Positions 1 to 64,000 of a DNA stretch of 64,000 bases are shown here, piece by piece. This DNA is from Cladosporium halotolerans. Taxonomy: Eukaryota. The translations under genes were made by a program, and so were the position numbers. How positions within the stretch are numbered: the first letter of the stretch is position 1; each line of letters opens with the position of its first letter. The DNA lies in assembly GCF_011745625.1 (NCBI RefSeq), contig NW_027191499.1, positions 1 through 64,000 on the forward strand, in the 5' to 3' direction. The notes beneath the pieces are model-generated. The model was not told the DNA's origin, did no database searches, and worked only from the letters and a program-made list of their open reading frames with translations.

Positions 1-41
1 TGAATCTGATTATTCAGGTCCGAGCTCAATCAGGGACCTGA

Positions 42-944
42 TTGATTGATTACCTGATTGATTATCTGATTGAGAAAATCAAGATTCAAGATCTATGCTC
101 AGAGTACGAGAAGGAGGCCGTCGACTTCGAGCTGATGGTGCTGTCCAAGCGAGTCACATTCCATGTCGGAACCAGATACTTGCGGCCCAAATGGCTCGGC
201 TCGGCCACACCTAAGGCTCCTGTGCCAGGCCAGTGGGGCATGGGGAGCATGATATCGATCCATCAGAGGCTCCACGACGAAGCCAAACCCACCCGCGGCG
301 GCGACCGTGGTGAACTCGCTCTGCTGCGGCTCCGCCTCGTCGACACGCTGCTGCACGAGATGGCACACGCCGCTGTTCACCACGTCGTGGGCTTTAACTC
401 GACCGAAGACTTTTTCGAAGAGTCCCTTGTCGCCGAGGCGGGCTTCGAGTACACGCAGCGCATGTTTGGCTTGCACCCGGCGATTTTCCCGGACCACCTG
501 GACAGGTCCTACTGGTCGCAGTGGCAGACGCGGAACTTTCTGAGCCCCGAGGCGTATCCGCTGGCGTGGAAATGTCGGGATGCGCGCAAGTTGCCGGAGC
601 AAACCAAAGGTATCGAAATGGATCCCAATCATGCGATCATGCTGCTGGACGACGGCTTTTGGCGGTGCGCGGGCGACCCGAGTTTTAAGGTCATTCCTCA
701 GGATTTGCTCCGCCCGGAGCTTCGTCACATATTCGACACCACGCCGAAGACTTTCCGCGAGTGGTGTCTTCGCGAGATGGGCATCTCACCAAAGGCACCG
801 GACGCTGACGAAGAAATCGTGCGACCGATGGCTACGCGTGAGCCGATGGTTTGCTACAGGCAACCGGCGGCGTATACCCATAGGGATCTGGAGTTCGACG
901 AAGCAATCCCGGACAACAGTGGAAAGACAGCGGTGAAGACATGA
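42..944 (+). CDS. Hypothetical protein with HExxH zinc-metallopeptidase-like motif (5' end uncertain, near window edge)
   Basis: 300-codon ORF containing DTLLHEMAHAA followed by a downstream EAGFE. The ORF-track start is not ATG and lies in a short tandem repeat, so the true start is probably elsewhere. Confidence 0.55.
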   Translation: MIDYLIDYLIEKIKIQDLCSEYEKEAVDFELMVLSKRVTFHVGTRYLRPKWLGSATPKAPVPGQWGMGSMISIHQRLHDEAKPTRGGDRGELALLRLRLVDTLLHEMAHAAVHHVVGFNSTEDFFEESLVAEAGFEYTQRMFGLHPAIFPDHLDRSYWSQWQTRNFLSPEAYPLAWKCRDARKLPEQTKGIEMDPNHAIMLLDDGFWRCAGDPSFKVIPQDLLRPELRHIFDTTPKTFREWCLREMGISPKAPDADEEIVRPMATREPMVCYRQPAAYTHRDLEFDEAIPDNSGKTAVKT

Positions 945-1520
945 GTGATTTGAACGCTGATTTCTGCAAGGGACGAAGTGTGGAAATGATCGATGCTCGC
1001 TTGTCTTCCGGACAACATATGCTTTTCGTCCTGCCAGGGACGCCCTCGGAAGATTGGCTGCATGGCGAGAGTGAGATTTCACGGAGGTTCTTTGTTCGAG
1101 CTTGCTTTGCCTATTTCCTCGGGTGTTGTTTCTTCAGTTGTAGCCAATGTGAATCGAATCGTTTCTCAAGTATGACAGTACTCATCCGACTTACGTGAAG
1201 CTTGCGTTACCTCTCCATTCCATGATCTCTCGAGGCGCGAGTCCGACACAAATATGTTGGATGGCCTGGGAATCGGTTCTGGCCATCTATAGCGCATTGA
1301 CTAGTCCTTGTACCAGTATTTCAATCTTCCAAAGCCAGATATTCCAATCAGTATGTGGCGATTGAAAGTGCTGCATGTGGCAATAGTCGCTCGAAACGTA
1401 CGCAGAGTAGGACGACCAAGTTGGAGTGTGAAGGCACGCTTCGGCAGCTACGATCTGCGTGTCAGCGGAGTTGCAGGCTTCAATTTTGCCTTCAAGGATT
1501 GTAATTTCAAATGTGAGGAC

Positions 1521-1639
1521 ACATACGACCATAGGTCAGTGAGAACTGGGCATCCCGTCCGCTCTGCCATACATAAGCACTGAACCGGGCGACTAGTACT
1601 AGAGTGGGTGACCATCTGGGAATCCCGCCTGTTGTATGT
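1521..1639 (+). rRNA. 5S rRNA, dispersed copy
   Basis: 119 nt running ACATACGACCATAGG...CATCCCGTCCGCTC...GGGTGACCA...GAATCCCG..TGTTGTATGT. The terminal helix pairs (1521-1529 with 1631-1639) and a T-run Pol III terminator follows. Confidence 0.95.
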
Positions 1640-3046
1640 TTTTGTCGTTTTGGGCGGGTAGAGAGGCCATCGTTTTGGCGTAGTTTCGTAATTGGTTGGG
1701 CGTTACGCACGAGAGCTGGCTTGTCAATGCCCCTTCCAGTCGACACTATTACCTCCGCGATGCGCGCGGGTTGTGCGCGCGGGTTACTATGATCGCCTCA
1801 CTCATTGGAGCTTGTCAGGTTTATAACCGGAGCCAGAGGGGTGCCGCCAGCTGAGCTATACGAGTCTTGCGCCAGTTTCGATAAAACAATTAATCTCGGT
1901 ATATGGCAGGCGGGTTCCCGAGGTATCAACCAAGGGGTCTCCTGAGGAGTGGCGTCTCTGGATGAGAGGAAGCTCCCCATTAACTTCCACCGGTATCGAT
2001 GCAGGAGATTTTGCAGTGCTTGTGGTCTTGGGCGCGTAATACACGCGAAACACATTTACCTTGCCGACAAGTGATGTCTGTACATGGCAGCCTTATCTTG
2101 CAGGAAGCCGAGTCCAAGGACGGAGGGCGGCCCGGATTACGTCATAGTAGGGCAGCACGGAAGAGCCTCAGCTTCAGCCTCAGGCCGTCAGCAACACATC
2201 CGAGCAAGCCTTTCCACGCAGACGGGACGAGATGGTCTCGACTGGGCCAGCTTGAGCAAAACGTCTTTTTGAGGGGCGATCTCGTCTGGCAGGGGTTCGA
2301 GATGTGGCTTAGACGACTAGGGTCCCTGTGAACGGCCCACCGTCAACACGGCGTGGCATTGTTCGCGGTCTCCATGAACGACGGACGTCCGCGCCAGGGG
2401 CCGATCAGCACAACGCTCAACAGCGAGACAGGTGTACACAAATACTGGGTTCGACGGAGGCAGCGCGCACAGCGACAGCAGTCTGTGGGTGACTCGGCAT
2501 AATCTTGTAGAGTTCGTCCCAGGTCGGACCGGTGACGTCTAGCGGCGACAAGGCGAGGCACGGGAAGCCGGCGTTGCCGCAGCAGCATGCGGCTGTCTAG
2601 AACAAGGCGATCTGCGCGTTGGCGCGAGGAGGATTTGTTGACGGCGATTGATGGCGACAACTGATGTGGATTGATGGGCACACATCGTTGAAGGATGCAG
2701 TAAATTGTGGCTTGAATCGATTACTCAATTGATGCTCGCACACTCGATCGACGACGCTGGGCGGGCAAATCCCTGGGACGGATCGTGGGGCGCGTCACGG
2801 GGCACGGGCGCGATGTGCAAGGCCAGGGCGAGCCACTGACGCCGATCTTGACGTAGCTGCCCATCCCGCAGAGCACGGACAGACCACCACACCTCCCGCC
2901 CATATACATCCATTTTCCGCCTCCTCGCTCGCACCCCCAACACCGCATCATACACACACCCACCACCGCACATCTCGCATTCTTGAACATCCCCACCTAC
3001 CTAACCACACCACCACCACACTACCAACTCCACAACCACCGCCATC

Positions 3047-4248
3047 ATGCACCGCACCTACTCCATGCGCCAGTCGCGCGCCCCGACGGCGTCGCAGATC
3101 CAGAACCCGCCGCCGCCTTCCTCCTCCACCAAGGCCGGCAGGCTCTTTGGCAAGGCTAACCTTGGTATGTTCTGTGATCCCTCCATGCGATTGATCACCA
3201 GCTAACCGCGACACGCGCAGGCCACAACTTCCGCAAATCCGTTCACCCCGGTGCTTTCGGCCCTGACCTTGCGAAGAAGCTTTCCCAGCTCGTGAAGATG
3301 GAGAAGAACGTCATGCGCTCCATGGAGCTCGTCGGCCGTGAGCGTATGGAGGTCGCTGTAAGTATCAACGAGCTGCCAATTGCAGAAAACATCCCTAACA
3401 CATCGCGCAGCAACAACTTTCCATCTGGGGCGAGGGTCTTGACGACGACGTCTCCGATGTCACCGACAAGCTCGGTGTGCTCATCTACGAGATTGGTGAG
3501 CTCGAGGACCAGTTCGTCGACCGCTACGACCAGTACCGTGTGACCATCAAGAGCATTCGCAACATTGAGGCTTCCGTCCAGCCCAGCAGAGACCGTACGT
3601 TTCCTTCATTCGAATGCGCCACCGCTGCGACTAACAATTTTTCCAGGCAAGCAGAAGATCACCGACCAGATTGCCCAGCTCAAGTACAAGGAGCCCAACA
3701 GCCCCAAGATCGTCGTCCTCGAGCAGGAGCTCGTCCGCGCTGAGGCTGAGTCCCTCGTCGCCGAGGCTCAGCTCTCCAACATCACCCGCGAGAAGCTGAA
3801 GGCCGCCTTCACCTACCAGTTCGACGCCCTCCGCGAGCACAGCGAGAAGATGGCCATCATTGCCGGCTTCGGCAAGCACCTCCTAGAGCTCGTCGACGAC
3901 ACCCCCGTTACCCCTGGCGAGACCCGCCAGGCCTACGACGGCTACGAGACCTCCAAGGCCGTCATCCAGGACTGCGAGGATGCCCTCACCAACTGGGTCG
4001 AGCAGAACGCCGCCGTCAAGTCCAACCTCTCCCAGCGCTCTCGCACTCTCTCCCAGCGTCGCGCTGCCCGCAACACCGGCGAGGGTCACGACCTCACCGG
4101 CCAGGACCAGGAGCTTGACAACCGCGAGTCCGGTCTCTGGATCCCCGCCAGCCAGCACCAGGCCAACGAGTACGAGGATGACGACGACGAGGTCGCCACC
4201 TCCACCGCCGACGGCGAGACCCGCGGCCGCGAGCAGGTCGTCGCTTAA
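3047..4248 (+). CDS. pil1: Eisosome BAR-domain protein Pil1/Lsp1 (PilA-like), 3 introns
   Basis: Spliced translation MHRTYSMRQSRAPTASQIQNPPPP...LSQLVKMEKNVMRSME...VLEQELVRAEAESLVAEAQLSNITREKLK; GT-AG introns at about 3165-3220, 3358-3410 and 3595-3646. Confidence 0.93.
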
Positions 4249-5010
4249 GCGCGACCTGACGTGTCAGCCTTGTTCGCGTGTGATCTTTGTTACGATGTGA
4301 GGAGAAGCAAAGCAGTATACCCAGGCCACGGTTGGGGGTTTCAAACGAAGGGAAAAGAACACTGAGAATGCCACGGACATCAATGCGTCAGAGAGCGCCT
4401 GTCGTCTTCGTGACTTGATGATGTTTTCTTCTGGATGGGAATTGGATTGGGTTAATATTGTTACGGTCCCAGTTAATGCCCTCCCTTTTTTTTTTTTAGT
4501 TTGGATTTGATAGCGCCACATAATGTCTTTATGGCTCTTGATTCTATTCTTTCTCTCATTGGATTTTCCCTGTTTGTGCTGTGATTGAAACCCGTCGCAT
4601 TGGAATTCAGCGCCCCTGGATGTTGCGCCCTACGGCCGCCTGTTGGCGAGGATGGAGACGCTACGGTAGGCATCCCGGGCCCCGCAATACCCGACCGACG
4701 TCGGCTATTGCTGCATCGGATCAACATCCATTTACTCATAAAGAAGGACGGCGTTCTGTGTTGTACTTACTGGTTGATATCCGGTTCGACGACACGCATT
4801 GGAAAAATTCACGCAGCGTATTCTGGATCTTCAAGGCCTGGGATCACTTCCACGAACCCACTCATTCTATCACGAGTATATCTACATCTTCAAACGCCGG
4901 CCCAACGAGGACGTGAGAGCAACCCACGCCCAACAAGCAAGAATCTCACCACTCAACCACAAAACACCCCAAAACCAAAGCGAAAATCAAAATCAAAATC
5001 AAAATCCAAA

Positions 5011-5982
5011 ATGACAACCCCCCTCACCACAACCCCCAAACCCCCCGTCCCTGCTCCGGGCGTCTGGGCCCCCGCCCTCACCTTCTTCGACCACACCACC
5101 GACACCCTCGATCTCGCCTCCCAGGCCAAATACTTCGCCTACCTCTCCCACCACCTCACCGGCCTCGTCATCCTCGGCACCAACGCCGAAACCTTCCTCC
5201 TCACCCGCCCCGAGCGCGCCGCCCTCCTCCGCTGCGCCCGCGAAGCCGTCGGCCCAGCCTACCCCCTCATGGCCGGCGTCGGCGGCCACAGCACCGCGCA
5301 GGTCAAGGAGTTCATCGCCGACGCCCACGCCGCGGGCGCAGACTACGCCCTCGTCCTGCCCTGCGCCTACTTCGGCAAGGCCACTTCGCCCAAGGTCGTC
5401 CGCAACTTCTACGACGACCTCGCCGCCACGTCCCCGCTGCCTATCGTTCTGTACAATTTCCCCGGCGTCACGAACGGCGTCGACCTCGACTCAGACCTCA
5501 TCGCTTCCCTCGCCCTCGCCCACCCGGGCAAAATCACCGGCGTCAAATTGACCTGCGCGTCCGTCGGCAAAATCACCCGTCTCGCGGCGCAGCTGCCTGC
5601 TTCCGAGTTCTCTGTCTTCGGCGGGCAATCCGATTTCCTCCTCGCGGGCCTCGCAGTGGGCAGCGCGGGGTGCATCGCGGCGTTCGCGAACGTCGCGCCG
5701 AAGGTGTGCATGCGCGTTTACGAGCTTTGGAAGGAGGACAGGAGCGCCGAGGCGCTGGGGTTGCATCGCACGGCGGCGCTGGCGGAGAGGGTTTGCAAGA
5801 GCGGGATCGCGGGGACGAAGTTTGCGGCTGCGCTGGTAAGTGCGCGGGCGGCGGGGTTGGGGGAGGAGGAGGCGGTGAGGGCGTTGGGGCCTAGGAGGCC
5901 TTATGAGCCGCTTGGGGAGGGGGAGAGGGAGGGCGTTAGGGGGTTGTTGGCGGAGGTGAGGGCGGTTGAGGAGGGGTTGTAG
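5011..5982 (+). CDS. Dihydrodipicolinate synthase (DHDPS/NAL) family aldolase, related to HOGA and L-KDGal aldolases
   Basis: Motifs GxxAP.LTFF, LGTNAE, PIVLYNFP and GVKLTC (Schiff-base Lys). ATG at 5011 follows an (AAAATC)n run. Confidence 0.88.
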   Translation: MTTPLTTTPKPPVPAPGVWAPALTFFDHTTDTLDLASQAKYFAYLSHHLTGLVILGTNAETFLLTRPERAALLRCAREAVGPAYPLMAGVGGHSTAQVKEFIADAHAAGADYALVLPCAYFGKATSPKVVRNFYDDLAATSPLPIVLYNFPGVTNGVDLDSDLIASLALAHPGKITGVKLTCASVGKITRLAAQLPASEFSVFGGQSDFLLAGLAVGSAGCIAAFANVAPKVCMRVYELWKEDRSAEALGLHRTAALAERVCKSGIAGTKFAAALVSARAAGLGEEEAVRALGPRRPYEPLGEGEREGVRGLLAEVRAVEEGL

Positions 5983-6067
5983 GTGGGGTTGGGGCGGAGG
6001 GGTGGGAGGGTTTGCTGGCCGATGATGTAGAGAGATAGACAAGTTATTATGTTTACAACGACCCTGC

Positions 6068-7024
6068 CTAGTCCATATCGTCCAGCTCGCTTTTCGCTTC
6101 GCTCTCACTAACTAGAATCCCCACCACGCAACTCCCCAGCATCCCCTCCCAGTTGACCCACGGGTGCACTTCCATGAACAGTTTCCCCCCGTCCCGTCCC
6201 GCAGCTTTCATCAATTCCGGCTCGCCACCGGGGTGGAAAGGCAGGTACGGCGTGATGTTGTACACCTTGCCCATGTAGCTCGACCAGGCCGGTTTACCCT
6301 TCCGGCCCGTCATGGTCTTCAGCTGCGAGGGCGTCACGCGCTGCAGGCCCGGCACCCCGGCCAGGTTGGCTTTGGGATCCCGCGAGAGCGCCGCCCAGTC
6401 CATGGGGCTGTGGCCGGGGGAGAGCAGGATTTTGCCCCGGCCGGAGGAGGAGGCGCCGGCGCGTTGTTGGCTGTTTGCTGGGGGGCCTCGGTTGGGTAGG
6501 GGGCCGGTTGTGGGGACGCGGAGGCCGGGGGCTGGAGAGCGGTTTGGGAGGGGTGTTGGGCGGGAGGGCGGCGGCATGAGGGTGCTGGGTTTGGGGGCCG
6601 GAGGGGGCATGAGAGTTGATGTGGGGGGTTTGGACGGTGGGGGCATGTTGGTCTTGGTGGGTGGCGTAGGTGTTGAGTTGGTTGCCGGCGTTGGAACGGT
6701 GTTATTAGAGGGTTCCTGATCCAGGGAGAAGGTTGGTACGTCCTGCTTTGTTTGGACGGCGGTTGATTTGGGCGTGCTGTCGTCGCCTTCGTCGGACTCT
6801 TGAGGCTCTGAGACGCTGAAGGCTGGTGTGTCGTCTTTTGTCTTCTCTGTTTTAGCGTCTTCCTGCGTCGTGGACGACGGTTTCGGTGCCTGCTCTTCAG
6901 AAGATGCTCTTTCCTCCTTCTTTGATCGCAGCCATGGTGGCAAAGCGTTTCGGGTCGCCTCAGGGTTCCTGTAAGCCAGGAAGGAGACCGAGATGACCAG
7001 GATGGCTAAGCTCCAGTATCCCAT
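6068..7024 (-). CDS. Cytochrome b5-like heme/steroid-binding domain protein with N-terminal membrane anchor (Irc21-like)
   Basis: C-terminal L.PGHSPMDW, GKVYNITPYLPFHPGG and VHPWVN; hydrophobic N-terminus; Pro-rich linker. Confidence 0.85.
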   Translation of the reverse strand: MGYWSLAILVISVSFLAYRNPEATRNALPPWLRSKKEERASSEEQAPKPSSTTQEDAKTEKTKDDTPAFSVSEPQESDEGDDSTPKSTAVQTKQDVPTFSLDQEPSNNTVPTPATNSTPTPPTKTNMPPPSKPPTSTLMPPPAPKPSTLMPPPSRPTPLPNRSPAPGLRVPTTGPLPNRGPPANSQQRAGASSSGRGKILLSPGHSPMDWAALSRDPKANLAGVPGLQRVTPSQLKTMTGRKGKPAWSSYMGKVYNITPYLPFHPGGEPELMKAAGRDGGKLFMEVHPWVNWEGMLGSCVVGILVSESEAKSELDDMD

Positions 7025-7476
7025 TTTGCAAGTTGTTTGAAAGATTAGATATTCCTAGGGATCTTCTTCAAGGGCCAGAAATGATCCGTGATGGACTGAA
7101 AGGACCCAATCGATGGTTGGATGAAAATGTAGGAGGTGGTGTGAATGACATTTTGGATTCCCGAGAATCAAGCCATGGCCGTGGATGTATCGAATCGGTG
7201 AATGAGAGTATGTTAAGCGAGCGCTCTTCGATCTGGTGCCAGTAGTCAAATGTCTATGTCCCCTAGACGATATCAGATTGTCGATCGAGTCAAACAATCC
7301 AGCCGAGTCGCCGCAAGCCCGCCAAGACCTCGAACTTGACGTCAACCGGCCGGCAGCTGCATTGCATAACGGCCCTACAAGACGACACACAATTTATTAC
7401 CTTATATCCAGCACATCTAAAGACCAACGACCCTCATCAAAACACCAAAGGAACACAAAAAAAAACCCCTCAAACC

Positions 7477-7950
7477 ATGCTCCCCCGCACCCTCGCCCAG
7501 CGCACCACGCGCCTCGCCGCCCTCACCCGACCCCTCCGCAGCACCACCTCCATCCGCCCAACACGAACCCTCCTGCAAACCCAGCAATTTGCCCGCCCCG
7601 CCTCGCACATCCACCAACCGCTCCTCCACCGCCGCGCAGCCTCCACAGCCCCCTCTTCCGGCCCCAGCGCCGCCGACGCCCGCATCGAAGAAATCACCGA
7701 GCTCTACGCGACGGCGCAGGACGAGTTCGAGATCGCCATGGAGGAGACGGAGAAGCAGACGGTGTACGCGCAGGACGACCGGAACGCGGCGCGCGAGGAG
7801 CTGGAGAAGGTCCTCGAGGCGTACAGGGCTGTTGTCGAGGGGGAGGATCGCGAGCTGGCGGAGGAGGTGCGCAGGAGGATTGGGCAGCGGGTTAGGGAGT
7901 TGGAGATGGGCGTTGTGAGGATGGAGGAGTTGGCGCAGGAGCATGATTGA
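7477..7950 (+). CDS. Small conserved-type hypothetical protein, probably mitochondrial (helical C-terminal domain)
   Basis: Good ATG context (AAACCATG); Arg/Ser/Thr-rich, acid-free presequence followed by an acidic helical domain (RIEEITELYATAQDEFEIAMEETEK). Confidence 0.7.
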   Translation: MLPRTLAQRTTRLAALTRPLRSTTSIRPTRTLLQTQQFARPASHIHQPLLHRRAASTAPSSGPSAADARIEEITELYATAQDEFEIAMEETEKQTVYAQDDRNAAREELEKVLEAYRAVVEGEDRELAEEVRRRIGQRVRELEMGVVRMEELAQEHD

Positions 7951-8389
7951 TTTTTGTGCGGTTGGAGAGCACGTTGCGTGGGACTAGGGGTGGACTGGTT
8001 GTGAAGGAATGCTATGCGCTTGCTTGGACGGCTTGGCCCGAGAGATACAATACTTGGATGCGGATGACGGTTCAAAGAGACAGCGGCGCAAAGATGTACA
8101 GTAGACCGCAAAAAAATCACGCGGCGGCGACTGACCGCTCGCGCGAGCTGTAATATGACTGACTGGCTGAGAGCTGGGAATGATAACACCGTACACTCTC
8201 TCTCCCCGAACGCCCGCGTCCGTGCGAATCAATACAACAGATATCCCCTTCGGAGCAGAGAATCCCAGGTCGTGCTTGAACCCTCTCTTCGTGAAGTCGG
8301 AGCATAGCGGCAAGCTTGTCCATCATAGCGTCTGAGCGCAAGTTTCCATCCTTCGTTTCCGTTGACACTTCATGGAATGTCCCCCCAAA

Positions 8390-8788
8390 TCACCTCGTCC
8401 TCTCAAAATACCCACTGCTCCCCATGACAGCAACACTCTGATCCATGACCGTCTCTCCAACCCAGAGGTAGCTGTCGATCCACTTGCGGATGCCGGGCGA
8501 CTCGGTGAGGGTGTCTGATTTGAGGCTAGGGCTGTGATGTCAGACGAGGCGTCAGAAACGGTTGCTCTGCTTGTTTTTTTTTTGCGCTGGGCGCGGCGCT
8601 AGGCGCGGTTTGGAGGAGGCGAGGGAGACGTACGTGAGACCTGTGCTGCGCTTGACGCCGGCGAGGAAGGCGGAGACGAGGACTGCGTCGAAGGCGAAGT
8701 GGGTCAGGCGGCCGAGCTGGTGAGGGCGGGTGGTGGTTAGTTTTTGGGAGGTGTTGGGGGTTGGATGGGAGGGGTGGGGTACCACCAT
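8390..8788 (-). CDS. DUF1748-family small fungal protein, 2 introns
   Basis: Spliced MV|LGRLTHFAFDAVLVSAFLAGVKRSTGLT|PSLKSDTLTESPGIRKWIDSYLWVGETVMDQSVAVMGSSGYFERTR*. Confidence 0.8.
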
Positions 8789-9314
8789 GGTTGGCGTGCG
8801 ATAGCGATTCGTGGGCGAACTTGCGTGTTTGTGTTGTCGGCGGAGGTGTTGGGCTGGTTGGATCGCAGGCGGTTGTTTACCGGATGCGCATGCGGTTGCT
8901 GAGCACGAGACAGCGGAGACGGCGGCCAGCGGATGTTGCTGCCTGAGGCGGACCGAGTGCTTGGAGAGCTACCTAGTGTGTCTGCCTGAGGCGTCAGGCT
9001 CGGGGTTTTGCAGTAGGCTAAAAAGCGCTGCCGGACCCCGAGATTTGAGCTCGCGCCTCAGGCTTTTTGGTTGAAGAGCAGCTCACAGCAGCTCAGCAGG
9101 TCCCGTCAGCCGTGGGAACGGCCGATGGAGGACCGAGACGCAGGCACGAGCGGCTGCGGCGGGCGCCCAACCGAAGACACACCCAATTTGATCATCCACG
9201 GGGCAGGCAGTATTGTTGCTAGTACTGATGAAGGAGGCTAAGGTCTGTACAGTACGGTCGTGGCTGTGGCTGTCGAATGAGATATGCGCGTGGGCCGGTG
9301 GGGATGATGAGGAG

Positions 9315-9381
9315 TGAGGGTGCATATCATAGTTGGCCTGTAGGGACTGGGATTGATGAGGGTGCATATCACAGTTGGCCT
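9315..9381. repeat. 25-bp direct repeat, period 42, one mismatch
   Basis: TGAGGGTGCATATCATAGTTGGCCT (9315-9339) and TGAGGGTGCATATCACAGTTGGCCT (9357-9381). Confidence 0.9.
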
Positions 9382-9953
9382 TAATCACACGCCTTACGTT
9401 TCGCGCCCTGCTCCCCAGCGGGGAAGCGTGGCCTGGTGTCCGGATCACCACATTGTGCGAACAATCCATGGAATGGGGACTGAATAATCGTTCAATTGAT
9501 TGATCAATGCCATGAATGCTTGATGTTACCGAGAATAAAATAACAAACATACACACACGCCATCCTGCCACCGCATTGAGTTGAGGCAGATCGGCGGGTG
9601 GTGGGCGGTCGCTTGGCTGTAGATTAGCAGGGCCAGCTCGTCTCGTTGAGTCGCCGCCGCCTCGTGCCCGCCAGCCAGCCAGCCAGCCAGCATAGCGGGG
9701 CCGGCTGCCAGCTGCGCGCTGCCCTCAGCGCATAAAAAAGAAATCCACCTCACCGCACCGCGACACCACCACCACCGCCCACTCGCCCGCACCACTCCCT
9801 CCGCATCCTCTCCCTCTCGCACACCCAGAGCCAGAGCTCGCCCGTCCTCCCATTCTCCGCCGCAGAGTCCCGCGCGACCGTACGCCCTCAACCACCACAT
9901 TTCCCCAGTGAGGGGCACCGTCCGCTGACCATCACCACTCCAGTCCACACACA

Positions 9954-11651
9954 ATGGCCAGCTCTCTGGACCACCAGGCCTTCGGCAAGACGCGCGCCGA
10001 ATGGCTGTCCAACCTCAACACCGAGTACAAGCCTCCGCGCGAGTTCCGCCGCACCAGCATCATCTGCACCATCGGTACGGTCTTGCACGCTCCGACCATC
10101 CAAACGAGCTCCAGCTGACCCTCCCCTCAGGCCCCAAGACCAACTCGCCCGAGAAGATGAACATGCTCCGCACCGCCGGCATGAACGTCGTCCGCATGAA
10201 CTTCTCCCACGGCAGCTACGACTACCACCAGTCCGTCATCGACAACGCCCGCAAGGCCGAGGCCACCCAGGCCGGCCGTCCCGTCGCCATTGCCCTCGAC
10301 ACCAAGGGCCCCGAGATCCGCACCGGCAACACCCCCAACGATGAGGACATCCCCATCGCCGCCGGCACCGAGATGAACATCACCACCGACGACAAGTACG
10401 CCATCGCCTCCGACGCCGAGAACATGTACGTCGACTACAAGAACATCACAAAGGTCATCCAGAAGGGCCGCACAATCTACGTCGACGACGGTGTCCTCGC
10501 CTTCGAGGTCCTCGACGTCGTCGACGACAAGACCCTCCGCTGCAAGGCCGTCAACAACGGCAAGATCTCCTCCAAGAAGGGTGTCAACCTCCCCAAGACC
10601 GACATCGACCTTCCCGCTCTGTCCGAGAAGGACAAGGCCGACCTCAAGTTCGGTGTCAAGAACAAGGTCGACATGGTCTTCGCCTCTTTCATCCGCCGTC
10701 CCGAGGACATCCTCGCCATCCGCGAGGTCCTCGGCGAGGAGGGCAAGGACGTCCAGATCATTGCCAAGATCGAGAACCAGCAGGGTGTCAACAACTTCGA
10801 CGAGATCCTCAAGGAGACCGACGGTGTCATGGTCGCCCGTGGTGACCTCGGTATCGAGATCCCTCCCGCCCAGGTCTTCATCGCCCAGAAGATGATGATC
10901 ACCAAGTGCAACATCGCCGGCAAGCCCGTCATTTGCGCCACCCAGATGCTCGAGAGCATGACCTACAACCCCCGCCCGACCCGTGCTGAGGTCTCCGACG
11001 TTGGCAACGCCGTCCTCGACGGTGCCGACTGCGTCATGCTTTCTGGCGAGACCGCCAAGGGCAACTACCCCAAGGAGTCTGTCACCATGATGCACGAGAC
11101 CTGCCTCCTCGCCGAGGTCGCCATCCCCTACGTCAACGCTTTCGACGAGCTTCGCAGCCTCGCTCCCCGCCCCGTCCCCACCACCGAGACCTGCGCCATG
11201 GCCGCCGTCTCCGCCTCTCTCGAGCAGAACGCTGGCGCCATCCTCGTCCTCTCCACCTCGTGAGTCCCATCGTCCATCCTCCAAACCCCAACCCCACTAA
11301 CTTACTCCTCCCAGCGGCAACACCGCCCGCCTCGTCTCCAAGTACCGCCCCGTCTGCCCCATCATCATGGTCACCCGCAACGCCGTCGCCTCGCGCTACT
11401 CCCACCTCTACCGCGGCGTCTACCCCTTCCACTACAACGAGGAGAAGCCCGACTTCAAGCAGGTCCCCTGGCAGGAGGACGTCGACAAGCGCCTCAAGTG
11501 GGGCATCAGCAACGCCCTCAAGCTGGGTGTGCTCCAGCAGGGCGATGCCGTCGTTTGCGTGCAGGGCTGGAGGGGCGGCCTCGGACACACTAACACGCTG
11601 CGCGTCGTGCCGGCTGAGCTCGATTTGGGATTGTATGATGACCCTGAGTGA
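9954..11651 (+). CDS. pyk1: Pyruvate kinase (alternative spliced end at 11742 possible)
   Basis: [58 protein letters not shown]; introns at about 10075-10130 and 11260-11314; probable 5'UTR intron 9880-9943. Confidence 0.97.
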
Positions 11652-14525
11652 TTTTTTTCTGTTTTGTTTTTGATTTCTTGTTTTTTTTGGTGAGGGGTGC
11701 GTGTGCTGACTTTGATGGGATGACAGGGACCAGAACGCTTAGATGGAATTGAGCATGGCTTTCATCAGCTGACGGATGAGCGCAAGATGGAAGACGAAGG
11801 ATAAAAAAAAAAGAGACGAGAAGAAAAGCATACTCACGAGCACGGAGGGAGTCAAAGACGGTGTTGTTGTTGTTGTTTTTTTCCCCCAAGTTTTTGTTTA
11901 AGGGTGTTTCGTTCTCTTTTTGATGACTGCTCGGAAAGGATGCTAGAGGGCAGGCAGGCGAGAGAGAGAAGCTAGAGTTTATACGTATGAGATACCAACG
12001 AGTTTCGGATTCATTCTGCCTCTTTTCCCACCGATCATCTGCTACGCATCCACTGCTTCTTCTGGCTTTTAGGTAGATCCATCGGCGAAGTTAGTACCGG
12101 CGTCGATCGGCTGCTGGCTGCTCGTCGTCGTCCACTCCACCATCCAGCCAGAGAGCCCACGCCCACACCCACCAAAAAGCGAACAGAGACCTCCCCATCC
12201 ACTTCCCATGGGCTCGATATATCGGGAACCACGCCGTGGCAAAAATTCCACCTTTTACAATACAGTGCCTCCAGGATTCGCTCAAATCCCCCAACCCAGT
12301 CCCACTTGTAGGTATTGTCGCGGACTGCGTATTGGACGGTGGCACGGCTGCTTGCAGGCGGGATGCTGGATATCAATACCTTGTGCCCCAAGCGGCGCGC
12401 TGTGCAACGATGGTGAGTCGTGCTGCGCGGGTTGCTGCGGCTGGGCGTCGGTGGGGCGGTTGCGCGCGGATTCACATTTCGCTTTTATGTACGTGATGGT
12501 CGTTGCCGCGGAAGAATGTTCTCAGTGCTGCCGCGCCGGCGGGGCGTCAGCAGTGAGCCTGTAGATTTGCGCTTTTCAATCTGTGGGCTGGGATCAGTGG
12601 GCTGGGCTTGTGGGCTCTGGTTGACCCTTGGCTATGCAGCATGGGACCTGAGATGGTACGCGAGCAGGCGCTAGCGCTGTCATGGTATGGGCCTATGGAT
12701 GTTTACTTGCTTTCACTTCGAGGGCTGTCTGAGATTCGTGAACGGTGTCTCGTCGTGAGCACGCAGGATTGGGTTGGCGCTGAGAGTCGTTTGTGTTTGA
12801 CTAGTAATAAAACCAAGGCCTCTCGATTCACGGATTGCGTTGCAGACTTCGGATTTCGTCAAGCTCGAATGCCTGCTCTGTGAGAGCTAGCATTGACGCC
12901 TGGCGGAATGCTGCCGTCAATGCTATCTTGTGCTCATCTGGCGGACCTGCAGATCCTCGCCCAAACGTCTATAAGTGTGACGTCGGGCTCAGCCGCTCCG
13001 CGTGTGCTTTGCTGCCAGGTGCTAGCTGTGCGCAGGTATGGACCTATGAAATTTGAATTTAGCCTTGGAGCTGTTGAGGTGGTTGCTTTGTAGCTTGCAG
13101 ATGCTCAGAGAGTCGCATGGCTTCATCCTTACAGCAGAATGAGCTTCTTGCTATTCAAAGCACACGCTCCCGCGCTGGACGTGAGTGCACGCTTTTGTAC
13201 CGGACACGCATGCCCGCCAGGATTCGCTTAGGTAGCAGCGGTCCCCAACAGCTGCTCAATATCCGGCACTCTGGATGCATCAAGCTCAATACGGCTACTG
13301 CGTTGGTATTGGCCGTCTGAAGCGCGCAACATGCGGCCCTCCGTTAGTTGCCGTGGGAATGGATCCAATCGTTCTCGCGGTTGACCCTGGCTTGATTTGG
13401 CTTTGGTGTGACAAGCTCGCGAGGCTGACTTTCTGCGGCCGAGGGCTAGTGCGTGGCTTGAGGGAGCCAATGGATTGGGAATGTCAAGTATTGAGTTTGA
13501 GGGGTAGTGATCCTGCGGTGTTTGTCTTGAGAATGTCGCAATTCGTGGGATGAGTGGGCAAAATTGAGGTGTGATTGATTAGGTTCCATGTACCGTCAAT
13601 GGCTGTATATAGAGGGGTTGTGCAAACATATCGATGTCTGCCCGAAGCTTTAATATGCGGGATGCTAGGGGATGAGATTCACGAAGCCGTGAGAGTTCAT
13701 TTTCCTTTACTTTTACACTCAAAAAGCATATCCGATGATCGACAGGGTGTCAAAGTCAAGGGATGGATGAAGACGTGGAGTGAAGACGACGACCGGAGAT
13801 GACCCTTTACCCTTGCGGAGGGCAATGTTGTTGACATGACATCACCGCCCCTTTTTCCTTCATCTCGCCAAACAATTGTTGCTTCATCGCCCTCGGCGCC
13901 GCCAGCCGAAACGAACTCGCCACTTCTACCTTGTGCCTTTCTCACAGTTTGGTGTCTGTTGTGGTGATCTTGCTTGCTGCAGCACCGAAGCATCACGCTC
14001 CCGTCATACAGCTCTTGTGAGTTCCTCCCCTCCTGCAGTGATCCCCCAATGCCCTCCCATGGCGCCCAGCCTTGCCACGACCGCGTGTCCCCGTGGAGGA
14101 GGAGTGAGTGCTCGGCCGCCTCGCCGCGTAGCTCACAGGGCTGGCTGCCTGCCACAGCTTTGCCTTTGACTGTGAGTGTGTGTGATTGCCGGGCGGCTGG
14201 TGTGCGGCGAAGGTGGTGCTGCATGCCTGTGCCTGGCCGCCCCCTGGCTGTTTCAGCGCGTGGCCGGGCGTGCTCTGCTGCACCACATCCGCACCACGAG
14301 TCGCGCATGTGAGCCGCACGCTCTCGACTCTCGACTGCCACAGTCGTCGCCGCAGTCCGAGCTGCACACATCCTCGTCCTCCATTCCTGCAGCTGCCATC
14401 CCGCAATACCACCACCCACCCACCCACCCGCCTGCGCCGCGACCCTTTCCCTCCGCATGCGCAATCACACGTCATCCCGGGGAAAGTGCGAGTGCTGATA
14501 GACCCTTTCTTCCTCCCTCACAGCC

Positions 14526-16445
14526 ATGCCCGAACAGCGATCCTCATCCGCCGTCCGCAACCTCCGCACCCTCTTCGAGAACAAAGCAAACCAAGACAAC
14601 GACGACGACGCCCGCGGCCGCTCTCCCTCCGGCCGCTTCAACGCTGCAGACGCCAACGGAAGGCCCCTTTCCAAAGTCCGCGCCAGCTTCATCAACGTCC
14701 AGCATCCCATCATGGACCCCGCCGCCTCCTCCCCGCCCAAGCACGAACCGACAAGCCACGCAAAGCGTGCCAGCGCTTTCGAGGCCAGGACCCAGAGCTT
14801 CACTTCCAATGACATCCCCGCCGACGCCATCTCCGCGCTAAAGAAGGAGATCTCCAACGAGAGGGAAAGGCGATCCTCGGACCCGAACATCGTCGATACT
14901 GAGGGCGCCATGGAGAGCGTTGCCAGCACCCCCGCCGTCGAGGTCAGGGAAGACCAGGCTATGGGTGTCATCGACCACGCCGCTAGCAAACTCAGCGAAA
15001 TGGAGCTCCCGCCGCCCGATGAGGAGGACGAGAACAAGGCAAAGGCTCAGACGGAACCAAAGGAGCAAGAGTCGACGCAGACTTCTCATGACAAGAACGT
15101 GCTGGCCGAGAACGAGCCTCCTGCTAACCCGGACAAGCCTGTCACTGGTGTTGAGGAGGAGCGGGGCTCTATGAAGCCTGCCCTCCCGGACAATGAGAAC
15201 GCCGTCAGCGGTGGCGAGGCACTCCCACCGGTCGCCGAGGATCTCAGACCGCACAACAAGACCAACGAGACGACTCCGGCGAAGAGTCACCTGGTGCCGC
15301 AATCTACTGCCAAGGCCACACCTCAGGCTAAAACTGCTCCCCAAAAGTCCGTCTCAAAGCCTGCCCAGAACGTCCAGAGCGCGCCGACCGAAGCTCCTCC
15401 AGCCTCAACAACCTCGCCTAGGAAGGCCACCGGTGACAAGCCTGGACCTCTCAACTCGACACCTCCCCGGAAGACACCCGACGCGAGCCTAAAGTCCCCT
15501 CCATCCAATCCCAAATCGCCCTCGTCCAGCAAATCCCCCCTCTCGCCCATTGGAGGCCCCAAGCAACCCATGGACCGCAAATCCAGCCGCAGCTCCCTGA
15601 CGGCCCCAACAGCAGCCTCATCCGCACGCGGCCGCCGCGAATCCAACACCGTCAAACCCGCCGCTAAACCGCAGCCCCGCGAGACTACCAAACCAATCAA
15701 CCTCCCCTCCCACCTCACCGCCCCGACAGCCGCCTCACGCGCCCGCCACGAACCAGACACCACTTCCAAGCCCGCCACCACCTCCCGGCCCTCCACCACC
15801 GCGACCCGCGCCCCGCCCAAACCCCAAGTCTCAACTTCCAAACCCGCCGCCCGCTCCTCCACAGCTTCGGCGCGCACTTCCACCGCCGCCCGCCCCGATT
15901 CTCGGACTTCGGGCCCCGCTCCCCGCAAATCCACCGCTTCCTCCGCCGTGCCGGACAGCAGTTTCCTCGAGCGCATGATGCGCCCCACCGCGTCGTCCGC
16001 GCAGAAGAGCCACGACAGGGTCGCGTCGGAGCCTAAGAGTCCGCCGCGCAGGACGAAGAGCGTTGCGAAGAAACCTGCTGCTGCTGCGGGAGCTTCGGCT
16101 TCGGCCAGGGTCAACGGCGCTGCGAAGCCCGCTGCGAGGGCTGGCGCGGCGACGAAGCCTGTCAAGGAGGTTGAGGAGAAGGCTGGTGTTGAGGAGGCGC
16201 AGGTGCAGCTGAATGGGAAGGGCGCCGAGGAGACGGAGATCCCGGATGTTCCGGTCCCGGCTGAGGAGGTTAAGGCTGCTGAGACTGAGCCGCAGCCGGA
16301 GCCTGAGCTCGAGAAGGAGAAGGTTGTGGAGAATGGTGGTGCTGCTACGCCGCAGCATGTTGCTGCGGGAGAGGGTGATGGTGAGGAGAAGACTGCTCCT
16401 GCGCTTGAGAGCACGCCTGCTTTCGGTGGGGATGGCATTCGGTGA
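14526..16445 (+). CDS. Intrinsically disordered Ser/Thr/Pro/Ala-rich protein with repeated PT(A)AS motifs
   Basis: 639-aa ORF with biased codon usage; N-terminal VRNLRTLFE and LSKVRASF motifs; three LTAPTAAS/MMRPTASS repeats. Confidence 0.75.
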   Translation: MPEQRSSSAVRNLRTLFENKANQDNDDDARGRSPSGRFNAADANGRPLSKVRASFINVQHPIMDPAASSPPKHEPTSHAKRASAFEARTQSFTSNDIPADAISALKKEISNERERRSSDPNIVDTEGAMESVASTPAVEVREDQAMGVIDHAASKLSEMELPPPDEEDENKAKAQTEPKEQESTQTSHDKNVLAENEPPANPDKPVTGVEEERGSMKPALPDNENAVSGGEALPPVAEDLRPHNKTNETTPAKSHLVPQSTAKATPQAKTAPQKSVSKPAQNVQSAPTEAPPASTTSPRKATGDKPGPLNSTPPRKTPDASLKSPPSNPKSPSSSKSPLSPIGGPKQPMDRKSSRSSLTAPTAASSARGRRESNTVKPAAKPQPRETTKPINLPSHLTAPTAASRARHEPDTTSKPATTSRPSTTATRAPPKPQVSTSKPAARSSTASARTSTAARPDSRTSGPAPRKSTASSAVPDSSFLERMMRPTASSAQKSHDRVASEPKSPPRRTKSVAKKPAAAAGASASARVNGAAKPAARAGAATKPVKEVEEKAGVEEAQVQLNGKGAEETEIPDVPVPAEEVKAAETEPQPEPELEKEKVVENGGAATPQHVAAGEGDGEEKTAPALESTPAFGGDGIR

Positions 16446-17099
16446 TTGCATTGAGAATCACGCCGAGGCCTCAGAAGTGAGGATGTGGTCTGATGGCCGG
16501 GGATAGTAGGAAGGAAGGAAGGAATGCAAGGAAAAAGATTTGGAAGGAGGACCGGCTTTTTTCTCTTGTTTTCGATCGCGTTGAAGCGAGAACTACTTTG
16601 TTTGTACGTTTACTCTTGTCACTTTTTACTTTACATTTTCGGCGCTAGCGTGCATGGCTTTGCATTGCGTGGTGCTCGAGTTTGCTGCTGTTGGGAATGA
16701 GCTGGTGAGAGCGAGGATTGAGAGACGATTGAGAGCGAAATTTTTAGAGCGAGACACTTTCTATATACCAATCGTTCTCAAGTGAGTTGAAATGTACTTT
16801 TGCGATGGAGTGTATGTTCTCTAAACAGGTTACGGCTCTTGAGTGGTTGCGTCGTTGCGTCCGGGTCATTGAAGTCTGCGATAGGTCTCGAATCATCCTT
16901 GGATGTGGTATTGGATGTGATAATGTCGAACGCGTGAAGCCTGGGATACAGCTTGTAAGTGAAGTGTGAGAGCTTGGCACGCGCATCAGGCACGCGCATC
17001 GAGCAAGTGAAGCGATCACATATTCAGACAACCACAGAGTTTGCTTCACTCGCTTTACGCACACCCACTTATACATCAACCCGACAAACCAAGACCGTC

Positions 17100-17654
17100 A
17101 TGTCGGAGCACGTGGATCACACCGTGGCGCTTGGTAACGACATGCATACTCTGATGAACGATTGGCAACATCACTGACCCGCAGCAGCAACCAAAGTCAC
17201 TCTTGAACGTAGCGGTCTTTTCGACGTGGCTGCGAACGATGCTTTTATCAAAGTCGGCGCGGAACTGACAGACCTGTTCATCAACGTCGCCCATGAGCTC
17301 GGTGATCGCAGAGACGCCCAAGGCAAGGTCATCTACACGAGAATCACCGGCGTCAACTGCATGCTCAACGGCTCTCTCGACTTTATCAGGATGCACAATT
17401 ACGTCAAACACTACGGCAAGGACGCAGTGGACGATGCGCTCGAGTTCATCCGTGGCGAGTCGGAGAAAGGCCAGAGCGTGAGTAGGAGCACAGAAACCTG
17501 CAGAATAAAAGATCAGTCGGCTGGACATTTACCATTAGTTTGGTCCAAGCGGATGGTTCCTGCAGGAGTTGCAGTTGTCCAAAAGTTGGAGTCGGCGTCT
17601 GAGGTGAGCTTGCCATCGAAATCAATCCGTCGACCACTCACCTACGGCCGTTGA
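17100..17654 (+). CDS. Small hypothetical protein (3' end uncertain)
   Basis: ATG 17100; a GT-AG intron 17134-17184 with CTGAC branch site joins in frame to ORF 17226-17654 (MSEHVDHTVALAATKVTLERSGLFDVAANDAF...). Confidence 0.5.
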
Positions 17655-18197
17655 AGCCGGCCATGATGGACTCGGTAGACGTTTGTTTGGCTCTGATGAA
17701 ATCCAACGGGTATGGAAGGCAGCGATCGTGCCTTTAGAGCTATTCCTTGAAAAGGGTGTGTCTGCGAGATGGCGGTGGCGCAGGTTGCAGGTTGCGGACG
17801 AACGTTTCCTGTCGGCCGAAAGCAAGAGCTCCGCCTGCTACGCACCCAAGCAATAGCTTCAAGGTTCTGAGAAATAAATTCCACTGCCAATGGCTGCTTC
17901 CAATACTGTTGCCTGGTTCACACTATAGCTTGCATAAGTCTTGACGACCTTCCATACTGCGATCTCGCTCTGTCTCACATCAACGTTGCCCACCAACGGC
18001 CTTCAACCCGAGTCCACTTTTTGTCTTTGATATATCCGCACCACAGCAACCACGCAGCATATATTCCAGTTCTCACCAAATCTCATCCAACCCAAATCAA
18101 ATCTAACCCAAACCCAAATACAACTCAAATCGAACCCTCTTCTTCCAAGCACAACTCAGACACGAAACCCGATCACCAAACTTTACCATCACCAACC

Positions 18198-18665
18198 ATG
18201 TGCCATAACCGCCGCTCCGGTCCCCCACCACTCATCGCCCTGGGCGCAGCAATGTTCGGCGCCTACCAGGAGCGCAGGAACAGACGCTCTGGCGCAATCG
18301 AGATTCCAGAGGCCTCACCTTTCCTTGCACAAGACGGCTCATCAAACTCCCGCACGAACGACAAAGCCGAGGCCGACGTCCCGCCGCCAGATTACGAGGA
18401 TGTGATCTCGAATCGGGACCGCGAGTGCAAAGCCGAGTCCAAGGGCGAGAAGCGCGGTGATGATCGTTCTGATGACGAGCACCGGCTTTCTGACTCTGAG
18501 CACAGTGGCGAGAAAGTTGAAGGCGAGAAGATGGGCTTCTTCCAGCGGATGCAGGCTAAGAAGGAGGCGAAGAGGGCTGAGAGGAGGGCTTGGATGGACG
18601 GGAGGAGGGGCAGAGGTTGGGGCGGGAGGGGACGGGGAGGTTGCTGTAGGCGGGCGGCTTGTTAA
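18198..18665 (+). CDS. Small hypothetical protein with PPxY motif and Arg/Gly/Cys-rich tail
   Basis: ATG context CAACCATG; PPPDY motif; C-terminus GRRGRGWGGRGRGGCCRRAAC. Confidence 0.55.
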   Translation: MCHNRRSGPPPLIALGAAMFGAYQERRNRRSGAIEIPEASPFLAQDGSSNSRTNDKAEADVPPPDYEDVISNRDRECKAESKGEKRGDDRSDDEHRLSDSEHSGEKVEGEKMGFFQRMQAKKEAKRAERRAWMDGRRGRGWGGRGRGGCCRRAAC

Positions 18666-18906
18666 GCATTTGCGGTTTGAGGAAGGGCGCTGGGGAAGAG
18701 CGAGGGCGCTATTGTGCAGTGCGTGTCAGGATGCTGAGGGTTCATGAATGATGAGAAGCATGTGTGGCTTGACGGTTTGATACTACGCGATGGTGTCATT
18801 CGGATGGTCACACTCCCAGCGGTATCGAAATAGAAAGTGTTATTAGTTTGCAAGAATACAATCAATGTGAAGCACGACCCATTTACGACAGTCCCATCAA
18901 CCCTCC

Positions 18907-21900
18907 TCACTCCATCCTACCCTTTCCCTTACCAAAAAACCCCGAGTCAGTTGACTGATGCCCAGAGTCAGCACGGCTCTGCTCCTCGGCGAGACTCAGC
19001 TGGATAGCAAAGTCCAGATCGCTCATCTCCGTCTCGCGGCTGCTTCCGGCTGCCATCATCGGCGAGCCTTTAGGCGAGTTGAAAGCCGACGACCCTTTCC
19101 TGCCGCCCTTGGGTTTCGCTTGACGGATCGGGATTTCGGAAGTCGGAGGCTCTTGTGATTCAGCCAGACTGAGGCGAATCGCCTCGGCCACATCTGCGTC
19201 GTACTCGTCGTCTGTCTTCGGGTTCGAAGTGTTGGGCGAAAGACTTTGCGCCGGAGTGGCGATATCGCTGCTCCAAACAGCATTGCCATCGCTAGTACCC
19301 GCCAGCGCGCTGTCGGTGGCGCTGGTCGAGTCTGAGGCACGACGTGTCTGCTCCAGCTCGTGCGATTCTTGGCTCAACATAGCGGCGTACGCCATCATCT
19401 CTTCTTCGCTGCCATCCAGCAAAGCTGTGCCGAAACGACCGGCAAAACGCTCGGATTCCTTCTTGCGAGTCTCTTTCTCACGCTCCATCTCGAACTTCTC
19501 GTTGGCGATATAATCCTTGAGATTGCTACGGGTAGCGCCGGAGAATCGTTCACCGCCGTTGTTGCTGCCTCGCTCAGAACGACGCAGACGGCGCTTGTTC
19601 GATTTGTATTGGTCTGCTGCAGATGAGCTGTAGTACCAGTACAGCAGGACAGTGCCGAGCGATACAATGCCGCGCAAGACGGTAGGGTCGGGATCGAGAC
19701 AGATTGCAGCAGCGGCGTAGTAATTGACACCCTGAACGCCCGCAGGAAGAGGTTGCGCCTGCATGGCCTGGCGGTGATAGCGGGAAGCGAACTTTGAGTT
19801 CAGCGTACGAACAGGCGTATTTCTTGATGCAAGCGGGTCCCAAGCTTGAACCAAGCCATCGCTACCTCCATGGATAAGGCAGAGCGAAGATAGCGCCAGC
19901 GATGAAATCTGTGGAGATTGCGTGTAAATCACACGAATAGGCTCGATCGCATTGATCGTGTCTGCCGCCTTCGACACAGGCGCACGCATGTTCCACATAA
20001 TGACGCTGCCAGTATGCGTTCCGACGGCAAGGAGTCTTGCACGCTGGCCCGGAACATCAGCCGAGCTGGTGGCTGGTCCCGTAGACGACATGGGTGTCAT
20101 AGATGGCGAGGAAGCAGTCGATTGACCGGAGAAACCGAGTAATGGGTCTTCGGATTTGGTTTGAGTAGCATGAGTCGAGCAGTCGATGGTCGAAGCTGTG
20201 ATTTGGGTAGACTTCAGCTTGCCGAAAGACAGTTTCGACGATCGCCATTCCTCAGTCATGGGCCTTGGCGTGATGGATCCTCCGAGACCATCCGGCGAAG
20301 AGGCTCTTTCGACAACGGCTGCAGGGCGTCTAGCCGGTGTAGTGTCGGACGTCGTCGTGGTGGTCTGCCCAAAGATTGAAGATGTCCCAGTGTTTGCACG
20401 TGTAGACGGACTTGCACAAGGCTCAGATACAGTGCCGCCTCTAGGCATGTCCTGAACCCGGCAGCGGGTATATCGCTTCGCAGTAGCAGTTTGATCTTCG
20501 TCGAGCCCGCACTCAATGACAACGATGTTTTCACCAGCATTATGATCGTCATCTCCTGCGAAATCCACCTCAAGTCTCCTACGCATATCCCAGCCAAGAC
20601 AAGTCTTGCGGAAGTCTTTCGGCTTCCGCTTTGCATATTCCGTGATTTCACGGGTTTCTGCAATGATTTGGTCTGCGCTGAGGCACATGCCATTCCAAGA
20701 AGTGCGAGGAGAGTAGCTGCCGTCAGCGCCGGACGACGCGTACGGATCAGGCTTTGCCGTGCGTCGGCTTGATTCGACGATGTTCCAGTAGACAGTGCGT
20801 CCGGTAAGCCAGGCTGTGCGCTCCAACGACTCGTCGTCATGGCGGGCACCACGTTCAGGCTCACAGCGGCGGGGAAACTTCGTAAGGTAGAAAACCTCGC
20901 CGAGGGCGTTCAGTACAATGGCCCAGATGCGATTCTGCGCTTGCCTTTGAGGGCTGTACTCGTTGTCGACGGCGATGGCGGTGATTGGCACGCCAGGACT
21001 GAGCACCCAGCGTGCAGTCATCTCACCACGGCCGAAGCGCTGGTCCCGATTATTTCCGTTGGAAATAGCTCCAACGCTGTATGAGGTCAACACGCCGAGA
21101 GAAGACCCGGAGAGCATGCCGACCATTCCCTCCGTCATCGAGGGGATTACCGTCGATTTCGCAATCCATACGCTGCAGATAGCTTCGCTTGTTGATGAGA
21201 CCCTGGGAATGCCAAGCTCAGGAGCAGTCATAGCGGATGAGAAAGGCAAAAAGCGGCCACGCTTCTCCTCCGTGGATCGATAGTAGACCATGCCAGCCGG
21301 AGAACCTTCGCCGTGGATCATGCCGTATGGCTGGCTGACATCCATAACGTTGGGTACGCCAACAATTTCCCCTGGTCCAAGGCCGTACTGAGCATCTCCT
21401 GGAAAGCGTTCGTAGAACTGCAGAAACACCTGCGGATCACCAAAGCCCCAAGGGTCGACCTTGCCGATGTAGGGATCACTGCTGGATGCAGTTCCGATAT
21501 CATCGGCGGCATGAATAAAACGTGGCATGCGTTTGTTGAGACCAGTCCCGAAAGTAGCATGGATGTGATTGACAGGATGCGTCGAGTGTGAAGCATACCT
21601 GAAAGTTGATTGTGCCGTATGGCTTTGACCGTTCCTCGAGGCGTGAGGAGCAGCAATGGCTTGGACTGGCTTCCCGCGTTCAAGAGACCGCAGAAGCCTT
21701 GTACGCAGGACATACTCGCTACGCCAGGAGGCGAGCGGAGTAAGACGCGTAAAAGCACGGCGTTCCGACCGCACCACAGCCTCAGACTCGTCGTCGGAAT
21801 CCCTTTCCAGAGCATCTATGGAATCCGCTCCGAGGAACAGACGCGCAAACGCGCTGCGCCACGCGTGGGGCGTAGTGACCAGCTCATGGAAGCGCCTTGA

Positions 21901-22413
21901 AACAGACGCGACCGCGGCCAAGTCGTTAGGCGCAAGGTGTGCCAGAGCATGTGTCAAGATCTCGTTCGGCAGCTCTGCGATCGGGCTACGGTTGTCCTCT
22001 GGATCCCGTTGTTTCTTGATCACTTCGAATGCCGGTCCTTCCCTCTTCTTCCCGATCGGGGGCGTTGATGCTTTCTCGTATTCCTCTATCCTGTTTCTTG
22101 CAGAACGCAGAGGAGTTGATGGACTGGGCGACAGCGAACCATGCGAAGAGGGACTCAGTCTTCTTGTTTCGCTTCCACCTGCGCGCCCTGCTTCTTGGAG
22201 CGAAGCAGCGAACGCGGCATCGGTGGCGAGCTGATCGGCTGTTGTGACTGGCGACCCTGCTCCGCTCTCAGCGCGCAAGATGCTGCGAGGTGGCAAGGAA
22301 ACGCCTCCTGCTGCGTGTTCGTGAAGGCCATGCTGGGTGGATGAGTCTAGCGTGTTTGGTGAGGCGAGTTGAGTCGATGCTGGTGTTAGAGCCGCAGAAA
22401 ACTCGGGTTGCAT
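18907..22413 (-). CDS. F-box / WD40 protein with C-terminal UIM-like repeats (Pof10-like)
   Basis: F-box LPNEILTHALAHL, WRSEY.LRTRLLR, WD-like HGGSDGLVQAWD, and UIM-like helices EEEMMAYAAMLSQE, VAEAIRLSLAE, LDFAIQLSLAEE. Confidence 0.85.
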   Translation of the reverse strand: MQPEFSAALTPASTQLASPNTLDSSTQHGLHEHAAGGVSLPPRSILRAESGAGSPVTTADQLATDAAFAASLQEAGRAGGSETRRLSPSSHGSLSPSPSTPLRSARNRIEEYEKASTPPIGKKREGPAFEVIKKQRDPEDNRSPIAELPNEILTHALAHLAPNDLAAVASVSRRFHELVTTPHAWRSAFARLFLGADSIDALERDSDDESEAVVRSERRAFTRLTPLASWRSEYVLRTRLLRSLERGKPVQAIAAPHASRNGQSHTAQSTFRYASHSTHPVNHIHATFGTGLNKRMPRFIHAADDIGTASSSDPYIGKVDPWGFGDPQVFLQFYERFPGDAQYGLGPGEIVGVPNVMDVSQPYGMIHGEGSPAGMVYYRSTEEKRGRFLPFSSAMTAPELGIPRVSSTSEAICSVWIAKSTVIPSMTEGMVGMLSGSSLGVLTSYSVGAISNGNNRDQRFGRGEMTARWVLSPGVPITAIAVDNEYSPQRQAQNRIWAIVLNALGEVFYLTKFPRRCEPERGARHDDESLERTAWLTGRTVYWNIVESSRRTAKPDPYASSGADGSYSPRTSWNGMCLSADQIIAETREITEYAKRKPKDFRKTCLGWDMRRRLEVDFAGDDDHNAGENIVVIECGLDEDQTATAKRYTRCRVQDMPRGGTVSEPCASPSTRANTGTSSIFGQTTTTTSDTTPARRPAAVVERASSPDGLGGSITPRPMTEEWRSSKLSFGKLKSTQITASTIDCSTHATQTKSEDPLLGFSGQSTASSPSMTPMSSTGPATSSADVPGQRARLLAVGTHTGSVIMWNMRAPVSKAADTINAIEPIRVIYTQSPQISSLALSSLCLIHGGSDGLVQAWDPLASRNTPVRTLNSKFASRYHRQAMQAQPLPAGVQGVNYYAAAAICLDPDPTVLRGIVSLGTVLLYWYYSSSAADQYKSNKRRLRRSERGSNNGGERFSGATRSNLKDYIANEKFEMEREKETRKKESERFAGRFGTALLDGSEEEMMAYAAMLSQESHELEQTRRASDSTSATDSALAGTSDGNAVWSSDIATPAQSLSPNTSNPKTDDEYDADVAEAIRLSLAESQEPPTSEIPIRQAKPKGGRKGSSAFNSPKGSPMMAAGSSRETEMSDLDFAIQLSLAEEQSRADSGHQSTDSGFFGKGKGRME

Positions 22414-22789
22414 AAAATGAACGGTGGATTGGGACGGAGAGAGAGTAGACTGCGCCAGGAGGATCTGGGTCAGTCGGCTGCGCGGGAGGGCTGGCGTGTG
22501 CGTTAAGGGGCGGCGTTGTTGTTTGGGTGGTGGGATGGTGGAAGTGTACGGACACGCCTGTGACGTGTTGAGGGAGGCGTGGATGCGGCGTGAAGGGTAG
22601 ATCCGTCGAGATCTGTTTGCGCGGTTTTCACATCCTTATCAGAATCTTATCTCCAATCGCCGCTTTACATCTTGGACCCTGAATTCGGCATCGCTTGTTT
22701 ACTAATAATAATAAGCACTATTACAGGAACGATGCATTATTATTATACTACATTCTATTGCCACTCTTACAGTGTTCCCCTTGAATTCT

Positions 22790-24690
22790 CTATCTTAATT
22801 GCTTGATGTCATCCGCGATTTTTTCCGCAAGCATATACACTGTCGCCTGTGGATGACCAGGCGGCAGAAACGGGAATGCAGACGCATCCACAACTCTCAG
22901 ACCATGCACGCCGTATACTCGGGCTTGTGTATCGACGACAGCCATCGGGTCATCTTGTGCACCCATCTTGCACGTTGCCGCCGCGTGGTAGAGGGTGAAT
23001 GCCGCCTGGCGCATGTAGTCGATGATCTGCGCATCGGTCGTCACGTTCGGTCCAGGCAAGTACTCTTCTCCGATGGTGACGTTGATGTTGCTCCAGAGTT
23101 CACGGACTCGCTTGAACCCGGCTACAGCGATATCGACATCTTCGGGCGCGGTAAGCCAATTGGGGTTAATTGTAGGCTGGACCGATGCGTCGGGCGACGA
23201 GATCGTGATGTTGCCCCTGGAGAATGGAGAAACGACGACAACAGAGACCGCAGCATAGTTAAAGCCATCCTCCGGATCCGCTGTGCGGTAGTTGCGATTA
23301 AAACCTGAGGCACCGTTCTGAGTAAGATATTCGACTTGCGGCCAGTCTTCGGGATACGCTTCGAGAGCGTCTAATGTTGCGTTTGTGAGCAGGGCAGGTT
23401 TATTGTCGGATATTCTTTCGAAGCCGATGAGACCCGGAGGCCCTGCAAGCGGACCTGTGCCATTCGCGAGGTACGACATAGCAGCTTCGGCCGCAGCCTC
23501 CGGGTTGTTGAGCGATTCGGAAGATGTGGGTACGCTCACGCGGTTCTGGACACCAAAGAAAGGCTGATCCTGCAGATTCTGGCCTACGCCGGGTAGATCT
23601 GCAACCACTGGAATGCCGTGCTGATTCAGAATCGCACGAGGACCAACGCCAGAAACCATGAGCAGCTGGGGCGACTGGAACGTGCCAGCAGAAAGGATGA
23701 CTTCTTTCGTGGCGCTCAGGGTGAAGTTCTTGTTACTGGACTGCACCAAAACGCCATCAGCCGTCTGGTTACTCGTGAACATTATCTGTCGTGCCAAAGC
23801 CTGGGTGTAGACTTTGATGGAGGTCTTCTCCGTCGCATAGTCGAGGAAGCTAGTCTGAGACGTTGAACGATGCTGAGTGGTCGGATCCACAGTGGCAGGA
23901 TTCCAAAAGAACCCATCAAGCGAGCCGCTTTCAAATCCGGACGGATTCTTACGGACACCGATAGCGTGGAATGCCTTTGCCGACCATGTCGATATCGCGT
24001 CCGCCCAGTAGGGCCACGAGAGCTGCAATGGCTTGTGGTATTCATCCTGGTAGTCTGTGTTCTCCGGTTGGTAACCGACGGAAGCGTTTGCCCTTCGAAT
24101 CTCGGTGTTTGGAAGTGTTAAGTTCACGGACCGCTCAAAATAAGGCTGCAGGTTTTGGAGGGTATAGCTGTTGTCGCCGACCTCCTCGGCCCATCGTTGA
24201 TAACTCCCATTCGTGCCTCGGTGATAAGCCATGTAATTTCTCGCAGAGGACCCTCCAAGTGTTTTGCCCCGAGCATAACTCGTCGTTCGCCCATCAAGGC
24301 CAGCTTGTGGTACCGTTTGGAAACCCCAATCGATTAAAGGCTGAGTGTCGCTGGGATCGGCGCCTACGAATTGGGTTGTGCACAAGCCTGGGATGACGCT
24401 GCGGAGAGATCAGCGAACCAATTCATCCGGAAAGAAAACAATCCTGCTCATGTCGCATACCTTCCATTTCCGTTCTCGATCTGGTAGAAGCCGCCGGCTT
24501 CAACAACCGCAACGGACACGTCCTGATCCTCGGCAAGCCGTGCGGCAATAGTTAAGCCTGCTGTTCCACCACCAATGATGACATAGTCATAGGTGGCATT
24601 GACTCCAGGTACGCCGAATGAATTGCCGTAAAGTCCAGATCCCAAAGCCAAAGCTGGAGACGCCAGAAGCAGAGATCGTTTGAAGTGCAT
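22790..24690 (-). CDS. Secreted GMC oxidoreductase (AA3), 1 intron
   Basis: Signal peptide, [43 protein letters not shown] and GLRVVDAS...PPGHPQ; intron at about 24405-24460. Confidence 0.92.
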
Positions 24691-25807
24691 CCTGCAATGC
24701 CGCATGCAGGACTAATGCGCATGCAAAAGTTTCTCCATGCGGCTCTTTATTGCTGTTGCCGTTTTGGCCTGCAGACGCGTTTGGCTCGGCATTTCAAGAT
24801 AATCGCACCGCTCCTTCACCGTGTAATGGGCAAACGGGTCGATCATTTGTGGGGCCGTCAAACGAGATCAGCACTTGGGGCGATTCGGATCAACGCGAGC
24901 CGTGTCCGTGACGTTGTGGAATTTCCTGATGAAGAAAGATGCGAACCTTTTTGTACGACATCACCGCATCAAACGAAGCATTCCATTCTGATCATCGATT
25001 TATCGAGATGCAACTGCCGGCCTCATCAAAAATACAATTCCAATTTGTTGAGTGCTGAGCTTTGCGTCTACATCGGCACTTGGTCTTTTCAAATCCTTTG
25101 CAGCAAGCATCGTCATCCACCTCTTGGAAAGACCGGCTTCCCATTATATTCTCACGGATGGACGCGAACACATCAATAAGCGCAAGATGTGACGGAAGAA
25201 TAAGCACAGGCAGGATTCCCATATGGTCACACAATCTAGTACTAGTCACTTGGTTTAGTGCTAAAGTCTGGCAGAGCGAAATGGGTACACGGCTGTCTCC
25301 AGTTCGTGCCTCGGAAGCGTGTCTCGCCACACCCTCCACAGCATGCGCACAGAATGCGACACCCACAGCACGAGATCCTGAATCCCGAGTCACGGCACCT
25401 AATTACGGGTTCCAGGAAGAAACCGACCATTCACGAATCCTCTTTCTGTTAGATTTCACCTGGTTCACGATCGTAGAGCTCAAAACCTGGGCTCTCGAGC
25501 GCGCTTGTTTTCGCAGTCCGGTTAATGGTTTTCAGGAGTTGACCATCCGTTGCCCGGCGCAGACCACTTGTCGAAGTGAACTCTCATCCTGAATCGAGGA
25601 CTTTGAGAGCAACCCCATTGCGTGGTTCGCCATAAGCTTGCCACAATGGAAGCTTGGCAAGCGAAGCCTAGAGTCTACGTTTCTTGTAAACTGCTATCTC
25701 TGTGACATATCCACCTTACGTACATGTTACCTAGTCATTCCATATGTTGCGACAAATATCTGCGTTGTGGTAGAAGAATCCTTGAGAGTAGTCAAACAGC
25801 CACCCAA

Positions 25808-27666
25808 CTAGACCTCAGCCACATGCGCCACCTCAAGCTTCTCAGAACCACTGATATCAGCATTTTCGTGTTCTTTCCCAGTTACTTGCTGGTTGAATAT
25901 CGCCATACGCTTCGAAAACTCCTTCTCCTCGTTCCAGACGAACATGCTCTTGCTCGCAAAGAGGTAATCAATCTGCTCGAGCGTTCGTCCACTTGTTTCG
26001 GGAAGGAAGCAATACACCAGAGGCACGTAGGCGAACATGGCACTATGTATGTCAGCTATCAATTATCATTCTCTAGCCAGGAATATCTCCGTCGCGACAG
26101 GGTTGGATATGTTCTGGGAAGATCCGCGTTTACTTACGCTCCAAATACATAGAAAGTCTGGGATCACACCATCAGCCGTTGCTATCTCCAGATGAAGGGC
26201 ACGGTTAACTCACCTTTTCATCGATTCCCGCAAACATGACCGGCACAAGCAGAGAGCCACCTCCATAGCCGACCGCCCAGCCAGCAACACCAAATGCGTT
26301 GCCCTTCGCCCGCAGAAATGTTGGGAAAATCTCGGTAGGATAGATGAAGGGAATCATGAGCCACGATGAGCTGAAGATCAAGAGGTAGAAAAAGACCATT
26401 GCCGAAGCTGCGGTGCCGTACTCAAAAGCCTTATCGGGGTTGTCAACGGCTCCACGAAATAATCCACCGATGATGAATAGTACAATGCTGGAAGAAATCG
26501 CACCCCAGTATAGAGTTCGACGGCGGCCGACTTTGTCGATGGTGAAGGCTGCGATCGCGGTGCCCAGAATGCCGACGAGCATGAGGAGAGCGGAGAGCCA
26601 ATTCGACTTGAGATCGTCGTATCCAGCAGTTCGATAGATGGTGCCAGAGCTGCACAACAGTTAGTATCTGTCTATTGACTGTGATTTGGGCCGTACATAC
26701 TAAATGACGACGGCTGCAATACCTGTGCCGTACTGCATCAAGACTTGCAACCAAAATGCGAGCTGAATCCGCCTTCCGAGGTGAATATCGCCTGAACCGA
26801 TGCCGAAAAACATCTTGAAGTAGTTTGTATCGCCAACACCTTGCTCTTCTTGAACAACGGTGATGATCTCCGAGTACTCTCGTTGTGCGTCAGGATGGTT
26901 CGGGTCGTCATTTCCGCGGAGCTTCGCAATGATCTCAAACGCCTCGTCGCATTTGCCATCCTTAACGAGCCAGCGCGGCGACTCCGGGATCAGCAAGCTC
27001 ATTATCGCGAGGGCAATGATCGGCAGGGCCTGGATGGCGAAGTCGAAGCGCCATCGGAATTGACCACCGCCGGCTTCCGTGAAGGACGTCCCGAAGCCGA
27101 CCCAGGCGGCGACAGAGATGCCGGAGAAGTTGGCGAGGAAGGTCAGGGCGATTGTCTTGCCGCGATGGGCCGCTGGAGAGAGTTCGGCTGTCCACATGGG
27201 GGCGATGACGATGATAAAGGCGACGCCGATGCCGGCAATGAAGCGGGCAACGAGCATATGGGCCAGGTTTATGGCGGAGGATTGTAGGATAACACCAATT
27301 ATGCACCAAAAGCACGCCATCCAGATGCCCTTGATTCTCCCGTGGTTGTCAGAGAAGCTTCCCGCCCAGAAGGCTCCGAACAGAGCTCCACTGCAGTGCG
27401 TTAGCCATCTCTGTATCCAGCTGAGGCATTTCAGGGCAAACGTACACGTAGTAGATCGCGGCTATTCCACCCTGGAGAGAGGGTTTGGTGACGTTGTTGT
27501 CCTCGTCCGTGTAGCCCATGCGGCGACCGTACTCTGGGGCTACAGTCACGACACCCATGATGCCCTGACTGATGCCTTCAAAAGAGATGGCAACGGCAGC
27601 GGCGGCCGTAATGAGCTTCAGCAGCCGGTCGCCACGGACAAATTTCCAGTAATTTCGATGAAACAT
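25808..27666 (-). CDS. MFS sugar porter family transporter, multi-exon
   Basis: Motifs PMWTAELSP..RG, PESPRWL, IDKVGRR, YPTEIFPT.LRAKG and PETSGRTLEQID. Confidence 0.93.
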
Positions 27667-28223
27667 GATGAAGAAAAAGTAGCTGAGCAGTTCAATTCAG
27701 TCCTCAGGTGTATTGAGAGAGACCAAAGCGGAGGGCTGGCAGACCGGGCGCATGGCAGGACCGTCAACGACCATTTTATGTAAACGTGCGTCTTTTCAAC
27801 CGGAATCCGGGGTTGGTGAGCCTGGAGTTATAACTCATACTCCCCATGGGGCTGTTCGGCGACTTCTGCTAGCCTGAACGATCATTGCCAGATGATCGGA
27901 GTCTCATAGCCCGAGGCCGTCGAGACGAGATACCAGTTTGGGATTAGTTTTCCGGGGATACGGAAGCGTCTCCGCAGGTATGGGAAGAATTGCTCCACAG
28001 CTGTCGTACTGTAGTTCGCCGGGCATTACCTCCACCTCTCGATGATGCTTGATCAGACCCAAGATTTGATTTATCATCAGATGATCTTCGGCGAGAAGAG
28101 TATCGCTAGCTTCCGCCCGCGAAACAGTTTCGCCAAGCAAGTTTCACTCGTCTCGACAACGCTTTTGTCCGTAAGTGACGGTCGTCTTCAAGTTCGAGAC
28201 GAAACACGAGTCAGGGGACCATT

Positions 28224-30301
28224 ATGGGCAGGTTACGATCTCGGCTAGGATGGTATTCTCTCCCGAATTGCCACGTGGAAGTGGGCTCTTGCTGAATTTT
28301 CCCCTGCAAGCTTGACTTGTCGAAGACGACACGTGAAGTGTAAATGATGCGAAGCTGGCTGTCTAGATCGAAGCTAACACGGCCCAGGCGACGAGACGAG
28401 ACCGGTCTGCGGACAGGTGAGGAAAGCCCCAGATCTCTCAACTTTTCACCTAGTTTATCGGCAGCTTCATAATACCGTGATGCTCAACTGGCTAAAGTCA
28501 AGTTGGCTCTCAGCTGACGATGTCTGCGGAAAATAGTGTGCTAAGTCCGATCGGCTGTGCGACATCGATCCGCGGTCTCAGCAGCTTCGAGTAAAGAGGT
28601 ATCTAGGGCCTCAGGCGAAGACAAACGAGGCGGCATCTGATGTGGAGATATCGCAACTGCAGAATCCAGGCGCGTCAGAGGAGCAACTGAGTACCCAGAG
28701 CCACGACGAGACCTCCAGCCCCGGTGGAAGCTATGAGATACCACCTCATTCCCGACCGCATTCGGGCCATCAAGATACGGAGCTGACACCAGATGTTGCC
28801 TCGTTATCCAGTAGAAGGTGCGTTCCGGGGTCGATCGCCATGTCCCCGAACACAGTGGCGGGCTACCAGCAATTGCACGAAACGTCCCCGGAGCAGTATT
28901 GTGAGACCTACTCGATAAAGCCGACATATGGTCTGGAGCTGTCACGGAGTGATGCTGTATATCTCCACCACTTTGCGCAGCACCTGGCCGTCTGGCTAGA
29001 CTGCACGGATGCTTCTCGCCACTTCACCCTCAGCATGACAACCTTATCTAAAGCCTCGCCCATCCTACTCAATGCTGTCGTTTCATTCGCTGCCAGACAC
29101 ATGAAATGCGGCATGACGGCAGATAGTGCCCAGCAAAGATGTGTAGAGCTTCTGATACCTCATCTAAGTTGCGATGAGGTTGGTAACGATGAAGCAATCC
29201 TCTGCGCCATTGTGATCCTCCGGGTATGCGAGCAACTGAGCGGTAAGAAAGGCGATTATTGGCGCTAAGGCTACCTCATCTTTCTGACATACTCTGTAGC
29301 CATTTCAACGGGGGGTGATCAAGAACGCCACCTGTCTGGCTTAGGTGCCTTGATGAAAGCGTCGCAGGCCTCTTTCGAGCTCGACCCCTCGAGTCCCACG
29401 CTATCCCAAGCAGCGTTCTGGGTTTTTGTGCGGCAGGCTCTTTACAATGCATGTGTTCACCAGCAGCCGCCCAGTCTTGACTTCAATCTCATCGTCCTGC
29501 CGCCTCCTTCTACCAACGCTTCTTTCACCACCGTCAAGACGGAAACGGCCTGGGCGAACACCATGACGTGGATCTGCGCTCGGGTGATCCGGTTCTGCTT
29601 TGGAGACACAGCCTCACTTCCGGGGACCGAGGCAAGAGAGCAGAGATGGCTTGAGATGTCCAGAGCGGTCGAGAACTGGCAGAACTCCAAACCAGGCACG
29701 TTTGAGAGTATTTGGTATAGCGAGCCAGAGCACAGCGGGGACAATCCATTCCCTGAAATCTTGTTTACATCGGATTGGCATGGTGAGATAAAACACTTCA
29801 AAATCGGTCGGGTTCTCCACTAACTGAGGGAGTGCAGTCATGGCCTTCGGGTTCTACCATCTGGCATGCATGTTGCTCGAGATTTATCAGGCCGCACCGA
29901 GATTTGCGACTAGACGTGTCTTGGTAGGCACACAGGACGCCGATGTACGAGTTTCCGCATGAATGAGGACGTTGAAGTTCAATCTTTGTTGATGCACTGT
30001 TCACAGGCAAAAGTCATGGTGCACGCGCGAGCGTTATGTGGTGCGAGCAAAAGCTCGCCAACTACAGTTCCCTCGCTCATCACGCTTTGTCACTCCACCT
30101 TTATATGTAAGTCCTACTCTCGATGGGTTCGAGGAAACAAGACCAAGGATCATCGCTAATCATTTCATAGGGGGTCCCTTGATGACCGATGAGCGAGAAC
30201 AGACCTGCGTAATAAAAATGCTCGAGGAGTTTGAATTAGCCCATAGTTGGCCTACGGCATGGATAGTCGCTGCGCTCCGGAAAGAGTGGTACAAGACTTG
30301 A
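28224..30301 (+). CDS. Zn(II)2Cys6 transcription factor (ArcA-like fungal-specific TF domain)
   Basis: Exons 28224-28252, 28311-28339, 28388-28416 and 28537 onward splice to [37 protein letters not shown], in frame with ORF 28642; downstream LHHFAQHLAVWLDCTD and AAFWVFVRQ. Confidence 0.88.
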
Positions 30302-30318
30302 TCAAATTCTCAGCTACA

Positions 30319-30741
30319 CTAATCGCCATCGCTGAATGATATCACTGCGTAGTGTCCGTTTCGCACCCAAGCCTTCCTTTGCGCCTCCTCATCCAACTCC
30401 TTCACCCTCGCTTCCGTCTTCACACCAACACACGTGTCGGATTTATTTGTTCGAAGTGCCAGATAGTCTAATACATGAAATAGCGCTAGCGCTTTAGTAG
30501 GAGATGGGAAGCTCGGGATTTACTTAAAGGCCGCATCATTAATTATCGCTTCTTTAAGCGCAATCAGTTGCTGGACGAATTCTTGCCCTTCATCTCGCCT
30601 TGGGGGCGAATTCCTCGATATAGCGATCTCGACTCCGACATCATCGATCATCCCGGACACAATCTTTGGCCATCGGCTGTCGGCCGTTTGCTGCGCCATG
30701 GTCCTTTCGTCGGATGTCCTTACCGGGCGTGCTTCTGCCAT
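30319..30741 (-). pseudogene. DUF89/ARMT1-like damage-control phosphatase remnant with internal deletion
   Basis: N-terminal RTSDERTMAQQTADSRWPKIVSGMIDDV lies about 60 nt from an out-of-frame C-terminal LALRTNKSDTCVG...WVRNGHYAVISFSDG*; the catalytic middle is absent. Confidence 0.75.
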
Positions 30742-31370
30742 TGTTTCACACACTTTTGACGTTCACAAGAAAGGGTTCCAAAGACAAGGCGAATTCATCT
30801 TCAAGGCTGTGTCTGAGCTGTGCTGCTGGTCCTTGCTGTATACATTTGACTCGGGACTCTACGTGACACCATCAATTTCCATTGCACAAAGCATCAAGGG
30901 ATAGCTTAAGACTGGGGAAGCAACAGACGATGCGGGGGCGAAAATCACTCAGCGAGTTCGGCTACTGGCCCACCGCGGGTGGTGTTGACAGATGACCGCA
31001 TCGGGAAAATCGTCACGACGCCACGCACTAGACCAGCCCACTGGCAATGGAGCCGAGAACTTAGCGCCATCTGGTTGCGGGTGCTTCGTGACGACAAAAT
31101 TGGATCAATAATGGCTCCTAGATCGCTTCTGACTCTAAGGGAGAGCTGTTTCCGGCGATGTTCGAACCGCACATACAGGGAGAGCTTCTTATGCGTTCTC
31201 TTCAAATTATGGTAAGAAAGACGACCATGACCACTAGAGAACTATAAGAGACGTAATCTTCTTCAACTTACTCGCTTGCTCGTAATGTCTGCACATCGAG
31301 CGCGTACGGCATCCTGTTGAGGCTTGTCTTTCCATTTTAAGGCTCTCACCTCACATTTGCACTCACTACC

Positions 31371-32929
31371 ATGACATTCGAATTGAGTCTATCCAACGGC
31401 ACTCACAGCCCGCCTGATGGGCACCGACTATTCAACGGACAAGGGCAAAAAAACGGCATGATAGCTAATGGCATTGCTGACTTGAGGCAACCAGCCTCAA
31501 AGCCTTTGGACTGCATAATCTTAGGCATGAACAGCGGCACAGCTATGGATGGCATAGATTGTGCCCTAGTGCGGTATCGACAAGAGTCTCCTGAAAAGCC
31601 ATTGCACATGGAGCTTCTGAAAGTAAGATTTCGCCTTCTGGTCTATGGCTCAACAGGCAAGTGCTGATATTGAACAGTATGACGAGATGCCCGTTCCTCA
31701 GTGGATCAAGAAACCGGTTCTCACGATGCTCCGTGAGACACAAACCACACCATCACTGATGTCACAGCTGAACGTCAAGCTCGGCATCATGTTCGGCGAA
31801 GCAGTCATGCAGTTTTGCGCAAAGCATGATGTTGCACCGAGGGACATTGACCTGATTGGGTCACATGGACAGACCATTTGGCTGCTGTCTATGCCTGAAG
31901 TGGGTGAAACTCGATCCGCCTTTTGCTTGGGGGAAGGGACTGTCATCAGCGCTATCACGGGTATCACAACGGTGACGGACTTCAGGATGGCGGAACAGGC
32001 GGTTGGCAGGCAAGGAGCGCCGTTGGTGGCACTGATTGACGGACTACTCCTCCGCCACCCTACCAAGTGGAGGATCTGCCAGAACATTGGCGGCATTGCA
32101 AACTTATGCGTCATTCCTCCGGACAGCGAAGGTGGTTTAGATGCCATGGTCGATTGGTACGTTAAAGTCTATGCCTGGCATTATGTATAGAGACTGACCG
32201 AGATCATGCAGGGATTGCGGCCCCGGCAACATGTTCATCGACAACGCGATGCGATATTTCACCGACGGCACTATGGAATACGACAAGGACGGTGAATGGA
32301 GTGCCCGCGGCACCGTCCACCAAGCCATCGTCGATAAGTTCCTCGACACCCACAAGTACTGCAACCACAAGCCTCCCAAGACGACCGGCCGCGAGACTTT
32401 TGGCGACAATGAGGGGCAAGCCATCATTGACGACTGCCTCGCTGCCGGCTGCAACAAATACGACACGCTGGCTACAATCACGCGCATTACGGCCCAGAAT
32501 ATGGTCAAGCAGTATCGCCAGTTCCTCCCGTCTTTCAACATCGACGTCGACAAAATCAGCGAGATTTACATGTGCGGGGGCGGGGCACGTAACCCCAGCA
32601 TTATCAGATATCTCAAGGAGCAGCTGCCTCTAGCCAAAATCCGAGCTCTCGATGAGACGGGTGTGCCGTCGGACGCAAAGGAAGCGGTGTCTTTTGCGCA
32701 GCAGGGCCTGGAAGCTGTGCTGGGAAGGGCCGCGCTAGTGCCGATCAACAGTGATAGCCTGATGCCGAATACGATTTCGGGCAAGATTGCGCCGGGCTTG
32801 AGGTGGAGGGAGGTAATGAGGGATGCAATGGCCTTTGGGGAGGGTAGGACGAGTCTGCCGACTGTGAAGGAGATGGTTGTGGATAAGCCGTACAACGGGT
32901 GGAAAGTCATGCAAGACGGGTTTGAGTAA
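31371..32929 (+). CDS. Levoglucosan kinase / anhydro-N-acetylmuramic acid kinase (AnmK) family 1,6-anhydrosugar kinase, 2 introns
   Basis: [61 protein letters not shown] and KEA; introns 31623-31677 and 32157-32211. Confidence 0.93.
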
Positions 32930-34591
32930 GATAATGTGACAGCAGATCTTGATATACGAGCATTGCGGCACGAGATCATGACGCTTATCCAGGCTCCCCT
33001 TTAGCTGGCTTGTTCTTGACTGTATTCGCCAACCACATCCCAACAGATTGGCCCTTCTTAAGACCGCTGCCTAGAATCTTGTCAATCTGGCTGTCAAAAG
33101 CAGAGAGCGTAACCAACCGCAGTCTACTCTCCCGCCGATCAGCTCACAAGCTCACTCCACGACCCTAACTTTTCCCGTATCGACGTCGTATTCCAGCCCA
33201 ACCAACTGCGTCCCTTTCCTGACGAATGGTGACTTGCTCAAGATCGCAACGTCCTCTTTGACGCTATCTCCGATGCTTTGATCGAAGCTTGTCAGTGGCT
33301 AGCGCCCTTCTCAATCGGAATGTGAGACTTACGACCCATTGATCTCACCGAATTCCATGCCTTCGAACTCCGATTTCTCGGACGCGGAGATTTCCCGCAG
33401 CGTCTTGCGCACCGCTTTATCAGGGTAGTGGATCATGCCACAGTCTAGTCTTGGCGTATTAGCAGGCGACTCCTGTGAAAAGATCATTTCAAGGCGTTGC
33501 TATATGCGGAAGACCCTTACCAGTATGGTGCATAACAGCAATGTAACCCGGAGCCGCGATAGCCTGCATGACCCCGATAGTCCTGACCGCGTCGGAAACT
33601 CTGCCTCCAGCGTTTCTAATGACGATTGGATCTGTTCACAGCGTTGAGTGGTCGTCGATCGTTGAATCGTCCTAACACTGACCGGATTAGAACTTACTGA
33701 TCTTCCCCGGGCTCACCTCGTCGTCAAATCCCAGAATCTTTTCGCAAGGCACCCGGGGGTCTGAGCAGGAAATCACAATCACCCCTTTGCCAGAAGCCCG
33801 GTTGATTGGGGCGAAATCTTGCATACGCGGCGAAGGCTTATGATTCTTCACGAAGTTGCTTTTCGAAGCAGGCTGTCAGGATGGATTGTAAGCGAACAGG
33901 ATGATCTTGTCTAGTACTGACCTGTTGCGAGACAACATCTCGGTGACGGGATTTGAGGCCATTGTGTGCTGGATGCGAGGCTTTTACTGGAAGTTTGAGA
34001 TCTACCTGTCTGTATTGTGTTTTGAGTAAAAGCCAGTGGCTGTCATATTGGGAAAGCTTGCAAATTTATGCTCTAGCTACCTTGTTGAAGATGCCAAAGC
34101 AGCAAAGTCGAGACCGCTGAGGCCATGCAGGAAGCTTTGTAATGTCAGACTTTTCCCAGTGAGTTGCATAGTGTACTTGATGCAAGGGTTCTCTACTGTA
34201 TCCATGCAGCGAACAGATGTTGTGTACACAGATCCGTCCGTGAATGCCATCGACCGATCGCAGGAAAGCCGCGTGGGCCGCTAAAGGAACACGTGTTCGC
34301 TACTATACAATCTGTGTTGACCTTCTGCCAGGATGTGGACTGGGCAATTCGGTTGTTTACTGATATTGAAGTTTGAAATGGTGTTTTTGCTCAGAACTCG
34401 CCTCGTAAGCTGTGCATGCCCGATTACTGAACAGCGTGGGGTGACATGTGATGCTCAATCGGCCCCGCGCGCATGATTGCAAATGTAAGTAGGACGACCG
34501 TCGGATAGCCTCGACGGTGGATTTTGTTGCTTACAATGCAAGCTAGTGCTATCTGAAACGCGTCGATTGGGTATCAATGGATTTGTCAATA

Positions 34592-35624
34592 TCAAGCACT
34601 AGGCGCAAGCGCAATATCATACTCCAAATCCAACTTAGCCTCAGGATCGTCCTTACGCGGCAGGAATGTCACACACAACTCGTCTTTGACAGCGAATACG
34701 CTGTCGTCAGCCAGATACTTGCAACCTTTGTCAAATATTTGAGTCGTCAGGTGCTTGTAGCCTTTGTAGCCAACCACCAAGTGGATGTGAGCCGGACGGA
34801 ATGGATGGCGATCCATTAGCTTCAGCAATTGTCCGGCCGGTCCGTCGTCGGGTACCTTTGAGACATGAATCTTCCGACGAAAAACGTGAGGGTTCAAGGA
34901 TGTACTTACAGGATATGGTGTAGGTCGTAGACAGTACAAAGAGTATCTGCCTTCATCGTCTGTTACGTATTTGCCGCGGAGGTTCAGGTCGCGCTGGTTG
35001 GGGTCCTGCTGTTCGTATAGACCTACGGTGGATTTAGCGGATGCTACACCTGAGACACATTGAGACACTACCATTTGTGGATGCTTGCCAAATGTCAATC
35101 GTAGCGCCGACTATAGGTTTGCCGGTCTTTACATCTGTGACTTTGCCATGCATGAAGGCCACTTCCGCATCTTTGGGGGTGTCGAAGCTGATCGTCGTGC
35201 CGTTTTGTCGCACGGGATGATCATTCCGCCAGAACGGACCAAGGATTGCTGAGGATGTCAAGCCGCTTGAGCTCCTCGTGGCAGCGGAAAACGTGATGTC
35301 GTCTACTAGTGTGTGGAACGGTCAGCTACGTTGTCCATTGCTGCAATGATCGTGGGTAACGTATGATTCAATGCCGATAACGTCGCACATCAGCTGCCCC
35401 TCATTACGCTTGTCGTCGCTCATTTGACCAGCCCAGTTGATGGCGTTCACTCCCATCATCCACTCATCCGTCGTGAGCTGGGTCTCGAGGGCAAACTCAT
35501 GCAAGTGTCTGATCAACGAAGACATGATCTCCCGAAATCGCGCGGGAGTCTTGGGACCCATAGCATCCACGACACTTTGAGTGAACTCTTTGCCCAGAAG
35601 CCCTGTGTCTCCTTGTGAACCCAT
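34592..35624 (-). CDS. Intradiol ring-cleavage dioxygenase, catechol 1,2-dioxygenase type, 3 introns (first appears AT-AC)
   Basis: RHLHEF, MSDDKRNEGQL.CDVIG.ESLVD, ILGPFW, DIWQASTNGLYEQQD, PTPYPVP and RHPFRPAHIH (Tyr/His iron ligands). Confidence 0.93.
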
Positions 35625-36334
35625 GATGTGATGATAGTATGGCGGTTATTGAAGCTGAGATCAATGCGTAGATGCGTTGGTGTTTGTTGAGCTGCTCTAA
35701 TGTATTGGCACAAAGCACGCAACAACTTTACGATAATGGTGTCGAGATAATACAAATACTAAAGGCAATTATTGGTCTTTCTACGCTTCCAGCCGGCATC
35801 CGTCCCGTAAGTATATTTCTCAATCCCGCGAGCTCCAGGTGCGATAACCGCCCGGCGGACCGTAGTCCCCCATGAGGTAGCACATCGCGGGGAACTTGTG
35901 CAGGGTCAAAGTATACAGCATGGAGAGGAGGGGAACCCTGCTGAAGTAGCGGATTGAGAGTTTGGAGATGTGATCAAGTTGCTCGGTCCGTACGTCCCGG
36001 CAAACAGAGGGTCAGCCTCGGCGGCTACGTTCGCCGGATAGGTGCCATGTCGATGGCGGCTATCCCCAGACTGCTCCGCACAACCTCCACCACCAGCGAC
36101 GTTGTTCCTGGCGGCCGCGTGGTCTTTGGTTTCCCATGCCATAGAGCTGACAATGCCCGAGAGCCGGTCATGTGCCGTTACATCGGCTGGCGGACGCAGG
36201 GCGACGCTCTTTAAGAAAGCTTCAAGCTCGCAGGTGGCGTAGCTTTGTTGACCTGATTTATTATCATTGTCAATATCATTTTATCGTTCTCCAGTCAGCC
36301 TCGATAACTATCTACTTCAGACCTCTTATCATAG

Positions 36335-37406
<1,072 letters not shown>

Positions 37407-38066
37407 ATGTAGAGGCTGAGAAAGAAGTCTGTTCCTTGCGTGCGCGCTTATTGAGGGTCGTCTTGGTTCTCACTCTAAAGCACACTCACGCAGTGCGAGG
37501 GGAGGGTGACTGTATGCTCATCGTGTGTAGATACTAAGGTAGTCGTTCCTTTCCGCCATATCGCGGCGTTCGGTGTGTGCATTTGGGAGGCGCAGCATGC
37601 GCCAGCCCTGCATCTGTGACTTTTCAGTCCTTCTGACGACCATTTTTCCAGTTGCCACAACTCTTCCGCCTCTATCTCGCCTGTGCATCTCATCCAACGT
37701 GTGTCTCATGACCAGCTCTTCCTGGTTCATGCGCTGTCCTAGCTAGCTACGTGGCAAATACTTCCAGAAGCGATGACAGCCATGGTTGAAAACCTGGGGG
37801 AAGTCAATGGCGTCGATGAGATTGATGAAAATTCAATCGGCAACGTGTCTTCTGTGGAGGCCCTCCTCGAGCGCTGGGTCCAAGACGGTGGCAAAGTGGT
37901 TCTGAAGAGCACAGAGTAGGCCTCTTCACGGGTTTATGGAGTCTTTGGAGTAACCGGATATATTTACTGCAAAGTATGTATCGAAAGGGCCAGACTGCGC
38001 ACCGGAAAACTTCGGCAATACTTCCGATCATGGGCTTACTGAGGACCTTACTCAGAGAGAGCAAAT

Positions 38067-39808
38067 TCAAACCTTCTTGATGCTGTCATCATGTGTAGCC
38101 TTCCATTCCTCCACCAAGCCAGCGTAGTCTCGGGGAAGGCAAGGCTCAGTGAGTTCAGAAAACCAGCTCTTCTTCCGCTTGTTGTTGAGCCCCATGTCTC
38201 GCAAGAGCATATCGATATACGGAACACCCTCGAAGACAAAGTCGGGCAGCGCAGCACCATAGCCGCATGGGTAACGCCACTTGCCCCACTGTGTGTGCAG
38301 CATGATCTCCTGAGTGATCTCGGCTTTCGTGCTGGGGAGACGGTCAAGCCTGTTGGAGAGGTACGCGGCGGTCCAGTGGCCTTGCACAGTGGCGCAGGAA
38401 GCGGTGGAAACGGAGGAGACTGCGCCAACCCAGGCGATGTTTCGGGAGAATGCGTAGCCAGATGGGACAATGAAGCGGTAGAGGCGGAGAGGGTCGGAGG
38501 TCTTCGGTGCAAAGCGCAACTCGGGTTGCTTCTCGAGGCGAGGGAACATGTCGAGGACCTCGCGGTCCGCTTTTGCGTTGAGTTTCATCTTTTCGGATTG
38601 TGAGACGTCCAGGCCGAACTCATGGGGACCAAGGCCCTGGAATTTGATAGGCGACTCTTTCTTCCAGCCGGTGGAGCAAACGACAACGTCGGCATGCAGT
38701 CTAGTACCATCGGCGAGGATGACAGTGTTCTTCTCCATGTGGTCGATTTGGCCGATGTGTACTCGAATCTTCCCGTTCTTGACAAGATCAAATAGAGGTG
38801 TCTGGTAATTCAAGATGCTGAGGCCGCTGCCAATCCAGAATGCAGAATTCCAAGGCTTGAGCTTCTTCAATTCTGGGTGTGTGTCGTAGCCGTTCGCACT
38901 GATGACATCGGCAGAGAGGATTTTCCAGAACATGTCGACGATGAAGCGCCCAATGAATGTACCGTGAAGAAATCCTCGAATGCCGCCAAAGCCGTCTTCT
39001 TTTCCCCACGGACACGGAGCCATGAAGGTCATCCAACGGATGAGAAGCAATTGATCGAGGCGTTTCTTGAAGGGGGTAACGAAAGCAGGCGCAATCCAAA
39101 CCGGACCATGTCCGTCGTCTCGAATAACAAGGTCGACTGTTGAGCCAGCCTCAACTTGAGCATATGCCACGTCGAATGCGGACTTAGCACCACCAACAAC
39201 GACTGAGTTTTTGACATTTTTCAGCTCTGGTGCTCGGGCACAGAAGTCCTTCGCGTGGAAGAGCGGTGCCCCGAGATTTTCTGAGCCTTTGTAAGTCGGC
39301 ATATTTGGTGTAGACGTCAATCCGGTTGCCAGAATAAGCTTCTTAGCGATGACTGCTCTCTCGCCAGATGGTCCAGTCACGAAAAGCTTCCATGCTTCGC
39401 CCACTGGTTCAATGGTGTCTACTTTAGTGCGAAACTGGATTTTGTTGAAGAAGCCGAAGTGATGTGCAAAGTCCGTCAGGTATTGGTTCAGCACAGTCCC
39501 AGGGATGTGATTGTTTGGTTTGACGCCGTACTTTGACTCCGCCATTGGGAAGTCGGGGAACTCGTAAGTTCCCACCATGTTGTTCGATTTCAAGCCGGGA
39601 TACAGGCGGTTCTTGGTCCATGTTCCACCAGGTGTCTCTGCGCTCTCCAGGACAGCCAGGCTCTGGTCTGGCATTATCTGCGAGGCAGCCTTGGCTGCAG
39701 CCAGGCCGAACCAGCCTGCAAATCCTTCGTCAGCACTGAAACATCCCTGTGAACATCGCAAAGGCTCTCACCGGCACCGACAACGACGACGTCGTACGTT
39801 TCAGCCAT
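38067..39808 (-). CDS. Class B flavin-containing monooxygenase (FMO-like), 1 intron
   Basis: MAETYDVVVVGAG|WFG (intron 39716-39771), GGTW...YPGLKSN, ATGLTS.P, FHAKDF, second Rossmann VVGGAKSAFD and CSTGW. Confidence 0.9.
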
Positions 39809-40827
39809 ATCTGATCACCGAGAAAGCGCTGCAAGCTATGATGAATGTAAGTCTCGAAGGCGCAATTGCTTCGAGTGTACAGGAACATGAGCAGCGGCAC
39901 GGTCTAGCGGGAGTGTACTTATAACATTGCTATCAGCCCAAGCCAGGTCGAAGTAAGTTTGAGCTTAGGCGCGATAACAGCAGTCGCGGAGAACGCGTTG
40001 CCCCTGGACGTCCACTTCCTACCTGACAGTGGGAGGGGGAGGCGGGCCGCCAGTTGACGACCAGGCCAGACACCTACAGACCACGTTATCTTTTGGTCTT
40101 TTTTGCGGCGAGAGAAACGACCCTGGATCTTCCGCAGCGCCCAAGCTCTCGCCAACCCCGTTAATGCAAAGGCCCCCTGCAGGAGCTTGCAGGAGCCGCC
40201 GTGCGGGGACCAGGGTTTGGGCTAATCCGAAAGGCGGTCACGGCGTTCTCGTCCATTGCGGGGTCGATACCACGGCAGGCGAGTGGTACTCAACCGACAG
40301 CCGCGAGTGGGCTATATCCGCGATGATAGCAGGTGTGAGGAGTTCGGCAAGACAGGGTCACCTGATGGCGTTGTCGGCAGGCGAGACGTTGACCGTGCTG
40401 CGGTTCAAAGTAGCGGCGGAGCCTTGCATCGGGAGTGCGGGAATGGGGCCACACAGTAGAGCCCGCGGGATTGGAAGCGAGCAATATTCTCCACCTGATT
40501 CTGGCGGAGCGGGATGGTGACTACGCGCATTCATGTACCATGGCAATAATGGAGTCGGCTCTAAGATTTCTCAGGCGTGCACTGCGAGAAAGTCCGGCTT
40601 CCGGATTTGCTCACGTGATACATCACGTGCCTCTGTGCGTTCAACATGAATTGTACTATGGATGAAGATGTGCATTGCTGTGAGCAAGATGTCTAGTGGC
40701 TGGAAAGATAATAAAGTCGTCTCAAACTGCGAAGGTACTGAGAATATGTCACACGGTCACATTTTACGACTCGATGAAATGGGTTGAAGGCTGGCTTTGA
40801 ACAATTTTGCTCGAATGAGGATTCATA

Positions 40828-41714
40828 CTATTTCTCGTAGCTGATCAATCCATCGATCGTACCCGCATGCAGACCGCCAGTGATCGCAATATCGGCCGCG
40901 GTCGTGTGCATTGATGCATCGCTCAGAAAGTAGATCGCGGCACCAGTCAGATCGTTCTGAGTGCTGAGGCGCTGGTTCGGAGGAGCCAGCCACATCTGTT
41001 CACCCTCCCGTTTGCTTGCTTTAGCTTCTCTGACAGTTCTTGTCATATCAGAATCCACGAAGCCCGGCGAGATTGTGTTGACGCGGATGCCGTGGGGCGC
41101 AAGTTCGACGCCGAGTACTTTGGCGAGCATCATGACGCCGCCCTTGGAGGCATTGTAGGCGGCCATTCGGTAGCCTGGAAGCGCAATGTGTGCTGACTGA
41201 GAAGCGATCAGGAGGATGCTTCCGCGCTTCTTTTGTTTCAGCAGCTCTTTGGCGACCATTTGGGCTGTGAAGAAAGTGCCGCGGACCTGCACGTGGGTCA
41301 GCAGACTGATCTCCGCAATGGACTCATGGCACGTACATTAATCTCCTGGATGCGAGTGAACTCTTCCCACGTTTGGTCCACGAAGGGCTTGTCAATGGCA
41401 ATACCTGCTGCGGGCACACATCCATCGATGGTCTTGAACGTGTCGAGCGTCTTCTGGAACGCGGCTTCCAGGCTTTCTTGCTTGGTGACATCGGTCTGGA
41501 TGTATAGCGTCTTGCTTCCAAATTTGGAACTCAGCGCATCAAATTCCTTCTTGTCAACGGGCTCGTTTTGGATGTCCCAGATGGAGACATTCCCGCCCAT
41601 CTCACATATTGCTCGCGAGATGGTGAAGCCAATACCCTGGGCACCTCCAGTGACGATGTAGTTCCGGCCGGTCAGCTCAAAGGTAGGACGAACATCATGA
41701 AGCGGAGACGACAT
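40828..41714 (-). CDS. Classical short-chain dehydrogenase/reductase, 1 intron
   Basis: TGGAQGIG, catalytic YNASK and IRVNTISPGFVDS; intron at about 41287-41336. Confidence 0.92.
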
Positions 41715-42258
41715 GTTGGTGTTTGAAGCACGCGGTATCTTCGAACCCTGGCAAATGTTCTCTTGCGGTCCCAACGGCGTTTGTGTGGTGCTGCAATGGG
41801 CCGAGATGGACGGGATACTGTTTGTGTTGTATCTCAACTATCGCTCGCCACTCTAGCAAGTTCTCCGCTACTGACCACTTGATCCATGGATGCACGTCCT
41901 CTGTTTGTCCATCTTATCGTGTCGGCCCGCCGCTGTCGATCTGTTCTTTTCGGTATGACCATTCAGACAAGCCCATTGGTCCGCTGTTGCGTGGACCTCA
42001 GCCGAGGTGCTTTGCCCGACCGGCGAGGGGGGCTTCCGATTGCCGCTCCGTCCTTATCGACACATCTTGAAAGTTAATCTGACACGTCCGAACGTTGCCA
42101 CTGAGCGGAAACAGACGGCTACCACCACGGGAAAGGTGATAAACTCATATCATCACAACTGGAAGACAGTAGTCCAGTGTCTCAACAAGGCCTAGGAAAC
42201 TACAATTTCCAAGATTTACAGCCTATTTTTCCGTGCAGTCTGCACATCAGTCACCATC

Positions 42259-43665
42259 ATGCCGTTCGCGGACATTACCAAACCTCCCAAGCCATTGCCT
42301 TCGGCCAAGCTAGAGATCTTGAAGCCTGGCTTGTCTCTACAGCCACCTTTGACAAGGTTGGGATCTGGACCTGGTCTTATCGTCCTAACGACACCGGAGG
42401 CATACGATGAGCAAGCGACACAGCGCGATGATGCACCTACAGCGGTATTGAAGTGGGCAGAGGAGGGATATGCTGTAGTCCAGGTTTCTGCCACTGCAGT
42501 CGAATCGTCAGACATTGAAGCAATCTTTGCTGAGGGCGTGAAAGCACTCGAACAGTGCGACGCTTGTCAACCCAAAGACAAGATTGGGCTTGTCTGTGAG
42601 TCTTAAAAATCCCTCAGCTTCTTTTGCTGTGCTTAATGATTTTGCAGGCCACTCGAAACAGCTTTGGACTGCCGCAGCACCGGCACTCACAAAGTTCCCC
42701 GGCATCGTTGCCAGTGTTCTTTACGTGGATGAGGCAGATGTGGCGGGCACTGGAGACGGTGATGGACCTCTTCTACGGCATGTGGCTGGTCCTACCAAGC
42801 AAAGCTCTCGCAAGCCAGGCGAGAGGACTGGCAAGGACTACTACTATCCCTCGGTCCGGGACCGATGGTTTCTGGCTGGCGACAAAGATTTTGACTATAT
42901 GGCAGACTCTGTGGCTCACACAAGGAACCTCGAATTCTTGAAGCCGAAAATGGGAGGACCGTACTTTGATCTGGAGGAGATCTGGGAGGAGCACACCTAC
43001 TACGAATTCGCAGATCGATCTGTTGAGCACACCATGAGCACCATGGTACAAGAACCATACGTCAATCATGTCCCTACGGTCAGTGAGAAGCTCAGATACG
43101 TATGTGATACAAGCTAACAGAGCTCGATAGCTGACCGGCGGTATCGGGAGAGGCAATCTATCCACCTTCTACCGGGAAAACTTCATTTTCAATAACTCGG
43201 CAGACACATCCCTTGATCTCGTCAGTCGCACGATCGGTATCGATCGCGTCGTTGATGAGTTCATCTTCAAGTTCACTCATGACAGGGAACTTGATTGGCT
43301 GTACGCACCGTGTCCTCACTGAAAGTTCATCGAGTCCTGCTAACGTTCCAAGGCTTCCTGGCGTTCCGCCGACGCATCTTAAAGCAGAGCTTCCTTTCAC
43401 AGCTGTGGTAAACATCAGAGGCGATAGGCTGTACCATGAACACATCTCGTGGGACCAAGGCACTGCTCTGCGCCAACTCGGTCTGCTCCCAGAGTACTTG
43501 CCGTTCCCGCATCCCCTGCCTGAGGGTGTCCTGTCATCCAAAAACGCGAAGGTGGAGTATCGCGTGCCTGTGCTCGGAAAAGAGACGGCAGAGAAGCTGC
43601 GCAATCGTAAGTCGGTGCCTTCGAACGAGATGTTCAAGTACAGTGTGCGAGAGAGGACGGTTTAG
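42259..43665 (+). CDS. Degenerate dienelactone-hydrolase-like plus SnoaL/NTF2-like two-domain protein (usually annotated carboxymethylenebutenolidase; IifA-like), 3 introns
   Basis: C-terminal WEEHTYYEF.DRSVEHTMSTMVQEPYVNHVPT|LTGG.G...SRTIG.DRVVDEF..FTH..ELDW|LLPGVPPT...RGDRLYHEHISWDQ; introns 42596-42647, about 43079-43130 and about 43301-43351. Confidence 0.88.
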
Positions 43666-44053
43666 CTGCAGTTCTGGATAAGATCGCGTAATTGAATGAA
43701 TAGCCATGATTCATAAGCGAGGTATTATCACTTGATCATTTGCCGATATCATCGGCTAGGCGGAGCCTCGCACATACTGTGAGAGGTATCTGCCCAGACG
43801 ATCGCAAGAGAGCAACCAAACTGCACTGACCCTAAACCTACTCCTCCCTCAGCTGACCCGCTTTACCCCGGGTCGCGATAGTCTTAGCGTTGCGGAGATA
43901 TGTCGGAGAGATACCCTGTCCCAGATTTGACTTCGTCCGCTACCGACGCGAGCCATCCACCTTATCTTACCAAACATGTGCGCAACAGAGGGCGTAGAAG
44001 AAACGTCCGTCCTGCTCCCACCATAGACTCGGGCACACAGTGACTCCGGCTTC

Positions 44054-46454
44054 ATGCCGCGACCAAAGGTCCACGAGAGCCAGCGACAAAGAGCGGCGGA
44101 AGCATGCTCTTTCTGTCGAGACACCAAGAAGAAATGCAGCGGGACAGCGCCTTGCACGCAGTGTCAACGACGAGGATTACACGACGAGTGCTTCATAACT
44201 TACCTACCGCGAGGATCTAGATTACGGACTCAACGCGCAGCTGCTGGTGCTGGTCGGCAATCTTGGAACTCGGTCTCTCAGGCTTCCGTCTCCTCCGCAC
44301 AGGATGCTACGAGTGCCGCGCTACTCAGTCCCACTCAATTAAGACCGACTCTTAGCCATGGCCAAAGCGGAAACGCAGCGGATGCTTTCAGACCATTGTC
44401 GCCATCTGAATCTCGAGAAGAAAATGATGACAGCGTTGGTAATGCGGCCCAGGGCTCGGCCCAAACACCAAGGCCATCTGACAAGTCAGTAGGACAGGAC
44501 TCGTCTCTTGCTGCACCAGGCCCACGCATGCTACTGAGCTCGCATGGAGAGAGAGGTATGGGATCGACACATTGTCACATGACGATATTCGGTCAAGACT
44601 AACTCGTGCAGTCTATATCGGAGCTGCCGCTTCAATAGCATTCCTCCAAACAGTAAGACGAGTAGTGGCCGGGCAGATCGGTCCTTCAGATTTCACCAAC
44701 AGTAAAGAGAATGATAGGATGCTCGAGATTGACGCCCCCCAGATTACCGTCGATGCTATGGAGATCACGGCAGAGCAGAAGTTGCAATTTTTGCGGTGTT
44801 ACTTCTCGGTTGTAAGAATCACCGCAGCGGCGGCATACTGATTGAGATACTAACTTTGCGCAGACGGAAGCTTTCATTGACATCTTTGACCCGTCAGACC
44901 TCGAGACCTGCATAAAAACTGGTGGTAGCGGCCCTCTCGTGACTAGCATCGACGACCTCAACGAAGGCGGTACGGACGCCCCTTCCGATTCTCAAATCAG
45001 TCCATTGCGTCGCGCGAGTCTGGATCTTGTCATCGCGATTGGTGCACAATGCACTTCCAAGGAGGATGCTCAGAACATCGGACGGGCTTTCTTCCGTGGC
45101 GCTCAACGTCAGGCATTATCTGAGATGATCCAAGATCCCGACCTGGACATGGTCCGAACTTACCTTCTGATGGCTTTCTATATGCTCGGTGAATGTCGAA
45201 GAAACACGGCTTACATGTATCTGTCGGTGGCTGCCCGCGCTGCGATCGCTCTCGGCTTGCACAGTCCAAGCTCTTATTCCGGCAAGCAGGCGTTGAATGA
45301 AAATGACAAGCTAAGGTCAATGAGATGACACATCCACCTTGCCTTACATACTGACCAAGATTATTAGACTCCGTGTTTGGATGACCTGTCGCGTCGGTGA
45401 CAAACTCGTCAATTCTTTGCTTGGCCGTCCAGCAACCACAATCGGCATCCCCGAGGAGCTCGGAGCCATCTTGAGCACACTCTCATCCGGCCAGGATCAC
45501 GGCTTGAATTGTATGGCTGCTGCATACAATATCGTCTCCATCATCGACGACATCAACACTAAGCTCTACGGCGAGCAGGATGTCAGACCGGAGGTTGTTG
45601 AACAGCTGCTTCAAGCTATCGATGCCTGGAAACGTGACTTCTCACCATCATTGAGCCAAACCGCTCCTTGGACCTCACTAGCTCTTGGCGACATGACCAT
45701 GGAAGCAACAAAAGGCTCCGTGGGGGTCGTCCATGTATCGTGTCTATACTACTTCGCGGTCATGCTTGCCACCCGACCAGTCTTCATCTCGGGCCTCACC
45801 TTGCGAAATGGACGCAAAGACCAACAGTCAGCAATGAGCGAGGCATGCCTCGATGCTGCTATGTTCTTGGCCCAGACCTGCGTCGAAGCACTCGATGCTG
45901 GCCTACTCGAGAGCAATATGTGCATCATGAAGTAAGCAAATTTTCGACGTAATACTTCCTCATCACTAATAAAACCTAGGGCACTCGTATTTGCAGCAGG
46001 TCTAGTCCTCGGGGTCGAAAGTTTCGCCAAACCCACCGTCAACACTGATGTCGAACGTGCATTCGAAAGCGCCAAACAAGTCCTCAAGTTCCTTGCCGCT
46101 CGCAGTCCGCAAGCGAACCACTACCTCGGAATCCTCACATCTCTCTCCAATGCAATCGCAGAGCAGCGCTCCCGGACCGAGCCAAGTCGCGCGAGCCGTT
46201 ATGTCTCCAGGCTCTTCTCCCTCGGGTCATCCGCTTCGAGTGCAGGCACTATTGGCGACCGCCAGAGCGATGACAACAACGTCTGGAGTAGCGCACTTTT
46301 GGACGACTCCGCGCTGGCTGCTGTTGGCGATCTTCCGGAATTAATGGGCACTCCGTCGCAATGGCCGAGCGGCGGAGTGCTGGACCCGGAGCTTTTCATC
46401 GACTGGGAGACTGTTAACATATCTCACTGGGACAACTTTCCTTTTCGAGTATGA
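44054..46454 (+). CDS. Zn(II)2Cys6 transcription factor with Fungal_trans domain, 4 introns
   Basis: ACSFCRDTKKKCSGTAPCTQCQRRGLHDEC; AARAAIALGLH; LLGRP. Confidence 0.92.
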
Positions 46455-46905
46455 TCTAGGGTCTCACGTTGAACATTCTCCCCTGAGGTCAAGATACGAA
46501 TAACGCATTGACTTGGTAACGACGCATGTTTTGGCGGAGGAGCATTCGCTGGAGGAACGAGTTTGAGCCTTTGACGCCGCACTTATAGTGTTATTTTCCC
46601 AAAATTTTATCACAACCCACTTTCGGTCCATTGGTATATCTAGAGACGCAAGACATTAAAACCTTGGATACTGTTCTTCGACCTTCTATTTTCTAGCCAG
46701 GCAAACCAGTTTGGGAAAGTCCTTTCAAGAAACCTTGGGTCTTGACGGCATCTCCATCTTGGATACTGTGTCCTGCTATGACAGGCAATGCACTATCAAG
46801 AATCAAACCTGTATGAGTGCGGCGAGGTCGGATATAGTATTTTGGGACGGAAGTGACAGAAAGAGTTCATTGAGGCTAAGTACATGATGTTGACGAAGGG
46901 TTATC

Positions 46906-48371
46906 TCAGGCACTAGCACCAATCACGATGCCATTCGGCAACTCCAGTCCAATGGGGAGTCCGCAGATGAAGTTCCCAGCATAGCCCGATCCCTTCGCAG
47001 CGGCCAGCTTCTCCTCGATATCACGGTACATGTCATAACTGGGCATATCCGTTAGCAGGGCATCTTGGATTTGGCAAAGGATAATTGTCACTCACGCATT
47101 CATTTCTTCAATCGTCAACACATTCTTTTGGTCCTCGACCTTGTAGAATGGCAGGTCCTTGTTGTTCGAGAAGCCGATGCGCTCGTTGATATTGTAAGCG
47201 GCTTTCGCGGCCGCCGACTGTACCCTGGTGGCACGCGGAAGGCGGACCTTGTTATAGACTGCGAGCGACTGCTCGATGTTGCCGTCAAAGTAGGCTGGGC
47301 TGAACAGGATTCCAATCGCAGCGGCATCTTCGATTGCCATGCAGGCACCTTGGCTTTGGTGGGGCATCATAGGGTGGCCGGCGTCGCCGAGAAGGCAGAC
47401 TCGCTGCTTGTTGAGGTAGGGGTAGGGGTCATGGATCCAAAGCCTCCAAGGCTGGATCTCTTTGCCGATGGCAAGGTGGCCGAAGACCTGTCGGTCAAGC
47501 TCGGGGTAGGGCTTCAGCAACTCTTCGACTGGACGGTCTTCGGCACCCCAGGCTTGGTTTACGTAGTCGCCTTGGTCTCGAGGAAAGAAGCAGTAGTAGG
47601 AGAGGAGTTTGCCACCGTTGCAAGGGGACAGGACGATCTTGTCCCACTTGCCCTCCTGACCTCCCCAGTACTCGAGAGCTTCGTTAAGTGAGTAGTCCAC
47701 AAGGCCGGCTTTGACAGCATCATCGGTCATGACATTGCAGTGGAGGCACTGCTGGTCTGCTGGCCGTCTCGTGGGGTGGATGCCGATAATATTGCGGACT
47801 GCTGAGCCGATGCCATCAGCTCCAATAATCAGGTCATGTTGCGCAATGACGCCGTTCTCGAAAGTGATTGTGTTGGTGTCGAGGTCGATGTCTTTACACT
47901 ACGGGAGGTTGTCAGCTTACTTGTACTTTATATTGATGGTCGAGACGATCGTGGACTTACTCTGTGGTTGACCAACAGCTTAGCAGGCGAGCCTTTGCCT
48001 TCCTCACCCAGTGCGCTGTCCTTCAGCATGGCGTGCATGTACTGTCTGTGGAACATGTTGTAGACATAGCCCCATCGTTGCTCGTAGTCGTCAAGGCTAT
48101 ACTCGCTGATTGGCTCACCCGTCTTCCAGTCGCGGTTGATCAGCCTCTTGAGGACGACAGGGTCACCCTTAGCGACATCGATGTCCCACTCGTGCAGCCA
48201 TCTTGTGCCGTTCGCCGCGCATGAGACTGAGGCACCGACTTCGCCGGCGAAATCTGAGCGTTCGTAGATGGTTACTTCGTGGCCAGCGCGTCGCAGTGCA
48301 ATTGCAACACACATGCCACCAATACCACCGCCGGTCACGCCAACGTTGAGCTTTCTCCAGCCGACGGCCAT
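46906..48371 (-). CDS. Class A FAD-dependent aromatic hydroxylase (salicylate-hydroxylase-like), 2 introns
   Basis: GGGIGG, IGADGIGS (DG motif) and LLGDAGHPMMPHQSQGACMAIEDA (GD motif). Confidence 0.92.
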
Positions 48372-48551
48372 GGCGATCAAGCGTTGTGGATCAATCAGTG
48401 TGAGTAAGTGAAGGTATCGCGATCAACTTGCGTATCGATGAGAGTGCAGTGAATCTTGCGATGGGTATAGAGAAGTTGTGTGTTCAGAATGATGGAGTGC
48501 AGTAGCTGACCGAGACACCGTCTTCGTGGAATGATATAGCACAATTCTATC

Positions 48552-48581
48552 GTCGGAGGAGTGGGACCAGCATCCTCCGAC
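48552..48581. promoter_or_regulatory. 9-bp perfect inverted repeat with CGG half-sites; candidate Zn2Cys6 site
   Basis: GTCGGAGGA-N12-TCCTCCGAC, about 180 bp upstream of the FAD hydroxylase ATG. Confidence 0.4.
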
Positions 48582-50069
48582 ACTCTAAGCCGCTGGCATG
48601 GTCCGATGCCAGTCCTTCCGTCTACATCGCAACGCGTGTGACCTCGAAGAGCTCCTGCGGGTGGCTGTTGCGCCTTCGGATGGGCTGAGATAGCGGATGT
48701 GAGGTGTACGGTCCGCTTCCGACAGTGCGGTGGTGCATACCCGCTCTTCGCGGGTAAGGGCTAGACTCACCTTTACCGAGCAGGTATCACTGATGACGAT
48801 GCTTAGAGCTTCAAGCTTGTGGAAGGTGTCTACCTTTCTCAGCCCAAACCAGCTATTCTGTTCGGGTTTCATCACGAAAGGCAAAGTAGACGTCCCGGTT
48901 CTCGCGCTCGAAACCAGCTGCGTGCCCGACTAGAGACCGGCGGAACAAAGCGATCCGACAGCCAACTCAAAGCTTTGTCGCAGGTAAATTCACGCGAGAG
49001 AGCAGCGTCCTGTCTCTAAATGAGCGTGATGCGAGACGAGCCAGGTACCTAATCAGGACTTTGGGTGTTCTTCTTCCCCTTTGTGAAGCCGCACGACTGA
49101 TGACGTCCTTTTGGTTGAAGATGCGGAGACACTTTCATCCGTGCCGCACCAGTCGTCCGACAATTTGTGGCATGGCTCTCTCTCTGGTGAACATCACGTT
49201 CCCGAATCCTATAGGAGATGATAGCACTTCACTCTCGATATGGATTAGGGAAAGCCTTCTTAAACGCCGAGAACGGTGCCCTTTTCAACATAATTAGTAT
49301 GTTACCGTACTATCGTCCCTCCTAGACTTCCCAAACGCGACTTTCCGGTTGAGAACTCATGGCTACATGAGTAGCTGGCAGGCCACAAATTTCCACATAA
49401 TAAAAGTGGTGACCAGCATGAACTTCTGGCTTTCCTTGGTCACACTCATGGCCATCCAGCTCTCCCCTTGCACGTTCGTCGTGAATTTGGCTAAAGTCCG
49501 TTCCTGACATGAATATGCATACGACTTGGTCTCTGGCATGCGGAGACAACCTTCCGGCAAAAAGATGATGTCCCGATAATGCATTGATCGACAAAATTCT
49601 GCCGCCGCATGCGGGGAACGAAGCATCGATCTTCTGTCTGTTCATCAAAACATAGATGCATCTTCAACTATACTGTGCCCTAACCAATTGCGCACTTAGC
49701 CCTCGAGCCGAACCCTAGAAAGCTTGGAATTCGTTTCTAGACCAGCCTCGACATACCTTTAACAGTGTGCAGATTTGTGAACTCACCCAAAACAATACTT
49801 CCCTGCGGCAGAAAGCGTACCTGTGAGGAGCAGGGCGAAGGTATGACGCTACGATATGCAGCCTTAGTCAAGTGCAACGATTTGAAGACCCTCGACATTA
49901 TCCGGGCCTCCTCCTTCGACCCCTCGCGGGACAACTCCAGCGCTGGCAAAATACGTCTTGTGCAGGGAAGGGTATTTGAAGTGTGATAGCCATGTAAGTG
50001 AGATGGTCTTATCCATCAATCACTGCTTGCAACGCAACAAGCCAATCCTCTGTCGGAAAGAAATCGACA

Positions 50070-51999
50070 ATGCACATAGTCTCAACCCTCCTAGCCTCTC
50101 TGGTCGTCTCCGGTGCTCTAGCGACGCCGCACAGAGGTCGAGGACCGCGAGGCCATGATCTCATTGCCAGAACCAAAGCTGGGACTTTCACTGGCTTTGT
50201 TGATCCAGAAGTACCTGACGTGAGGCAGTGGCTTGGAGTCCCGTACGGAGCGCCACCGGTCGGCAACCAGCGCTTCCTTCCGCCGAAACCCGCAACTCAC
50301 GCCGGTAATATCGAAACTACCGAGTACAAACCCATCTGCATGCAGAATGGTGGTCCAGGTGCTGGTGTCTTCTGGGAGCTAGTTCCGGAATTTCAGAACA
50401 CGGATCCCCAGAGCGAAGACTGCCTGTATCTAAACATCTGGGGCCCTCGGAACACCATTGGCAGACGTCCGAGGCACCAAAAGAAGGTCCCCGTTATCAT
50501 TTGGAGTGAGTGACAAGGTCGGTTCCTGTTAGACTTGACGCTGATTATGTCTAGTCTGTGGTGGTGGCTTCCAAGAGGGCGGAGGTCATGCTCCGTACCA
50601 GGTCCCAGATCATTGGGTGCAGAGGACACAGTCGCATATTGTTGTCACATTCAAGTAGGTGATCATGGCATTGCTCGGTCGAATGGACACTGACTTTTCT
50701 GAAAGCTATCGCTTGAGCGTTTGGGGCTATCCTGGTGCTCGTGCTGCTCCTGTCAATGCAGGCCTGGAGGATATCAGACTTGTGTAAGCGGTCTACGAGT
50801 CTCTATCAGTACCCATGCTTACCGATGTACAGCGTGGAATGGCTGCGTGACAATGTTGAAGCATTCGGGTAGGTCGTTATTCAGATCTGGCCGAGTCGCG
50901 CCTCACAACTAATTCCACAACAGCGGCGATCCAGAGCACATGATCCTCTGGGGCCAATCTGCTGGAGGGAACGCGGCCAATTCATACGGCTATGCGAACC
51001 CAGAAGATCCAATAGTGACCGGCATCGTTGCTCAATCTGGCACCGCTGCTCAGCTCAATGGCCTCAACACGACGGCCTTCTCTGTACTGGCAGAGCAGCT
51101 CGGCTGTGGCGATTTGAGCGCTGAAGATGAGCTGTCCTGCATGCAAGATGCGGACAACAACGAGTTGCACGACATCATTAGGAACGGCGAGGGTGTTCCG
51201 AGGTTCAGTCCTGCTGCGGACAATGTCACGGTTTTTACGAACAATACTGCTCGCTATGAGACCGATCAAGTCGCCAAAGTGGTGCGTGTTTCCCATTCAG
51301 GACACTGTAAAATTGTATGGCAAGTGCTGACCTCGACAGCCGCTGATTGTTGGCAACACCGTCAATGAAGGCGCTGCGTTTGCTTCCTTCGAGTTGAACC
51401 AAACGGTAGCGCCCACGGAAAATGAAACATTGCCCGCTACACAACGTTTTGGTTGCGGCACCGAGACAGAAGCCGAGTGAGTTAAGAACAGGCACTGCCA
51501 CATGTTCTGAGTACTGACCAACCACGAAGTCTCCGAGTGCAACATGGCCTCCCGACGTACCGATATCTCGGCGCTGGAAACTTTTCCAACATCACTCCAC
51601 GATACTGGCTAGGAGCCATGCATAGCTGTTCGTTCATCAGGTCCACTTTTCGCGAGATGAGGTTGCTGACGCTGTCATTGCCAGCTGATATCCCGCTTGT
51701 GTTCGGCACCCACTGGGAATTCCGGGGCAACTCAACAGAGCTTGAATGGCAGACAAGCTTTTCCATGGAAGGTGATTCTTCCTTTCATCAAACTATGATA
51801 ATTCTGCTCGAACTAACGTGGGCTAGGGTTCTGGGTCTCATTTGCGGCAGACTCATTGAAGGCGCCGATGGATGGGCTGGGTCTCACGTGGCCAGAGTAC
51901 AGCTCCGATGAAAACATGGTGCTGTTCGGAAACGAGACGGGTCCCGCGCTGGTCGTTCCGGGAGACTACTATGATCCTGTCTTCCAGTGTGACGAGTGA
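50070..51999 (+). CDS. Secreted type-B carboxylesterase, many introns
   Basis: Signal peptide, LGVPYGAPP.G..RF, SEDCLYLNIW, GGGF, nucleophile GQSAG and GAMH. Confidence 0.9.
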
Positions 52000-52548
52000 G
52001 AAGTGTTATCAGACGGTACAGTAGACTTGAGAAGCGCGCAATATGAGATCGAGGTGCAGGATGAAGGATCATCTCACAGGATGATAGTGACCATATTAAC
52101 GATGCCACCATCCCTTGACTGCAGTCTCGCCCGACACACTAGCAAGTAACCTCGTGCTACTACCATGAACTACAGGCTTAGTAGTGCCGTGAAGTGCAGT
52201 GAGAGGAGCTTTCTGCGAGACACAAATTTGGTCTGGCCATATGTCTCAAGCGAGCAAGTGAGTTTAAGCTTCAATAAGCTGCGAGCTTACCCGAGCTTAC
52301 CAATTGCTGACTTGCACGCGACCACCAATGGGTTTCGTTATCAGCAGAACCTCCCTTCGGATAGCCCTCATCATGCACTCGGTTGAATGTATCTTGGCCA
52401 CAGCGAATCAAGCGGGGCGATGTAATCCTGCAGTCCGCCACCTTATATGCCCACTGATCCCCCCGTTGCATCAGACTCATAGCTTACTCTGCGCGGAGCA
52501 CTGTGTAAAGACAGGCCACATTGTTATCTGGATACAGGAGGATACAAT

Positions 52549-54617
52549 ATGGAAAACACGCCGGTCATTGACCCTGAGAAAGCTGCTGGCTTCACTATTT
52601 CGAGCGCTGGAGATGCTAATAGTACAGCTCCCACGCACCACCACAGCCACCGCTTGCAAGCCCGGGAACGCATCCGTCACTTCTTACATCCCAACGGGAC
52701 CAGGTTTCACATCGCCGACTCTCCGGTCGAAGCAGAGCAGCTTCGACGCCGCCTATCTACAGCCCTCCCTGGGGACGAACCATTCTCTGTATGCATCTCC
52801 GGCTCGCCAGAACATATTGTCGCGGTACAAGAATCTCAATCCCACCATGAAGCTCGCCGCGTAGAGCTAAGCGGCCAGCACGGGGAGGTCTGGCAGCAGT
52901 TTGCTAGCGTGCAAAGCGAGCTTGATGCTTTGAGTCGAGAACTCGGCCGCGTGACAGAGAGAGGCGTTGCGCTGGACGGTCACTTTGATAAGTTTGGGTA
53001 CTCAGCCAGGATCAGAAGCTATGACGGTGAAGGGTCGAATCGCTCTAGTGCCAGCTCGCTGAAAGAGGGAGAAGAGATGGAAGCGCCGCCTCTAAAGCTC
53101 TTCAAAGTGCCGGTGGTCAGACAGTATTTTCATAAGGGTATCCTTTGGAGAGCCAGCACGAGCGAGGAAGTTGGTAGTTTTGAGCTGTTTGTGGATCTAC
53201 TATACGTGGGCATTATCGCAATCAACGGCGATGCAGCAGCGGAGCATGCAACGGGGTCTTCACTGTTGAAGTTCATCAGTAAGTCAACTCATTATCTTCT
53301 CTGCACGCGTTCCGGCCAGCTGATCGCGATGCTCAAGTCACTTTCACGCTCTCCTGGAAAATCTGGAATGACATGGCAATGATCATCGCCTGGTTCGAAA
53401 CAGATGACATCTTCCAACGTATCTCCATCCTCATCCTCCTCGCCTGCCTCTTCGGCTACACGACCAACATCGTTGAAGCCTTCTCCCACACCTACGCCAC
53501 CCTCATCGGCTTTTACCTCGCCGCCCGCCTGTACATGACCGCCTACCTCGTCCTCGTCGCCTGCCTCGTCCCAATGGTCCGCTCCGTAATGCTCTACTAC
53601 GCCCTGATCTCCCTTTGCACCGCCGCCCTCTGGATAGGCAGCATCCAAGTCTCCTACCCCTCCCGCCTCGCCCTCATCTTTCCCGCTCTCTTTCTCGAAA
53701 TCGCCGGCCAAACCTCCTACATCGCCCTCATCACCCTCGCCCAGCACATCGCGCCGCTGAGAGCCGTCGCCACCCGCTTCTTCGACTTCCACCCCGCCCT
53801 CAACATCGAGCACCGCGTCGAGCGCACCAACGCTTTCGTCTCCCTCGTCTTCGGCTACACCGTCGTCGCCCTGCTGTACCAGTCTAGCGCTCCGACCATC
53901 ACGCCCCTCTTCGCCAAAGCCCTCCTCGCCCTCATCCAGCCCTTCGCTTTCAACTGGCTGTACTTCGAGCTCGACGCCTCCGGCCTGAGCAAGCACGCTA
54001 TCCGCCGCGCGAAGGCGTCCGCGATGCTCTGGACGCTCGCGCACTTGCCGTTCATCATGGCATTTGTACTGGGCGGCGGGGCGCTGGCTAAATTGGTTCG
54101 CGCGGCGGATTTTGAGGGCATGCGGGCGGAGGGGATGTTGGTGGAGAGGGAGGAGGATGTAGGGGCAGTGGAGGGGAGTGGAGAGGTTGAGCAGGGGGTT
54201 AGGTGGTTTTATTGCGTGGGACTTGGAATTGCGTTGCTTTGCATGGCGGCGATTTCGGCGGCGCATGTCCATAGGGATTTGAGGGGGATGAGGTTGGGGA
54301 AGAGGTCGAGGTTGGGCGTTAGGATTGCAGTGGCGGTTGTTATGCTTTGCTTGCCGTTAGCTGGGGACCGGTTGAATTCGTTGGAGTTGATTGCGACTGT
54401 GACTGGGCTGGTGGTGTTTACGTTGGCTGTGGAGGTCTGGGGTGCGAGTAGGAAGGGGACCGGGTGGGATGTTCGTGGGAGGCCTTGTGGCTATGTAGGG
54501 ACTTGTCGTGAAAGGGATCTGCGGTCAATATTGGAGAATGGTGGCGATGTTGACGTCGATGCGTTAGGGGAGGAGAGCAAGTATAGAAAGAGCGGGATAG
54601 TAAGTGCCCCTATATGA
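52549..54617 (+). CDS. LtrA (low temperature requirement A)-like membrane protein, 1 intron
   Basis: FELFVDLLYVG and EHRVERTNAFVSLVFG motifs; multiple hydrophobic segments; ORFs 52549 and 53373 are joined by an intron near 53279-53337. Confidence 0.82.
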
Positions 54618-54925
54618 GATGGTTGGAATGTGTGAAGAATGATTCAGTACAATTCGTGGTGCTTATCATCTAGACTAATAAGCATCGTTTCTATTCGCTC
54701 TGCATTACAATCTGATCCATGCACAGAATATGCTTTTCATGCCCGCCAATGAATGGTACAAAACGCCCAAGAAGACAAATGAAATAACAGGCAACATCCA
54801 AAGGCCTCGGATGGTGAGACAGATCTCCGCCATTGGCCTGGCGAGAACAGAATGCAACAGCCAATTTGGCCAGGTCATCACCGCAAGTCTTTCATCCCTC
54901 TCAGATGCATCCTTGAAGATGCTAC

Positions 54926-57900
54926 CTAAGCATCAACCTCATCGCTGGCAACACCAAATCCAGAGTCGTAGACTCTCTTCTTCTTGCCACCTCTGCTGGC
55001 ACCCTTCTTCTGCTGGCTAGCCGAAGAGTGCTGCACGGTCGTCTTCTTCGCAGACACCAGCTCAGTGACCTCGTCCATGCCCTCGAGCTCCTCAAGCAGG
55101 CCGTTGCCCTCGGTTTTGAGCGCATCACCTTCCGTAGCGGCAGTAGCGCGAGCGTGCTCGAGAGCCGCCTGCAGGTCCTCGATAACGCCAGCAGAGCGGC
55201 GGATGAAGGCCTGGAACTGCTGCTTGAGGCTGTCGCGCTGCATGCTGACTTCCTCGTACGTGGTGGTGCTGGTCTCAGCTTGCTCGCGCATCTGCTTGAT
55301 TTCCTCGTCGCGCGCTTCGAGGACTTCTTGCCAGCGGCGGTCGGCTTCCACGGCCTTCTCCTCGACGATGAGGATCTTGGACTGCTTGTCGCGGATGGTC
55401 TGCTTGAGGGCGTCGATCTCGTCTTCTTTCTCGGAGGACAGCTGGAGCATTGCCTCGGCTTCGGCGTTGACGCGCGACTCGAGGCCGATCTTCTCGGTTT
55501 CGAGGTCGGAGACTTGGCCTTGGAGGACGGCCACGTTGTGGTTAAGGGAGGCGATGGCCGAGTTGCGGTCCTCCATCTCGGAGTTGTGGAGGTCGGCGGT
55601 CTCGGTGGCCTCGCGCTGGAGGTTCTGGATGGTGACAATGTGGTTGTTGATCGTGACTTGCGTTGACTGGATGGAAGCCTCGAGCTCATCGCTGCGTTCC
55701 CGGTTCTCGGTTATCTGGACGCTGAGCTTGGACTCCACAGAGCGCAGGTCGTCCTGTAGACGGTTGATCTCGGCGTCCTTCTCGACAACCTCCTGTTCGA
55801 GCTCGGCAATGCGGGCATCACGCAGGGCCAGAAGAGCCGCCATCCTCTCCTCAGTCTCGTTGAGGCTGGTCTGCAGCTCCTCGATGGTGGCATCACGCTT
55901 ACGGACGACGTCTTCCGCATGCTCGCGCCTCTCAAGCTCCAGAGCAAAGTCCTCTTGGTACTGGGCATCACGGTCCGAAGCAGCTTTCTCAAGGTCGTTG
56001 ATCTTGTTGCTGTTCTGCTGCTGCACTTCGAAGAGTTTCTGGCGGAGACCGTTGGCCTCGGTACCACGCTCATGCAGCTTCTTGTTCAATTCTTCGATCT
56101 CAAGGTTGCGGTCGTCGAGGTCGGTCTCGGCGGCCTCACGCTGGCGGCGCTCAGACTCGCTGACGGCGCGGAGTTCTTCAAGCTCGGCGCTAAGAGTATC
56201 AAGCTCGTTCTCAAGGTTGGTGACGCGGGTCTCAAGATCGTTGACCTCGACATCCTTCTGGTTGGCATCGGTCTCGGCTTGCTCGCGGACGAGACGCTCG
56301 GCCTGGAAGTCCGCCTGGGCCTTCTGCAATTCAGTGTGGAGGGCATCGCGCTCGGTTTCAACGGCAAGAATGCGCGCTTCAAGGCCAGTAATGATGACCT
56401 GCCTTGCTTCGGTCTCTTTCTCGGCCTGGTCGCGTAGTGCAGACTGATTGTCGAGACGGTTCTCCAGATCCGAAACAGTGGCTTCACGCTCCGCGTTCAT
56501 TTTGCCGATCAGCGCACTGTGGTCGCTCTCCATCTTAGTGATGAGGTTCTGAAGCCTCGTCTCCTCGTCCCTGTATCCCTGCAGGGAGACAGTAAGCTTC
56601 TGAGTGCTTTGGTGAAGATTGTTGATTTCCGTGTCGTAGTTCTTGATCTGCAGGTTGGCGGCCTTCAGGGCAGTCTCGGTGGTCTCCTTCTCTTCCTCCA
56701 TGGTCTCAAGTTCGGCCTCGAGATCCTCGATTTCACGCTCTTTGCGATCAGAGCTCTCGTCGAGCTCGCGCCATTGCTGCTTCAGCTGTTGGACACGGAT
56801 CTCGGAAGCGGCAAGATGATCGATGAGTTTGTCAACTTGAATGCGGAGATCGGTCGAGAGGGAGATCTGCTCTTGTTTTTCCCTGTCGCTGATGCGAAGC
56901 TGGTCTGCGAACTCCTTGACGTTGGCAAGAAGGAGATCGAGAATCTCTTCGTTTGAGGCGTTCTCGGGAACTGTTCCAGGAAGGAGGAGGTCGAGGCGCT
57001 CGCGAACGGCTTCAAAAGAGTCGCGGATGCTTTGGACGATGCTCAATCCTGCGGCATCATCGCCTTCGGAAAAGCCCAGGGACTGCAGCTCGATCATGAG
57101 AATCTGGAGATTGGTCGTGGCCTCGTTGGCCTCCCTGCTGAGAGCGAGAATCGAGTCTTGGAAGCGGCGGCGCTCCTCTTCCCATTGACGATGGCCAGGA
57201 GTCGCCAACACCAGATCGCCACTGGATGCTCGAAGCCCACCGGGCAGTGTAGATCGCTTGCCATTTGCAGAAGGCGTTTCGGGCGCAGCCTCCTCGCGAC
57301 GCTGTGCGTAAGTTTTCTCCTCCTGGCTGTCGATGACCATCATGTTCTCGTCGAGGTCGTCCAAGTGGCCACGAGCTCTGTTGAGCAGGATCTGCTTGCG
57401 GAGGGCCTCGAGCTCAACTTCGACCGAGCGAAGCTTCGACTGCTCAGCCTTGGAGTCATGGTTGGCATCGATGCCGAATTGCCTCTGTGCCTCAAGCTCG
57501 AGGATGAGCTCATTGATCCTGGCTTCCTTCAATGCGGTCTCTTTCCTCAGATCCTCAATCTCTTTCTGCGGGTGGTGGAAGTCGTTGAGATCGCCTAGGT
57601 CATCCGGCGCCTCGGTCGTCTGGTTTCGGCTCATGCGGCGGCGGATGCGTTCGATGCGGTCGTCCAGTGCTGCTCGGAGTGATACGAAGTGGTTCTCCTG
57701 GACGGTGTGGATAGACTCCTGGTGCTCTTGCGAAAGGGTGGGAGGGAGGGAGGTCCGGTGGGTAATGGTCCTGTAGCCGCGCTTGGGGCTTGTGCTGATA
57801 GTGCCGCTTGGTGATTCAGTAGCACGACGCTTAATAGCCATCTTGGCGTGAGGCGTCTTGTGTGTGGCTGTCGATTTCTCGACAGTACCATCGGATCCGA

Positions 57901-58288
57901 AGTGCACATGGCGGGTTTGTGAGTGGACGACCTCGCTTGCGCCATCTTCGACCATGTTATCCGCCGCACCGGCAGTCGCAGCTTGGAGGTCATTGTCCAG
58001 AGACGGGTAGGCGACCGTCTGGGGTGTTTGCGTTACAGTCGTCTCTTCTTCTTCTTCTTCGACGATAGTCTCCGGCTCTTCTGAGGCAGCGGCCTTGCTC
58101 TTCCTGGTCTTGCGCTTCTTCGCAGCGCCGCCAGTCACTGATCCCTGGCTGCTGCCCGGTCGCTCAGACTGAACACTCGAGGCATCACTGGCTCTCCTCT
58201 TGCGGCCGGATGTGCGAGCAGGTTTTTGAGCTTCGGGCTGAGGCTGGCTGGAGCTCTCAGCTTTTTTGGTGGTCCGCTTGGGCGGCAT
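54926..58288 (-). CDS. Large coiled-coil protein with disordered basic N-terminus, probably nuclear
   Basis: 1120-aa intronless ORF with long E/K/L/Q heptad-like regions and basic NLS-like clusters at both ends. Confidence 0.85.
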   Translation of the reverse strand: MPPKRTTKKAESSSQPQPEAQKPARTSGRKRRASDASSVQSERPGSSQGSVTGGAAKKRKTRKSKAAASEEPETIVEEEEEETTVTQTPQTVAYPSLDNDLQAATAGAADNMVEDGASEVVHSQTRHVHFGSDGTVEKSTATHKTPHAKMAIKRRATESPSGTISTSPKRGYRTITHRTSLPPTLSQEHQESIHTVQENHFVSLRAALDDRIERIRRRMSRNQTTEAPDDLGDLNDFHHPQKEIEDLRKETALKEARINELILELEAQRQFGIDANHDSKAEQSKLRSVEVELEALRKQILLNRARGHLDDLDENMMVIDSQEEKTYAQRREEAAPETPSANGKRSTLPGGLRASSGDLVLATPGHRQWEEERRRFQDSILALSREANEATTNLQILMIELQSLGFSEGDDAAGLSIVQSIRDSFEAVRERLDLLLPGTVPENASNEEILDLLLANVKEFADQLRISDREKQEQISLSTDLRIQVDKLIDHLAASEIRVQQLKQQWRELDESSDRKEREIEDLEAELETMEEEKETTETALKAANLQIKNYDTEINNLHQSTQKLTVSLQGYRDEETRLQNLITKMESDHSALIGKMNAEREATVSDLENRLDNQSALRDQAEKETEARQVIITGLEARILAVETERDALHTELQKAQADFQAERLVREQAETDANQKDVEVNDLETRVTNLENELDTLSAELEELRAVSESERRQREAAETDLDDRNLEIEELNKKLHERGTEANGLRQKLFEVQQQNSNKINDLEKAASDRDAQYQEDFALELERREHAEDVVRKRDATIEELQTSLNETEERMAALLALRDARIAELEQEVVEKDAEINRLQDDLRSVESKLSVQITENRERSDELEASIQSTQVTINNHIVTIQNLQREATETADLHNSEMEDRNSAIASLNHNVAVLQGQVSDLETEKIGLESRVNAEAEAMLQLSSEKEDEIDALKQTIRDKQSKILIVEEKAVEADRRWQEVLEARDEEIKQMREQAETSTTTYEEVSMQRDSLKQQFQAFIRRSAGVIEDLQAALEHARATAATEGDALKTEGNGLLEELEGMDEVTELVSAKKTTVQHSSASQQKKGASRGGKKKRVYDSGFGVASDEVDA

Positions 58289-59130
58289 GTTGGATGTGTT
58301 TTTGCCGACCGTGGATGTTGGCTATGAACAAAGGCGAACAAGGTAGTTGTTGTCGTTGCTGAGGAGTATAAAATTATGTGGTGATGGTGACAAGTCGGTG
58401 AGGAAGCGTGGGTGGGCAGAGACACGACAATTGCAGGCGGTGGGTGCAGAAACGGCGCGTGGGCTAGCGAGAGCGTGTCTTTCAGCGTGTCTTTCTGCGC
58501 GTCGAGCTGCGCTGACGTTTTGTGGCTGGAGCCGACTGGATCTGACTTTCGGCGGCTGGGCTGGCAACGCGCGCCTGCCGTCACCGCGCGCCGGGAACTG
58601 CAGCGGACTCCACCTTCACAAACACCTGGAGATTACCTTATATTCACTAGGATGTTGTTCGCCTGCAACATTCACTGACATCGCCAGCTCGGGTCGTTAC
58701 AGCCTGACATAACCTCACCTACAATAGAATCTACACGCCTCGTCACGTGTAGGCTCACGATTACGACCCTTGCTTTTACAGACGCTCATATCAAACGCGT
58801 GATGTCACCTCACGCAGCTATCGCGAAAACACAACGTCATGTCGCACTTGGATACAGGAAAAGCAGGTCCACCACGACGATCACCGCCCGCTCGCCATCT
58901 AGACTGTCCGATCGTCGCGTTACACTGTCGCGGATAAAGTGGGTGATCATTGGTCGCACGCATTCACTATTCAACAAAGCACAGCGATATCCCTGTAATC
59001 TCGCATATTCAGGGCCAAAATCTCAGCCCAATTGCTGGGTCAACAGCCAGTGACTTCGTGTTCATCCCGTGTTTCTGATGCTCATTGTGGCTATGGCACA
59101 GTGACCGCCGACGATCTTAGCAATCACCCA

Positions 59131-62002
59131 TCAACCTTGCGGCGACAGGGAATCTGCTTGTACCAAGCGCATCCAAGCAAATGGGCCCTCAGGCTCTAAG
59201 GTGAGACTAGGCTCGACCTTTCTCCAGGTAAAGCTCAGTGTGGCGTTGATATCATAGACAGATTTTCTCACGTCTAGCGACAGTCAGCGGAGGTCACGAG
59301 ATTGGCGCGTCCCGAACGAGCGCAAACTCACCTGTAGGGATGACAGGAATATCCCTAATACGAAACATATATATAGCCCTTCGGTGAAGTAGTGGGAGAT
59401 GTTCGCTAGCTGTGCCAATCGCAGCAACAGTAGGGTCCTCTTCTGCACGGAGTGGTCTCATGTCGAAGGTGAGAATAGTCGCATTGCGTGAGACTAAGCT
59501 GTTCTCGTATCAGTAACCATGCACAGTCACGTTCGCAGTATATGCGTACATTTCTAGGTTCTCGGGCCTGGTTGTTGTGAGGTAGCAACAGCCTAGTTCA
59601 GGTGATTCTCCGGATCGCAAGTCACCTCCGGTGACGATGATCTTTGCTCGAAGGGCCTCAGGAGGCTTTTGCCCTGCCGATGAGGTTAGTTCACATGGAG
59701 TCAGGTGGAGAATGAGCAGCGTGTGCTGACATCTACTGAGAAATAACCGCATATGTGTGTTGTCTTCCTTCAGGGACAATTCCGATATAATGATTTTGAG
59801 AGGCTGTCTGAGATGCTCAGCCTTGCGGCGCTCGTTCTCCTCCCGAACGCCCTTCACGAAAGACCTCGCGATCTCTATGGCTTGCGAATGTAGCTTGTTG
59901 TGCCAAACTGGCGGGGCTTGCCAACTTCTTGAGCTTTCACTGGTCAATTCGCGGAATCCAGAGTACCATTGCCGGGATTCTTGGACCTGCGTGACGACCC
60001 ACTCCCAGCCGGCGTTCAAGTTGGCGGATTCTGCAATCAGCCATGACCAGCTGTTCATGTGCGCTCCTTCCCACCCGGCGAGGTCATCTTTGAGCGTCTG
60101 CGGCGATGGGCATCGTGGGTCTTCGCTCTCCATCCTTTCCAGTCTCCAAGTGAAGCCTCGGATGAGCTGGCCGATGCTCTCACAACGCACTCGCAAGTTT
60201 CGAAGACTAATGAGATTTTCTTTGATAGCCTCAGAGGGCTCGGCTGACTGGACAATGTTGAGCACCGCCAGCATCTCGTCTAGATCGCTCAACGCAGCCT
60301 CGTTGCCGTCTCTGTACAGTAAATCGAAGCGAATAGCAACACTCCTCACTCTGTCAAAGGTACTGTTGAAATCCAGGCGACGGTCTTGCGGAAGGGCCGC
60401 TAGCCAGCGGACGCTGGACGAGTTCAGAATGCAATTCCCTCGAGTGTAGACTTCCTGCGCGAGGAGAGTAAATGAGCCAAGTGGTAAAGGCTGGGGTGCA
60501 TTCACATTGGTGCTGCTTCCCTCTACTATATCGTAAAAGTCAACTTGCGAGCCATCGAGATACTGGAAGCCCCAAGGCAGGGGCACCGGGACGCAATCTG
60601 TCGTCGCTCCCACACGGCGGGATTGGCGCTCGCGGGCTGAAGCATCTGCCTGTTGGATCTCAAATGAGATTTGACGAATAATCCCTTCACGAAGCGTCAC
60701 GTACGCCGCCGGCAAAGCTCTATTCATGCTACCAAGAAACTCTTCTCTGTCGATCGTGGCATCGTTGTTCGTATCTCCTTCGTATATGAACTTGTCGCAA
60801 TGGTATGCAGATAGACTGGAGTTTGTCGCTCTCATTGCATCTTGGCAGGCGCTGATCACGTCAGGTCTACTCCGCCCACCTTGCTCGAGATAGTCGAGTT
60901 GACTGAATGCACGATTGAAGTAAAACAGGATCCGCTCTTGGGGCATGTCTCTCTTGATTGGGTCAACTTTGAACGGCTTTGAGATCATGCTCGCAACGAA
61001 GCTTGCATCTTCCTCGTTGCTCGGATGCCAGCGTGAGTCTTTGCTCGCATGCGACTTGATGCTTACTTCCCGTGACGGCGCCTCGGAATTGCCGAGCGAG
61101 CCCAGACCATACCAGTTGTCGCTTTCTTCCAGAGGGAGAGCTTCAGCGGATTTACTTGCCGCCTGTGAGGAGTCTGGAATGACCTCCTTGTCTCCGTCAG
61201 TTGTCCCGATCTGCAAGGGCGCTTCATCCAACTGCTCTGGCCGATCTTCTGGTTTTCTGGTTCGAAGGCTCAAGGCTGTGGGTTCGGTAACAATACTTGG
61301 TCGATCTCGAGGTTCCTCGGCATCTTCTTCGTCGATTGTGGCAAGTATCCACCTCCTGATGCCCTCACGATATAGATCAATGGCATCCGGGTGTACATCC
61401 TCACCCATCAAGTCTTCCTCGGCTTGGGCCATCATCTCTTCTTCATCAACACGTGTCCCCTCTATGATCGCAGCTGACAAGACTGACTTGGGCCGCGTAT
61501 CATCCCTGTATTCAGCCTCGATCTTAGACAGTTTCGCTTCCACTCTTCGAGACGACAAAAGTATCAGCGAGACATTGCAGGTCTGCAGATACGATCCACT
61601 AGATGCCAGTCGAGCCTCGAGGCGCTCAATGTCAGCTGTCGTAAACCGCATCCGGTCGATGAACCGTTTGCTCTTCGTCCCGAGACTGTCGCATTTCGCG
61701 AGCAGCTTTTCGACGTCTTGCAGCGTGTCCTCGCACATTCTTTTCGCGACGTCGAGCGAGCGCAGCTGCTCGGGCATGCCAGGAGCTTCATCGCGCATGC
61801 GGATTTCCGTGATCTCGAGACAGCCATGGAGAATCTCGACCTTTTGCGCCAGCGAGTCGAAGTTCGAGCCTGCCTGGGAGCACCTCTTGTACACCTGAAG
61901 ATTGTGTTAGCATCTAAGCTATGTGCCATACATCTCATCGCGTGCCTCTTTTGCAAGAGCGCCCACTGCAATTATGTCGCTGACTGATACTCCGAAACTC
62001 AT
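59131..62002 (-). CDS. Multidomain protein: fungal STAND-type N-terminal (HeLo-like) helical domain plus EF-hand-like motif; multi-exon
   Basis: MSFGVSVSDIIAVGALAKE|VYKRC (GC-AG intron 61895-61945); DTNNDATIDREEF; 3' exons read through to a stop at 59131-59133. Confidence 0.7.
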
Positions 62003-63165
62003 CGCGATGAAGGGCTTAGCAACCGGGACTGAGATTGAGCCATAAACGAAAATACAAAGCGGACTGCAACAAGCTGCTCTGCCACTGTGACGATGAAGCG
62101 ATGGAGAAGACGATGCACCTCTGGAGATCAGGCTGAGGGCATCATGCCAGCTGCTGAAGCGGCCTCGCTGCCTCTACTACATGCTCCATTCTCCCTACTC
62201 AGGCAGCATCGCTTAAGCAGGGCTTGCTTGCGCCACGCCCACTGGCTGACCACCTGCAGGGCGTCTCGGCTGAACAGCTCAGCTACGAGTACAGCTGAGC
62301 AAGGAAAGGCGCAGAAAGGCGTTCGTGCATCGGAGACCTCCCCCGGTCTAGATTTTGGTCGACCCGAACGATTTGCTGAAAGACCATGCGTGCAGGCAGC
62401 TTCCGGCTCTCGTGGCTAGACAAATTCCGTTCTTCGATCTTCGATCTTTCGCCTCAGATGATTCGAATAGAGTCTCAGTGAAACAAGCACCACCTCGAAG
62501 CCATAGAGCAGATAGTTGGTCTGGCTTTGACAAACTTCGCTCGTGTTCCAAACGCGGCAAGAGCAAAAGTAGACCAGGAGGCATACGCCGATCGCTAGGA
62601 TGTATCTAGTTTAGACGCAAGTCAGATTTGTGAGCTTGAGGCTGCTTCTGAATAACATACGAGACCAATTCAGAGAAGCTCAAAGGCTGGGTGTACCACA
62701 ATAACAAGTCGTTGAAGTCTTTCGTGAAAGACTTGGTGGACGAGTGTGCCTGTAGGCTTTCATCGAGGCGGGGTTGCTTTGTCGAGATCTCTGCGGTATT
62801 TGATGCTACCATCTTTCACTGATGGCGACGAGGAGACCGTGAGGAATTTGTGTACACGAAGAAATCCTCGTTTGGAAAATGAAGTTCGGAACAGCTTGAG
62901 TGGCAGGTGAGTGGTCGAGAAGATTGACATTCTCCAATGATGAAGCCGAAAAGCGACCGCAGGATTGTGCAATTTGTGGGTCTGACCCAGAATACTTGTA
63001 TAAGCGAGATGCCTTTTTGTGTTCAGTCAAACTTGGCTGGGAAAAATTCGAGAGAATGATCTATTGCCGCGAATCTAACAGGGTTATTGTCTCACGAAAA
63101 GTCCATACAAAGAGTGGACCATGCAAAAGCCGACGAAAGCATCTTCCACCGCGGACGCAGCCGCC

Positions 63166-64000
63166 TCACTTCAGCGACAACTCAATGTTCGGCACCAGAT
63201 ACGGCAGCACATCACCCCGGTGCATCGTCATCTGCTCATACGCATACGCATACCCGATCAAGTCCCGCTCCGACCACTTGGCTCCCATGAACGACAGACC
63301 GAACGGAATACTCGGCCCGCCAATCACCAGCGTGTCTCTGCTGTTCCTGGTCACGTTCCAGTCGCCAGGATAAAAGCCCATGGGTACAGTCACGACAGGA
63401 CTTCCCACCAGCGCCGCGATCGAAGGGCTGAGCTGCGTCGGCAGCAGCACGGCGGATGTGTTGGTACGCTCCAGCGCGCCGAGGATTCCGCCTTCGCCGC
63501 CGTAGTAGAGATTCGCTTGGTAGGCGTCCCAGAAGCGCGGGTCGGTGTTGTCCCAGCCTTGGGTTAGGGCGCCGTCGGCACCGTCCCAGATGGCCGTGTC
63601 GCGGTTGGGGTATTCCTCTGCCGGAAAAGCGTGCGTGAAGGCTGTGAGTTGGGCGAGGTCGGTGATGTTGTTGGGGTTGTAGGTCAGCGAGCTGAGATAG
63701 GTACGGAGGTTGGCCAGGAAGTCTGCGTTCAAGACGAGGGTGGAGTTGCCGTCTGAGAGGTAGTCTTCGAAGGCCGTGAAGTTCGCGTCGACGATTGTTG
63801 CGCCGGCGGCTTCGATTTCGGAGACGGCTTGGTGGAAGGCTTCAAGGACGGGCTCATCGACGGCAGAGCCGTAGAGATCGAGGACGTTGCGCGCTACGCC
63901 GATGCGGACGCCTTGCAGCGAGTCTTCCTTGCATGCAGAGACGTAATCGGGAATGGAGCCATTGTCGGGGATTGCAGACGTGTAGTTGTCATTGCTGTCA
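63166..64000 (-). CDS. Amidase signature family protein, C-terminal part (truncated by window end)
   Basis: GSPVVTVPMGF and PFGLSFMGAKWSERDLIGYAYAYEQ, typical of the C-terminus of fungal secreted amidases. Confidence 0.85.
   Translation of the reverse strand, partial: DSNDNYTSAIPDNGSIPDYVSACKEDSLQGVRIGVARNVLDLYGSAVDEPVLEAFHQAVSEIEAAGATIVDANFTAFEDYLSDGNSTLVLNADFLANLRTYLSSLTYNPNNITDLAQLTAFTHAFPAEEYPNRDTAIWDGADGALTQGWDNTDPRFWDAYQANLYYGGEGGILGALERTNTSAVLLPTQLSPSIAALVGSPVVTVPMGFYPGDWNVTRNSRDTLVIGGPSIPFGLSFMGAKWSERDLIGYAYAYEQMTMHRGDVLPYLVPNIELSLK

Follow-up and report, generated by a model that had tools for sequence, protein, structure and literature searches.

Does a coding intron that begins with AT and ends with AC really interrupt a catabolic dioxygenase gene of Cladosporium halotolerans, and if so, which spliceosome removes it and from what kind of intron did it arise? 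The gene lies on the minus strand of the window, by which we mean the whole stretch of 64,000 nt that was analysed (contig NW_027191499.1, positions 1 to 64,000), and runs from an ATG at 35624 to a stop codon at 34592. The original prediction held that the conserved peptide CDVIGIES-LVDDIT is restored by removal of a 54-nt AT-AC intron, and an open reading frame of 291 amino acids is indeed obtained once this intron and two GT-AG introns are taken out (Table 1). The predicted signals are all present on the minus strand between 35364 and 35311, namely an ATACGT start, a CAC end, and a GCTGAC motif followed by 10 nt, while retention of the intron brings in an in-frame TGA at codon 101 (35324-35322), within this putative branch motif. 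Enumeration of the nearby GT-AG pairs agrees that they are unfit, giving stops, frameshifts, introns of 24 or 27 nt, or deletions of conserved residues. Two points had been missed: several GC-AG pairs also keep the frame open, and the same peptide results from four different 54-nt registers. Because some GC-AG pairs leave an open frame, the sequence alone is not decisive on the ends of intron 1.

The 291-residue product carries the Dioxygenase_N (residues 28-90) and Dioxygenase_C domains of Pfam, which identify it as an intradiol ring-cleavage dioxygenase, and contains the motifs GLYEQ, PYPVP, and RPAHIH, which presumably supply iron ligands. The name catechol dioxygenase is a source label on homologues; for the close relative P0003, the best solved-structure matches are hydroxyquinol dioxygenases (E 2e-59 vs 1e-35). 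A public protein assigned by its source to C. halotolerans (P0002, 275 amino acids) is identical to the product of the window gene when spliced at a GT-AG pair, 35407-35306, and lacks 16 conserved residues (73-88) within the Dioxygenase_N match, while the same 16-residue gap occurs in P0024 from C. inversicolor. P0002 is mis-spliced, by a forced GT-AG model that uses an exonic TAG as a false acceptor, and in practical terms two public Cladosporium proteins are short of these residues.

Table 1. Features of the dioxygenase gene and its divergent neighbour in the window
Feature	Position	Strand	Evidence or remark
Exon 1, intradiol (catechol/hydroxyquinol-type) dioxygenase	35365..35624	-	Ends within Ser codon, phase 2
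Intron 1, 54 nt, AT...AC, U2-type	35311..35364	-	RNA contig skip and 13 orthologous AT-AC loci
5′ splice site ATACGT	35359..35364	-	Sequence and comparison of 13 distinct introns
Putative branch motif GCTGAC	35321..35326	-	Presumed branch A 35322; sequence match
3′ splice site CAC	35311..35313	-	Sequence, RNA contig, orthologues
Candidate helper AG: exonic TAG (YTA of Leu + G of Val), 5 nt past AC	35306..35308	-	
Exon 2	35072..35310	-	ORF and RNA contig
Intron 2, 49 nt, GT-AG	35023..35071	-	ORF and RNA contig
Exon 3	34910..35022	-	ORF and RNA contig
Intron 3, 54 nt, GT-AG	34856..34909	-	ORF and RNA contig
Exon 4, RPAHIH motif and stop	34592..34855	-	ORF, RNA contig, Pfam
Divergent neighbour, Amidohydro_2 family	36341..37406 (approximate)	+	Pfam PF04909, E 4.4e-23

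RNA evidence for the removal of intron 1

Four of the 24 runs listed (X1, X19, X20, and X21) were compared with the window. The predicted RNA junction is found in contig 10 of X20, which joins 35309 to 35364, an exact skip of 54 nt. This contig (975 nt, depth 37.6, 0 other letters, 0 mismatches) contains three joints, corresponding to the intron 1 skip and the removal of both GT-AG introns, and is fully spliced. It is the one contig of RNA support from the species itself, X21 providing none, and as contigs these data are silent on minor isoforms and expression level. The intron 1 joint rules out the GC-AG and GT-AG alternatives as well as the fourth 54-nt register and, with a slide of 2 nt, is compatible with the TA-CA, AT-AC, and CA-CA registers. 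The mRNA by itself cannot tell AT-AC from CA-CA, and it is the comparative data that set the register: TA-CA is excluded because the orthologues L015, L021, L042, L066, and L071 begin exon 2 with G, and CA-xA is disfavoured because the same register is fixed by the GT-AG orthologues. The 54-nt AT-AC intron 1 of the dioxygenase gene is confirmed as real.

Spliced products are also found in two other lineages. P0004 (291 amino acids) is identical at 291/291 residues to the AT-AC-spliced product of L066/L071, and P0123 (291 amino acids) is likewise identical (291/291) to that of L039, each on a contig of no more than 1.7 kb. As these contigs are short and all three introns are absent, we infer that both proteins derive from transcripts. 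The contigs of X1 cross the intron unspliced and without gaps, and resemble the DNA of relatives. Read-through of the stop at the TGA was considered and found unneeded, with 9 of the 13 distinct AT-AC introns not being a multiple of 3 in length.

Orthologous introns and the origin of the AT-AC ends

A metagenome scan used a pattern in which GT or AT comes directly after the exon 1 end, blind to other donors and to intron-less genes, and gave 66 loci. GT-AG ends, which had been expected of relatives at this position, occur in 52 of the 66; 13 have AT-AC ends, and a single locus has a broken AT...AG form. The proteins of the AT-AC loci are 81-89% identical to that of the window, those of the GT-AG loci 54-75%. 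Including the window, the distinct AT-AC introns number 13 and measure 54-55 nt, with the donors ATAAGT (11), ATGAGT (1), and ATACGT (1, the window) and the 3′ ends CAC (9), TAC (3), and AAC (1), and no mixed AT-AG or GT-AC form is present among the loci of the AT-AC clade. In gapped alignments with no random baseline, 16-21 of 33 interior positions match those of the window intron, and at four-fold sites the window differs from 8 other lineages by 0.53-0.67. Such heavy four-fold divergence, with the ends unchanged, points to intron ends kept by selection. From these comparisons, the AT-AC intron is evidently fixed across a clade and is no oddity of one strain.

In a quick tree (83 rows, midpoint-rooted, 10 duplicates collapsed; 8 short loci omitted, among them the AT-AC loci L015 and L021 and the odd L012), the 9 AT-AC rows fall together behind a branch supported at SH-aLRT 97, nested among GT-AG rows, and this group also takes in proteins of C. 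inversicolor and Cladosporium fusiforme. A paralog in the same genome, L002, has a GT-AG intron at the same codon. The intron is read through at this position in 7 of 120 homologues, and in all 7 the residue ahead of LVD is R or S, as fits an AG end. The nested clade, the paralog, and these R/S read-throughs together indicate that the ancestral state was GT-AG, and the earlier proposal of a derivation from a GT-AG intron at the same position is thus borne out by orthologues, paralog, and tree. The AT-AC state is, as judged from these sequences, a derived one, reached by a double switch from GT-AG to AT-AC.

The locus with AT...AG ends, L012 (match 410-444, minus strand), has an AT-rich stretch of 44 nt at the orthologous position that resembles a damaged GT-AG intron. 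It was rejected as an evolutionary intermediate, as it falls outside the clade (62%), has no donor consensus, and belongs to a gene that looks broken. Five gene calls from members of the clade, P0007, P0124, P0125, P0012, and P0014, cross the intron 1 junction and enter intron 2, two of them (P0012 and P0125) coming from contigs of 46 kb and 69 kb. Calls that cross the junction in this way suggest that the intron may have been lost, once or more.

Splicing signals and the proposed mechanism

The original prediction assigned the AT-AC intron to the major spliceosome. That the intron is spliced and that its signals are of the U2 type both stand, whereas the acting spliceosome is one that we infer from those signals. 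Across the 13 distinct AT-AC introns, the donor matches the U2 consensus except at +1, and positions +3 to +6 read RAGT in 12 of 13, compared with 22 of 45 distinct GT-AG introns. Over nine lineages, mismatches to AAGT number 2 in intron 1, 14 in intron 2, and 9 in intron 3; a donor that is nearer to consensus than those of introns 2 and 3 is what one would predict were it to compensate for the A at +1. Within the AT-AC clade, the weakest donor is that of the window, ATACGT, and the donor GTACGT is present in 3 of the 45 distinct GT-AG orthologues. A putative branch motif, RCTRAY, is present in 13/13 distinct AT-AC introns, with the presumed branch A 10-12 nt before the 3′ end. The case for such close spacing as a speciality of the AT-AC introns is weakened by introns 2 and 3, where it is also 11-12 nt wherever the motif is found. 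The donor of intron 2 is weak in the window (GTAGTG), and in 7 of 8 further lineages its branch motif is of the CTRAG type, not CTRAC.

Among the spliceosomal RNA genes of the assembly, a U6 gene scores above cut-off and has the ACAGAGA box, and three U1 genes (L073, L074, and L075) are found at E<=2.7e-9, below the gathering score, with a canonical 5′ end. A variant U1 adapted to AT donors was set aside, since the 5′ end is unchanged in 3/3 U1 genes; the stems of L075 are clearly divergent, with the 5′ end the same.

The explanation that we hold with high confidence is that intron 1 is a constitutive U2-type (‘type II’) AT-AC intron, which would descend from a GT-AG intron formerly present at this codon through two substitutions, G to A at +1 and G to C at -1, in the ancestor of the Cladosporium gene clade. 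In the first step, U1 and U6 would read the near-consensus donor, making up for the A at +1, while U2 would read a normal branch site. In the second step, a non-Watson-Crick pair between A(+1) and C(-1) is modelled to replace the G-G pair, and would select the AC over the AG five bases on. In the yeast P complex, the last G of the intron pairs with the first, and an A-C pair has been modelled in its place, in a study that also cites AU-AC suppression in yeast (10.1101/212811); a G-to-A change at +1 is rescued, less efficiently, by a G-to-C change at the end (PMC1557818). Once switched, the intron would be trapped, because a single back-mutation breaks the end pair, and it would either persist under selection for accurate splicing or be lost whole. 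Introns of this kind have been described as trapped since both ends must change together (PMC2831892). As trapping would account for the conservation of the ends, no regulatory role is needed.

A candidate helper AG in exon 2

A possible addition to this mechanism, and one that we put forward tentatively, is that spliceosome assembly relies on U2AF1 bound to the exonic TAG, which lies 5 nt past the acceptor, with the AC upstream of it selected only at step 2. U2AF1 would use the exonic TAG because intron 1 lacks its own AG. In 9/9 lineages, the first complete codon after the junction is CTA or TTA (Leu) with a G behind it, while the first base of this codon and both neighbouring third positions vary. 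An invariant A occurs at 3 of 104 conserved four-fold or Leu sites (near-copies L021, L071, L014, L039, and L045 left out), and at 1 of 20 Leu sites, the junction Leu; however, the argument is post hoc, 8 of the 104 sites are invariant anyway, which puts the empirical chance at ~0.03-0.08, and the lineages are related to one another. A TAG at +5 follows only 2 of 45 distinct GT-AG introns, a contrast with the AT-AC introns that is inflated by the avoidance of TAG to be expected of GT-AG genes here. Precedent comes from the non-AG (TG) acceptors described in PMC2374985, which always lie near an AG, and from Sxl and beta-110, which need a downstream AG (PMC2374985). The conservation of the TAG is suggestive, and a helper AG would be compatible with the constitutive U2-type intron proposed above.

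More doubtful is the combined scenario, in which a natural and datable switch from GT-AG to AT-AC, within the major spliceosome, took place in a dioxygenase that Cladosporium acquired horizontally from a sordariomycete, with the TAG of the synonymous Leu codon serving as the U2AF1 site at assembly and the A-C pair picking the AC at step 2. If true, it would reveal what defines an AG-less acceptor in vivo, and how the best conserved bases of an intron can pass through a compensatory change of two steps.

Alternative explanations

The intron has also been proposed as a throttle on the ring-cleavage step, whereby slow or conditional AT-AC splicing would lead, through retention or use of the TAG, to decay of the message, limiting ring cleavage until substrate is present. 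We consider this unlikely, and the comparison lent the proposal no support. In mutants, the major spliceosome removes AT-AC introns less efficiently (PMC1557818), and decay would hide unspliced forms from contigs, yet the sole RNA contig found is fully spliced. Retention meets a stop and use of the TAG at +5 would shift the frame, but a frame break upon retention is found in 45/45 distinct GT-AG orthologues as well. The long conservation of the AT-AC ends is explained by trapping without any function. In P0009, intron 1 has been removed, yet the protein reads into GT-AG intron 3. Finally, the clade members P0012 and P0125, reading straight across the junction, are seemingly intron-less there.

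That the intron is a relic of minor (U12) splicing, or an AT-AC intron of ancient date that other lineages have lost, has very little probability. AT-AC ends are typical of U12 introns, and U12-derived or relic origins have been proposed in PMC2831892 and PMC1557818. However, the U12 donor ATATCCTT is matched with 4-5 mismatches out of 8 in 9/9 lineages, the U12 branch TCCTTAAC with 2-4 mismatches at best over the lineages and 4 in the window, and a CCTTAAC branch is absent from the intron 1 clade. U12 and U6atac gave 0 matches in the genome, in searches run without a positive control on an assembly that may be incomplete, and minor splicing is reported absent in Ascomycota (PMC10639083, PMC11347168). 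The AT-AC ends are limited to one nested clade with GT-AG introns around it and in the paralog, and the tree largely refutes a relic.

The terminal bases themselves were checked against DNA run X19, in which one contig (depth 32.7) shows 0 differences over the stretch; this run may be the source of the window. Assembly errors, a template switch by reverse transcriptase, or an unspliced dead gene are most improbable, for although this DNA run may be the assembly's own source and the public annotation has a different junction, both end bases are common to 13 other, independent loci, which independently excludes assembly error, the junction slides by only 2 nt, spliced products exist in two other lineages, and the reading frame and conserved motifs are intact.

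Relation to known AT-AC introns

U2-type AT-AC introns are known from human SCN4A and SCN5A and from human and fly TAF2, and have been hypothesised in fungal xylanase genes (PMC1557818), while AT-AC introns make up ~0.019% of annotated fungal introns (PMC7072748). The animal type II introns share with the Cladosporium intron the AT...AC ends, the U2-type donor, and conservation among orthologues, and the consensus of the Cladosporium clade, ATAAGT, is the type II consensus quoted in PMC5029451. Published explanations take them for relics (PMC1557818) or for U12 introns that were converted (PMC2831892), whereas the Cladosporium tree indicates a new switch that started from a U2 GT-AG intron, in a lineage that has no minor splicing and in the short architecture, 54-55 nt, of a fungal intron. 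The terminal dinucleotides alone are shared with U12-type AT-AC introns.

The AT-AC intron of Schizosaccharomyces pombe Lea1 (SPBC1861.08c) is likewise a coding intron of an ascomycete without a minor spliceosome, previously mis-annotated and confirmed by RNA, but it lies in a splicing-factor gene, the Cladosporium gene being that of a catabolic enzyme (10.1101/226894). Saccharomyces cerevisiae RPL30 provides AT-AC splicing in an ascomycete through a nested intron; there, however, it is a side product of 1-2% with a non-consensus donor (PMC5029451), whereas in Cladosporium it is the route to the full-length protein. Both substitutions have been engineered together into U2 introns of yeast and human, as G1A with terminal G-to-C suppressors (PMC1557818, 10.1101/212811); the Cladosporium intron differs in being natural, fixed in a clade, and equipped with a tightened donor.

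A full-text search, with supplements and subscription papers outside its reach and large intron tables that could list the intron, found no paper on the AT-AC intron of the Cladosporium dioxygenase. The class of intron is already known; what appears to be new is the direction of origin, which departs from published accounts of a relic or of U12 descent, and, as a suggestion only, the exonic TAG five bases downstream, kept in 9/9 lineages as a possible helper AG. With the GT-AG ancestral state all around it in the tree, the intron provides a counter-example, with a direction, to the relic and ex-U12 accounts. In essence, the locus offers an allelic series of one short fungal intron, in AT-AC, GT-AG, and apparently intron-less orthologues, which permits tests of first-last base pairing, of the borrowing of an exonic AG by an AG-less acceptor, and of intron cost or regulation.

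As to other AT-AC introns in the genome, neither ISU1 nor U1-C has an intron in its 5′ part, and the introns in the parts viewed of five GH11 xylanase loci are all GT-AG. One GH11 xylanase locus, L080, has a TGA in an apparent coding exon (reverse strand, ~1280-1300), and may be a pseudogene or contain an unrecognised small intron.

Descent of the gene and its neighbourhood

In a quick tree of 33 rows, the Cladosporium clade nests among proteins with Sordariomycete names (97, 96), nearest to Plectosphaerella, and a grouping with four Mycosphaerellaceae proteins, a hypothesis drawn from an earlier tree, is rejected (p-AU 0.000175). Horizontal transfer into Cladosporium is possible and would fit this tree, as would hidden paralogy.

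The divergent neighbour of the Amidohydro_2 family is likely to be an aromatic-acid decarboxylase that feeds the dioxygenase. The 1-kb flanks of the 66 loci gave no match to it, but flanks of this length are too short to settle whether the synteny is conserved. Beyond it lie genes for an FMO-like flavin monooxygenase (38070-39767, minus strand), an SDR (40831-41837, minus), a Zn2Cys6 regulator (from 44027, plus), a hydroxylase-like FAD_binding_3 protein (47095-48422, minus), and a carboxylesterase (from 49998, plus). Judged by these families, positions ~36341-51400 of the window would be an aromatic-catabolism neighbourhood. On the other side of the dioxygenase gene, an AnmK-family kinase gene (31627-32929, plus strand), for which a levoglucosan-kinase-like use is our guess, lies near genes for a sugar transporter (26703-27461, minus) and a GMC oxidoreductase (22793-24409, minus).
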